64,000 bases of DNA from Ylistrum balloti (lineage: Eukaryota): assembly GCF_031769215.1 (NCBI RefSeq), contig NW_026782147.1:620001-684000 (forward strand). Reading direction: 5' to 3'. The notes beneath the pieces are model-generated. The model made no database searches. It was not told the origin of the DNA and saw nothing but the letters and a program-made list of their open reading frames with translations. A program made the translations under genes and the position numbers. Below are positions 1 through 64,000 of the stretch, piece after piece. Each line of letters starts with the position of its first letter. Position 1 is the first letter of the stretch.

Positions 1-494
1 AACGTTGACAAATAAATGTAGGAATTACTGGATATCATTTACCTATGAATCGATCTCATCAAGTCCAGAACCCTTGTTTCACTTTGTTTTCGGTTCTTTG
101 TTACGTGGAGGTCTGACGGAGCCTTGTTACACGGAAGCACAGAGGGGACATATTCTATATTTTCTATTACGCTAGCACGTAATGAAAAATGTGAAATGTT
201 TCCCTAACACATGCGCACGTACATGTAATAACTTTAGTTAGTGTATAGTATTCTATGTCGTGCGCACGTATTAAAAGTAGCTATACAAGTTGTATATTAT
301 TTAATTATGTGCCCACGTGAGTTATTATACGCACAGGTAATAAAAAATCCATTACTTTTGTGAGTCTGTTCGACAACTGTCGAAAGCATGCGTGGTAACT
401 TCAAACTTTTAGTAGTGTAAAATTTGAAATAGGATTCCAACAGGTCACTTTTCCGATTTATGTAGATACGATTTAACATCAGTTTCCTCTCATA

Positions 495-718
495 TGAGGT
501 TGATGATACGAGTCTCTGAATCTCTCGTGAGCTCCTGACGAGATAAAATGGTCAACTCGTTACGATTTTCAAAAAAATCCTATGAAAAGGAAGGACATGT
601 AACACACTATTATTACATCTGCTTTTGTAAACATTTGCAACGACTGATAATATTGACAATCTAATCTGGCGAAATTCCAACTATATACATGTACTTCTTT
701 ATCTAATTATCAACCTCA
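495..718. mobile_element. MITE-like element with 13-bp inverted ends
   Basis: TGAGGTTGATGAT (495) versus ATTATCAACCTCA (706-718), 12/13 complementary. Confidence 0.4.
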
Positions 719-3104
719 CAATGCATATGACGTCATGGATCTAGAGATATCAAGGCACACGGGGAATAACTGGAACCTTTGTCCAGTCACATGGGCCTTG
801 TCACACTCATAAGAGAGAAGTTAAGCGACAAATAACTAGCGATCATAACAAAACACTCGATTGGTTTAAATTGAGAAAATATTTTCAGTAAGATAATATT
901 CATGATGTAGTGAGCCTCTGTAAATGTTGGCTTGGAATATTAACTTTGTTATAACGTTTACATTATTTAATATCTGAAGAGTATATCAAATGTAGATGAA
1001 GAGTGACTATATAACGATATATAGACCATTGGTCGGTAGTTTGTACCAAATCCATGCCTGAAGAATATTTAACACAGCAAACTTTGTCTTAAGCCTTAAT
1101 ATTTGGTTTCCTTTTTATTGCAGATTCGAAGCGAGGAAAAAGAAAATGATTATTTAGTGAAAAATAAAAATATTTTTAAACAAAATTTGTTAATGCTTTT
1201 GTAATAATTCTCAATAAATTTTTTTTTTTACAAAAGGAAGGCAAAATCATTACCTATGAAACACTTAAGTGGGACAAGTATTTTTATATCTTAAACACTC
1301 GACTGTGGCTTATCTATTTGTTATACACGTCAACGGTCATGTATTAAACCGGAAGCAGTAGGTTACACCACTTGGGCGTCATTGACAACGCCAACGCCAA
1401 TGAAATAAGTTCCGAGAACTACTTACAGATAACATTTTTATTTACTTTCTGAAAGTATATACGTGTATATCTTGTCCCATTACATTTCAATTTCTTAAAT
1501 ATTTCCTGGAAACATTCATATTTTACAAGTTTTAAGGACAAACATTCACAATACTCTGTTACTTTTGATCCTAGTATATATAGTGTAGAATATTACAGAC
1601 GTGGCTTCTCCATCTTTGGTCTCTGTAAGGTTCAGAAAAGATAAGATTTAATTCTAACTATGTTTTCCAGACAGATTGAGGCGAGAGCGATACAGTGTCT
1701 AGCTACATATACATATGAGGACACTTCTAGTTCATTAAAGACCTAAGCTTACTTCAGAGTCCACACGAACAACACTTTACTGCTGTTTGGTCAGGTCCCC
1801 CCCCATCCCCCCTCTCCCCTCCCAAGTTAGATTTCTACTACCATTCAAATTAAAGTTTAAGTCTTACGGTGGTATTGCTTACTCCAGAAATGGAATGATT
1901 GAGATGTGGATTTTGACCAATCTTGATCATTTGCCCGTAAAAGACGTCTCTTCTGTAAGAACAGATTTCTCGCCTTCCTATTCAAACTCAAGGAACGCTA
2001 ATATCACATTCCTTTCAGACTAAAGGAATATGAAGTTAGAGGTGTTAAATATTAATTATTAAACCCGTCAGCCTCATTAGAGAACCTGACACTACCATAA
2101 GAGCATAATTATGGTATACTCCACAACCCTCTACCCCTCCACAAACATTTTGAAAGACCCATATGGACACGGGCTGTTTCTGTGTACATCGTGTTTTAAC
2201 TCACCGCATCCTAGGTGAATGTGTTTCTACCACTTTCATGGCCATCTTCGTTGTCTCTTAAAGGAGCATAGTCAATAAAAATGTAATATATATTTAATAA
2301 ACAAACAATATAAATTTTAACATAATAAATGTGAATTATCCCATTGAATTATGTAATTTTAGTGGCAAATTTTCAGTCAAGGGGCTGCGTTTGCCGAGTG
2401 GGTAAGGTATCTAGCTATCTTCATCACCAGCCCTCCACGTCTTGGATGCAGGTTCTTGCTTTCTCAGCCCCGTAATCAAGTGTAATTGCTCTAGCGATAA
2501 AGAGAGAAACGAAGGGTAGTAACTAAGGGAAATTAGGGTGTGGGTTGGAGGCCTACGTGGGACAGTAGTCATGTACTTTTATCATGTTTTGAAAATAAGT
2601 TTTGTATTCAGGTGGACATCATGTTAGCACTTGCAAAGTCTTCGGAAATCAGCTTTGACCTTTTGTGTCAAATTTCATTCATGGATATTCAACAATAGTT
2701 AAGCTTGGATTAAAGTGATATGTGGCATATGTTTCACAACTTAATAAGGCAAAGCCACGTGCTTAACTTAAGATTTTTTTTTACCCTGGGGCTTTTAGAT
2801 CTTCAATTCATCACACAACCAAATGTTTGACTTGTAAAATCATACGTGTGCCATGATGATAACTTACAGGTTTTATTCTGCTGTCTGTGACATTCCTTGT
2901 GTGAAGCACGTCACTGGTAAATTGGTGCATGAAAAACCTTATGTATTTGTTCCCTATTTATAAAATTTCATATTCTTTAAAGTAACTCCAGCTCCTTGTC
3001 TAATTTTTGGTATGACACCAAACATTACTTTGATCAAAATGGAGCATTAAGTTAGCATTTGTAAAGTTTAGTCAATAGTTAGAGGAGCATGGTAAAAATA
3101 CAAA

Positions 3105-3805
3105 AACAGGTCAAGAGTATCAGTGAAACTGATCACTGCTCATCGAAAAATGACTTTAATGGTGACAGAAATTTTATCAAAGGGAAATAATTCTGTAATT
3201 AAGGTGTTGTAGGCTCCGAGTTTGGTATAAAGCAACATTCTCTTAATATGAGTTTTATGCTCCTAGTTTTAATGCAAGCAAAGCTATGTTCATGACAGAT
3301 ATTTCAACAAAGGACAGCAACACTGTATTGAGGAGTCATGAGCCCTGAATTTGCTACACTTTTCCTTTGTTTGGTATGACTGATGTATGCTTCACTTCTC
3401 AACTTTCATGATCCTTGCTTAACTGTTGGCAAAGTTATGCTCCTCACAAGAAATTCTTAACGAAGAGCAATAACTGAGGGGTCAAGGGCCCTGGACTTTG
3501 TACACAGCGCACAGATCATGATACCTGATCAATGTATCCTCCATGTTTCATTGTTCTAGTAATGCAAATCAATTGAATTTTTGCTCTAGACACAAAATTT
3601 TAACAAATGGCAACAACTCTGTATTTAAATGGTTACGGGTCCTGAATTTGGAACACTGCACATCATCTTTGTAAGATCAATGTTTACAACTAGTTTCATG
3701 ATCCTTGCTTAACAGTGGGCAAATTTATGCTTTGCAAAAGGATGGACAGACGGACAGACAAGTGACGATTGTACTTCCCTGACAATTTTTGTGGACCATA
3801 AAAAA
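3105..3805 (+). mobile_element. non-autonomous dispersed repeat, HINE/Helentron-like
   Basis: Begins aacaggtcaagag, ends with a (GGAC/AGAC)n microsatellite and cataaaaa; similar 5' motifs (aacaagaggccc...gggcc...cgctcacctg) at ~4479, 29606, 41504, 46218, 46845. Confidence 0.35.
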
Positions 3806-3840
3806 AACTCAAAAAAACAAAATACCATAGACATCATTCA

Positions 3841-3846
3841 TTTAAT
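3841..3846 (-). promoter_or_regulatory. candidate poly(A) signal (ATTAAA) of the SR gene
   Basis: ATTAAA ~300 nt after the stop, followed by a T/GT-rich tract on the minus strand (3800-3822). Confidence 0.4.
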
Positions 3847-4144
3847 AATACATAAATGACATAATTTACAATGACAAAATGAAAATGAAATGACAATGCA
3901 TCCATTAAGAATGTAAAGACTTGTAAGAATTCACTAAACTGTAAAACTGATGATAAAAACTCTTGGTGTTAGAACAAGTTTTAACTTTGGAGGTTTAAAC
4001 TGTTGCTTTCCATAGCATAGTTATGTTAATGAATTAACATCATAACACACCAACCTATTTTCAGTAATCAAAGTATGGTATGTTTCGAGGTCAAGTTCAT
4101 CTACTTATTTTAAGGTAAAGTTAATTTACTTTTACTTGCAAGGC

Positions 4145-4451
4145 TCAGTCCGAGGCACTTTTTGACCTTGACCTCGACCTTGATCGTGAGTAAGATTTAG
4201 ATTGTCTCCTGCTTTCACCATTTGCTGCAGCAGGGCTCCTGCTCTTTGACTTGGAATTCAAAGACCTGCTCTTTGAAGGACTTCTAGACTTGGATCTGCT
4301 GTTGGAATGGCTCCTTCGTCTGTTGCTTCGCTTTCTGTCATCACTGTGTGACCTTGACCTTCTCCTCCTGTCCCTGCTGTGACTTCTGCTCATGGACCGT
4401 GACCTTGACCTAGATCTCCTCCTCCGTCTGTCCCGGGAATTGCTCCTGGAC
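4145..4451 (-). CDS. SR splicing factor last coding exon (RS domain)
   Basis: ttgcttcag|GTCCAGG; RS dipeptide-rich frame identical to ORF 4145..4393, TGA at 4147-4145. Confidence 0.92.
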
Positions 4452-5350
4452 CTGAAGCAAATGATGTTTATATCTTAACCCTGTCATGAGGCCAAATGGG
4501 CCTGTATTGCTCCACTGATACCAACTGTGACAGAACTTTTTTGTAGAATGTAACAGTAAAAAGAAAAACCACTTTTGGATCTGATGTTGAACAATGTGGG
4601 AGACAAATCATTTATTTAGATAACATCTGATTTGCTACTTTCAAAATTCAGCTGTAAGAACATTTTGCATCAAATTTGGTAACAAGGGGCTAAAGGGGAA
4701 AGTATGACACCTGTTTTGCAGCTTATAAAGAGTTTATATCTATATTCACTAGAGCAATGTTGCATTCAATTTTTAAACAAAAGTTGTCCTCAGCATAGCT
4801 GTACCTGTTGCTTACATATTTTTCTCTGCTACTGATACTTAGTACTTAATGCCTGATAAGTTGACAGCTGTCCGTGTTATACATGAAGTATGTCTACTTC
4901 TTAAGGAATCAACCCCGCCCCCCAGTCCATCATAATATGTATCCAGATATTTATTCAAGTTGACTTCACTTTTTAGAGACACATGGATTGGACCTTTTAC
5001 TGTACTTGACAGTTCACCAGTTCACAATATTTTCTTCATGGATTTCATATTTCTATCAATTATCACATAAAAATACATATTCAGTCAACAGGAAGGTTAT
5101 GCTTTCTCCAGCAGTCTTTACTTAAGATTGTGGTCTTCTGCAATATTTTTTTCATGATCTCAGACAAGTTGAATTATGTTGATAAAGTGGCTATGTGATA
5201 AATCCTTCCACAATATTCTACAGATTTCAATGTTGTTTACGAACCCAATCTACATATTTCAATGCTGTTGATGAACCCAAGAGCTAAATGCGTGACCAAA
5301 GTAGTCGAGCACGTCAACAATAGAGATTTCTGTTATTTCATATTATTTAC

Positions 5351-5493
5351 CTTCGTCTTCTCCTTGGAGAAGGTGATCTGTACCTTCCAGACCCTCCCCT
5401 CCCTCCTCGCCGGAAACCACCATTATACCGGTCATCTGGGCAGTCCCTGGCCCAATGTCCCGAACGATGACAGCGATAACATTCATCATAACC
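5351..5493 (-). CDS. SR splicing factor exon 5 (CCHC zinc knuckle, RGG, start of RS)
   Basis: gtgttgtag|GGTTAT...CGAAG|gtaaat; GYDECYRCHRSGHWARDCPDDRYNGGFRRGGRGGSGRYRSPSPRRRR (Cx2Cx4Hx4C). Confidence 0.92.
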
Positions 5494-5831
5494 CTACAAC
5501 ACAAAAATCATTGACATGAAATATTTCATGTTTTGAAGATATATTGAATATGTGAGTTTTAATTCAGAAACCAAAAGCCATGACACAAAAGTTACTTGTC
5601 TCAGGGATTGGCAGGATGACCTGGACAAAATTAAAGATCAAACGACTAACCCTTTGTGTAAATTACTGAAGTCAACCCTTTGATTAAGCCTTCAAGCAGA
5701 CATACTGCGAGACACTCTGGTCAAAATCCTTGTTGTATTTTGTTTCATATTTCATTTGTTTGTTAAGTTTTCTGTTTAAGTTAAAGATTTCTTTTACCCA
5801 GGTATTAACATCAACAGTCTACAGCACTCAC

Positions 5832-5927
5832 CCTGTTCATCATTGGTCTTCTGGAACTTCCCTTTGCCTGTTCAACAATAATACTGGAGCCCAAGATCTC
5901 CCGACCATTTTCATACTTAATCGCATC
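5832..5927 (-). CDS. SR splicing factor exon 4 (end of RRM)
   Basis: tatttcag|GATGCG...AACAGG|gtgagt; DAIKYENGREILGSSIIVEQAKGSSRRPMMNR. Confidence 0.92.
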
Positions 5928-6256
5928 CTGAAATAACAGAGACAGAGGAAAATCTAAATATCAACATAACTTAAACACTTATTTTGAAAGCATCCTATGG
6001 TATTTTTCTTAATTAATGCAACATATATTCCAAGTTACATTTCAAAAATCAAACCAGTTACTACATACCATTAAAATTTGCATATTCCAAGATAAAAGGT
6101 TTATGACAATCATCATGATGAATAGCAAATCTTCAGTTCCTGTTCATATTTGTTTACAAGAGACCAGACAACAACTTGTCAACAATACATTAATATCTAC
6201 ATTACCATTGCCAAACCACAAGAGACTAGAACACAAAAATGCTGGCAGTGACATAC

Positions 6257-6538
6257 TCTTGTTACACCTTGGGATGGAATAACGGAGGAGGAGCCGGGGC
6301 AGACAGACTGATTGGACACAAGATATAACTGGACACACTGGTCAGTCGGTGAAACGAGGATTTGCGACTGAATTGACTGCCTGATAGGCTGACCGGCTCC
6401 GACAGGAGGACACTGGTATGGAACATGGTTTTTGGACTAAGGTTTTTCTGATTATGTGTGTTGGCACTTGGATGTGACACTCTGTACTGGTGGTCAGGCT
6501 AGGCATGGCAGGACTCGCTCTCTTGCTAGCATTTTACC
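6257..6538 (-). other. candidate poison (PTC) cassette exon in SR gene intron 3
   Basis: GC-richer island in an AT-rich intron; taatttag|GGTAAAATG, in-frame TGA at 6496-6494, donor AAGA|GTATGT. Confidence 0.45.
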
Positions 6539-6943
6539 CTAAATTATGCATTAATTTAATTTTTATAATGTAAAATTGTATATTAAGGTCTTTTGCCTGT
6601 AGTTAAACATAAAACAATTTATATTAATTACATTAAGTCAATATTTTTTCTTTCATCTTCATATTTAAAGTCTTTGCATTTGATGTTTAAATAGGTTTTT
6701 CTCTATTTATTTACTAATGTAATTTTTAATTCTTATGCAATCACCAACTCTGAATATGAAGATGTAATTCAACTGAAAACATATTCATTCATATACAAGT
6801 TAATTACAAGTACCAAATAAATTATCAAGGAAGATTGAAATCAATTTAATTTTAAAAACAACCATTTCACCAGGTGTAGAAAAAGTTAAAATATTACAAA
6901 GATATGTTTTCTGTATTTATCTATCTGAGCTAATTTAACGTAC

Positions 6944-6984
6944 CTCTGCATCCCTTCTATCCTCGAAATCAACAAAGGCATAAG
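6944..6984 (-). CDS. SR splicing factor exon 3 (RNP1)
   Basis: ctttttcag|CTTATGCC...GCAGAG|gtacgt; AYAFVDFEDRRDAE. Confidence 0.92.
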
Positions 6985-7268
6985 CTGAAAAAGAGGTTAA
7001 ACAAATAATCATCAATGATAAAATGTAACATGCACATCCAGCGTTATTCCTTGGTATTTTGTGAAAATCCAATGGGCAAAATTTGGAAAATTTTACATGT
7101 TTATTGTATCAAAGATTTACAAGGAAATAATTGTTGTTTTATGAGAAGATCAAGACTGATAATAAATAAAATGAACGATTTAGGTTTTTAGGTTTAGTAG
7201 GTTAAGTAATTATGGCATAAACTGGTATATCACTGTTCCTTATACAGATTACATATAAGCTGTCTTAC

Positions 7269-7280
7269 CCATTTCAGCAC
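7269..7280 (-). CDS. SR splicing factor, 12-nt microexon (exon 2)
   Basis: ttttctgttttacag|GTGCTGAAATGG|gtaaga; phase 1/1, encodes (G)AEM(A) just before RNP1. Confidence 0.8.
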
Positions 7281-7370
7281 CTGTAAAACAGAAAACAAAA
7301 TGCTTGAATTAGAATTTAAAAAACAAAATGTCATTAATAATCCTACAGTCAGTAATATGTTTTTTTATAC

Positions 7371-7513
7371 CAGATATAGTTTTAAACAGATGACCTGTAG
7401 GTAGGACTAATGATATATGTTAACTCATTCAGCTGGAACCCACAGTCTGAATCAGGTGACAGTCAGAAAACTCTGAGTACATAGCCAGAAATAACAAGCA
7501 GGGCACTTTAGAC
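7371..7513 (-). other. candidate PTC cassette exon in SR gene intron 1
   Basis: gcattttcag|GTCTAAAG ... TCTG|gtataa; 143 nt, in-frame TGA at 7454-7452; alternative acceptor at 7758-7759 also leads to a stop. Confidence 0.4.
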
Positions 7514-8321
7514 CTGAAAATGCTAATCATCAAGATAAATGAGACAAGCACTCTGAACCAGCTGTACCAGAAAGCTCAGTACCACAGACTGAACCAGTGA
7601 CAATAAGAAGACTGACACACGAGGATGCACAGTCTAAACCAGCAACATTCAAGAGATATATAACCTGAAACAGCTGACAGTCGGGAGCATTTAAATACAC
7701 TGTCTGAACTTTCAACCAGCAGACATTCCTAGAGTAAAGACCTGCGACTTTGAAATTCTGAAGATGGCATGATCAGTTTTTATAAAACAAAAATATAGAT
7801 TACTTAAACACATTAATATATAAAGCAAACGTTAGAAATTTTATGTCATTTAAGTAAGCATGTTCAATTTGAAAATAACTCAGTTTTCTACTAATGTTCA
7901 TTAAAAATATTATGTACTTTCGGAGAAAATTGGTTTATACACGCAGCAAGACCAGTTGCTTGAATTTATTTGTTGTAGCTTTAAAATGCGACATTGACAC
8001 TATACAGTTTCTGATCTCTATCGTTGTGTATACGTATTACCACAGGAAGTCCGAGGTTATTTCCCTTATGTAACAATTTGCGTATCACATATTACACAAT
8101 TAATGATAATTGTTGCTTGGCCTAAATTAGTGATCACAACGTATAAATGCAACGCACAAATACACGATTGTGTTCTGACGAATAACAACGACACATTACT
8201 TAAATTACGAATTTCGATTGTATAATAATGACGGAATTACGCTTACAGTGGCCTTTGTCTGTTTGCATTGTCGTGCTCTGCAGACCATCGTTTTCACATA
8301 ATTTGAGTCTAAATTACCTAC

Positions 8322-8433
8322 CATATTTCACTTCACATCTCGCCAAACGACCATACGCTTCAAAAACATCTTCTAGGTCACGAACAGTTGTTCTTTTATT
8401 CAATCTTCCTACAAATAGCTGGCCCCGCGACAT
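8322..8433 (-). CDS. SR splicing factor (RRM-CCHC knuckle-RS), coding exon 1
   Basis: ATG at 8433 gives MSRGQLFVGRLNKRTTVRDLEDVFEAYGRLARCEVKY with RNP2-like LFVGRL; donor G|GTAGGT, phase 1. The six exons total 711 nt = 236 aa + stop, all GT-AG and in frame. Confidence 0.92.
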
Positions 8434-9339
8434 CTTCAACTTTCTCCTTTCAAGTGAAGACTTGTGCGCACGCCACTTCCGGATCCGAACCCGCACCAAA
8501 GATCCGTGTCTGGTTTACAAGAAAATTAAGTAAAAGTATATGATTATTTAAAAAATAAATTATTCTGTAAAATAAAAAAAAAAAAACTAATCAAACTACA
8601 CAATTCTCGCCACGAAATACCAATCATAATATAGTCATTCGTCACCAGTAAAATACTTATCTCCCATGAAATTTGTAAACCACCATTTTTTGTACTAGTT
8701 AAAAAGGCAACAATGTTCCAAGTATGATAGTAATAGAATTGTAATATCCTGACACTAAAAATCACAGGGGTTGACAGAACGTTCATCTTTCCATATGTTT
8801 TCTTTCACGATAAGTTCATTAGGACGTATACGGAGTGGGTTTGTTTAGTAATTTAGTGACGCGGTACTTTTATCGGACCCTGATGAGTATGGATGTTACA
8901 ACTCCTAATATGATAAAAATAGGGTGGGTATTCTTGTTGTGAAATTTTTGTATTCAGCACTAGATGTTAGATCGATGTAACATATATTACGCATGTAGTT
9001 TAAAACTCGATTTGTACAGCTTTTAATATATTGTTGGAGTTAAGAAATACGTGTGTGAAAAAAAAAAAAAGATTAAGACATCCTATGAACATCGAAATAT
9101 AGAACAACACAGCAAAGCTATTTTTGACATTTCTATAATTAAGGTTTACATTATTTTAAGAAAACTACTAATAATAATTGGATGTATAAAGTTAGATTGG
9201 TAAACCGTTTTAATATTTAACCTTATTTCTTCTTAAGGCATTTTTTTCTTCATTCATACATGCTCGTTAGTACTATATAGCTTTAGGCAATAGCACTGAA
9301 AAGTTAAAAACGTATAATAAAGTCGGTAGCCTCTATACG

Positions 9340-9900
9340 TTATACCCCACACCTGTAATACTCCATACCTTATACCTATACCTATATTCCCTATGCCTGT
9401 ATATACCATACCTTTAAAACCCCATACCTTATTTCCTATACCTTTAAAACCCCATACCTTATTTCCTATACCTTTAAAACCTATACATTATTTCCTACAC
9501 TTTTAAAACATTATACATTATTTCCGGCACCTTTTAAACCATATACCTAATTTCCTACATCTTTAAAACCCTATACCTTATTTCCTACACCTTTAAAACC
9601 ATATACCTTATTTCCGGCACCTTTAAAACCATATACCTTATTTCCTACACCTTTAAAACCATATACCTTATTTCCTATACCTATAAAACCCTATACCTTA
9701 TTTCCGACACCTTTAAAACCATATACCTTATTTTCTATACCTATAAAACCCTATACCTTATTTCCTCCACCATTAAAACCATATACCTTATTTCCTATAC
9801 TCATAAAACCTCATATCATTAGTCCTATACCTATTAAACCTTATTCCTTTTGCTCTTTACCTGTAAAACCCTATACCTTATGCCCGATATCTAGAAAATC
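9340..9900 (+). repeat. 30-bp minisatellite, ~18 degenerate copies
   Basis: atataccttatttcctacacctttaaaacc at 9601, 9631, 9661... Confidence 0.93.
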
Positions 9901-10238
9901 TTATACATGTAAAAAAAAAAAAAAAAACATTAACTTTATGCCTTAAACTCTATATTATAACCTACTGTCAGAGTGGAGCTAGAAAACTAAAATAACTTAA
10001 TGTTATACACAAGGCCATACATGTTTTTAAGTAGCGGTATCCGTATAATATTTATTTGTAAAGGATCTGATACTTACAAAAATCATTAAAACATCATTCA
10101 GGCGATACATACACGGAAATGATACCGTCTTTCTTATTGAGCGGTCACTACTCAGAATCACGTGATTTACTATTGTTTTGTACATAACTTTCAATGTAGC
10201 GCAAATACGAGTGATTTATTTTGAATGAGGTTGCCGAA

Positions 10239-11261
10239 ATGGAGCAGACGACAATTTTAGGCATCCAGGACAACCTAACATCACACGAGGACGTACCCAC
10301 ACGAACACTGCACCAGGTAGGCGCCACATTGATTGGGTCTTTGGGTTTCCTTGCAAATATGATGATTCTGATCGCAATCTTGAAGGCGAAACTATATCGA
10401 CAAAATGTGATTTTGTTTGTTCTCAATTTGGTGATAAACAACGCGCTTGTTTGTGCGATCTCACTGCCATATATCGCCGCCATGTCTTTTAACTACACTG
10501 ATGACGTGAACCTGACCATTTGTAAAGCTATGGGGTATATCACATATTCCATAACAGCTTCCGAGTTATTGGGACTTGATCTCGTAGCAATCAACCGATA
10601 TTTCCTTATAGTCAAATACAGCACATACTTAAACATCTACAACGACAAGAAAAACATAGCGATCATGATATGCTTGTCCTGGATAGTGTACCCGATAATG
10701 CTGCTGTTTCCGGCGACCGAAGTTTGGGGAAGTTTTACGTATGACCGGAACAGATTTTTTTGCAATCCATTCAAAGCTAAGGACAGCTTCGGAAAATTTT
10801 TCTCCGGATTCGCTGTGATAACTTCAGTTCCTTTACTGATCTTTGGATATACGAGTATTCTACCAAAAGTGTTTAAAACGAATCAACAAGTGAATTTAAC
10901 CCGGAGCAAGTCTGTGACCACTAAAAACCACACGGACAAGCTACGAAGACGTGACGTTCGTCTTGTGTCTTTAGTTCTGGTTTTACTAACAACATTTTGC
11001 CTAATGTATTTACCCTTTGCTGTGCTGTCCATCATTGACCCGACAACGTCAGCGGTTAACCCCAGGATGCACATCGCATTTCTTTACGTTGCTTGGGCAC
11101 ATTGTTTGGTAAACCCGGTTTTGTACGCTGTTCTGAACAGTCAGATCCGAAAGGCGATAAAGGACTTGTTTATAGTGGTTGACGACAAGGATGGTATCTC
11201 CGGGATCACCACAGTCAGCATATCAAGGACTGGACTGAATTCCATCGATACTTGTGTATGA
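10239..11261 (+). CDS. class A GPCR, moody/Tre1/melatonin-receptor-like, copy A (intronless)
   Basis: Seven hydrophobic segments, TM1 GxxxN (GFLAN), AINRY at TM3, TM6 CLMYLP, TM7 NPVLY, N-terminal NLT glycosylation site; first ATG at 10239 (ORF track begins at upstream TTG 10221). Confidence 0.9.
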   Translation: MEQTTILGIQDNLTSHEDVPTRTLHQVGATLIGSLGFLANMMILIAILKAKLYRQNVILFVLNLVINNALVCAISLPYIAAMSFNYTDDVNLTICKAMGYITYSITASELLGLDLVAINRYFLIVKYSTYLNIYNDKKNIAIMICLSWIVYPIMLLFPATEVWGSFTYDRNRFFCNPFKAKDSFGKFFSGFAVITSVPLLIFGYTSILPKVFKTNQQVNLTRSKSVTTKNHTDKLRRRDVRLVSLVLVLLTTFCLMYLPFAVLSIIDPTTSAVNPRMHIAFLYVAWAHCLVNPVLYAVLNSQIRKAIKDLFIVVDDKDGISGITTVSISRTGLNSIDTCV

Positions 11262-11623
11262 ACAAGTATTTCGGGAATTCAGCTACCGAATAGATGTAAA
11301 GAGTGTTGTTTTCAAGGGATTTAAGGTGTTCTTTTATCGAGGATTGAAAGACATTGCGAAAAATAGAAAAGAAAATCAATAGAGAGAATCTCTGGTTAAT
11401 GACAATTGAATCAATAGCCCTTGTTACTTTATGCAACCGCGAAAGTTTTGAGTCACCGAAAAACATGACTTGCAGTAATATCGGATTTGTAATTATATAT
11501 GGCTATATATATTCAAAGGAAACCTTATTTTTGCATTTCACCAGTGACTTTGTGACGTATCAAAACTAGTATCGGTTATCATAGAAAGTTTTATACATAG
11601 AACATTATTTTTTCATTAAAGAA

Positions 11624-12028
11624 TTTCGGTTGCAAAGATCAGCAAAAACACATTCATGTATCTTGCCTTCTGTTGTTAGTGTGACGTTATTCAAATTCAG
11701 ATTGACCAAGATTAAAATCGCGAGAATTTTAAAGCGAGAGTTTCCAAGCTTTTCTTGGGTTCGACTGGATTGCTTGTCGTAGTTTTTGCAATCTCCGCCA
11801 GATTACGCAGATTCGAAAAATACAATGAGCGCACTCTAAAGGAGAAAAAATCCCGTCTGTTCCTATTTCTACCTGAATTGTCGTTCCGGAAGTCCAAAGT
11901 CCGCAATGCATTCTGTGGAAATCGGCATTTTCACTGCAAACGCTGTAATCTGATTGGTCAAAATACGTGAAAATATCAAAACTTGTAATCTGATATTTTC
12001 ACAGTAAATCCTTTATTTCACTACAGAA
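11624..12028. mobile_element. ~400-bp insertion specific to duplicate A (non-autonomous element, family unassigned)
   Basis: Absent from duplicate B, where cattaacgaa joins directly to atctaaatacatatt at ~22280. Confidence 0.55.
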
Positions 12029-12729
12029 ATGTAAATACATATTAAACTTTGTTTAATGTAATTTATTAATGTTCCAGAAGAAATGTGAAATGTGAAAGAA
12101 ATAAGAAAGTACACACTGGTCGAGTGTCACAGGCCTGCGGACATCATGGAGGAACAAAGGTTGCACACTCTACTTATATCATAATGTACATTTTACATTG
12201 GAATCTAAATTTCTTTTTCCACGACCTCGCCTACAGCCCACCTTTTACAAGGTATAAGCTTAATTAGTGGATAATTTGAACCGCCATTAGGTCATATTTA
12301 TTGTGTTTCAACAATATTTACAACAATGTTTTGTATGTAACGTTATTGTTGTATGGAGTTTTTCATACCCCATCTGTGACTGTTTCTCAAAAAGATATTT
12401 ACACGAAAGTTTTGTATATGCACATTTATTGAATTTTGTTGTGTATGTACATCGTAATGTATACGGCCATTTTCAATTCATATATAGAGTTGGTTGTTTT
12501 CTGTTGAATGAACAAGTCTAACAAGTTCGCCATGGTAATGATGCATAACAATGTTAATCATTTATAATAAATACTATATCAAAGCGAATGTTAAGTGTGG
12601 TATCGTTACATTTTGTATAATAACTATGAGATCGAGAAACAATTGGACAAGATGCTCCATATATATCACAAGTCCATTTGCTCATATGCGCACATTGCTC
12701 ATTGCTTGAATTGAAAGTCATGTGATTTT

Positions 12730-12917
12730 TGTGCGTGTGTGTTGTGTGGTCGTCTGCCTTATTGGCCTGAGGCCAATATTGAAAACACTCATTTATGATT
12801 ATGTCATTAATTAACTTATCGTTTTATCATACCGGACACGTGTGTTCCGGGAAGTAAACCCCGTGAAAGGTGACCAGGTGAAAGGCGGGTGCGTTACCGC
12901 TGCGCCACCCGACCACC
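12730..12917 (-). mobile_element. tRNA-derived SINE (copy in duplicate A)
   Basis: Minus strand begins GGTGGTCGGGTGGCGCAGCGGTAACGC (A box TGGCGCAGCGG), degenerate B box, CA-rich tail. Confidence 0.6.
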
Positions 12918-13343
12918 TTCTTGAATGTTTTAGTTTGATTTGTATTGATAAACGTTTGGTCATCATCCAGTTTTATAACGGACGCAAGGAATTAAGTTGA
13001 AGAATTAGATGTGATTGGTGGTTTTTGGCGTAAATTTCAGATTGATAACATACGAAATGAATAGAATATTATGGATCTTTCAACACAAAATATGCCGAGA
13101 TGACAAGGAGAATTCGAAATCATAAAGTTTAGTTAATTGGTCAACTCAGTCTTCAGTGTCAGATAGTGATCAGAATTACGCAGTGGGTACAGGGGGTGGG
13201 GGTTTCAGATCTGGAATTAAAAGAAAAGTGAGAAGCAACAGTAAGATGTATATTCTGAGTGAAATACTTAACGATGCCGGATATGACATGTGTAACAATT
13301 TCTATTCAATGGACATTTTCACTCCTTTGTTATTCAAGTACTT

Positions 13344-14130
13344 ACTGACGACAGAATAAAGGCGTCCTTTGTTTTGAGTTCATCATTTGTGACACAAACC
13401 TCCTGTTCCAGCACTGACACGTTTTTGACGCGACTTTGTATTGTTTCGTCCTCCGTCCAACGACGTACTAGGTGTCTGAAGTCCGTAAGTGATACATCCC
13501 TATGCTCAAACATGTATCTTCTCATTTCGCGTCGCAGCTGTGTCAATTACTCCATCAGTGAACCTCTCTTTCAACATCAGATCTTTATCACCAACTATCA
13601 GTCTGTCTTTCTTCACAATTCTATCCATTTATTTCAATAAACCCAAAGAATATTCCTGTAAAGTCTCCGATTTATTTTGATTTCGTTGGTTAAACCTTTG
13701 TTGTAACTGTCCAACAGTTTCAGCTTCCTGAAATGTTGTCCCGATTATATCGAAAATTTTAGATTTTTGTATTTCTGGCCTTACGCGAATTTTGTCTTTC
13801 GCTTGTCATTTTAAGTGAGCATATAAAAAACTCCAGTTGAGCATCACTTTTGTTGATAGTTTTCAAGTGATTATTGCATCCTCTATCCACTCCTCAGCTG
13901 TAGGGTCTGTGTCTTTCACAGGTCTTCTTGAGAATGTCTCCAATTTCCTGTTTTTGTCAATATAAACAGTTTTCGGAGAAACTGCATACGATTCCAGCTA
14001 ATGTTTGGTTCTTAACAGTTCCTTCTCTAATCTGTCTGCACGCACAGTCTCGCTGTCTATTCGTTGAACGTCTCGTCTTAAGTTATCCTATTCTGGCTTT
14101 AATTCCTTCATTTCTGCTATATTGTTTCAG
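13344..14130 (-). pseudogene. Ty3/Gypsy gag (PNMA-like) remnant
   Basis: Broken frames give AEEWIEDA...QAKDKIRVRP...ETVGQLQQRFNQRNQ...ETLQEYSLGL...LMLKERFTDGV...QLRREMRR...DFRHLVRRW; several stops and frameshifts. Confidence 0.65.
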
Positions 14131-15947
14131 TTATTTCGCAATACTCGAATCTTTCGTCTAGGTAATGTTAACGTATTATACGAGGTTCAGAAGTAATGCA
14201 CCGGAAGTAGCGAGAAACATCCCACATAACATCTGATACAACACCTCTGGTATCATACGTATACGTAAAAATGTTATCAGAAACAGTCTATGTATATGCG
14301 AACAAGTAAACTGTGACATTTTTCTTTTTTTCAATGTGTAACTTGGTTGTACGTATTAAAAAAATGGTAATTGTTGTATGAAGTACTGAAATTGACTTGA
14401 GGTTTTGGCTCTGCGTTTAAACCACCACAATATTTGGATGTTTCGGTCTTCTTAGTGATCCTTTATATATGACGCCATACTGTGGCTCAAAACAATAGCA
14501 AAACTACGCTGTGTCAGATCCACTTTAGGCCTGATTAAAAATTTCCCTAATTAATATCACACTACAGGAAAAATAACAAAATATAGAAATACAGGGAAAA
14601 AATTGCAATACGAAAGTAAGAACAAATAATGAAAAAATATAAACACCAACTACATGACAATATTCACTAGCACAATCAGCAATGTCCATTGCACCGGAAG
14701 TACCTGCAACCGGAGGTCATGGTATACCATCTCAGATTAGCAGTATCAAGGGTTCAGGACGTATCTTGGTAGCGGAAGTCATGATATCCCATCTCAATTG
14801 CCTGTCTGTTGAAGAATCCTGTCCACGACGCCATAAATGCAACCAGAGTCTCTGCTTCAGTTCGATTCTTATTTAATGTAACTACAGACGAAAGGCATTC
14901 GTTTGCAATATATTAAAAACATAGCATTCAATAAAAACACAGATAATAACGCACCTTTAACAAATTGAAATAAAAGAATGAGACTTATTGACATTTTGAC
15001 CATCATCATACAATTACATTGATGGTCACGTCTCACATATTATTACATACACCTTTGTCATAAGTTACACCGAGATACAGGGTGTATTAACATGACCTAT
15101 GTCAACAGTAATGAGAACAGTGTTAACAAAACTCACCCTAACAAAGGTAGACGAGATATGATAATCCTTCTTCGCTTCACAATACATCTCGCTGAGATGA
15201 ACACCTGAATAGACAACAATCTTTTTCAAAAGAAATTTACGCTATATGAAAAATACAATAATAAAAATTCAGTAAATTAAGAGATTCAAACCTCGACTAC
15301 GAGAATTAAAAGTCATCTCAAATTACAGCACCACGACCTTATCCATTACACTATCGCTATCAAATAGTAATGAAGCGAATACACTAATTGACACTTACGA
15401 TGTAATTACATATATGTAGATACAGGTAAACTATAAACCAACAGCAACGATCACAAATACATTAAGGTGTGTTAACACGTACTTTCCATATTCCAGTTAT
15501 ACTTATAGTATAGTTATAGTAAATCACAAACAGATATATAACTTAGAAATCAAATTGCTAACTCAGACGTTTGAAAACAGGTACTAACCGTCTGCTGTCG
15601 GATATCAAACTTCCAGATCGACCAAAAAGAAATAATTTTGAACTGATCGCTGAAATTCGATTGGTCGACGCAGTTCGTTTTATTACGTGAATAAACTTTA
15701 AATCTTTTATATAAATTACGTACTCGTTGTTACATATGCTGAACCTATCCGTAGAATATAATATGATTATAATGGTAATTTGATATTTATATTAAATTAT
15801 AGTTTATATACACCATACAGTACAGTATAGTGCCCTGTTGGAAGAGAAGTGTTGCTGTGGTCAATTTATTTTTCCTTTTCTCCGTCATACCTTTTTACTG
15901 TAAACCCGTTCTTGTACTCAACTTCTCAAATTTTGTGGATACAAGAA

Positions 15948-16131
15948 GAAGTGGGAACAATCTGTTGTGGTTTGCGACCTTTCGTCTGGAAGTGGGAACA
16001 ATCTGTTATGGTTTGCGACCTTCCGTCTGGTGGTTTGCGACCTTTCGTCTGGAAGTGGGAACAATCTGTTGTGGTTTGCGACCTTTCGTCTAGAAGTGGG
16101 AATAATCTGTTGTGGTTTGCGACCTTTCGTC
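15948..16131 (+). repeat. 41-bp minisatellite, ~4.5 copies
   Basis: Unit gaagtgggaacaatctgttgtggtttgcgacctttcgtctg; gtggga recurs at 15951, 15992, 16055, 16096. Confidence 0.95.
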
Positions 16132-16928
16132 GGTCTCGCGAAGCATAAGTGCTCCAAGAAAAAGTACCTCATAGTGGATATGTCAGCACCTCATCAAGAC
16201 CTGAACAACCCTAGCTTGAATAGCCTCATTGATAAAATTACGTGTTCACTGGAGTACACTACTATAGCCGATGCTATTGCGCTTATCAAGGGGTTAGGAA
16301 AAATGCATGGTTAATGAAAACGGACATTACAGATGCGTTTAAGCTACTGCCTATTAAGCCAGAATTGTGGCCGTATCATGGGATCAAATGGGATGGACAT
16401 TATTATTTTTTTTCCACTAGACTAGTTTTCGGCAGTCGTTCTAGCCCTAAAATATTTGACCATCTATCTCGTGTGCTGGATTGCAGAGAATAAATATAAC
16501 AGCAAACACATCCTGCATCTGTTGGATGATTTTCTTGTCATAGAACCTGTTCATGCTAACGCGTCTGAGACTATGATCAATTTCCAGAATGTGTTTAGAG
16601 ATCTTGACATCCCAATCGGTGCACATAAAACTGTTGGACCTGCCACCATGTTGGAGTACTTGGTGTGTTTTTAGATTCCAGTCGTATGGAATAGAGTTTA
16701 CCTTTAAACAACATATCGCATTATCTCAGTTCTCGAGTCCTTTGCTCACAGGAAATCGTGCACTAAGAGAGAGCTTCTGAGTTTATTAGGTCATGTGAAC
16801 TTTGCCAGTAGATGTATTAGACCTGGGAGATCTTTTGTATCGCGCCTTATTTCGCTTTCAACAACTGTGCGCGAACTTCATTTCTATGTTAAAATCACTG
16901 AAGAGTGTCGTTCAGATCTTAACATGTG
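16132..16928 (+). pseudogene. Ngaro RT relic
   Basis: LIVDMSAPHQD..., LMKTDITDAFKLLP..., RLVFGSRSSPKIFD, HLLDDFL; multiple frameshifts; homologous to 52274-53076. Confidence 0.9.
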
Positions 16929-16929
16929 T

Positions 16930-17788
16930 ACCATGTCTACCTATGGCTTCAGTGATGATGAACTGGTCGACGAGGACTTGCTGATTAGATTTGTAACATA
17001 TTGCCAAAAGGCTTTACAGTTAAAATTTGACACTATCAAACTTTACGTATCTGGCGTCAGATTCCATTATATCAAGAATAAGCTCGGTGATCCTACTGCC
17101 AATACACTTAGGTTGTCGTATATCCTAAGAGCTACTAAGAGAACTCAATTGAATATTTCTGTAAGACGTTTGCCTATTATTTGTTCTTAATTGAAAAGCA
17201 TGTGTGCAGCTATTGCGAAGTGTGGTTTCTATAACCCTTTTGTCGATTTAATGTTATGTATTTTGAAAACCGCTTTTTATGTTTTTTTGAGATGCGGCGA
17301 GTTCAACTGTAAAACTTTTAGCGACAGCAATTTTATATGTATCGGTGACATCAGTGTTTTACCAGATTTGTCATGTTTTACGCTTACTTTGCGTCATTCC
17401 AAGCGAGGTCCTTTCGGCAAAGGTGTAGCTATAAATGTTTTAAGAACGAGTTTTTGTCACCAGTCTCCACTACGAATAAGTATGTCAATCGTAGAGTAGC
17501 ATCAGGTGCTTCTCCTTCAGCTCCTCTATTTGTAGATCATGCTCATTTATCTCGACCTTTAATGCGCCATACTTTTACTTGAAAGAGATCCTAACAAGGA
17601 TAGGTGTAGACAATCAGTCCTACAACGGTCATTCCTTTCGAATTGGTGCCAGAACTTCTGCTGCTCCAGCAGGGGTGGAAGATCATATGATTCAGACACT
17701 TGGTAGATGGACATCAGATGGTTTTATTCGCTAGATTTACATAGATCCAGGTACTCTGCGCCGTGCGCAAACTGATATATCCTATTGA
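16930..17788 (+). pseudogene. Ngaro tyrosine recombinase relic
   Basis: VDEDLLIRFVTYCQK..., FLRCGEF, HSFRIGA, LGRWTSD; stops and frameshifts. Confidence 0.88.
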
Positions 17789-18682
17789 TCATGAGGGTGC
17801 TTGTAAAAACTTTCCCTCCGATATGGAAATGCAACTATTATTTGTTTGACAGACATGTGATGAAGTTAGAAGTTAAGTCTTCTATATTTTACCTTGTGTT
17901 TCTTTTAAAAAGTACATATATATGCTGTTCTCTCTGGTTCTATATTATATCATTTTGTTATATTACCATATCATTTGGGGGCTCTCACTCTATGTTTACA
18001 ACATTTACGTTCTTTTTTTTTTGTCGTTTAATTCTCAGGGGAACTTTACCCCCAATCTCATAATAATAGAATATTCTTATACGATCATATGTTTCAGCTT
18101 CTTTCATGTTGTTGAGCGTCTAGCTTACATATTCAGCTTCTTTCATGTCGATGAGGGTCTAGCTTACATATTCAGCTTCTCTCATGTAATTGAGGGTTTA
18201 GCTTACATATTCAGCTTCTCTCATATCTTTGAGGGTCTAGCTATTTCGTTGAATATTCTATTTTGTCTGCGTTGCAGAGTCCAGTAGCTTCTCTGAAATC
18301 GTTCAGGGTCTAGCTGCTTCTCTGTCTCTCTTCAATGCTGCTAATCTGGCTACTCTGAGTAACTTCGGAGTCCATTTCTTTGGTATATATAGAATTATGC
18401 TAGTAAATTATATCTTGTTAAATAGAGTGAGTAGCCCCTGGAACGCCAAACCATATATCATACGTTGTAGTAACGTAATAAACAGATCAACTGTTCTTGC
18501 GGATTGTTGTTGTATATAAAATGGTAATTTGATATTTATATTAAATTATAGTTTATATAGTACAAGTTTGTTCTTCCTGTCGGTCATAGTGAGTAGTCCT
18601 GCATGTTGATGTGTATGTATGCTAATAAGGTTAGGGATGATGTGGTGTAGCCAACCAGTGACCACTAAATTATCACCGTGCC

Positions 18683-19702
18683 AGAGCAGTTGAGCGAACT
18701 CTCCATCATTGGCCAGCCCTGAAGTCGTACTTCTTATCTCACGAAGATGTAGAGAAGCCTGGACGTGTCAAGAGATGTGCTGACCTGTTGTCTAACCCTG
18801 AGATGTTGCTCTACTTCCATTTCCTGCAATTTCTTCTCCCCTTCCTTGTGAAATTCAACACCATGTTCCAGGCAGATGACACTCGTCTTCCATACCTGGG
18901 GAAGGAGATGCAACAACTCTTGAGGAAGCTGCTTGGAAAGTTTGTCTTGGCGAAGACGATAAGGGAAGCAGAGGATGTGACAGCCGTACCTTACAGAGAC
19001 ACCACTGTTCATCTGAAAGATCCATACCTAGCTGTTGGACTTTGCACTCGGGCTTACCTAAGTGAGCATGATGAAGACACTCAAGGAGTCACAGCAAGGT
19101 TCTTCAGCAGTGTGAGGAGATTTTACATAGCAGCTGTGGACAAGATGGTGAAGAAATTCCCATTTCATGACCCAGTCATCAACAAACTTCAGTTTCTTGT
19201 GCCTTCCTCACAGGATCATGTAAATCCAGCAAATGTTGTGGAGATAGGGAAGAGATTTCCTTCTGTCATTCAGGATGGTCAACTTGGCACACTTGAGGAG
19301 GAATATAGAGAATTTCTGTTATGCCCGGATGCTGACTTGCCAAAGTGGGAGGATGGGAAAACACCTGTAGACAGTTTCTGGGGAGGGATTGCCAGCTGTA
19401 AGACTGCAGTAACCAGGTCCATGCGATTCCCCATTTTGTACAAACTGGCCACATCATTGTGTACCCTGCCGAACAGCAACGCTGACTGTGAACGAGTGTT
19501 TTCAGTGCTACGGAAGGTACAAACGGACCAAAGATCACTTTTAGACCAGTCAACTTTGTCAGCTTTACTGACCTGCAAGCTGAACAGGGATGAGGACTGC
19601 TACAATTATAAGCCATCGACAACGACTTTAGCGACCGCGAAGTCTGCATGTGTTAGCTACAATAAGGAACTGTCATGTTCCCCCTCTATCTTCAGAGATT
19701 AG
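18683..19702 (+). pseudogene. hAT transposase, 3' portion (5'-truncated)
   Basis: Open frame RAVERTLHHWPALKSYF...FWGGI...LPNSNADCERVFSVLRKVQTDQRSLL (hAT C-terminal dimerisation motif); N-terminal part missing. Confidence 0.85.
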
Positions 19703-20119
19703 ACCGAGTTTCTATGCGATAAAATTAAATTATCTAAATTAGTGACATGTTTCTAATGGTTTGGATGCAAGATTATATTGTGTGGTTGTTGTAATTGGGT
19801 TTTTTTCTTTATGGAATTGTGTTCAGAGTCAGAGTGAGATCTCTATTTTGATATAATTTATTTCTATAAAAAAGCATCCAATATCAATGCAAGATTTGAT
19901 TATTAAAAACTTAAAAACCAATTGCACTTGTCTGGTTATTTTAAATTTTCCATCAGAAAGAAACAACATTTGATGCAAATAAATCACATTAATTTCTCAA
20001 TTCTGTTGTAGAAGAATTGATCAAATTTGTTAAATGAAACAAATAGCTAAAACATCAAATGTTGTTATTTCTGTAGGTCTATACTAGAGTGATCTCAAAT
20101 GCTTTGATTGGAACGTTTA

Positions 20120-20297
20120 CTGTATTTACCCTGCAATAAGCCCAGGAAGCCAGTGTTTAGTGATATTGAACAATATGTGGGGGTGAGCTTGTTGCAGAAT
20201 GCAGGGATAGTTTATGTAGGGCAGTGAATTTTGAAATCTCTGAAAAAGACATGGATGGGCTTATTATATGGCATGGGCTTATTGCAGGATAAAACAG
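20120..20297. mobile_element. Tc1/mariner-type MITE with TA target duplication
   Basis: TA|CTGTATTTACCCTGCAATAAGCCCA ... TGGGCTTATTGCAGGATAAAACAG|TA. Confidence 0.8.
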
Positions 20298-20409
20298 TAC
20301 TGGATTATGCAAATTCATGATCATGTGGTTATTCCTGATAACGCGAAACTGAGCGACCGAGTTGAAAATGTCGTTCACGTACTTTTCTCCCCCATGAGAA
20401 TTTCAAAAA

Positions 20410-20422
20410 GTTGGCAAGTATG
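20410..20422. mobile_element. candidate right TIR of the hAT element
   Basis: GTTGGCAAGTATG = reverse complement of CATACTTGCCAAC, a terminus type I recall from hAT elements; no left TIR found. Confidence 0.45.
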
Positions 20423-20907
20423 GGAGTTTGTAGTACCCACAGTATAGTAACCTGTTGGAAGAGAAGTGTTGAACTAATCGCTGAAATTTGATTGGTCGAC
20501 ACAGTTCGTTTTATTTCTTTTATATAAATTACGTACTCGTTGTTACGTATACTGAACCTATCCGTAGAATATAATTTGATTATAACAATAATAATTAATA
20601 TCATTGAAATACATGTAGTGTTAACCTACATTGTACATTTGTATCACGTGACTGTCATGTGACATAGACAATTTCTATATAGCATTGTATTGATAAAACA
20701 TAAGGGAACGAATATCAACAAGGAAACACAAATGATGTACAATTCACCATGTTACACGTATGAACATCATTCAGGTGATACACGGAAATGATACCGTCTT
20801 CCTTACTGAGCGGTCACTACTCAGAATCACGTGATTTACTGTTGTTTTGTACATAACTTTCAATGTAGCGCAAATACGAGGGATTTATTTTGAATGAGGT
20901 TGCCGAA

Positions 20908-22038
20908 ATGGAGCAGACGACACTTTTAGACATCCAGGACAACCTAACATCACACGAGGACGTACCCACACGAACACTGCACCAGGTAGGCGCCACATTG
21001 ATAGGGTCTTTGGGTTTCCTTGCAAATATGATGATTCTGATCGCAATCTTGAAGGCGAAACTATATCGACAAAATGTGATTTTGTTTGTTCTCAATTTGG
21101 TGATAAACAACGCGCTTGTTTGTGCGATCTCACTGCCATATATCGCCGCCATGTCTTTTAACTACACTGATGATGTGAACCTGACCATTTGTAAAGCTAT
21201 GGGGTATATCACATATTCCATAACAGCTTCCGAGTTATTGGGACTTGATCTCGTAGCCATAAACAGATATTTCCTTATAGTCAGATACAGCACATACTTA
21301 AACATCTACAACGACAAGAAAAACATAGCGATCATGATATGCTTGTCCTGGATAGTGTACCCGATAATACTGCTGTTTCCGGCGACCGAAGTTTGGGGAA
21401 GTTTTATGTATGACCGGAACAGATTTTTTTGCAATCCATTCAAAGCTAAGGACAGCTTCGGAATATTTCTCTCCGGATTCGCTGTGATAACTTCAGTTCC
21501 TTTACTGATCTTTGGATATACGAGTATTCTACCAAAAGTGTTTAAAACGAATCAACAAGTGAATATAACCCGGAGCAAGTCTGTGACCACTAAAAACCAC
21601 ACGGACAAGCTACGAAGACGTGACGTTCGTCTTGTGTCTTTAGTTCTGGTTTTACTAACAACATTTTGCCTAATGTATTTACCCTTTATTGTGCTATCCA
21701 TCATTGATATAAAAACGTCAGCGGTTGACCCCGGAATGCGCATCGCATTTCTTTACGTTGCTTGGGCACATTGTTTGGTAAACCCGTTTTTGTACGCTGT
21801 TCTGAACAGTCAGATCCGAAAGGCGATAAAAGACTTGTTTCTAGTGGTTGACGACAAGGATGGTATCTCCAGGATCACCAAAGTCAGCATATCAATTCCA
21901 TCGATACTTGTGTATGAACAAGTATTTCGGGAATTCAGCTACCGAATAGATGTAAAGAGTGTTGTTTTCAAGGGATTTCAAGTTTTCTTTTATCGAGGAT
22001 TGAAAGACATTGCGAAAAATAGAAAAGAAAATCAATAG
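20908..22038 (+). CDS. class A GPCR copy B with frameshifted, extended C-terminal tail
   Basis: ~97% identical to copy A by eye; 13-nt deletion (ggactggactgaa) after ATATCAA near 21895 replaces the last residues with a ~47-aa tail; all 7 TMs intact. Confidence 0.85.
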   Translation: MEQTTLLDIQDNLTSHEDVPTRTLHQVGATLIGSLGFLANMMILIAILKAKLYRQNVILFVLNLVINNALVCAISLPYIAAMSFNYTDDVNLTICKAMGYITYSITASELLGLDLVAINRYFLIVRYSTYLNIYNDKKNIAIMICLSWIVYPIILLFPATEVWGSFMYDRNRFFCNPFKAKDSFGIFLSGFAVITSVPLLIFGYTSILPKVFKTNQQVNITRSKSVTTKNHTDKLRRRDVRLVSLVLVLLTTFCLMYLPFIVLSIIDIKTSAVDPGMRIAFLYVAWAHCLVNPFLYAVLNSQIRKAIKDLFLVVDDKDGISRITKVSISIPSILVYEQVFREFSYRIDVKSVVFKGFQVFFYRGLKDIAKNRKENQ

Positions 22039-22589
22039 AGAGAATCTCTGGTTAATGACAATTGAATCAATAGCCCTTGTTACTTCATGCAACCGCGAAA
22101 GTTTTGAGTCACCGAAAAACATGACTTGCAGTAATATCGGATTTGTAATTATATATGGCTATATATATTCAAAGGAAACCTTATTTTTGCATTTCACCAG
22201 TGACTTTGTGACGTATCAAAACTAGTATCGGTTATCATAGAAAGTTTTATACATAGAATAGCATTTTTTTCATTAACGAAATCTAAATACATATTAAACA
22301 TTGTTTAGTGTAATTTATTAATGTTCCAGAAGAAATGTGAAATGTGAAAGAAATAAGAAAGTACACACTGGTCGAGTGTCACAGGCCTGCGGACATCATG
22401 GAGGAGCAAAGGTTGCACACTCTACTTATATCATAATGTTTCCAAACATGTACATTTTACATTGGAATCTAAATTTCTTTTAGATTTATATCAGCAGATT
22501 TATTTGGCTATATTTATCAACGGAATAAAGCGTTCTCGAAAAAGTTACTTTTTGACATAACGTTTTTGAACATGAACCTAGTTACTAGG

Positions 22590-22760
22590 TCGCCGTCTGC
22601 CTTATTGGCCTGAGGCCAATATTGAAAACACTTATTTATGATTAGGTTATTAATTAACTTATCGTTTGATCATACCGGGCACGTGCGTTCCGGGAATCAA
22701 ACCCAGTGAAAGGTGACCAGGTGAAAGGCGGGTGCGTTACCGCTGCGCCACCCGACCACC
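22590..22760 (-). mobile_element. tRNA-derived SINE (copy in duplicate B)
   Basis: Same head; B box GGTTTGATTCC on the minus strand. Confidence 0.6.
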
Positions 22761-23104
22761 TTCTTGAATGTTTTAGTTTGATTTGTATTGATAAACGTTT
22801 GGCCATCATCCAGTTTTATAACGGACGCAAGGAATTAAGTTTTGTGCAAATGTAATTTGTGAATTTTTGGTGTAAATTTCAACTAAATAACATACGAAAT
22901 GAATAGAATATTATGGATCTTTCAACACAAAATATGCCGAGATGACAAGGAGAATTCGAAATCATGAAGTTTAGTTAATTGGTCAACTCAATCTTCAGTG
23001 TCAGATAGTGATCGGAATGGGGGTGGGGTGGGGGGTGGGGGGGGGGGGGGGGGGGTGGCGGGATTTAGATTTGGAATTAAAAAAAAAGTGAGAAACAACA
23101 GTAA

Positions 23105-23556
23105 ATATAATTTTATCCGTTTGATTGGAGAATGTGGTATGTTTTTCCAATAGGTAGCGTGTTGGGTATTAGCACGTGCGGGTCGTGCTCATACATGTGT
23201 CCTGGTACCCGGGTCCGTCGTTCAGGCGACTCGGGTAGCGCGGTACACACGCATTTTTTTGTTTTTCGTAGGTGTAAGGATTTTTTCCTGTAAGCTTATT
23301 AAGTTTTGTTGGAAGAATTTTAATAATATTAATCAATTGAAATTAATTTTGATAATTTCGTTTGCTATTCAATTCAAACCAGTATTTAATAATTGAAGTT
23401 GTTTTCAAATGTAAGCAAGTTGCGCGTGCTTATGAACTATACATGTTTCTGTTAAATATTAAATGGTGTGGCAATAAATCCTGCGGTACCTTCTGTCGCT
23501 GTGAAAATACAGTTAATGGTCAATATTATTATCCTATTGGATAATTGAAAGGAGAA
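23105..23556. mobile_element. ~450-bp insertion specific to duplicate B, 3' hairpin (Helitron/Helentron-like or other non-autonomous)
   Basis: Absent from duplicate A (caacagtaa|gatgtat); subterminal hairpin ATTATCC-TATT-GGATAAT at 23528-23545. Confidence 0.55.
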
Positions 23557-24581
23557 GATGTATATTCTGTGTGAAATACTTAACGATGCCGGATATAACA
23601 TGTGTAACAAGTTTTATTCAATGGACATTTTCACTCCTTAGTTGGTCAAGTACTTCCTGTGTGTATCATTTAAGGAAATTTTTATTTGGACATTTCATTT
23701 GAGGAAAAGCAAAAATTAAGAATTATGACTCACAAGTGAATAGCAATTTTGAATACAATTTTAACATAAGATTAGAATACAGCCAAATATAATTCGTCAG
23801 TGATGCTGAGGTCTCGAAAGAAATATCAAAATCTGGATTGGCGGTAACCTTGTCACATTATAACTCAGTAATGTATTTTTGTTATATCTTCACGAGATAC
23901 GTATGTTTGTGAGTTTTTTTTAATATAATAACTTACACTAGTCTAGCCATTCTCTAATGGACAGAGCAGTCACATTTATTCCGACAACAGGTCATTTATA
24001 TTTTCTTATCCATTCAAACACATAGAAATGTGTACTGTTTCAGATTTTTGTTTTGACTCTACACATGTTCAGTAAATGTTATCACAAGATGTCAACATAA
24101 TTGTTATACTATACATCGCCACAACATCTCGGAGTAATTTCCGACCATCTTCGGAAATGCTACTAATTCAACACTTGAAACTACGATAGGCTTTTGGTGT
24201 AGATGGTGTTCACGCGGAAATGTTACGATATAGTTTTTGTATGAAGTCACTTTTGACCATACCTAGCAAATTCGTGGAAAGGGGATATGATTAAGCGCTT
24301 AATCCATTTGCATAACATAACAGACGGACTCCCGGAAATAACTCGCAGACATTGTACTGTGGTGTCACTCTCCTATCGGTGCCATGTTAAGTATACAATT
24401 ACTGGTACTATTGACTCTGTAACTTTTGCAACGTTTATTATCATGCCATACCGATATATATATATACATTTCACTGTTACAAGGGACATATAATACTGTT
24501 ATATACGTCCTTGTTGTTACGTAGCAGAGTGAAAAAGTCCGCCGCATGTTTCGAGCGTGCCTTTACTTACGCATGTGAGAT

Positions 24582-24774
24582 CACAGGCACTCGAAGCCAG
24601 GATATTATTTTTTAAACATTGATTTTTGTTTTAGCACTCATGACTGACGTTATTTAAACGAAATATCAGCAGAATTAAAGTTTATGTGCCGGTTGACAAA
24701 TCCGAGGTCCACGGTCATTAAAAATATTTTGTTATTATGTTTAAAAAATAATATCCTGGCCTCGAGTGCCTGTG
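24582..24774. repeat. 37-bp near-perfect inverted repeat with ~120-bp loop
   Basis: cacaggcactcgaagccaggatattattttttaaaca (24582-24618) versus tgtttaaaaaataatatcctggcctcgagtgcctgtg (24738-24774), 1 mismatch. Confidence 0.9.
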
Positions 24775-27356
24775 TGTGAGATAGGTAGACATTAGACAGT
24801 GCCTGTGTTCGCCCAGTCAGCCTTCGGTCAGACAAGACTTCCCATCCACACACCCATGTAATCAAATGGACATTCCTTTGTTTTGATTGTCTTTTCCAGT
24901 AACCATTAAATCTAGGTATCTAATGTTCTGAATACACGACATGCCTACAAATAATTTTGTGAGATGAAAGACACACTTTCAGTGGATCTTGCCCGAGACG
25001 GGAGCTTTAAAATTTGACGCCATTAAACGTACTTATAATGAAATAACTTGTGTGCATTTTAGTAGCGAGGCGGACGAACTCCTAGTAAAGAGTTTGAAAA
25101 GAACATAATGGCAGTAATTATGAATGGAGACGCCAGCAAAACGTTATACTATATCACTTGAATTTCGCGCGTTTTAGGATGCCTTCGCGAAATAAAGTCT
25201 GTTAGAAATATGGCTCTTATGAAGATTTGACCAAACTTTTGAGATTTGAGAATCTCAAAATAATGAACATCGAAATTTTGTATTTAGCATAAAAATAATG
25301 AATATATCTGAAATTGAAAAAAAAAAGTTGTTTCTGTTGCTGTGGTATCAGAAAGACCGACACATTAAGCTGTTCCATGGTAGTAGTTTTTAGGCTGGCG
25401 CACTGACTGTTATTTCTGTGTCTGTAAAATTTTAACTAACAAAGGAATAGAGGCTTTAAACTTGGTAAATTGAATTATAAAAGATAATATTTGGTGTCGT
25501 GAAGATTAATTGCAGGGCAAAAATGTTATTATTGGCCTTTCTTACATGGTAAATTTATGAGTGAATCACTGAGAAACGGAGAGTAAGTACAAGGAGAATA
25601 AGACCAGGCGTTCCTAAAATGTAAGCTCTTCTGCTTGATGTAACGTTCCCAAGCAACAACGGAACCATCAGAACCCTCCGGCATCTTATATAATTATTGA
25701 GCACCAAACACATCCACCTTAATACTACCATTCTGATTTCCAAGAGTTACTGCCCTTTGTTTCACGTTCAGTATAGTGATAAGCTTGCTAGACAATGGAG
25801 GCCAAGAATGCATGTTGTACATGAATATAGAATATTTCCCAATATGGTCATTATGATGACCTTAAAACTTCCCCATGATTATCATCAACCTTTAAAGATG
25901 CATTGACTAAAATAATCAGAAGTAATAATTCAATCTAGTGCTTTTCGTCCCCTTTCTTTCTACCTAACAAAGTTGTAGCATTAAGAGAATTTTCATGTCT
26001 GTGGGCCTTTACTAAAAAAAAAACAAAAATGAAAAAAAACAATTTATTTTCATATCACAGTCACTTTATTGACTTACATATCAAACATGAGTACAGGAAA
26101 TATCTCAAGTTAACATATACTTCAGGGCTGAATAATCATACTATACACAAGTATTCTGCTTGCGTAGGAGGATGGAGAGAATCCAGGGTAAGGAAGACTA
26201 TAGTACTCACCCAGTGGAAACCAATGTTTTCTTTATTGGAGTGAGGGGAATCCCCACATGGTATGAGGAGCCATCTACTTACATGAATAAAGGAATATTT
26301 CTCCTTTCCATGACTGAGAAGAATTTCAGAACTTATGGAAAAAAATTTATTGGAAGTAAATCAAGCACATTAACACTCAATTATATACTACTAGTCTCAT
26401 ATATACAAGTACTACTTTAAAAATGAGTGTGTGACTTTATATGGTATGTAGGTGCTGTCATCACCAAATATGCATATCCCTCCCCTCTCCCCTGACCCTT
26501 CCCACAAACACACATTTCTTCCAATCCCACATATATTGATATATCCCCACAAGAAATTCATTACATAACAACAATATTTAGCTGTTCCTATTACATACTC
26601 ATACGACAAGCTTCCGTTTCATGAATATATCAAAAAACATTTTTTTCCTAAAAAATTCATCAATAAGAATTGTCATTATCAAATAATTGTTCTCTTTACA
26701 TGAAAATACAGTCATTACATTTCCTATCATAGCTATTATGTAACTACAGAGACATCAGATACTTACAGTACAACACAAGTTGTTTGATGAAGGTAGCCAT
26801 CTTTTGGAGGTTGTTTTATTTGCTTTTTTTTATTTTATATTGAATACAATCGTGATACGATGATACTGCAAAAAAATGAAACTTACAGGGAAAACCGATA
26901 TCTGTTTCACCATGTGCAAAAAATCATTCCTAATTTTGTTTCTAGCGATTGGAAAAACTGCAAAAATCAGAATTATTGAAAACGTGCCATCTTGGCAGAC
27001 AATGTACATCGTCAAGTTCGACACAACTGTTCCAGGGACTGTTTACCTTAAATTGGTACATCACTCTCGGCAGATCTTCATAATGACATGAAATCATGTA
27101 CCATGTAAAACATATAGCTATCATCATGTGATATGTCAACAAAAATAAGATTAATTTCTCCCAATATTTACAAATAACTAGTGACACCGTATGTGAAATG
27201 AGCATGTCACATGATTTTTCAAAAAAAAAAAAAATACATGACCATGCACAGTGATACCTCTATCTCTTATATACATGACATTAACAACATAAGGAAATGT
27301 TATCATCAACATCATAATTTGAAATGTCATTAGACAAATTATCAATACAGAAAATT

Positions 27357-27983
27357 GACCAGGTATAGCCAGCCATTGCCTTGTTTCATACTTTCACAAA
27401 GTCACAGGGTTAGGTATAGCCAGCAACAGCCTTGTTTCATACTTTCACAAGGTCACATAAGACCAGGTATAGCCAGCCATAGCTTTGTTCCATACTTTCA
27501 CAAAGTCACATATGGCAAGGTATAGCCAGCATTAGCTTTGTGCCATACTTTCACAAAGTCACATATGGCCAGGTATAGCCAGCCATAGCTTTGTTCCATA
27601 CTTTCACAAAGTCACATATGGCCAGGTATAGCCAGCCATAGCTTTGTTCCATACTTTCACAAAGTCACATATGGCCAGGTATAGCCAGCCATAGCTTTGT
27701 TCCATACTTTCACAAGGTCACATATGGCCAGGTATAGCCAGCCATAGCTTTGTTCCATACTTTCACAAGGTCACATAAGACCAGGTATAGCCAGCCATAG
27801 CCTTGTTCCATACTTTCACAAGGTCACATATGGCCAGGTATAGCTGGCCAAATCCTTGTTCCATTTATATGGTTACACATCATAAGGTCACACCTAACAA
27901 GGTTAAGCTGGCTGTAGTCTTGTTTCGTAGTTCTGAAAGGTCACACAATACAAGGTCACACACGACTAGATATAGCTGGTTGA
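27357..27983 (+). repeat. 53-bp minisatellite, ~11 copies
   Basis: ccaggtatagccagccatagctttgttccatactttcacaaagtcacatatgg; period 27569 to 27622. Confidence 0.95.
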
Positions 27984-30629
27984 AGTAAATAGATCACATT
28001 AATCTGCAGTCTATAACACGTTTCTATAAAATCATTATTTTTCATAGGATTTTCATTAATTTCAAAGGTACACTTAATGTACATGCAAATTAAAATTTCC
28101 ACAAACTGTTAAAATTAGTTGGCAATCAGTGAGCTATATATTTATTCTTGAAATTAAATGTTTACAAATTTTTTTTTTTTTTAAATTGACTCCTACAAAA
28201 ATTAATTATTGTACAATATTGTCTTTACATTCCACATCAGTGTGGACCCGAATGAAATGAATTGTTTGATACCTATAAACAATACAAACATGTAAGCGCA
28301 GAATGACTAGTGAGACAAAACCATAACACCGCATGGAATGATGACAGAATATTCATTGAATTTTAAAAATTAAAACATCTTGAATGAATTCAACCAGATT
28401 CAAGATTAATCACCTAATCATAAATGGACAAAGTTTAATAGGTCAAAATCACAGAAATCAAAGATCTAATGAAGCAAATCTGTAAACATTACACTTGGAT
28501 TAAGAGTTACGAAATTTCATTTATGACTTGAAAAATAAGGAGAGATCCCAAAGGACCGTGGCACCAACTGTCATTTGATTTATATTAAGTTCTTGACAAA
28601 GATGGACCCTTTTTCGACTTTTCTCACCTTCTGTTTTTGCTCTTAATTATGTGAATTGTAAAATTCCTCTAACAAAATAATGACAAAAATTTTCAATTGC
28701 CAAATTCAAAATGGCGGCCTGTTAGAGATTTTGTTTTCCTAATCGGTCCCAAGATAACAAACAAAATGAAGGATCAACGGGAACCTACATATGAAATTTG
28801 AAAAAGATAAAAAAATAAAAAACTAATGTATTCAATTTCATAGTTTGATACAAACAGAAAAATAAATATGAAATCGTTTGACAGGATTGTAATGTTAATT
28901 TCCTTGATGTCAAATATAGGCTTTTACAATGAAAAAAAATATCACAATGACAACACTCTGATGTCACATTGACATCACATAATTATCAATGACATCATTG
29001 GTATATTACACTAACATCCTTCTAAGATTACTGACAATAAAAGTCTATGATCCTACATCAACACAAGCAAAATGCAGTATTCAAAATTGAAAATACTATA
29101 ATCTTTCCAGAAATTGTAACAAAAATCTAAAATTAAAACAAAATTTTTAAAAAAAGCTTTGAATGCGTTGCAAGTCGGATAACAAGTAGTACACACTTTG
29201 ATATGATACTGATAACACCACATGGCAACTTAATTTTCCTGTCAAAGTAAAAAATGAAATTATACATGGGAACATGATCTGTCTTTTTTAGGCCGTATTC
29301 ATCCAGTACGTGCTCCTGTCCATGTAAGCTAAACTCACCATTTTCACTAAGAGAGCTGAAAACTGTGTGTTGAATTAAATCCTGATGAAAGATTACTTAC
29401 CTCACAGATCTCAATATTCAGTATTCTAATTCTTTGACTCCTGTATACACTATTGCATATATGACAATGAAAATGCCCCGAATTGATGCCTCGGGAAAAC
29501 TCTGAAGGTTGCCATAGAAACTGTGAAAATGTCAAATATTAAGGGTCAATTTTATGCACTATTACCAGTATTCTAAATCCATCAAAAAATCCTTACCTTA
29601 AGAATAGGTCCAAGGGGCCTGTATAACTCACTTGGCTAATTATCGTAAATTTTCAGACTTTTGAAAAAGAATTTCAAATATGACAAATAACTTCTGAAAT
29701 AATTTCCATATTGGGTCGCTGTCGAGATTCACCAGTCATAAAATAGCTCGAGACCAAACTTGGACAATACCTTTGAATGGAAGGATTTCTAAGAATTTAC
29801 ATTTCCTTTGTTGGGTCCCACATCTTTAATGTCAGACTCCTGGTTGATACAAGGCATTTCCACAAAAGAAGAAATTTTCTCTTTTTTCCCCTATTGGGCC
29901 CCACCCCTCTCACCCCAAGAGGCTAAGAACTGCTATTTAAACAGCTGATTTCAGTTATCAAGTATGTTTTAGACCAAAATGAGACATCCACACATTTCTA
30001 CTGAAGAAAAACATTTAAAAAAAAAAATTTGCTCTATTACCCATATCGGTCCATGCCACTCCTACCCTAAGCAACAGAGGACAACTTTTTACCAAAAAGA
30101 GATTCCACTTTATAGCCATGGATGCTTCAGAACAAATCAGAACAGAATCTTGATATTTCTACAGAAGAAGAATCTTTAGATATATTTGCCCTTTTTTGGC
30201 ACTGTCTCTCCTGTCCCAGAGAGCTGGCCCAATAACCCATGGTTGCTTCCAACCAAATTTGTGCAAAATCATCAAAATAAGCAATTCTTTCCCCAAAAGT
30301 TACAATTTCCTAATATAAGATTTAATTATCCAGGAAAATTTTTCAGTCATACCGTTTTATTTTTTTGTTTTTCTATTTTGTGATATATTAAATAAAAGAA
30401 TATGGTGACTATATGTGCATGGCATGAACACCAGAATCCACATTTTACTAAATACCTATGATTCTTATACAGGACAGAATTGAGATTGTAAAAAATTTTT
30501 TCAAAAATCTGAGTTATTTTTACATCATTTTACTTAAATACGATATGTACATTGTAAAATGTATGTGCAAACTCTGACTTTATTTTTATTTTTTTTTCTC
30601 TATATCTTCTCGAAGAAATTTTCCTTTGG

Positions 30630-30831
30630 TTGTGATTTCATCCTTGGGCAAGACATGTAATCACTATTACTCTGAATGGCATATAATGGGCCTCCTGCAT
30701 GTTGTTCAGTGTGGTAGTCACCAGTTACCACAAGGAGACCCCAGCTCAAATGACCCTGACTGTTTATATGGCAATAAACCAAGCAAACAAACACACAAAT
30801 ACACAAACAAACAAACAAACAAACAAAAAAA
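30630..30831 (+). mobile_element. SINE 3' part (V/Meta-type core motif, (CAAA)n tail)
   Basis: tccttgggcaagaca at 30641-30655; tail of caaa repeats to 30831. Confidence 0.55.
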
Positions 30832-32386
30832 GTCCTTTGGTACAGATTGGTTCAGGTATATCAACAACTAAAAACAAATCAACATGTGAGCTCATTAAAT
30901 AAAGTGGGTGAGAAATTCTCACAAAAAATACACATGACTTATTAGGCTCTTCTCCTGTCACCTCTTTAATCATAAACATTTGGTTCCTCTCAAAACAAAA
31001 TACATCTCTCTTACTCTATGCTTTGCAATGTGACCCCTTTAATTCCTAAACAAACATTTGTAAGTGATGTTTTTGTTTCAGCAACAAGTACAGTGCACAT
31101 CATGATCTTCTGGATGCCACTGTTAATGGTTCTATTTAGCCAGTGTTGTGAGGTTTTCTAGGCAAATGACCATCACTGGACAAGAATCAATAGTGACCAC
31201 TACCATATAAAGAGAGCGACTTTTGAGATACAATGCCTTTTGACACAAAGACAACTGGTGTTTAAACTGTTGTCACATCAAAGTTAATTGTCATTAAACT
31301 ATAGTAGTACTGATATATTCTGACAGTTGAGATTAAATGGAGAGAAGTATTGCTTTTCAAAAATAAATGAAATAAATAAAAGTAAACAAAATTGCATAGC
31401 TTGTAAGCAAAAAAGCAGAAGGTGCTAAATTGTGTTAAATGATCCTCTCTCTTTCCCTTCCTCCTTCTCTCCTTCAATCACTAATGTAAGTACCATATTT
31501 GAATTAGAAAAATGTCACAGAGATCCAAGAAAAAACATCAAGGTCACAGACAAAACTATCCTGGCCATAGAAAAAGGTCACAGACATATGTCACAGCTAA
31601 GCCAACTCTGGACCAGTGTTGTAGAGTCTGGGATGAAACAGACCTGGAAACTGACGTTTAAGTTTGGCTGATCGGGTTTTTAGTGATCTCATCACATATA
31701 AATTTACTGTCAAAATTTCCAGATAACAAATTGTCAGCAGAAAACATCTGCAGTGATAGATTTCTATATACAAGTGACAAATACATCAGCTACAACAAAA
31801 CATGACACACAGAAATTAATCCGGTAAACAAACACAAAATATGGAGATTTTAAGGAAAAAGAGAATGTAGAGGAAAGACATTTTGTGTTTGTAGGTTTCT
31901 AGTTGACTTACTATAAAAACTCACCAAATATGATATAATTAAAGAGAATCTTAAATTTGTTTCCATTTCATATGAAATTAATGTCCAAGACATTTTTCAT
32001 GAACAGCTCCTCAGCTTACTAAGTAAAATGTACAATGTCACAAACCTGATATGACATGGAAATGAACGCATGATTCTGTCAATCATAATCAATTAACCTG
32101 ATACAAATTAGGTGATTTCTCAATTTAAATTTCCTTCTTTGGTAATATGACAATGTACATAATGTCATAATGTAATCCTTCAGCCAATCAAAGCCCTGCT
32201 AGGTCATATAAGATATACATCATAACATAAATTCATGTAAAGGGTATTATTACACTGATAAGAGTGTAGTTATGTGATAGACATATCTACTTAAGGAGAC
32301 TGGTTATGTATCATTTGTGTCACAGAGGTCAACCACCCAGGTATGACATTAACAATCTGATCAGATCAAAAGTAAAATTAAAGGTG

Positions 32387-34156
32387 ACAGTATTAAGTCA
32401 CAAGGTCTATCTACACAGTATTAAGTCACAAGGTCTACCTACACAGTATTAAGTCACAAGGTCTATCTACACAGTATTATGTCACAAGGTCTACCTACAC
32501 AGTATTAAGTCACAAGGTCTATCTACACAGTATTATGTCACAAGGTCTACCTACACAGTATTAAGTCACAAGGTCTACCTACACAGGTCACCTACACAGT
32601 ATTATGTCACAAGGTCTATCTACACAGTATTATGTCACAAGGTCTACCTACACAGTATTAAACCACAAGGTCTACCTACACAGTATTATGTCACAAGGTC
32701 AACCTACACAGTATTAAGTCACAAGGTCTACCTACACAGGTCATCTACACAGTATTGTGTCACAAGGTCTACCTACACAGTATTAAACCACAAGGTCTAC
32801 CTACACAGCATTAAACCACAAGGTCTACCTACAAAGTATTAAACCACAAGGTCTACCTACACAGTATTAAGTCATAAGGTCTACCTACACAGTATTAAGT
32901 CACAAGGTCTACCTACAAAGTATTAAACCACAAGGTCTACCTACACAGTATTAAGTCACAAGGTCTACCTACACAGCATTAAACCACAAGGTCTACCTAC
33001 ACAGTATTAAGTCACAAGGTCTACCTACAAAGTATTAAACCACAAGGTCTACCTACACAGTATTAAGTCACAAGGTCTACCTACACAGCATTAAACCACA
33101 AGGTCTACCTACACAGTATTAAGTCACAAGGTCTACCTACACAGTATTATGTCACAAGGTCTACCTACACAGTATTAAACCACAAGGTCTACCTACACAG
33201 TATTAAGTCACAAGGTCAACCTACACAGTATTAAGTCACAAGGTCTACCTACACAGGTCATCTACACAGTATTGTGTCACAAGGTCTACCTACACAGTAT
33301 TAAACCACAAGGTCTACCTACACAGCATTAAACCACAAGGTCTACCTACAAAGTATTAAACCACAAGGTCTACCTACACAGTATTAAGTCATAAGGTCTA
33401 CCTACACAGTATTAAGTCACAAGGTCTACCTACAAAGTATTAAACCACAAGGTCTACCTACACAGTATTAAGTCACAAGGTCTACCTACACAGCATTAAA
33501 CCACAAGGTCTACCTACACAGTATTAAGTCACAAGGTCTACCTACAAAGTATTAAACCACAAGGTCTACCTACACAGTATTAAGTCACAAGGTCTACCTA
33601 CAAAGTATTAAACCACAAGGTCTACCTACACAGTATTAAGTCACAAGGTCTACCTACACAGCATTAAACCACAAGGTCTACCTACACAGTATTAAGTCAC
33701 AAGGTCTACCTACAAAGCATTAAACCACAAGGTCTACCTACACAGTATTAAGTCACAAGGTCTACCTACACAGCATTAAACCACAAGGTCTACCTACACA
33801 GTATTAAGTCACAAGGTCTACCTACAATGCATTAAACCACAAGGTCTACCTACACAGTATTAAGTCACAAGGTCTACCTACACAGCATTAAACCACAAGG
33901 TCTACCTACACAGTATTAAGTCACAAGGTCTACCTACAAAGTATTAAACCACAAGGTCTACCTACAAAGTATTAAGTCACAAGGTCTACCTACACAGTGT
34001 TAAGTCACAAGGTCTACCTACAAAGTATTAAACCACAAGGTCTACCTACACAGTATTAAGTCACAAGGTCTACCTACACAGGTCATCTACACAGTATTGT
34101 GTCACAAGGTCTACCTACAAAGTATTAAGTCACAAGGTCTACCTACACAGTATTAA
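32387..34156 (+). repeat. 28-bp satellite, ~62 copies, with higher-order structure
   Basis: caaggtctacctacacagtattaagtca; variants aagtca/aaacca alternate. Confidence 0.97.
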
Positions 34157-34221
34157 AAAAAGGACAAAATCTACAAATATGAAAAATTACAATAAATCAT
34201 CAAACTAAAATGAAGTGAAAA

Positions 34222-34335
34222 GATGGACAGATGGACAGACCGATAAACCAACAGATGGACAGATGGACAGACCGATAAACCAACAGATGGACAGACCGAT
34301 AAACCAACAGATGAATGGACTAAGAGATGGATGGA
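34222..34335 (+). repeat. short GATGGACA/ccgataaaccaaca tandem repeat
   Basis: 24/32-bp units. Confidence 0.85.
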
Positions 34336-34370
34336 TGGGGAATGACTGCTACATCTAGTCACTAGAAAGC

Positions 34371-34832
34371 CTGACCAGAGTGACCATTATACCTGAAGTC
34401 CATTGACAGCCTGGCCAAAGTGACCAGTACATGAACTGTCCATTGATAGCTGGGCCAAAGTGACCAGTACATGAACTGTCCATTGATAGCTGGGCCAAAG
34501 TGACCAGTACATGAACTGTCCATTGATAGCCTGGCCAAAGTGACCAGTACATGAACTGTCCATTGATAGCCTGGCCAAAGTGACCAGTACATGAACTGTA
34601 CATTGATAGCTGGGCAAAAGTGACCAGTACATGAACTGTCCATTGATAGCCTGGCCAAAGTGACCAGTACATGAACTGTACGTTGATAGCTGGGCAAAAG
34701 TGACCAGTACATGAACTGTCCATTGATAGTCTGGCCAAAGTGACCAGTACATGAACTGTCCATTGATAGCCAGGCAAAAGTGACCAGTACATGAACTGTC
34801 CATTGATAGCTGGGCAAAAGTGACCAGTACAT
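34371..34832 (+). repeat. 40-bp minisatellite, ~11.5 copies
   Basis: aaagtgaccagtacatgaactgtccattgatagc(c/t)(t/g)ggcc; period 34417 to 34457. Confidence 0.96.
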
Positions 34833-35819
34833 CTTCACTCCATTGATACCATATAGTTGGTTATTTTCGTTGGGGATAGTACTTTTTATTATTTTGCAGT
34901 ACATTAATGTTATTGTGAGAATTTATTCAGTAAAATAACGAGAGTGTGTTAGGTATCCTTTAACATCTAAATCTTGAAATGTAATTCGTTAAAATATTAT
35001 TCGGTTGTTGTAAAAGTAAACTTTAATTACCAGCTATATGGTATTCAGATACAAAGTAATAGGGAAGTCAAACATTGGTGTGAGGTGTCACTAGATAAGT
35101 TGTAGAGTCGTTTTACAACTTAATACATAGCATATTTGTTTACAGACATTGTTAAGTTAGATAAACAAAATGGGACTAACAGAAATACTTTACAGAACTA
35201 AAATGAGTGATAAGCCAGACTCTGACCGATATAAAGCTACAAAGCATTGCTGAAGACAAACAAAAATAGCCGACATTTAATTGAACATGCTGTTGAAGCA
35301 CAAATAGCTCAAGGAAAATGCTATAAATTAAAGTTATGTAAATACGGAAAAATAAAACATTATAAAACAATAAAAATCGGGAATAGAAATATTTCCGTGT
35401 AAGTATAACTACTGGAATTACTACAAGGATTATCATACATAGTACCCAGAAATATGGGATTTCACTTCAGATTGTCTCCCTGTTAAACCCGACTCCATAT
35501 AATATGCACTTATAGTCCCTTGGGTAACACTTACGGTAACATAAAATCAAAAAAAAAAAAGATGGACTTGTTTCAACATAGGGAAACAACACGTTTTGGC
35601 ACGCAATAGCTGTGAATTATCAGGCAGGGGTTTAATGCAGAAAAAATATGTTGAAAAAATCTAGGCAAAATGGCAAAAGTTTCTAAAATAATGCATTTAC
35701 ACAATACAGCAATAAATTTTATTCTGATGTTGAGATATTTTACATAGTAGCAACTGTGATGTTGTGACATACAACAATCCTGTGACAACATCAGTTATGG
35801 TGTAACAAACTAGCATCAA

Positions 35820-36100
35820 GAATGAAGAAAGGCAGTCAGTCCTTTTTCCTGTTGTTTACCAAGGGTGATTTACAAACATCGGTCTGTCTGACAAAGCCCA
35901 AAAAAGGCAGAAAGGTCGGACAATTGATCCTGGTTTTCTGTTGCTTACTAGAGGCGATGTATAAACAACGGTCTGTCTGACAAAGCCCAAGAAAGCAGAA
36001 AGTTAGATTATCAATCTTGTAGTCCTATTGTTTACTAGCGGTGACTTAAAAACATCAGTCTGTCTGATGAAGCCAAAGAAGACAAAAGATCTGGCAGTCA
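35820..36100 (+). repeat. degenerate ~88-bp tandem repeat, 3 copies
   Basis: gtctgtctga(c/t)aaagcc recurs three times. Confidence 0.7.
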
Positions 36101-38054
36101 GTGTGTTGTAGTATCGTACATATATATTTAAAACAAAGCTAATAATGAAATAAACAACAAATTACAAAATAAATAAACAAAACATTATCAAAGCCTGGAC
36201 ATCTTACAACAATTATTGATCACAAGTAAAATTATGCATAAATGATTAATAAAACTTGTTACATGAAATTAACATAATTATAAATTCTTATCGACTTTTT
36301 TCATCATAAATGTTATACACAGAATTTGTCCTGTTTGAGGACGTTAATAAGTCTCCATGTATATTATATTGGACAAGATATTCACTGTCCTTTGTGTCGA
36401 TGTGAAAATGTTGAATTTCCTGTACCTGTAAACATATTATCACATAGCCACTGCGGTCTGGATATCATGTCTGGTTTTCATCCATTTATGCTCCACAATC
36501 TACTGTATGTGTACTTATTTTAGCAATATTCTAATATCAGCACCTTTTGCGTTCATTGTGCTAATTCAAGTGCAGCGCTAAAATTTCTAAAATTATTAAT
36601 TAACTTTCATTGTAAATTTAATCACAGAACAAACCCAGCTAGGCAAAGTAAATCCTTATACCTATGAGCTTATGTTTGTGATGCATCCCTGTTACGATCA
36701 GGTGTAGATCGCTGGAGTGTTTGAATCTAGGCCATCTGAATACAAACACATACAAGCTTTTAAATCATTTGGATTGATCTTCACATTGTTATGAAAATAA
36801 AACTAAGTTTGGAACTACATTAGACTGGTAAACAGTCCTTGTAATTAAGAAGCAAAAAGTCATGACAGTCTATGAATAGGTCTGTAACACATCCTGCCAA
36901 GACTTACAGTGGATTTTCGTTATCTTCGCTTGAATTAAGATTGAGCTAACCCCCTCAAAGTGCTAAATCAAATACATATACAGTGTACAATTTCCGGTTA
37001 TATAATCACAGTATAGATTATTCAAAGACAAACAAACAGAAAACAATGAGATAATATAGTGTTTTACTCTAATAACGGTAAACAAAACAATAAAACATAC
37101 TAATTAATGCAAGGTCAGAGTTAAAATACTCTTTTATATTCCATATTCCTAAACGGAATCAAAAAAAATGTTCACATTTACTTTTTACGCTCAGAATTAA
37201 TTATTTAGCTTGCAACACTATATATACACAGATGCAAATAATCTACATTTTAGTTAAGTTTTTCAAACAGAAACAATTTTTGATAAAATGTCTTTCTTCA
37301 TGGGTTTTGGTCTGTTCAACAAAATATGTATTTTAATTCAGGCCTCCACTGTATTCTACAGAGACCACGAAGAATGGCACTAACTTTATAATTATTTTGG
37401 GCACATATTCCTTGCCCACGTCAATCTTAATTAATTCATTGGTAACTACAAGCAAAATTATCATGGCAGAAAAATAAACTTAACACAGAGAGGGTTTTTA
37501 AATCAACATCGACAAAGACATGCACAATTATTATTACAAGAAAATAAATTTTACAAAGAAAGCATTTAATTAACATTGACAAGCATTAATAAAATTACTC
37601 GAAAACAAATCTAACACAGAAAACTTTTTTAATCAGCTATGATAAGCACTGACTGACACATTCAATATTATGCAACCTTAGTCTGTAATTGGGATAACAA
37701 AAATGATGTCAGATATCACAAATGACGATCTACAACACAGCGTCATGTTCACATATATGTAGTACACATCATAAATATACAATTATCAAAACATAGAATG
37801 TCAAAACAGTTTTTGTTAATGACACTGTCAACAAAACTTTTAAAGCATTTAAGTTTCAACCACAACACTACTTTCATACTAGCATCCATGTTGTTTGAGT
37901 AAATTCTTGCTAATCAAAGCATTAACAAGATAAAACTCTAGCCCATATAAGCATTTCTAGTCCACACATACATTAAGCCTTTCTTATCAATAAATATAGT
38001 TTAAACAAATTTTTGTGGCACAATGAACTGATACATAAAGCATTTGCTACACTA

Positions 38055-38444
38055 GGTATCCATGGTTACAACAAAGTAGCTGTATCCATAGTAACAACAA
38101 AGTCGGATTTATATCCAAGGTTACAACAAAGTTGGATATGTATCCATGGTTACAACAAATTAAGTTGGAGTAGTGTCCATGGTTTCAACAAGTTAAATTG
38201 GAGTATCCGTGATTACAACAAGTTAAGTTGGAGTATTCATGGTAACAACAAATTAAGTTGGAGTATCTATGATTTCAACAAGTTAACTTGGAGTATCCAT
38301 GGTTACAACAAGTTAAGTTGGAGTATCCATGGTTACAACAAGTTAAGTTGGAGTATCCATGGTTACAACAAGTTAAGTTGGAGTATCCATGGTTACAACA
38401 AGTTAAGTTGGAGTATCCATGGTTACAACAAGTTAAGTTGGAGT
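38055..38444 (+). repeat. 30-bp minisatellite, ~13 copies, downstream of the BLTP3 stop
   Basis: gttggagtatccatggttacaacaagttaa. Confidence 0.95.
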
Positions 38445-38805
38445 AAATACAATGCTACCTATATATGATTTAAAAGCAAAAATTACTCATCTTACAAGGT
38501 CTGATTTATTAATATGAATAATAAGCATTCATGGCTATATAATAGACAGATTTCTGTATAACAAAAACATCACTAACAACCAGATAATTTGTCCAAACCA
38601 GTAATTACTGTTACATCTTACTTTCATATTTAAAACAATTCCTCTCATTTATTTGATAATTGGTTGTCATGGCAACTATCCCTTGATTTAATCACAATTA
38701 CCATGACCTCACTCACACATATATAACCGTCAACAACATTCTTCCTCTAATTAATTCTTGGGTTGTGATCATAGCTAACACAATCAGCATTAACCTATAT
38801 TGATG

Positions 38806-39278
38806 CTAACTATGATGATCAATTCGTCGTCGTCGTGATTCCGACTCCAACAGTTCATCTTGTAGAAGTTTCAATGTGTCCAGTAAAGAGTTCTTCTCCT
38901 TGGTTAGAGTATGGATCTCATCCTCCTGACAAACCATCTTATGCTGGAGTTTCAGGTTCTCTGTTATCACTGTGTTGGCGTGAATCTCGCTGTCGTTTGT
39001 TCCGTTGTTTGGTAACATGGTCTTGTTAAGTTTACTTTGTAAGTTTTCTTTTTCTTTTTGTATACATTCCATATCGTGTTGGATTTTTCTATTTAATTGT
39101 TTTTGACTTTGTAAAAGACTTGACATTTCCTCTAATGATTTCTTAAGTTGTTGATTCTCCAGGAGAAGGGCCTCATGTGAAAGCGGTTCTTGTTTCTCCT
39201 CTTCCGACATTTCTTCTTTCTTCTCCTCCACCTTCTCTTGTCCTGGTAATTTGGAGCTATCTGACAAGACTGACTCAG
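38806..39278 (-). CDS. BLTP3B: BLTP3 last coding exon (coiled coil)
   Basis: gtttcag|CT GAG...; heptad-rich E/K/L/Q tail; TAG at 38808-38806. Confidence 0.85.
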
Positions 39279-40249
39279 CTGAAACAGGAATTATTTATTT
39301 AACACCGAATCATTTGCTCTCATAAACTGCATCAATGACATTTACAAATCCAAGCATTTATTATCAAACAAAACCTTTTATACAAACATTAAAATTCTAT
39401 TACTTCTATTTAAAAACATTTAAGGTACAGAATATAATCAGTACAAAGTAGTATTGCATTTATTTATGGATGTCAAGATCTTGTGAAACAAATGAGAATA
39501 TTTACAGTTGAATTAGTCTGCAGATGGAGCTTACCTAGAACATTATAAGTATTTATTAATTTAATGAAAATCCAGATATAATATGTTACATCATATCTAT
39601 GTTCTTGCAAATACCAAATGATAACATTAAATTCACTAATTTCCTCTTGAAACTAGTTTGTTGTCACGGTGTTGTCAATGACCCTCAAGTGGCACCACCT
39701 ACTGCTACCAGTTTATGTCAAATGAACTGTTCTATCAATGTGTACGAGGTTCCCCCCTTTTTTTATATGTTTTATGAAAATCTGTGATCATTGAATGTAC
39801 TGAAACAACCTTTTTATTTCTAATTTTTTTTTCAAAGTTTCCCTAACAAACTATACTGGGTATTCATTTGTACATATTTGATAGGAGAACTTTGATTTTT
39901 TAAGTTAAAACATATGTCTTTCCTCTGATAGCCAAGAACATATTTGTTATTAGCAACAAATATCTACAAAGGATAAGGTTTAAGACTTGACCTTTGACCC
40001 ATAACCTCACCTATGGTTGTGAGACTCATGTAAATTTCAATCATCCTATCATGTAAAATCATTTACCAATTAAGAAATAGAAGGAAAATTGATGTCAGCC
40101 TTGACCTTTGACCATGCACTTTCATTTTTATCAAATTTTGCTTCATAATGTCATAAAAAATCTTTACCTTAAAAAAGATTAAACTTTGACCTTGACTTTT
40201 GACCCATCAATGTTTAGATCACACAGAGAGAAAAAGCAAAAAAATTTAC

Positions 40250-40352
40250 CTGTTAAATGGAAAATGCCATCGTAGCCACGAGATATGGCCAGTTTATGGA
40301 CCATACATTCTACAGGGGGAGCTGGTGGTACGTTGGGCTTAGGAGCATCGTC
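40250..40352 (-). CDS. BLTP3B: BLTP3 exon
   Basis: ttttctag|GAC GAT...ACA G|gtaaat; DDAPKPNVPPAPPVECMVHKLAISRGYDGIFHLT (cf. DDSP...PAPVTVHIDHLVVERSDDGSFHI). Confidence 0.87.
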
Positions 40353-41159
40353 CTAGAAAAAATAAATAAATAAAACAACACTTAAGCAATGATGCACAAA
40401 GTTCTAACTTCATTTCCAGGACTAAACAGAAAGAACCTCTGGAGGTTACAATTAAAAACATCAACAAATAACTTCCCAGAAAAGCAAAGACAAATGCCTA
40501 TTAACCATGCTGCTTTACAGGTTTAAAAATGAAACTTGTATCCCTACTAAAAGAATTTAATACCCTTTATACAAAACATGACAGCAATCCCTTCGGTCAT
40601 TTTCAAGAAATAATAATAACAATCGGTATGGGTTAAAACACCTGTCAGTCATCAAGATTTTCAGTACAGTATAAAAATTTGTGGACATGAGTCAGAAATT
40701 TTATTAAGATCCCAAAAGTACTTTCTCTGAAAAAGCAACAGCAATCCTAGAAGGCTGACACATGACATTTTGTTTTGAAATATAAAGATATTCTCAAAAA
40801 AAAAAACAAAAAAAAAAAACCCCAATCACAAATAGAAAGAAAGGGAATCTAAATACAAAATTTTTAACTGACCAAGGATTAAAGGTGAGTTGAACAATTC
40901 ATCATCACATCCAGAAGATTGTACTCTCCACTACAAAATGTCTGTAAAAATGTCCCCATTCCCAAGCATAATGTGACCTTTGACCCTTGAACTTTGATCC
41001 CTTGATACAATAACATGTAAAACTTAATTTTCACAATGCTATGGGGTAAATATGTAACTTAATCTGTGGAATGGTTTTCAAGAGATGACAAATATGCCCC
41101 TCCCCTCCCTGTAACATTGCAGGAGCATGTGGAGCATAAAAACAGTTTCAGGTCCTGAC

Positions 41160-41428
41160 CTTCAATGACAAATGGAAGTCACTGACTGTCACATGCATTG
41201 GCAGGGCCTGCCCAGTGGACTCATCCTCAACAAACTTAGCAATATTGGCTAGACTCGAGGTGTTGAAGGCAAGTCCACACTTCTCCGCCATGACACTCAA
41301 GTAACCCGGTGAATCTGTCTTTGATGAAATTGGCAACTCGGCATCAGCTCCAGGTCCAGACACAATCTTCAGTTTGATAGCAAAGGATTTCAGATCTTCT
41401 GGAGCAGTATCATTGTGGCCAAAGATAC
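41160..41428 (-). CDS. BLTP3B: BLTP3 exon
   Basis: catttacag|GT ATC...AAG|gtcagg; ...AKFVEDESTGQALPMHVTVSDFHLSLK. Confidence 0.87.
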
Positions 41429-42111
41429 CTGTAAATGACAAGAAAACATTATAAACTGACATTTTTTTAATGACCATGATAAACAAAAATAGTCATCTAA
41501 AAGAAACAAGAGGCCCTGACTAAAAAGACTTTCAGCAGGAAGAAGGGTTATTTTTTCTACTTTGAATGAAATCTTACTAAGAAGCTGTTTTCCATGATGC
41601 AGATGGTAGTTTTGGTGAGGAGAAGGTAACTGTAACAATTGTTACCTATTTTTTGGCAGTAAAGTTTGAACTCAATCGAACTGGTGAAACTTGAGAAGTT
41701 TGAAATAGGTGCTGTACAGGAAAACCATGATTGTGCAATCACATTACAAAAAGGCCTCCCTGGCTGTCATATCAAAGTTTTGACAAGATCTAAATATAAC
41801 AACACTTTATTGCTACCTTTCCATAACATTTGCACCAATTCTTAGCTCATTGGCAGCAGTATAACTGGAGAAGAACCTTAAAATATGTTTTTCAAGATGG
41901 CGGCCATGATGGCCATCTTGTATTTCAGACATACCAGAAAAATAACAACACTTGGTCAGGACCTTCTCAGGATTATTTCATGCAAGTTTGAGCTCAATCC
42001 CGCTGTTGGAACTTGAGAAGAAGTTTGAAATGTCAAAGTGAGGGGTGAATGGTGGATGGTGGACAGTGCACGGCTGACAATGATGATGGACCAAGCACGA
42101 TGGAGGTGAGA

Positions 42112-42535
42112 GTGTTAGGGAGATAAACAGTTGTACTGGCATGGTGTTAGGGAGAGAAACAGTTGTACTGACCTGGTGTTTGGGAGATAAACAGTTGTAC
42201 TGACCTGGTGTTAGGGAGAGAAACAGTTGTACTGGCCTGGTGTTAGGGAGAGAAACAGTTGTACTGACCTGGTGTTAGGGAGAGAAACAGTTGTACTGGC
42301 CTGGTGTTAGGGAGATAAACAGTTGTACTGGCCTGGTGTAAGGGAGATAAACAGTTGTACTGACCTGGTGTTAGGGAGATAAACAGTTGTACTGACCTGG
42401 TGTTAGGGAGATAAACAGTTGTACTGGCCTGGTGTAAGGGAGATAAACAGTTGTACTGACCTGGTGTTAGGGAGATAAACAGTTGTACTGACCTGGTGTT
42501 AGGGAGATAAACAGTTGTACTGACCTGATGTTCAG
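42112..42535 (+). repeat. 32-bp minisatellite, ~13 copies, at a BLTP3 splice donor
   Basis: cagttgtactgacctggtgttagggagataaa; period 42128 to 42160. Confidence 0.96.
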
Positions 42536-42564
42536 GTGAGACGGAGATTAATAATTGTACTGAC

Positions 42565-42721
42565 CTTGTGGTGAGGTAAATTTGTTGTAGAAGTCCTCGT
42601 AATACATGTTACCAGGTTGGTTGGTGCTGAGGTGACGTGCCTGGATACGAATGGCCGTATCGCTGCCATCATTTTGCATCAGTATCTCAGAACCATGGAT
42701 ACGAAATGCGATCACTGAAAC
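42565..42721 (-). CDS. BLTP3B: BLTP3 exon
   Basis: atttttcag|GTT TCA...CAA G|gtcagt; VSVIAFRIHGSEILMQNDGSDTAIRIQARHLSTNQPGNM. Confidence 0.85.
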
Positions 42722-42857
42722 CTGAAAAATTGCTTTCAGTTAATTTTCAGTTCATCAATATGATAAATAAACATGATTTCTGATGGAATGTAATGATATT
42801 TTGTAGCTGTACGTTTATTTTTGGGACTTCCTGGCTATCAACTTCAAGAGAATTAAT

Positions 42858-42858
<1 letters not shown>

Positions 42859-42927
<69 letters not shown>

Positions 42928-42939
42928 CATGATCATGAT
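42859..42939 (+). repeat. (GAT)23 microsatellite, intronic
   Basis: Starts 17 nt inside the intron after the donor at 42955. Confidence 0.97.
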
Positions 42940-42955
42940 TCATTCCTTCACTTAC

Positions 42956-43542
42956 CAATTCTCTGCCTTTGGTTGCGGCTGAACTCTCAGCATAAAGACT
43001 GGACACATCGTCCAGTAGATCTGTATCAGTGGATGAGCCTGTCTCTGATACTCCTATATTGGGGTGATGAAACGCAGGCATCTCAGCTTCCTCTAAATTT
43101 AACATTTCAAAGTCCAAGTCATCATCAGACAAGTCAGTTTTAATACTCATGGAATCAATATCCTCCATTTCTTCGTTGGAGTCCATTTTTGCCTTAATTT
43201 TGTCAGTGAGACCTGTAATACCAGACAGTGCAGACGAAAATGACTTCTTTACTTGATCGGCTGCCTTGTTTGCGGATTTCTTCATTTGCTGCGAGCCTGA
43301 CCCACGAGATCCAAGACTGGAGTCATAGCCAGATGAAGAATCGTGGTGTGGGTTGGCGAGCCCTTGACTGGAGTGAGATATGGGCGCGGATACAAACATT
43401 CCAGGGTTTGAGAGATCTTCCTCTCCTGACCCTCCCGCGTGGCACTGGATCCTGGAATCACTGAGGGACTTCGAGATGGCTGTGTGGGAGGAACACTGTG
43501 ACCCGGAATCCACATTATTATCGTTGATTCTGCTATCCTCAT
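42956..43542 (-). CDS. BLTP3B: BLTP3 Ser/acidic-rich exon
   Basis: atttaag|AT GAG...GAA TTG|gtaagt; frame continuous with neighbours (phase 1 in, phase 0 out). Confidence 0.85.
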
Positions 43543-43804
43543 CTTAAATATCAATAATAAATAATGATCATACACAACATTTATATAACACATGATATAT
43601 CAATGAAATTACCCTTTTGCACTTTACATTATGTTACACTCAATTAGATGCTAAACAATGTATATTGAACCATAAGTAACATAGGTCATTATTAATTTCA
43701 ACGCCTAAGCTAGGATTTAAACCCGTGATCTCTTGTTTACTCAGCTTACTTTCAACAGACCATGTAGAAGGAAACCTACTATTACAAAAGATATTTTGTA
43801 ACTA

Positions 43805-44270
43805 ATATTTCATCAGGTTAACTCAAATACAATTTTACCAGGGTAACACATGCATCATTTTACTAGGGTGACACATATATAACTTAATCTGGACAACCCA
43901 TATATAATTCTACCAGAGTGACACAAATATAATTTTACCAGGGTAACACGTATAAAATTTTGCCAGGACAATACATAATCTAACCAGGGTGACACATAAT
44001 TCTATCAGAGTGGCAAATAAATTACTTTATCTGGACAACACATATATGATTTAACCAGGGTAACACATAGATAATTTTACCAGGGTGACAAATACATAAT
44101 TTTACCAAGGTGACACATATATAATTTTACCAAGGTGACAAATACATAATCTTACCAAGGTGACACATATATAATTTTACCAAGGTAACAAATACATAAT
44201 TTTACCAAGGTGACACATATATAATTTAACTAGGGTAACACATGTATGATTTTACTAGTTGACCAAAATT
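43805..44270 (+). repeat. 25-bp minisatellite
   Basis: tttaccaaggtgacacatatataat; period 44101, 44126, 44151. Confidence 0.92.
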
Positions 44271-44999
44271 TAAAAAGTTACATGCTGATGATAAAAACTA
44301 AAGACCAATTCCATATATACTCTGCAGACCTAAATCCATAAATATAACAGCACGATCATTCTGGTTGATCCATTTCCTAGAAGATTCATAGATTGTCCCC
44401 GTAAATTTTGTTTATGCTACAGATGTATGCATGAATTTTCAATGTCTTACAGATTTTAATACAATACCTATAATATATTTATACTATCATAGATATCTCC
44501 CCCATACTTAATATTCATCAGCAACACTAATAGAACCCTTTCTTGTATGTCTTACAGCTTGACTTATCTCTGTCAAAGGCTGATGTTCTATAACAAAATC
44601 GAGGCCGAGTGAACAGTGAGATATTATGTTAACGTCGTCTTAAAATTGAGACAAATAGGACTCAAACATATACAAATAACAAATTCTATTCCTCATACAA
44701 AATTTTGTCTAAATTGCATCAAAAACCCTCTCATTTAGTTTGTTTTCTAATTTGTCAATTTGATTAGATTACCTCCCTTTACAATTCTTCGGAAGAGATT
44801 CAATTGAATTTGGCATCATTTCGATAATGACATCACTTAAAACCAAAAGGAAAAAGAAAAAAAAAATTATTGGGTAAGGGTACCAGACAGATCAGATTAA
44901 TAAGAAAAATCAAGCACTGAGTGACATGTGAGATTTCCCTGTCTCGTGTACAAGAAAGATTAATTGCCCTCTAATTACAGCTCAAACACTTTTACATAC

Positions 45000-46158
45000 C
45001 TTCTGTTACATGGCCAATGTCAATGTCAATTTGTGGAGAAATTTCTTCTTTTAAACCTTCCTCCTCGATCAGATCTCCATCCCGTAGACTAGCCCCTGAA
45101 GGACTAGTTGGTATGTTGTGTGTAAAGGGAAGCAACTCAGCCACATAGGGGCACACCATAACAAACTCAATGTCTGGAACTACAAGTGGCACAGAAAACG
45201 TGGTGGGTACAGTAGATGTCCCCAGAAAATATTCTATATCTGCTGTCAGTTGAGTTTGGAAGTCTGTAAAAGATTCTAAAAGTCTCATAAGAAAAAGAAA
45301 CTGGGAATGACTCATTTGGGCCTTCACTGGACCACCAACCTTTGCCACAAGGTTGTAAGTGGCCAGCTGTAAACTCTGGCCTTTATCTTCACTTTTTGAA
45401 GATTTCATTGTTTTATCACATGAGGAAGGTAATTCCTCGGGACTGGTGTCATAGGACTCACTGTCTGTTGAATAATATTCTTTGAGTAGCCTTCGTGAGG
45501 GTCTATCTCTGTGTGGTGATGCGGGGCTACCTTGGTCCGTGTCAAAGGTCAGGGAATTGGAGTCGGCATTGCTACTCCCTCTTCTGCTATTTCCACTGAT
45601 TCCCAAAACATCAAGTTGATTATTTTGCTTAAGTTTTGTTTCTGCTTCATCCATCACTAACGGCATACAGAACCAGAGAGTCACTGGTACAGATTCAACG
45701 AAAGGTATCGGACGAGACTTAGAGACTGGCACTCCCACGAACTCCAGCCAAGCCTGATCTGCACACACACTCCACACATCAAAGCTAGCATTACGCTTCA
45801 GTGTGTTGGTTTTCAGGAGTTTGGCAATAACCTCTGGCCCTACCTGTGATTCCATGCCCTGTGGTAATTGACCAGCTACTAACTCTTTGGCATAGCGTTG
45901 CATATAAGCATTGTCTCGTCCACTAGCAAAGGTACTGAAGTGAGGGGGAAGGCTTGTAAGAGGGTTATTGTTGTTTGGGTATTGTGAGGAAGTAAACAGA
46001 TGCCCTTCTGTATAGTGGCGTAACACCTCTGCCAAGTCTGCCCGCCCTGTCTGTTCCTCCACGTGGGTATTAGTGACACAGAGTTTGGACACTTGCAGTT
46101 GGACTCCCTCTGGCCGATCAGGCTGGTTTTCCACCTTCCTTTCTGCTGACACAATCAC
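45000..46158 (-). CDS. BLTP3B: BLTP3 large exon
   Basis: gtcgtag|GTG ATT...GAA G|gtatgt; NTLKRNASFDVWSV...RPIPFVESVPVTLW, QMSHSQFLFLMRL. Confidence 0.9.
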
Positions 46159-46702
46159 CTACGACACAAAAATTTCACAGAATTATTTGTCTTACCTAAA
46201 TGACTCTAAAGCTTAACAAGTGGCCCCATTGGTCTGTATCGCTCACCTGGTATTCAATATTCACCAAATATAGATCAGTGTTAATATCATAAATATACTG
46301 AAATGTACACCATTGGCATTTAAAGTGGGCACATCCAATCAATTTTAACCAATTTCCATAACAAACAGCTTCAATTACTCAGCTCTAAACAGTGGCAATT
46401 ATCACCTAGATTATAGGTAAAGTCATTCTTTTGTTCTAGAAATTTGTTGGGCTTTGACCTAGAAACACATTTCAACCAAATATTCTGCTTCTCTGATTTT
46501 TAGTTTACCAAAAGAAGTCTTTTACAGGTTTCAACAAATTTGATCCTTTAGACCCTGAATAAAGGTTGAGATAATTTCTTTTCGTAAAAACATAATTTGA
46601 TTAGAAAGCCATCAGGTAGAAGTCTACAGGCACAGCAAGGAAAGAAAGCTATAGACAGAGGTTGTGGCCTATGTAAGCATTTTGCAGTACAAATGTACTT
46701 AC

Positions 46703-46771
46703 CCTTGGCATAAGAGCTTCAATCTTGATGTCAATGTGTTGTTTTGGTGTGTCATCTAACATCTCAGGTGT
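46703..46771 (-). CDS. BLTP3B: BLTP3 exon
   Basis: gattttcag|ACA...AGG|gtaagt; TPEMLDDTPKQHIDIKIEALMPR (cf. HVDVRVDGLMLK). Confidence 0.85.
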
Positions 46772-47228
46772 CTGAAAATCACAACAACAATAACAAATAG
46801 ATCATCAACACATTACTATAAATAATAAACAGATTAATGTAAACAACAGGTCCATAGGGCCTTTATCATTCACCTGGTTTAGTTTGCTGAATGATTGATT
46901 TAAACTAAATATTAGGTCAAGTTCTTCTGCCCAAGGGGGTTAGATGCATAATTTATACAAAACTAAGTTCACTTCAACCAAGGATGCTTCAGATCAAATC
47001 TTGACAAAATTAAATCCTTCCATCAAAAGAACGATTTTTAAGAATTTGCTCTATTTCCACTATTGTTCATATAAAATTGATCCCCTTCACCCAAGGATGC
47101 CTCAGAACCAATTTGGACAGAATACAGGCATTCCTACATAAATAAAAATATTTTAAAGAATTTGCCCCATTTCACCTATTTGACCAGGTTCGTCCTATCT
47201 CTAAATCAAATTTTCGTAAAATAATAAA

Positions 47229-47590
47229 GAGGATTAAGATAAATCATCAATAGGATTAACAAAAATCATAAACAGGATTAACATAAATCATAAAAGGATT
47301 AACATGAATGATAAATAGGATTAACAGAAATCATCAGCAAATTAACATAAGTCATCAACAGGATTAACATAATCATAAACAGGATTAACATAAATCATAA
47401 AAGGATTAACATGAATGATAAATAGGATTAACAGAAATCATCAACAGGATTAACATAAATCATAAACAGGATTAACATAAATCATAAAAGGATTAACATG
47501 AATGATAAATAGGATTAACAGAAATCATCAGCAAATTAACATAAGTCATCAACAGGATTAACATAATCATAAACAGGATTAACATAAGAC
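47229..47590 (+). repeat. 21/22-bp minisatellite abutting the donor at 47600
   Basis: aggattaacataaatcataaa(c). Confidence 0.92.
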
Positions 47591-47600
47591 ATGAACTTAC

Positions 47601-47707
47601 CACTGACTGAGAAAGGTTCAGCATGAAGAAATTCACCCACAAAAGTGTCAGGTAGTCAAGATTGAGACGTATTGGGTTTACAAGCATGTACAGATTAGCA
47701 TGGGGCA
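47601..47707 (-). CDS. BLTP3B: BLTP3 / UHRF1BP1(-like) exon, most 5' exon found
   Basis: tgtttcag|TG CCC CAT...GTG|gtaagt; (V)PHANLYMLVNPIRLNLDYLTLLWVNFFMLNLSQSV resembles recalled human IPSPNLYSQLNALQFTVDERSILWLNQFLLDLKQSL. An invertebrate gene would be co-orthologous to BLTP3A and BLTP3B. Confidence 0.85.
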
Positions 47708-48404
47708 CTGAAACAAAGACAACATTGGTTTTACATACAACAGAGTTAAAGGAGTTTCAAATGAAGTCAAAATCTGAAAATATGCTTCAAAGCTTTCAGG
47801 ACTAAGAAAATATGAAGCACAATATCTTTAATGACATCTACCTCAGGCTCTATTTTGTTATGTGCATACATGTTATTCATCATCTAAAAGATTTTACGTC
47901 CACCACTATGGCCATTCAAGGGTAAGGCAATACAGCTCTGACCGACAGGGGAACTAACTCTTGCAGTATTGGTTAGTGCAGGGTACTAATACAGAACATG
48001 TTTTTATATTTACTACTATCACAATAACGGAAAATAACAGTATAAAAATTCATAAAATAATGGTAATCCTGTCTCATATTTTATTACTGGCTTTATATAC
48101 AATGATAGTGGAAATTAACGCGTTTTTATATTGTTAGTTTGCGGCTAAATCGTGCATCACACATTAGTTAGATCTGATGGAACAATTGATTACTTAGTGT
48201 TTATAAGCAGGACAGATCATTCCGTGACTAATTACGTGGTCATCCTTAGGAAATTATTTTTGATAGTTGTATGTTCGAGACAGACTTATCTGAAAAAATG
48301 AATTCTGGGCTGTTCTCAAAATACACCTGACCATATATTTACTGCGAAATATATTAGGGTGACAACATAATGAAACATCTGTATACTCAAGGTGTCAAAT
48401 TAGA

Positions 48405-48900
48405 AGAGATATCTGGAAATTCAAGGTGTCGGATATAACAGTATATCTGAATATTTTAAGTGTCAAACAAGAATGGATATCTGAATATTTCTGGTGTCAA
48501 ATAAGAATGGATATCTGAATATTTCTGGTGTCAAACGAGAAAGGATATCTGGTTATTCCAGGTGTCTGATTAAAATGGATATCTGGGTGTAAATCAGTAA
48601 AGGTATCAGGAAAACTCTGGATTCTCAAGTTGTCATATCAGAAGGGATATCTAGATATTTTTGATGTCAGATTAGAAGTTATATCTAGAAATTCCAGGCA
48701 TCCGATAAGAAGGTTGATCTGGATATTTCAGGCGTAAAATCAAAATGGATATCTAGATATTGCAAGTGTCAGATTAGAAGGGATATCTGAATACCTTAGG
48801 TTTCAGATTAGGAGGAATATTCAAGATATCAAATTAGAAGAAATATCTGGATATCTCGATGCTTGAAATATCATGTAAGAAAGGATATCTAGATAGTGTT
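48405..48900 (+). repeat. degenerate 34-bp minisatellite
   Basis: ggatatctgaatatttctggtgtcaaataagaat; period 48475 to 48509. Confidence 0.85.
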
Positions 48901-49936
48901 AAAGTTATTTTCAAGGGATTCCAATTTTCACAATTTTCACAATTTTCAGGATTCCAATTTTCACAATTTTCAGGAAAATATTGATACACTGGAAATGAAT
49001 TATGTTCCAGTTAAAATAATATCTGTGAAATAGACATCCTTTTCCCATTGAAATATTGATAAAACTGCACCCTTTCACAGAAACCATGATTCCATTGTGC
49101 AAATTTGATATTAGACCTTCATCATGATAATTAAAGAATGGATTTCTCATGTTAATAACAGAGCATTTAATAGATTGTACCATAAACAAATATAATCAAG
49201 GGTTGAATTATGTTGAAATTGATGAATGATGACAATTAGTCTAAAACACTGCATTTCCTATATTGACAAAAAAATCCCAAATTTGATATCACAGAGAACT
49301 TGGTTAATTCATAACAGAACTGTAATAGAAAGTCAACACTTAATTATGAGAAACTGTTTGTCACGCCTTCCCACAGATAGGTTGTCCTGTAACGTAACGA
49401 AAGTCGAAGTCTGACTTGATGCGTGTTGAAGGCATTTAAAATTTCTTTCCCTTACATGAAGCTCAAGAGTATTAGATAATACCGGAGAGTGGGAAAATTA
49501 ACATGGATGTCACAGCCAATCTTCCCAAACTGTCAGCTACAGGAAAGATGCATTAGATGTCTACAGAACTACATATTTTTCAAATCACGCAACACTTCTA
49601 ATACTCAGCTTAGCTTGTCAATACAAGCTCTTTATTTCAGAATAAGACAGCTCATTTGTATACTTCATTATTTTTGAGAATTAACTTTTACGGATTTCAT
49701 ATTAATGATCTACAAATCAGCAGAAATATCCTCCCCAGGGAGATATGTGGCTAGATGCACTTCTAAATTGATAAGTTTTGTCATCTGTTAGCATGGAAAC
49801 TATGGAAGATCAGGGAATTCAGCACAAAATTGAATATCAGAATAGATTATAGGACCTTGAAAGAGTTAATTATACAGAATCACACAAAGTCAAGGAAAGC
49901 CCGAGAGACAATGTTTTAACTTTCAGTATAAGAATT

Positions 49937-50229
49937 AAATGATAATTTAATATTGTTATTAAATTATAGTTTATATACAATAAGTTCTCCTTGCTAGCTG
50001 ACATAGCAATTTTCAATTAAGATTTTCATTATGTATTAGTGTTAGTGATTTTCCTTGCCCTGCAGGCATTATAATTTTGTTTATTTATGTATGCTGATGA
50101 GTTCTGGTTGATGCTAATTAATTGACCAATCAGCGTTCTCGGGGAGGATGCCCTGTTAGGGATCTGAAGGCCCCGCAGCATATAGTTTGAGTTTTTGGTG
50201 GAGGCATTTGTTTGTGAAATTTGTGCATT
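49937..50229 (+). repeat. Ngaro repeat A1 (293 bp)
   Basis: Identical by eye to 55222-55514. Confidence 0.95.
50124..50133 (+). promoter_or_regulatory. CCAAT box in repeat A (candidate element promoter)
   Basis: gaCCAATcag matches the NF-Y consensus; weak TATA-like catatag at 50179; position near the 3' end of A1 fits the split-direct-repeat replication model. Confidence 0.4.
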
Positions 50230-50596
50230 ATCTTTCGTTTATTAACACTTTGCATACGTTCCTACCTTCCCCTTATGGATATACCTTTATAAAGTGGCTT
50301 AAGGATGTGATTAGTCAACCTAATAGTGACGGAGTTTACTTTGTAACTTTTCTTTTGACATTTAATCCTTCGAGGAGTGCTGAGAGACTGGGTTCTCGCA
50401 TTCGCCATTTTGGATACGTGTGTGTTTTCACGTAGGACTAGTTAAAAAGGACCTCTTCCACAAGTTCTTGTGGTGTGACGTATTTCCGCATTCACGCTCG
50501 ACAACGAGATTTGGTGTTCTTGACGTTATAAACCTTAGCTTACGGCTATTGATTGTGTTTACGTTTTTATTTTGTGTGTGTCAACTCCGACTAGTT

Positions 50597-51979
50597 ATGG
50601 GACCCAAACGCAAGAACATTCGATCTGCGCCCTACGATCCCGAGCTTCTAGATAACTGGACGATCGCCAGGCTACAAGAGGAACTGCGCGCCCTAAACGT
50701 TCCGTTCCGCACTGGATGCAAACGCAGAAGTTTGGTGAGGATGCTGCGCGAAGCCAGGACAGCCAGCGTCCCTGTTACGGAAGTGAGAGCGGCTAACCCC
50801 GTCGTGCCTCATCGGGAAGGTGCGGTATCCCATGATACCTCGCGACAAGATGGCGGCCCCCACGTAAATTCACGTGAACGGGAGAGCTCCAGACCTAACG
50901 ATGTCAATCAGCACCTAATTGACATTGTTACAAACTTGACAGAAAGTGTTGCTACGCTGCAGAACTGCTACCAACGTCTAGAGAGCAGGTTGGAATCGCA
51001 AACACGACGTCCAGTGGCGGCAGCCGCCGGTAGTGAAAATCAGCCCGTAGTTGACTCGTCTCGACCAGTTCCAGCAGTGATAAACTCGCCATCAGTGCAG
51101 CTGGTTCCAACACCACTACAGGCTGAGTACACTTTAGAAACAGCTTACAAGCGTTTTCAGGAGGACAGCACACTATCTCAAGGTGAGAATTCTTCCAAAC
51201 GATCACGTTTTGGCTATGTGTCGGAATCTTTACCATTGGTAGAAACTGTATCTCCCGCGCTGCGTCAACAAATCATTACGGGTAGAGATGTTAACCTGGC
51301 CGCCTTGCTTATCCCGTATTACGTAGGTAGCTCTGACCCTGAGTGCCATTCTTCTTCAAAACCCGATTGTAGACTTTCACGCACCTTGTCGTTGAATGAA
51401 TTCATCTTGGCATTCGGAGTGTATAAGCAGGTGATGTGCTCTGTCTATCCTGCTAGACGTGTTGAACTCGATCTATACGAAAGAGATATAGTAGACATGG
51501 GTACCAGGTACAATGTCGGTTTCTATGAGTACCACAGACAATTTTCAGCTAGAGCCGCAGCACAGCTCCGCTACAACAACACACCCATAGATTGGTCAGT
51601 TAGGAACAATGTTTTATTTTGTAACATTTTCACAAACCAACGACCACTCACCTGTGACTTGTGCGACAGTCCTTTGCATGGAACAGGTTTCTGTCCTACT
51701 TCTGTGGTAGAACCCAAACGTCAAGGGACCCATAGTGGAAATTTTAGGAGTTCAAAGCAGGGATCTACTTCCCGTCCTACCGGTCCCCCTTCTGTTGACA
51801 GTCATGGGCGCCCTCGCATGTACCAAGATGGTATAGAATTATGCAATAACTTTAATAGTAATTTTGGATGCAACTCATCTTCCTGTTCTTACAAACATGT
51901 CTGTTTGTCCTGCAAAGGCAGCCACTCCAAATCTGCCTGCCCTTTAGAGCTCACCAGGACTTTGAACAAGAAAAAATGA
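50597..51979 (+). CDS. Ngaro Gag-like ORF1 (460 aa)
   Basis: ATG 50597 (MGPKRK); N-terminal WTIARLQEELRALNVP...RRSLVRML SAP/HEH-like motif; C-terminal CDLCDSPLHGTGFC and CNNFN...C...C...HVCLSCKGSHSKSAC Cys/His fingers. Confidence 0.88.
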   Translation: MGPKRKNIRSAPYDPELLDNWTIARLQEELRALNVPFRTGCKRRSLVRMLREARTASVPVTEVRAANPVVPHREGAVSHDTSRQDGGPHVNSRERESSRPNDVNQHLIDIVTNLTESVATLQNCYQRLESRLESQTRRPVAAAAGSENQPVVDSSRPVPAVINSPSVQLVPTPLQAEYTLETAYKRFQEDSTLSQGENSSKRSRFGYVSESLPLVETVSPALRQQIITGRDVNLAALLIPYYVGSSDPECHSSSKPDCRLSRTLSLNEFILAFGVYKQVMCSVYPARRVELDLYERDIVDMGTRYNVGFYEYHRQFSARAAAQLRYNNTPIDWSVRNNVLFCNIFTNQRPLTCDLCDSPLHGTGFCPTSVVEPKRQGTHSGNFRSSKQGSTSRPTGPPSVDSHGRPRMYQDGIELCNNFNSNFGCNSSSCSYKHVCLSCKGSHSKSACPLELTRTLNKKK

Positions 51980-53591
51980 ATATGTTATTCCACCCGAGAG
52001 CTTCTACACCTATTAACTTAACAGCTTTAAAAACAGCTTTAGACGGCCACCCAGATGAAAATTTTGTGAACTTTTTATTAGATGGCTTAACTTTTGGTTT
52101 TGACACCGGTTTCCAGTTCCTACCATTAAACTCGTTTGAGTGTTCCAATCTGAAATCAGCTCTGGCGGATCATGAAAGCGTGACAGATTTAGTCAACAAG
52201 GAAGTAGTCAGAGGATACCTCCTGGGTCCTTTTGATCATATCCCATACAAAAACTACCGAATCAACCCTATTGGCCTTGCGGAGCACAAATATTCAAAGA
52301 AAAAACGCCTCATAGTTGACATGTCGGCACCCCATCAAGATGTGAACAATCCTAGCCTAAACAGTTTAATAGATAAGATAACTTGCTCTCTTAAATACAC
52401 TTCTATTGACGACGCTATTAGGGTTATCAAGGAATTACATCAGAATGCCTGGCTTATGAAAACCGACATCACGGACGCTTTTAAATTACTCCCAATTAAG
52501 CCAGAACTGTGGCCCTATCACGGTATATGTTGGGATGGAAAATATTACTTTTTCACTAGGCTGGTTTTCGGGAGTCGCTCAAGTCCTAAACTTTTCGACA
52601 ATCTCTCCCGTGCCATCTGCTGGATAGCTCAGAACAAATATAACATTCAGCACATCCTGCACCTTCTGGATGATTTCCTCGTTATTGAGCCGGCATCCGC
52701 TATCGCTACTAGAACAATGTCCAGCTTCCTTAAAGTGTTTCAAGATCTCAATATTCCTATTGGAGCACACAAAACAGTGGGTCCAGTTACCTGTTTAGAA
52801 TACTTGGGGGTGTTTTTGGACTCTACTCGTATGGAATGTAGACTTCCAGCTGAGAAAGTATCTCGTATCATATGTGTGCTAGAGTCTTTTGCTAATAGGA
52901 AATGTTGCACGAAACGCGAGCTACTAAGCTTATTAGGACACATGAATTTCGCCACACGTTGTGTTAAACCAGGAAGATCGTTTGTCTCGCACCTCATTTC
53001 ACTTTCGACTTCTGCGCGCGAACTTCATTTTCATGTTAAATTAAATGCGGAATGTCGTTCGGACCTAAACATGTGGGCCTTGTTTTTGAGAACTGGAATG
53101 GTGCTTCTTTTTTCCTTGATGATCATGTGACTAGTGCAGCTGACCTCCACCTGTTTACAGATGCTACTAATGTAGCTTTTGGTGGTATTTATAAAAATCA
53201 GTGGTTCCAAGGTGTTTTCCCTGCTGAACTCCAGCGTTCTGAACCTTCAATGGCCTTGTTCGAATTATACCCCATCGTTATGGCGTGTGTGTTATGGGGC
53301 CATCAGTGGTGCAAAAAGCGTGTTTTGTTTCATTGTGACAATATGGCAACTGTCGACATTATTACTAAAGGAAGGTCTAAGGTTAAGAGCATTATGAGAC
53401 TAGTTAGAACTTTAACTTTTCATTCAGCTATGAACAATTTTATTGTGCATGCTCGGCATATACCTGGATCTGATAATAATATTGCTGACGCTATCTCCCG
53501 TTCACAGATGTCAAGGTTTCGGAAACTGGCTCCTCAGGCAGACCTTCATCCTGTTCCTTGCCTCCCAATGGTGTCAATTATGATGACTTAA
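51976..53591 (+). CDS. Ngaro Pol (RT + RNase H), one -1 frameshift at ~53083-53088
   Basis: ATG overlaps the gag stop (ATGA); KTDITDAFKLLP, RLVFGSRSSP, HLLDDF; RNase H LFTDA...ELYPI...HCDN...IADAISR; ORFs 51868..53130 and 53052..53591 join at MWALFL/ENWNG. Confidence 0.9.
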
Positions 53592-54559
53592 GCCTGCACG
53601 TGGACTCATTGTGGGACTCTGCTTTAAGCCAACGTACAAGAGCTTCGTACCAGTCGGGACTTAACTGTTTATTAACTTTCATCCTTATGCAGGGCACAAG
53701 TTTTCCTGCCAACACGTTGCCTGCAGTGGATGAGGATGTGCTTATTCGTTTCGTGACACACTGCCAGAAGTCTTTGCACCTTAAATTTGACACTATCAAA
53801 CTATACCTAGCTGGTATTAGATTTCACTACATTAAGAATAAGTTGGGGGACCCTACCGCTAACACTCTACGATTGTCTTATATCTTGCGCGCTGTTAAGA
53901 AGACTCAAGTTAACACTTCTGTCAAACGTCTCCCTATTACTTGTGCAATCTTAGCTAATATGTGTAACGCTATTGCTCAACAGGGTATGTTTAACCCATT
54001 TGTTGATCTCATGTTGTTATGTATTTATAAAACCGCTTTCTTTGGTTTTTTACGCTGTGGTGAATTTACATGTAATGCTGTGTGGGATACCAATTTTATT
54101 CGTATTTGCGATATTAGTGTACTACCAGATTTATCGTGTTTCAATCTCACGCTGCGTTCATCCAAAACAGACCCTTTTGGTAAAGGGGTAAATATTAGTA
54201 TTTTTGAAAATAGTGTTTTTACACCTGTGTCCACTATGAGAGAATACTTAAACCTAAGACTATCCTCAGGTGCCACTCTTTCTTCTCCTTTATTTTTAGA
54301 TCATATCCATTCATCTACACCCTTAATGCGTCATACATTTATTTCGTATTTAAAGGAGACTTTGTCTAGGGTTGGTATAAATAACAAATCTTTCAATGGC
54401 CATTCTTTCCGTATTGGCGCTAGTACCTCTGCTGCAGCAGCTGGAGTGGAAGACCATGTCATTCAAACTTTAGGTAGATGGTCATCTGACTGTTTCATAC
54501 GCTATATACGGATCAATCCTGCTACTATCCGTCGGGCTCAACAGGTTATGTCCTCCTGA
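53558..54559 (+). CDS. Ngaro tyrosine recombinase
   Basis: Catalytic set intact: FLRCGEF (R), SKTD (K), HSFR (H-x-x-R), GRW, RYIR (Y); frame open from 53489, first ATG only at 53687. Confidence 0.92.
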   Translation: MPPNGVNYDDLSLHVDSLWDSALSQRTRASYQSGLNCLLTFILMQGTSFPANTLPAVDEDVLIRFVTHCQKSLHLKFDTIKLYLAGIRFHYIKNKLGDPTANTLRLSYILRAVKKTQVNTSVKRLPITCAILANMCNAIAQQGMFNPFVDLMLLCIYKTAFFGFLRCGEFTCNAVWDTNFIRICDISVLPDLSCFNLTLRSSKTDPFGKGVNISIFENSVFTPVSTMREYLNLRLSSGATLSSPLFLDHIHSSTPLMRHTFISYLKETLSRVGINNKSFNGHSFRIGASTSAAAAGVEDHVIQTLGRWSSDCFIRYIRINPATIRRAQQVMSS

Positions 54560-54815
54560 ATAGGGTGGGGATGGGTTTTTTAGGGATTAACTATTACTTG
54601 TCTTGGCCTTTATTTTCTCATGAGTTGGTCTAGGTCTATAGTTCTTGTCATTTCAATCTACTTGTATTATTAAGCATACTATGAGTTTAAATTAGGCCTA
54701 TAACCTTGCGTTGCATTTTACTATGCTTATTTTAATATCTATTATTATCTCTTGGGGGCTCTCACTCTGTTTTACCTGCGTGTTATCACTCTGTTAAAAC
54801 ATACGTTCATTTTTG

Positions 54816-55137
54816 GCTCTTAATTCTTGGGGAATTTTACCCCCAATTCATAATAATAGAATATTCCCAATTTGTTTCAGCTTCTCTCATATCGTTGAGG
54901 GTCTAGCTAACATTTTCAGCTTCTCTCATATCGTTGAGGGTCTAGCTGGTGGTGAATATTCTATTTATAATGCTGTTTTTCTAGGGCCACTTGCAGAGTC
55001 TAGTAGCTTCTCTGGTATCGTCCAGGGTCTAGTAACTTCTCTGTAGGGACTCCTAATCTAGCTCCGAAACAGCTCAGAGTCTTGTTTTAAGTTATAATTT
55101 TCTAGTAGTTAATAGTGATTATGAATAGAGTGAGTAG
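54816..55137 (+). repeat. Ngaro repeat B1 core (322 bp)
   Basis: 321/322 identical to 55852-56173 (a54995 versus c56031). Confidence 0.95.
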
Positions 55138-55221
55138 CCCCTGTTACGCCAAACCGTAGCTTGTCTATTTTCTTAAGTGTAATAAACATTTAACTGTTCT
55201 TGTGCGTTCTTGTTGTATATA

Positions 55222-55514
55222 AAATGATAATTTAATATTGTTATTAAATTATAGTTTATATACAATAAGTTCTCCTTGCTAGCTGACATAGCAATTTTCA
55301 ATTAAGATTTTCATTATGTATTAGTGTTAGTGATTTTCCTTGCCCTGCAGGCATTATAATTTTGTTTATTTATGTATGCTGATGAGTTCTGGTTGATGCT
55401 AATTAATTGACCAATCAGCGTTCTCGGGGAGGATGCCCTGTTAGGGATCTGAAGGCCCCGCAGCATATAGTTTGAGTTTTTGGTGGAGGCATTTGTTTGT
55501 GAAATTTGTGCATT
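55222..55514 (+). repeat. Ngaro repeat A2 (293 bp)
   Basis: Identical by eye to A1. Confidence 0.95.
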
Positions 55515-55684
55515 CCCACCCACCGTCCCCGGCTACACCATTGGTTTTATTTTATACTCATGTATTTTTTGTTTTTGTTTCAGGTGCAACAGTTATAAGA
55601 TAACCATATTTTTATGTATAATGGGCTACTCACTCTTAGTAACTTAAGGATCTTCTGCATTTATCAGTTTCTTATTAATATTTG

Positions 55685-56173
55685 TTTTTACCTGGGTGTT
55701 ATCACTCTGTTAAACATGCGTTCATTTTGGCACTGAATTCTTGGGGAATTTTAACCCCAATGCATAATAATAGAATATTCCCAATTTGTTTCAGCTTCTC
55801 TCATATCGTTGAGGGTCTAGCTAACATTTTCAGCTTCTCTCATATCGTTGAGCTCTTAATTCTTGGGGAATTTTACCCCCAATTCATAATAATAGAATAT
55901 TCCCAATTTGTTTCAGCTTCTCTCATATCGTTGAGGGTCTAGCTAACATTTTCAGCTTCTCTCATATCGTTGAGGGTCTAGCTGGTGGTGAATATTCTAT
56001 TTATAATGCTGTTTTTCTAGGGCCACTTGCCGAGTCTAGTAGCTTCTCTGGTATCGTCCAGGGTCTAGTAACTTCTCTGTAGGGACTCCTAATCTAGCTC
56101 CGAAACAGCTCAGAGTCTTGTTTTAAGTTATAATTTTCTAGTAGTTAATAGTGATTATGAATAGAGTGAGTAG
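55685..56173 (+). repeat. Ngaro repeat B2: diverged partial copy 55685-55851 plus near-exact copy 55852-56173
   Basis: Direct comparison with 54769-55137. Confidence 0.92.
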
Positions 56174-56957
56174 TCCCAGAGGGATTCATGGATTTACATT
56201 GCATTGAAAGTATTTCCATGTCAACAATAGATGTGGGCTTTGTTACTTGGCTGAATAGAGGAGGTGTAACTTGACCAATGACAGCTGTGTGGCCTAAGAT
56301 ACCATGGTTGGTGGTCAGCCTTGGAGATTGATTCAGAGTGGTCATTGACCATAGCCAGTGGTCACAGACAGTCTTATCAATAATCTCTCTGTTGCACTGA
56401 TCGATCATGGAACAGACACTTTATGCTGGGAGCAGTGGTCAGATAAACTGACCAGTCCACACATATACAGTTGGGCACTTACTGATGTTTTGTCGTGTTT
56501 GGTTGTTGTAGTGTAGGCACTTCTATGTCTAGTATTGTGTTTAACTCCTCCACTAAAAAGCTGAACAGTAAATGTAGCACCCTCTAAATAAATAAATATG
56601 TACTTTGTATGACACAATCCAGTCAGTTATAACAGGTTGCAAACAGTACAATAATCTATACAGATTAACACTGGCTTAGATATGAATTAGAAATGAGGAC
56701 CACATCGAGTGTGATCTGTCTTGAGGGAGTTTCTATCTCGTTTTTCTCATATAAAAATTATAATTATTATCATGAAGCATTGATATTTCAGCAAAGAATA
56801 CAATATGATAAAATAGAAATTATCACCAGTTTTAAAATATTGATGTAGAAGTTGGCTTTAGGTCAATATATCAAGTTCCTCATTTGAAAATACATTTAAG
56901 TTTCATGGGTAGTACCTAAAGTGTGACTAGTAGTAATGATAGTTGGAGATTGTTAGA

Positions 56958-57348
56958 GCTGGCCAGGTTCAGCTGGAAGGGGCCTAGGTCAGGGCTGGCC
57001 AGGTTTAGTTGAAGGGGACCTGGGTCAGGGCTGGTCAGGATCAATCAGTTGGAGGGGGCCGGGGTCAGGGCTGGCCAGGATCAGTTGGAGGGGGCCGGGG
57101 TCAGGGCTGGTCAGGATCAGTTGGAGGGGGCCGGGGTCAGGGCTGGCCAGGATCAGTTGGAGGGGGCCTGGGTCAGGGCTGGCCAGGATCAGTTGGAGGG
57201 GGCCTGGGTCAGGACTGGTCAGGGCTGGCCAGGATCAGTTGGAAGGGGCCTGGGTTAGGGCAGGACAGGATCAGTTGTAGGGAGCCCTTGGTTAGGGCTG
57301 TACAGGATCAGTTGGAGGGAGCCCTTGGTTAGGGCTGTACAGGATCAG
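56958..57348 (+). repeat. 36-bp G-rich minisatellite
   Basis: ggggtcagggctggccaggatcagttggagggggcc; period 57061 to 57097. Confidence 0.93.
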
Positions 57349-60300
57349 TACTGCTATATCATTTAGAATTTGGAAGATAATACTTGTCAGAGAATGCTAA
57401 CACACTGTAAATGTACTTAATTTGATGTAGTTTTAGTGTATTTTAACTTTTTGGCAAATTATGAAACAGCACATTTACAATCAATGTTATACAAACATAC
57501 AGAAACTGTCCTATTTCTGCATAATACCTTCTGCACCAAAAGTGCTGAAATAGGATAACTACTAAAAAAGATATGGTTTTTTTTGGTAATTCAGGGCTGG
57601 TAGTGATTCTAGAGACGGTATTTGCTCACAGTAAAGGACAAACTGGGGCTTAGTAGGGGTAAAAACTACCCAAGATGTCATAGCAAGGTAGAGCATAGGT
57701 GATGACTGTATAATGATGATGGAAGAGACAAGATTACATCCTTGGAGATTTGTGTAGGATCTAGATATATCTAGGGTAAAGCCTTACTCGTTGCCAAATA
57801 CCACACTTAAGATCAGGGTCACTGAGGATTTCCTAATCACAGACATCACCCATACAACATACTAACAATAATTTTTTTGTTTATACTTTATAAAAATAAT
57901 AATTCAATTGTTGAAAAGGGAAAAAAAATGTAACAAGTGAGACATAAGATGAAAATTTGAAAAAACTAAAGTTTGCACTGGTTCTGAATAAGAAATATCA
58001 TTGTTAAATCTCCAACTTATTCAAGGTCTCTAAGTAGGTCATGCAGTACTTTAAAAATCATTATGCTGTAGTGAACTGAAAGTGTTCATTTCATAAAAAA
58101 TAGTTCAGGCAGATTACATGTCACTAAATGGTAGATAGTTACAGAAATGCAGCCTAAAATGGACAGGATTGGTATCTATTGACCTACTAAGTTACAAGTA
58201 GAGTAAAACATCACCTTGAAACTAAAGCATTTGTATAGCATTTACACCTGTGACTCATGTCACCTTCAAAATGGTCTCCAATTTTATTAAATGACTTTTG
58301 TAATGAAAACCATCAGTAAGGAATTAAGACTTAAAATTTTGAGGAGGTATTGTGGGAGTTGTGATTGATGAGAGGTATATACAAGTGTGCCTGTTTAGGG
58401 TGACGATAAAATACACCAAGCTTGATACACACTGACTCATCAGTGTCACGCTCCTGAATGGAATCGGCCCCAGGTATTACTGTATATGTTATGTCATAGA
58501 GTTGTCAAATACCTTTATCCTACATACCTGTTGATAGGCTGCCTGATATTTGTTGATAAGTGTCCACATATGCTGAATGGATTACTGTTCACCTGCATGA
58601 TTTATGTGTCAGAACAATCTTACAGTTCACTGTTTGCATAGGTTTTTGATTTTAGAAAATGTCTTTTGTCATTTTTTATGCAATTTGTTATTAAGAAGAA
58701 AAAGTGTTTAATAACTATTAGTTGTGTTCTTTGTTGCATTTTTTTTCCATCGATTCAGGAGACGATTTATTAATGTTCTTTTTAACATCAATGTTCAAAT
58801 CGTGAAAATGACACAATACTGAAGAAAAGTTGAATAAGCTGGAATGAATGATGTCATTTTTATGTGAAATGCACACCTGTACCTGAACATTAAATTGCAC
58901 ATGAAGTCAAGGCTGGACTGAAGACCCCTGGGGTACATCAGAATTTAAATATCATTTTGTATATTTCTTGATGAAGGTTTGATAAGGACAGCTCGTATTT
59001 CCGTCACTTCCTTAGTTTGACTAAAATCTTTTTTATAGGGTGCAATTTATAGTCAACTGAATACTAAATGGATTGTGACATTTGGAAAGTTAAAAAGGAA
59101 AGTCAGAAGTGGACTTGTCATGGTATGACTAGTCAGGTTTTACTTGCCATCTCCATGTCAATCGTTGTATTAGGTATTGATGATATACTGTAAAGGATGG
59201 CTAGATATTCCTTCGGACAGTGTTATGCTTTGAATCATTTAGAAACACCTTTCAACTAAGGTGGCCATTCTCTATTGCCTCAGGTTTTTCTCATTTTGTT
59301 TGTATGATTTATGAATTTGATAGTTTCAAGTTCTCTTTTTACACCTGTGTAGTTTTGACTATTCCTTGTACCTACCTTAATTACCCTAGTCCAGGTAAAT
59401 GCTCCGCCTACAATTATTGGTTAATGACATCGAAAGGTTGATGACCTGGACTGTTATCTGTTTTTTGATAGATTATCTGTTAAAGCTGTGTTTACAGTGT
59501 TAAAAGTAAGTTTCTACTTGTGTATTACACTGAGACATAACAAATTGCCCTAAATTTGTCTTGGTTGGAGAACTCTGAAAGGTCAAATAGCTGAATTCAG
59601 AGTAAACTATCTGGACTGTGGGCAAAATTTCTGGTATGATTATTAAAGAAAAGACCTGTAAATTAGTAATGATTATGTCTGTCTTCCTTTGTGCAAGTGT
59701 AAGGGACAATTATTATTTGTTCATGCTTGAGAATTTCTGCCAACTCATGGCTTAATTTTGATTTCAAATGTTCTATATCAATTTACTTTTTCAACAATAC
59801 AAATTTTGAATAAATATGTCTGTTGATAAGATACATTGTAACTACTGAAGAAAAGGGACATAAAAAAACTGTATATGACCCTTATGTTGTCAAACTTGTC
59901 AATTATATAGGATGATCAGATCGGCAGCATTTGCACCTGACTGATTTATCTAAGTAGCGGTGATCATCCATTGGTCAATTTAGCCATGATATGGACACAC
60001 AGGGACAATCGTGTCACTGATTTGATGGACGTTTTTTTGTGGGGGGAGAATTGTTTGTGATTAATTGTGTGGTAAGTTAGGAGAACTGATACCTATATTT
60101 AAAGCTTAGATGATCAGCACACCTGTTCAGGAGGTAATTGACATATCTATGATCAGGAATTCTATTGACCAACAAATTAGCTGTGAACAAAAACAAGTAG
60201 AGATGTTACTGTCAGGCTTCCTGTTATGCTTACTCTACAAACGAACACCATTTTGACCTTTCAACTGCAGTGAGAGGAGCCTTTGTAAAGCTTGAAAATT

Positions 60301-62289
60301 CTCTGCTAGCTTATGTATGTTTTATGGCCGTAATAAATATGTTTTCAGCCTTTGATGGACTTCTTTAATATCCCCTGTATGTTTCTTTCTTTTTACCAAC
60401 ATATAGAATCTGACGTCTTCTCTAAAACTTGGCATAAAGTAGTCTAAAAATGCTACTGAATAATTTTCTGATTACAGAAATTCTTCCAACAAGAGATTTT
60501 ACAATGGCACTCTTTACTATTGCATTTTGATTTTAATGTGTATTTTAAAATGATCTCATTTTGGCATTTGCAATTCAAATGAACAACACCTGTTGATTAA
60601 TTTATGATGATTATATTAAACATTTTCAACTGAATTTGTCATGTAAGTGGATATAAGAGGATTCCTGTCCTAGGTAATACTACATTCCTCTGACAGGAAA
60701 TGAGATGCACTCTGTGGCAAAAGACATTTACCCAAGCAGAGAAATAAATTATTATCATATGCAGTTTTAATGACTAGTCGGTCCTGACCAGGTGAAAGTC
60801 TTGTCTGTTGCGCATGCTAATGTTAGGGCAGTGCATTGAGTCATTGAGGTAAATTCTGTTTCTTCAATGGGACATGTTGTGTTGTACCAGTAGTGATGTT
60901 TGTATACTAAAGTAAGCAATATTGCATTTGAGATTTGGTGGAAATAATTTAGTGTGGGATTTGTCTATTTACCTGCTGTAAATTTGTCAGTAGTTTACTG
61001 GTAACATACACACCTGCGACTTTGATGTTGCTAACGAGATGATTGCTTTACATATCGCTTACTCGTCATTTAGCACTATTGAATCCTGCCTTATTTGGAT
61101 GTCAGCTTTGCTGCACTCCCGCGATCATCACAATCCATTCATGCCAAGCGTGTTGTTGGGACACAGGTGTAATGCCCCTAGGCATGACCCATATTTATTT
61201 CATTTAAATATATTCATTCAATACTCTTGCTAAATCTGTGAAATGAAACAGCGATACCTTTGTTTGAAATTTAAGAAAAGCTGTTGGGAGATTAAATTAA
61301 AATCTTGATCTAACTTTTGAAAAATCTTGTGTAAGCGGAAACGTTCATCAGGAAATAACACCTGTGATGTAACAAAGAAAACTTGAGGTAGGGGAGGGGG
61401 CGGGGCAGTGTGACGGATAGAACACCACACTAGGTATATGCTTTCCAAACACTGATTGTATCTTAAAAGCAGTAATTCAAGTTACACAACATTAAAAGCT
61501 GGAAACAGAAAGGAATTTCTTTGATTCCACACGATATGTGGGAACAACTTTAGTTTGTATGTGTTACGTAATGCAGATATCTTATTATACATCTCCTTAA
61601 ATTCAACACTTTGTAAAATTGTTTGTGTCTTGAATTTCATAATCCTTCCAGTACACTCTTCAATCATAAGTGGTTCACAGGAAAGTTTCCTTGTTTTTGA
61701 TGATTATGTCTGTTAAGATCTGGGCTGATTTTCACTGTTATTAATATTGATGCTGTGTCTGATAGCTTTATTCCTACAAGTTTTTTGTCATGCTTCATAC
61801 ATTTATGTTTTGGAGAGCTGATAAAATTGACTGGTATCGTTCAAGAAAAATAAAAATAAGTATGGAGATGCTTCCTAATATTTTACACCAGGCTAACAGT
61901 CAAGCTTTCTGTTGTTTACAAATCCAGGAACTGGAGGGAAGCTTAATGATGGCCTACAGAAACATTTCCGTTTTCATCAGAAGCACTTGAGAAGGTTGGG
62001 AATTACCCTCCCTTATCTGTTAATGAGACCTTGGGTTTTAGTGTAGTCTTAATTATTCCTTTGGTAATCAGTGTTCAAGGTCAGCAGACTGGGTTGTTAA
62101 ACAAAACATTTTTAATGTAGGATGAATGTTTCATTAGTTCCAGTTTATAATTAAAATACCAGGAAATAATATTTAAAAATTCATTTTTATATTGTGAACT
62201 AATTATAAGTTTATATAGTAATTATTGCAACAATTTGAATTAAAGTAATAATTTCCTCTGAATTGCTCATAATACTTGATATGCTGAGC

Positions 62290-62380
62290 ATAGTACAGAC
62301 AAGAATCGAACCCAGGCTCCTGGTGGCTGATAATCTATGGCCCTGAGCCAGCCAAGCTTGCTCCATCAACTGAGTGACAG
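62290..62380 (-). mobile_element. degenerate tRNA-SINE head
   Basis: B box cctgggttcgattc on the minus strand (62303-62316); A box poor. Confidence 0.3.
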
Positions 62381-63678
62381 AGATCACATTTAGCACTTTA
62401 TTACAACTAATAGGTTTGTTATTATCGCACATAATGATGGAAGTATTGTTTTAGAAGATATATTTGGTCTATGTAATAATACCTAATTTATGTATATTGC
62501 ATCATACACAATGGTTTTCCTAGATGATATCATGAATAATGACATACGCTTGGTAATACAGTATTACGGAACAAACCAAACACACTGGCATAGAATCTTG
62601 CCTAATTTTAATTGTTTCATTACAAAGACAATTATCAGGAAGCATTCCCTGGCAGCTTTTAGCTGACTTGATCGGTTGTCAGTTAAGGGAGCAGATTCCT
62701 TGGATACTTGGCTCATACATCCCTAACAATAGTAAAATGTCCTATCAAATGCCCTGTCTTCATGCCAACCACTTACATTGAATGGAATGATTAGATCTTC
62801 ATTCAGATTGTTATCAAGATGAAAATTATGTATGATTTTCTCTACTTCGCCTTTTAAATATTCATTGGTGAAAATTTCTTAACGACCCTGCTAAATAACT
62901 GATTTACCTGGAGAAATGTAAGTTTGTTTTTTATTTTGAAAGACCACAGTTAATAAGAACCAGGAAATGTGTAGGTGGTACTCTTCTAACTGGTTAATAG
63001 TGTATTCACTTTAGAAAATGCATGTGGGTTTATCACAGATATAATGTTTCAGGCTAGCTCCTTTAGTATACTGTGACATTTTTTTCCATACATCTGGATC
63101 TGATACCGAGTTGTACACAAATTGTGTCCCATCATTGGCTGATTACTAAACACATTATCTCAGTTAGGTAAGCTTTTAGCTTTATTATTCTTCAAGAGTT
63201 TTATTAAATGGGAAAGTTGTCATCTGCATTTGTAGATAAAAGGGTATATATATAGCTTTAGATTTTGGAAATATTCTGACTGGTTAATCTTCTGTTTGAT
63301 CTTGCTGATTATGTTTGTAACTAAATCAGACAGAGTGAAATCAATAGAGAAGTGCTTGAAATGGATTAATTATTTATCTATTAAAAGTGCAGATCAAATG
63401 CAATCTTAAGAAGTTAAAAGTAATTTAACATGTTTATATTTTACAGGTGATATTATAATATATCTGAACTGTGAACAGTATGTAAACTGCTAACAGTTTT
63501 AGTGAATCATGGCTCACAGCAATAACACTTATTGTCAGTATACTTCAACTGGCTGCAATATCTCTGTTGGAAGAATGTTGGCCTAACATCCTTAGGTGAA
63601 GGGCTAAGGTTTGTGGCTTAACCCGTGATGGTTTGTGTTCTAAGGAAGCTCAGAAATAGACTTGACTGTGTAGTCTTG

Positions 63679-63708
63679 GTTGTGTCCCTGGGCAAGACAC
63701 CTTACCCT
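63679..63708 (+). mobile_element. SINE core fragment, same family
   Basis: ttgtgtccctgggcaagacaccttaccc. Confidence 0.5.
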
Positions 63709-64000
63709 CTTACTCTGAATGATACTTGATGGGCCTTCCTTATAGTATTCGATGAGGTAGCCACAATAATTAGCTACGAAGGAACCTGTCTAAAATTGTT
63801 CCTGGCTGCTGTTGATTGGATGCTTAGATACCATATCTGTACTTCTCACTAAAATTTGTATATATACCAAAATTTGTATATCATACAAAGATAGCGTCAG
63901 TTTAATCTCTAGGGTGTAATACAGAACAGTAAAATGACACTTAAATGCACTTCTGTAAAATATATAACTTCAGTAGTAGGTCAGTGTTGTATCTGTATAG

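Follow-up and report, generated by a model that had tools for sequence, protein, structure and literature searches.

Removal of pol as a predicted intron would join Gag in frame to a tyrosine recombinase in a scallop Ngaro retrotransposon

In a Ngaro retrotransposon of the scallop Ylistrum balloti, the whole reverse-transcriptase (RT) gene very probably behaves as an intron, and its removal joins the start of Gag in frame to a tyrosine recombinase (YR) that has no start codon of its own. While use of the intron in this particular family is inferred, precisely spliced, re-inserted DNA copies of related oyster and mussel elements show that the homologous intron is spliced. The intron and the fusion had been predicted in a first-pass annotation from sequence alone; its coordinates are confirmed here, and its interpretation is supported.

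The Ngaro element and its predicted intron

The analyzed window, a stretch of 64,000 nucleotides of Y. balloti contig JAUZWB010001126.1, holds a young Ngaro element (about 49932-56177) with the following features:

49932-50230 (+): split direct repeat A1, the left end of the element
50597-51979 (+): gag open reading frame (460 codons), with an N-terminal HeH/SAP-like helix-loop-helix and a long helix, followed by the conserved core and Cys/His knuckles
50597-51182 (+): predicted coding exon 1, i.e., Gag residues 1-195 plus the first base of the junction codon
51179-51188 (+): donor CAAG|GTGAGA ("type 1", scallop family)
51183-53507 (+): predicted intron (2325 nt; GT..AG, phase 1), comprising the rest of gag, all of RT, and most of RNase H
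51279-51287 (+): second phase-1 donor candidate CGG|GTAGAG, at the Gly codon of the gag motif G-R-D-V-N, the ancestral "type 2" position used in the other bivalve families
51976-53591 (+): pol (RT then RNase H), split in this copy into two frames (51976-53130 and 53052-53591), with the frame break near 53085-53095, inside the intron
53484-53507 (+): 3' splice region, i.e., GCTGAC (branch-like CTGAC at 53485-53489), the pyrimidine-rich TATCTCCCGTTC (pyrimidine-rich stretch at 53491-53503), and CAG| at 53505-53507, lying over the RNase H codons A-D-A-I-S-R-S-Q
53508-54559 (+): predicted coding exon 2, i.e., a linker and then the two-domain tyrosine recombinase, with the first 28 codons overlapping the RNase H tail, which stops at 53591
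54814-55142 (+): split direct repeat B1
55218-55514 (+): split direct repeat A2
55848-56177 (+): split direct repeat B2, the right end of the element

The element satisfies the criteria for Ngaro (DIRS order). Profile searches identified RVT_1 (E = 1.2e-11) and Phage_integrase (E = 6.2e-7), both above the Pfam cut-offs, and the RNase H motif ADAISR is present. The split direct repeats have the A1 – ORFs – B1 A2 B2 arrangement, A1 and A2, as well as B1 and B2, being 100% identical; the element ends are shared with two sibling copies (L001 and L002), to which the window was aligned. The gene order is gag, RT/RNase H, YR. There is no further Pfam domain in pol and no room between the RNase H stop (53591) and the YR for a methyltransferase domain, whose absence separates Ngaro from DIRS1 and PAT. 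The siblings L001 and L002 retain one open pol frame of 576 codons where the window has 422 + 183. No second Ngaro element was found in the window, the other long open reading frames being GPCRs, a hAT remnant, and a BLTP3 exon.

The recombinase frame opens at 53489, straight after a TGA inside GCTGAC, and contains TTG at 53558, the first ATG at 53687, and the stop at 54559. Donor and acceptor are both phase 1, and the join reads ...TLSQ-D-VKVSETGSS.... Of all GT dinucleotides in gag, the one at 51183-51184 has the best match to MAG|GTRAGT (6 of 7 positions). The second candidate, ACGG|GTAGAG with GT at 51282, was not noted in the first-pass annotation and matches the consensus weakly (3 of 7).

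The same join is already present in the public gene model at this locus, LOC132557283 in RefSeq, whose protein is 100% identical to the window and maps to 50741-51181 plus 53507-54556, and equally to the sibling loci L001 and L002. This model starts at an internal Met (ATG 50741) rather than at the gag ATG (50597), and hence the 5' extent of the message is uncertain, but the exon end is the same. Gag-YR fusion models with the same acceptor and an Asp junction codon exist in Mizuhopecten, Argopecten, Pecten, Ostrea, Saccostrea, Mytilus, and Haliotis. Gene models alone are weak evidence, as other pipelines produced RT-YR fusions for similar elements and Gnomon models can propagate between species.

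Junction RNA was not seen for this family. Assembled Logan contigs of four sequencing runs, compared with positions 50230-55200 of the window at 90% likeness, covered the element unspliced, including one contig of 4.6 kb, and showed no joint between 51182 and 53508. However, these runs are only guessed to be RNA, are 90–95% alike rather than identical to the element, and contigs drop minor isoforms, so that this observation neither supports nor excludes splicing. A word-index protein search centered on the junction of the Mizuhopecten fusion found only four NCBI models and no transcript-derived (Logan) fusion protein for the scallop family.

Intronless copies in related elements

The strongest, albeit indirect, evidence for splicing comes from an Ostrea edulis copy, L007. 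It is a complete element with 100% identical A and B repeats and a single Gag-YR open reading frame of 582 codons. Compared with its full-length sibling L010 (99.3% and 97.9% identical), it lacks exactly positions 2845-5016, which read GTAAGG...TTTCCAG. Two further intronless Gag-YR fusions, L012 from Mytilus galloprovincialis and L014, a contig of a TARA DNA metagenome, are joined at the homologous codon. No terminal repeats were detected for L012, so that this copy may be old or partial, whereas L007, with its complete terminal repeats and intact fusion frame, looks like a mobilized non-autonomous Gag-YR element rather than a crippled copy. No intronless copy was found for the scallop family itself.

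An origin of these copies by DNA deletion between short repeats is very unlikely: although a 3-nt CAG microhomology flanks the missing segment in L010, three independent lineages have lost the same homologous segment, bounded by GT and a pyrimidine tract plus AG, always in frame at the same Asp codon.

Conservation of the splice sites

Homologous introns are modeled in eight further loci (L004-L006, L008-L011, and L013), and the sites are conserved at synonymous positions. The acceptor codons are TCY CGN Txx CAG in 9 of 9 bivalve loci, with CGT in eight and CGA in one (L009); given the codon usage of the elements themselves, the joint p is about 1e-7 over six lineages. The RNase H tail (Q-M-x-R-F-R) is conserved as protein, and hence part of the acceptor conservation is protein-driven. 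The caveat raised in the first-pass annotation, that the acceptor could arise from codon choice in RNase H, is answered by the synonymous-site bias and by the pyrimidine enrichment. In 39 of 40 Ngaro-like families there is an in-frame CAG 2–12 codons after ADxxSR, from which the YR frame is open, and which lies 172–182 codons before the GFLRCGE motif. The 14 nt upstream of it are 78% pyrimidine, against 52% at control CAG codons (p = 1e-17).

The donors fall into two types. The codon at the type-2 position is GGT in 8 of 9 loci and GGC in Argopecten, and it is GGT in 5 of 5 lineages outside the scallop type-1 family (p = 0.005). In the scallop family this donor is weak or lost, and a new strong phase-1 donor, CAAGGTGAGA, situated 99 nt upstream, is the only 10-nt invariant run in a 120-nt alignment of four scallop genera with variable flanks. 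In distant metagenome families a crude consensus score places a phase-1 GT on top in some cases (L015, L043, L050, L069, and L093), while in others it does not or the gag frame was not found; we make no claim about donors outside molluscs.

Expression of the recombinase and alternative explanations

We suggest that the full-length RNA serves as genome and as message for Gag and Pol, and that a fraction of it is spliced by the host spliceosome from the donor at 51183 to the acceptor at 53507, which removes the C-terminal two thirds of gag and nearly all of pol. The spliced message, starting at the gag ATG, would encode Gag residues 1-195, an Asp codon made across the junction, a disordered linker, and the complete Cre-like tyrosine recombinase. 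This is very probably how a recombinase whose own frame has no usable ATG is translated, although it remains an inference that the fusion is the active enzyme. The first ATG (53687) lies about 40 residues inside the Cre-like N-terminal domain. The structural model of the fusion from residue about 226 onward matches Cre over 330–345 columns (E = 5e-10). In some distant families an ATG is found soon after the acceptor, and hence the fusion may not be obligatory everywhere.

The description of the Gag N-terminus as SAP-like and coiled-coil, given in the first-pass annotation, is tentatively supported, but as a resemblance only. The Gag of the window gave no Pfam hit at E <= 0.01, and the window's own sequence had none when relatives were searched for sub-threshold matches. 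The best hit, HeH for the Ostrea homologue, scores 26.0 bits against a cut-off of 28.9, and SAP reaches E = 0.065 for Mizuhopecten. The AlphaFold model of the Mizuhopecten homologue shows a confident helix-loop-helix at residues 23-55 plus a long helix. The N-terminus shared with Gag may tether the recombinase to Gag assemblies or to DNA, whereas a role in packaging, as proposed in the first-pass annotation, is speculation.

Among the alternatives, the one that survives best, while still unlikely, is that the recombinase is made from the unspliced RNA, either by a -1 ribosomal frameshift from the RNase H frame, yielding Pol-YR, or by non-AUG initiation such as at TTG 53558, the GT/AG pair being incidental and the gene models prediction artifacts. 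Indeed, the YR frame is -1 relative to RNase H in 54 of 56 loci, the overlap is a constant 105 nt from ADxxSR to the stop in nine bivalve loci, and only unspliced contigs were seen. However, no X_XXY_YYZ slippery heptamer was found in the RNase H/YR overlap of these nine loci, and the intronless, repeat-flanked copies demonstrate splicing at the homologous sites. The bias of synonymous sites towards splice signals lies upstream of where any YR-frame coding would start, and donor conservation in a variable stretch of gag is not explained by this model. The two routes could coexist.

Somewhat less likely still, splicing might be a by-product, cryptic or host-imposed, that destroys the genomic RNA, so that the fusion has no role and the intronless copies are dead ends. 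Spliced, re-inserted by-products seem to occur for other retrotransposons, such as human L1, and L012 shows no detectable terminal repeats. On the other hand, the phase is kept in every family and was kept through the donor switch of 99 nt, all fusions are open through a full recombinase, codon choice maintains the signals, and the YR has no alternative start that preserves its N-terminal domain.

In the papers that we could search, Ngaro elements are described as having separate or overlapping open reading frames, with no account of how the YR is translated and no mention of splicing or of a Gag-YR fusion, although the fusion models are already present, unremarked, in RefSeq. Spliced subgenomic mRNAs, with a donor in or near gag and an acceptor near the 3' end of pol, are probably used by retroviruses and some LTR retrotransposons; here, the product would be an in-frame fusion of the Gag N-terminus with the integration enzyme, in an element that uses a tyrosine recombinase rather than a DDE integrase, and nearly all of pol would be the intron. 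In retroviruses, Gag-Pol fusion by frameshift or read-through brings the enzyme into the particle and sets its ratio to Gag; in this case the fusion would be made by splicing, not recoding, and would keep only the N-terminal third of Gag, without the capsid-like core or zinc knuckles. Compared with Cre/XerD-type recombinases, the enzyme is eukaryotic and retrotransposon-borne, and would have an appended HeH/SAP-like and coiled-coil N-terminus taken from Gag.

It is possible, though the evidence leaves this slightly less likely than not, that pol as an intron is the ancestral, general way in which Ngaro elements of marine invertebrates express their recombinase, that the fusion is the active integration enzyme recruited through the Gag N-terminus, and that the spliced RNA is itself reverse-transcribed and integrated in trans, founding lineages of non-autonomous Gag-YR elements such as L007.

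The recombinase frame of these retrotransposons usually has no start codon and overlaps RNase H, and a conserved intron that removes pol and borrows the gag start gives a concrete, testable answer to the question of its translation. It adds to the known expression strategies of retroelements an enzyme fused to Gag by splicing rather than by frameshift, and shows that spliced element RNAs can be re-inserted as complete, repeat-flanked Gag-recombinase elements. Finally, it explains dozens of "uncharacterized protein" models in mollusc RefSeq annotations and provides annotators with a rule, i.e., to look after ADALSR for a pyrimidine tract and an in-frame CAG.

Element structure and the proposed intron

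A single Ngaro-type retrotransposon occupies 49932-56177 of the window in Ylistrum balloti (contig JAUZWB010001126.1, assembly GCA_031769215.1). Its main features, together with those of its surroundings, are as follows.

10221-11261 and 20890-22038, + strand: two uninterrupted ORFs of rhodopsin-family GPCRs (7tm_1, E about 5e-25), about 10.7 kb apart, probably a tandem pair
18788-19702: hAT transposase remnant (C-terminal dimerisation domain)
44992-46158, minus strand: exon of a BLTP3A/B-like lipid-transfer gene, just upstream of the Ngaro insertion
49932-50230: split direct repeat A1
50597 (ATG) to 51979 (stop): gag
51183-53507: proposed intron
53489: opening of the tyrosine recombinase (YR) frame
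54814-55142: split direct repeat B1
55218-55514: split direct repeat A2
55848-56177: split direct repeat B2

A1 equals A2 and B1 equals B2, each pair being 100% identical. Between the repeats, gag is followed by a reverse transcriptase (RT; Pfam RVT_1), an RNase H ending in the ADAISR motif, and the YR (Pfam Phage_integrase). Two sibling copies elsewhere in the same genome (loci L001 and L002) are 99.8-99.9% identical, and hence the family is young. In the window copy, the pol frame is broken near 53085-53095, so that the RT and RNase H parts lie in different frames (422 + 183 codons), whereas the siblings keep one open frame of 576 codons. The break lies inside the proposed intron and hence does not touch the proposed spliced message. 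The gag stop and the pol start overlap as AAG AAA AAA TGA ATATG (within 51960-51990), with a run of six A just before the stop and ATG overlapping TGA. As pol is in the -1 frame, either a frameshift on the A-run or termination-reinitiation could make Pol.

The first-pass annotation proposed an intron that fuses the beginning of Gag to the YR, and every coordinate it gave is confirmed. The donor is CAAG|GTGAGA with GT at 51183; CTGAC at 53485-53489 is followed by a pyrimidine-rich stretch and by CAG at 53505-53507. The YR frame opens straight after a TGA, with TTG at 53558 and the first ATG at 53687. Exon 1 would end after 195 codons plus one base, while exon 2 supplies two bases; thus, both sites are phase 1, and the join reads ...TLSQ-D-VKVSETGSS.... 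By a simple match to MAG|GTRAGT, this donor is the best of all GT dinucleotides in gag (6 of 7).

The intron is already present in the public annotation. The best database hit of the YR frame is the "uncharacterized protein LOC132557283 [Ylistrum balloti]" (P0001; 497 residues, 100% identical), whose sequence contains ...EDSTLSQDVKVSETGSS.... It maps on the window as 50741-51181 plus 53507-54556, which is the intron proposed in the first-pass annotation, and it maps the same way on L001 and L002, although the model starts at an internal Met (50741) rather than at the gag ATG. Similar Gag-YR protein models exist in several molluscs, namely, Mizuhopecten (P0002, P0011), Argopecten (P0003), Pecten (P0121, P0150), a second Ylistrum family (P0060), Ostrea (P0027), Saccostrea (P0032, P0058, P0065, P0066), Mytilus (P0035, P0044, P0163), and Haliotis (P0165, P0097). 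In an alignment of eleven of these fusions, the junction residue is an invariant Asp. Gene models alone are weak evidence, as some pipelines produced RT-YR fusions instead, and models can be copied from species to species. In Pecten maximus (locus L013, 3001-32114), the RefSeq model P0121 joins the Ngaro Gag exon and part of the recombinase exon to nine downstream exons of an arylesterase/paraoxonase-like host gene, i.e., a modelled chimeric element-host transcript that uses the same Ngaro intron.

Splice sites and intronless copies in related families

The models were mapped on their loci. The acceptor is always located at the same place, two codons after the S-R of ADxxSR, reading TCY CGN Txx CAG|ATG. 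In contrast, the donor has more than one position. Most families use the Gly codon of the conserved gag motif G-(K/R/M)-D-(V/I)-N, which reads G|GTAAGG, G|GTAGGG, or G|GTATGG ("type 2"). The scallop family of the window uses a donor 99 nt upstream, CAAG|GTGAGA ("type 1"), present in Ylistrum, Mizuhopecten, Argopecten, and Pecten. In that family the old type-2 site is weak (CGG|GTAGAG at 51282 in the window; CGG|GTAGGG in Mizuhopecten) or gone (GGC in Argopecten). Two Saccostrea models (P0058, P0065) show a third, still earlier join that gives a shorter Gag part, again with Asp at the junction. All of these donors are phase 1. A donor switch that keeps the phase, with decay of the old site, is what one expects if the in-frame fusion is under selection.

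Three loci encode the Gag-YR fusion as one uninterrupted ORF in DNA. The clearest is L007 of Ostrea edulis, with A1 = A2 and B1 = B2 at 100% identity and a 582-codon ORF. A full-length element of the same genome, L010, is 99.3% identical to it on the left and 97.9% on the right, and L007 lacks exactly L010 2845-5016, a segment that begins GTAAGG and ends CTCTCTCTCGTTTCCAG. The L007 element (2077-6433) sits inside the range of a host gene with FAD_binding_4 and FAD-oxidase_C domains, and the identity of its repeats indicates that the insertion is recent. L012 (Mytilus galloprovincialis) and L014 (a TARA DNA-metagenome contig) are joined at the homologous codon, ...NIIS-D-GEIS... and ...NIIQ-D-DQVP..., respectively. 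Thus, three independent lineages have lost the same segment, bounded by splice signals, in frame. A spliced RNA that was reverse-transcribed and inserted is by far the simplest explanation, as a deletion at a 3-nt microhomology would have to recur precisely. No such copy was found for the scallop family itself. Assembled contigs of four sequencing runs covered the element without a joint at the intron, and one contig of 4.6 kb ran through it unspliced; however, this result is neutral, since three of the runs are only guessed to be RNA, all are 90-95% alike rather than identical, and contigs lose minor isoforms.

Conservation of the sites beyond protein constraint

As the RNase H tail is conserved as protein (Q-M-x-R-F-R), we considered synonymous choices, using the codon usage of the nine bivalve elements themselves as the background. 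Gln is encoded by CAG in 9 of 9 cases (background 0.46), Ser by TCY in 9 of 9 (0.41), and Arg by CGT in 8 of 9 (0.22). Counting the scallop family once (six lineages), the joint probability is about 1e-7. The type-2 Gly codon is GGT in the five lineages outside the scallop type-1 family (p = 0.005). These figures assume that lineages are independent at silent sites, which is reasonable at 40-60% protein identity but is not proven. In a 120-nt alignment of the four scallop genera around the type-1 donor, CAAGGTGAGA is the only ten-base invariant run, while its flanks differ in sequence and in length.

A scan of metagenome contigs with the fusion profile yielded 80 more Ngaro-like loci of unknown hosts (L015-L094). 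Clustering of all loci with the -1 frame relation at 85% nucleotide identity gave 40 families, of which 39 have an in-RNase-H-frame CAG 2-12 codons after ADxxSR, with the YR frame open from it. The distance from this CAG to the GFLRCGE motif is 172-182 codons in all of these 39 families, and hence the putative acceptor is fixed relative to the recombinase, not relative to RNase H. The 14 nt before it are 78% pyrimidine, compared to 52% before 302 control in-frame CAG codons of the same pol genes (Mann-Whitney p = 1e-17). Examples of the site are TTTAATTTTCAG and CTTCCTTCCTTTCAG. The first Met after the site is at least 35 codons downstream in 27 of the 39 families and is near the start in a minority. 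For donors outside molluscs, a crude consensus scoring is suggestive only, and we make no claim there.

Translation of the recombinase

The AlphaFold model of the Mizuhopecten fusion (P0002, mean pLDDT 73) has a confident helix-loop-helix at residues 23-55, a long helix at 99-135, a disordered linker across the junction, and a two-domain recombinase from residue 226 to the end. The best PDB matches found by Foldseek are Cre recombinase, over 330-345 columns with E about 5e-10. The first Met of the YR frame falls about 40 residues inside that domain, after two of its helices, and starting there would truncate the N-terminal, DNA-clamping domain. The stretch between the RNase H stop (53591) and the first ATG (53687) does not overlap any other ORF, yet it is strongly conserved as protein. 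Translation must therefore begin upstream of the ATG. The RNase H/YR overlap has no canonical slippery heptamer in nine loci. The N-terminal motif gives sub-threshold Pfam hits to HeH/LEM (26.0 bits against a cut-off of 28.9) and to SAP; this fits the "SAP-like" description of the first-pass annotation, but it is a resemblance and not membership.

No mention of natural splicing or of a Gag-YR fusion was found in the papers on DIRS and Ngaro elements that we searched, although a remark in the 2004 paper that named Ngaro cannot be excluded; one overview says only that Ngaro elements do not usually have ORF overlaps. Splicing to express a downstream gene seems to be well established in retroviruses and in some LTR retrotransposons, and therefore we regard the Ngaro case as differing in its Gag-YR product rather than as a new category. 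Overall, the interpretation that a spliced message encodes a Gag-recombinase fusion is supported: it is very likely that the homologous intron is spliced in bivalve Ngaro elements, it is probable that the family of the window uses 51183-53507, and, with somewhat less certainty, the fusion is likely to be the working recombinase.
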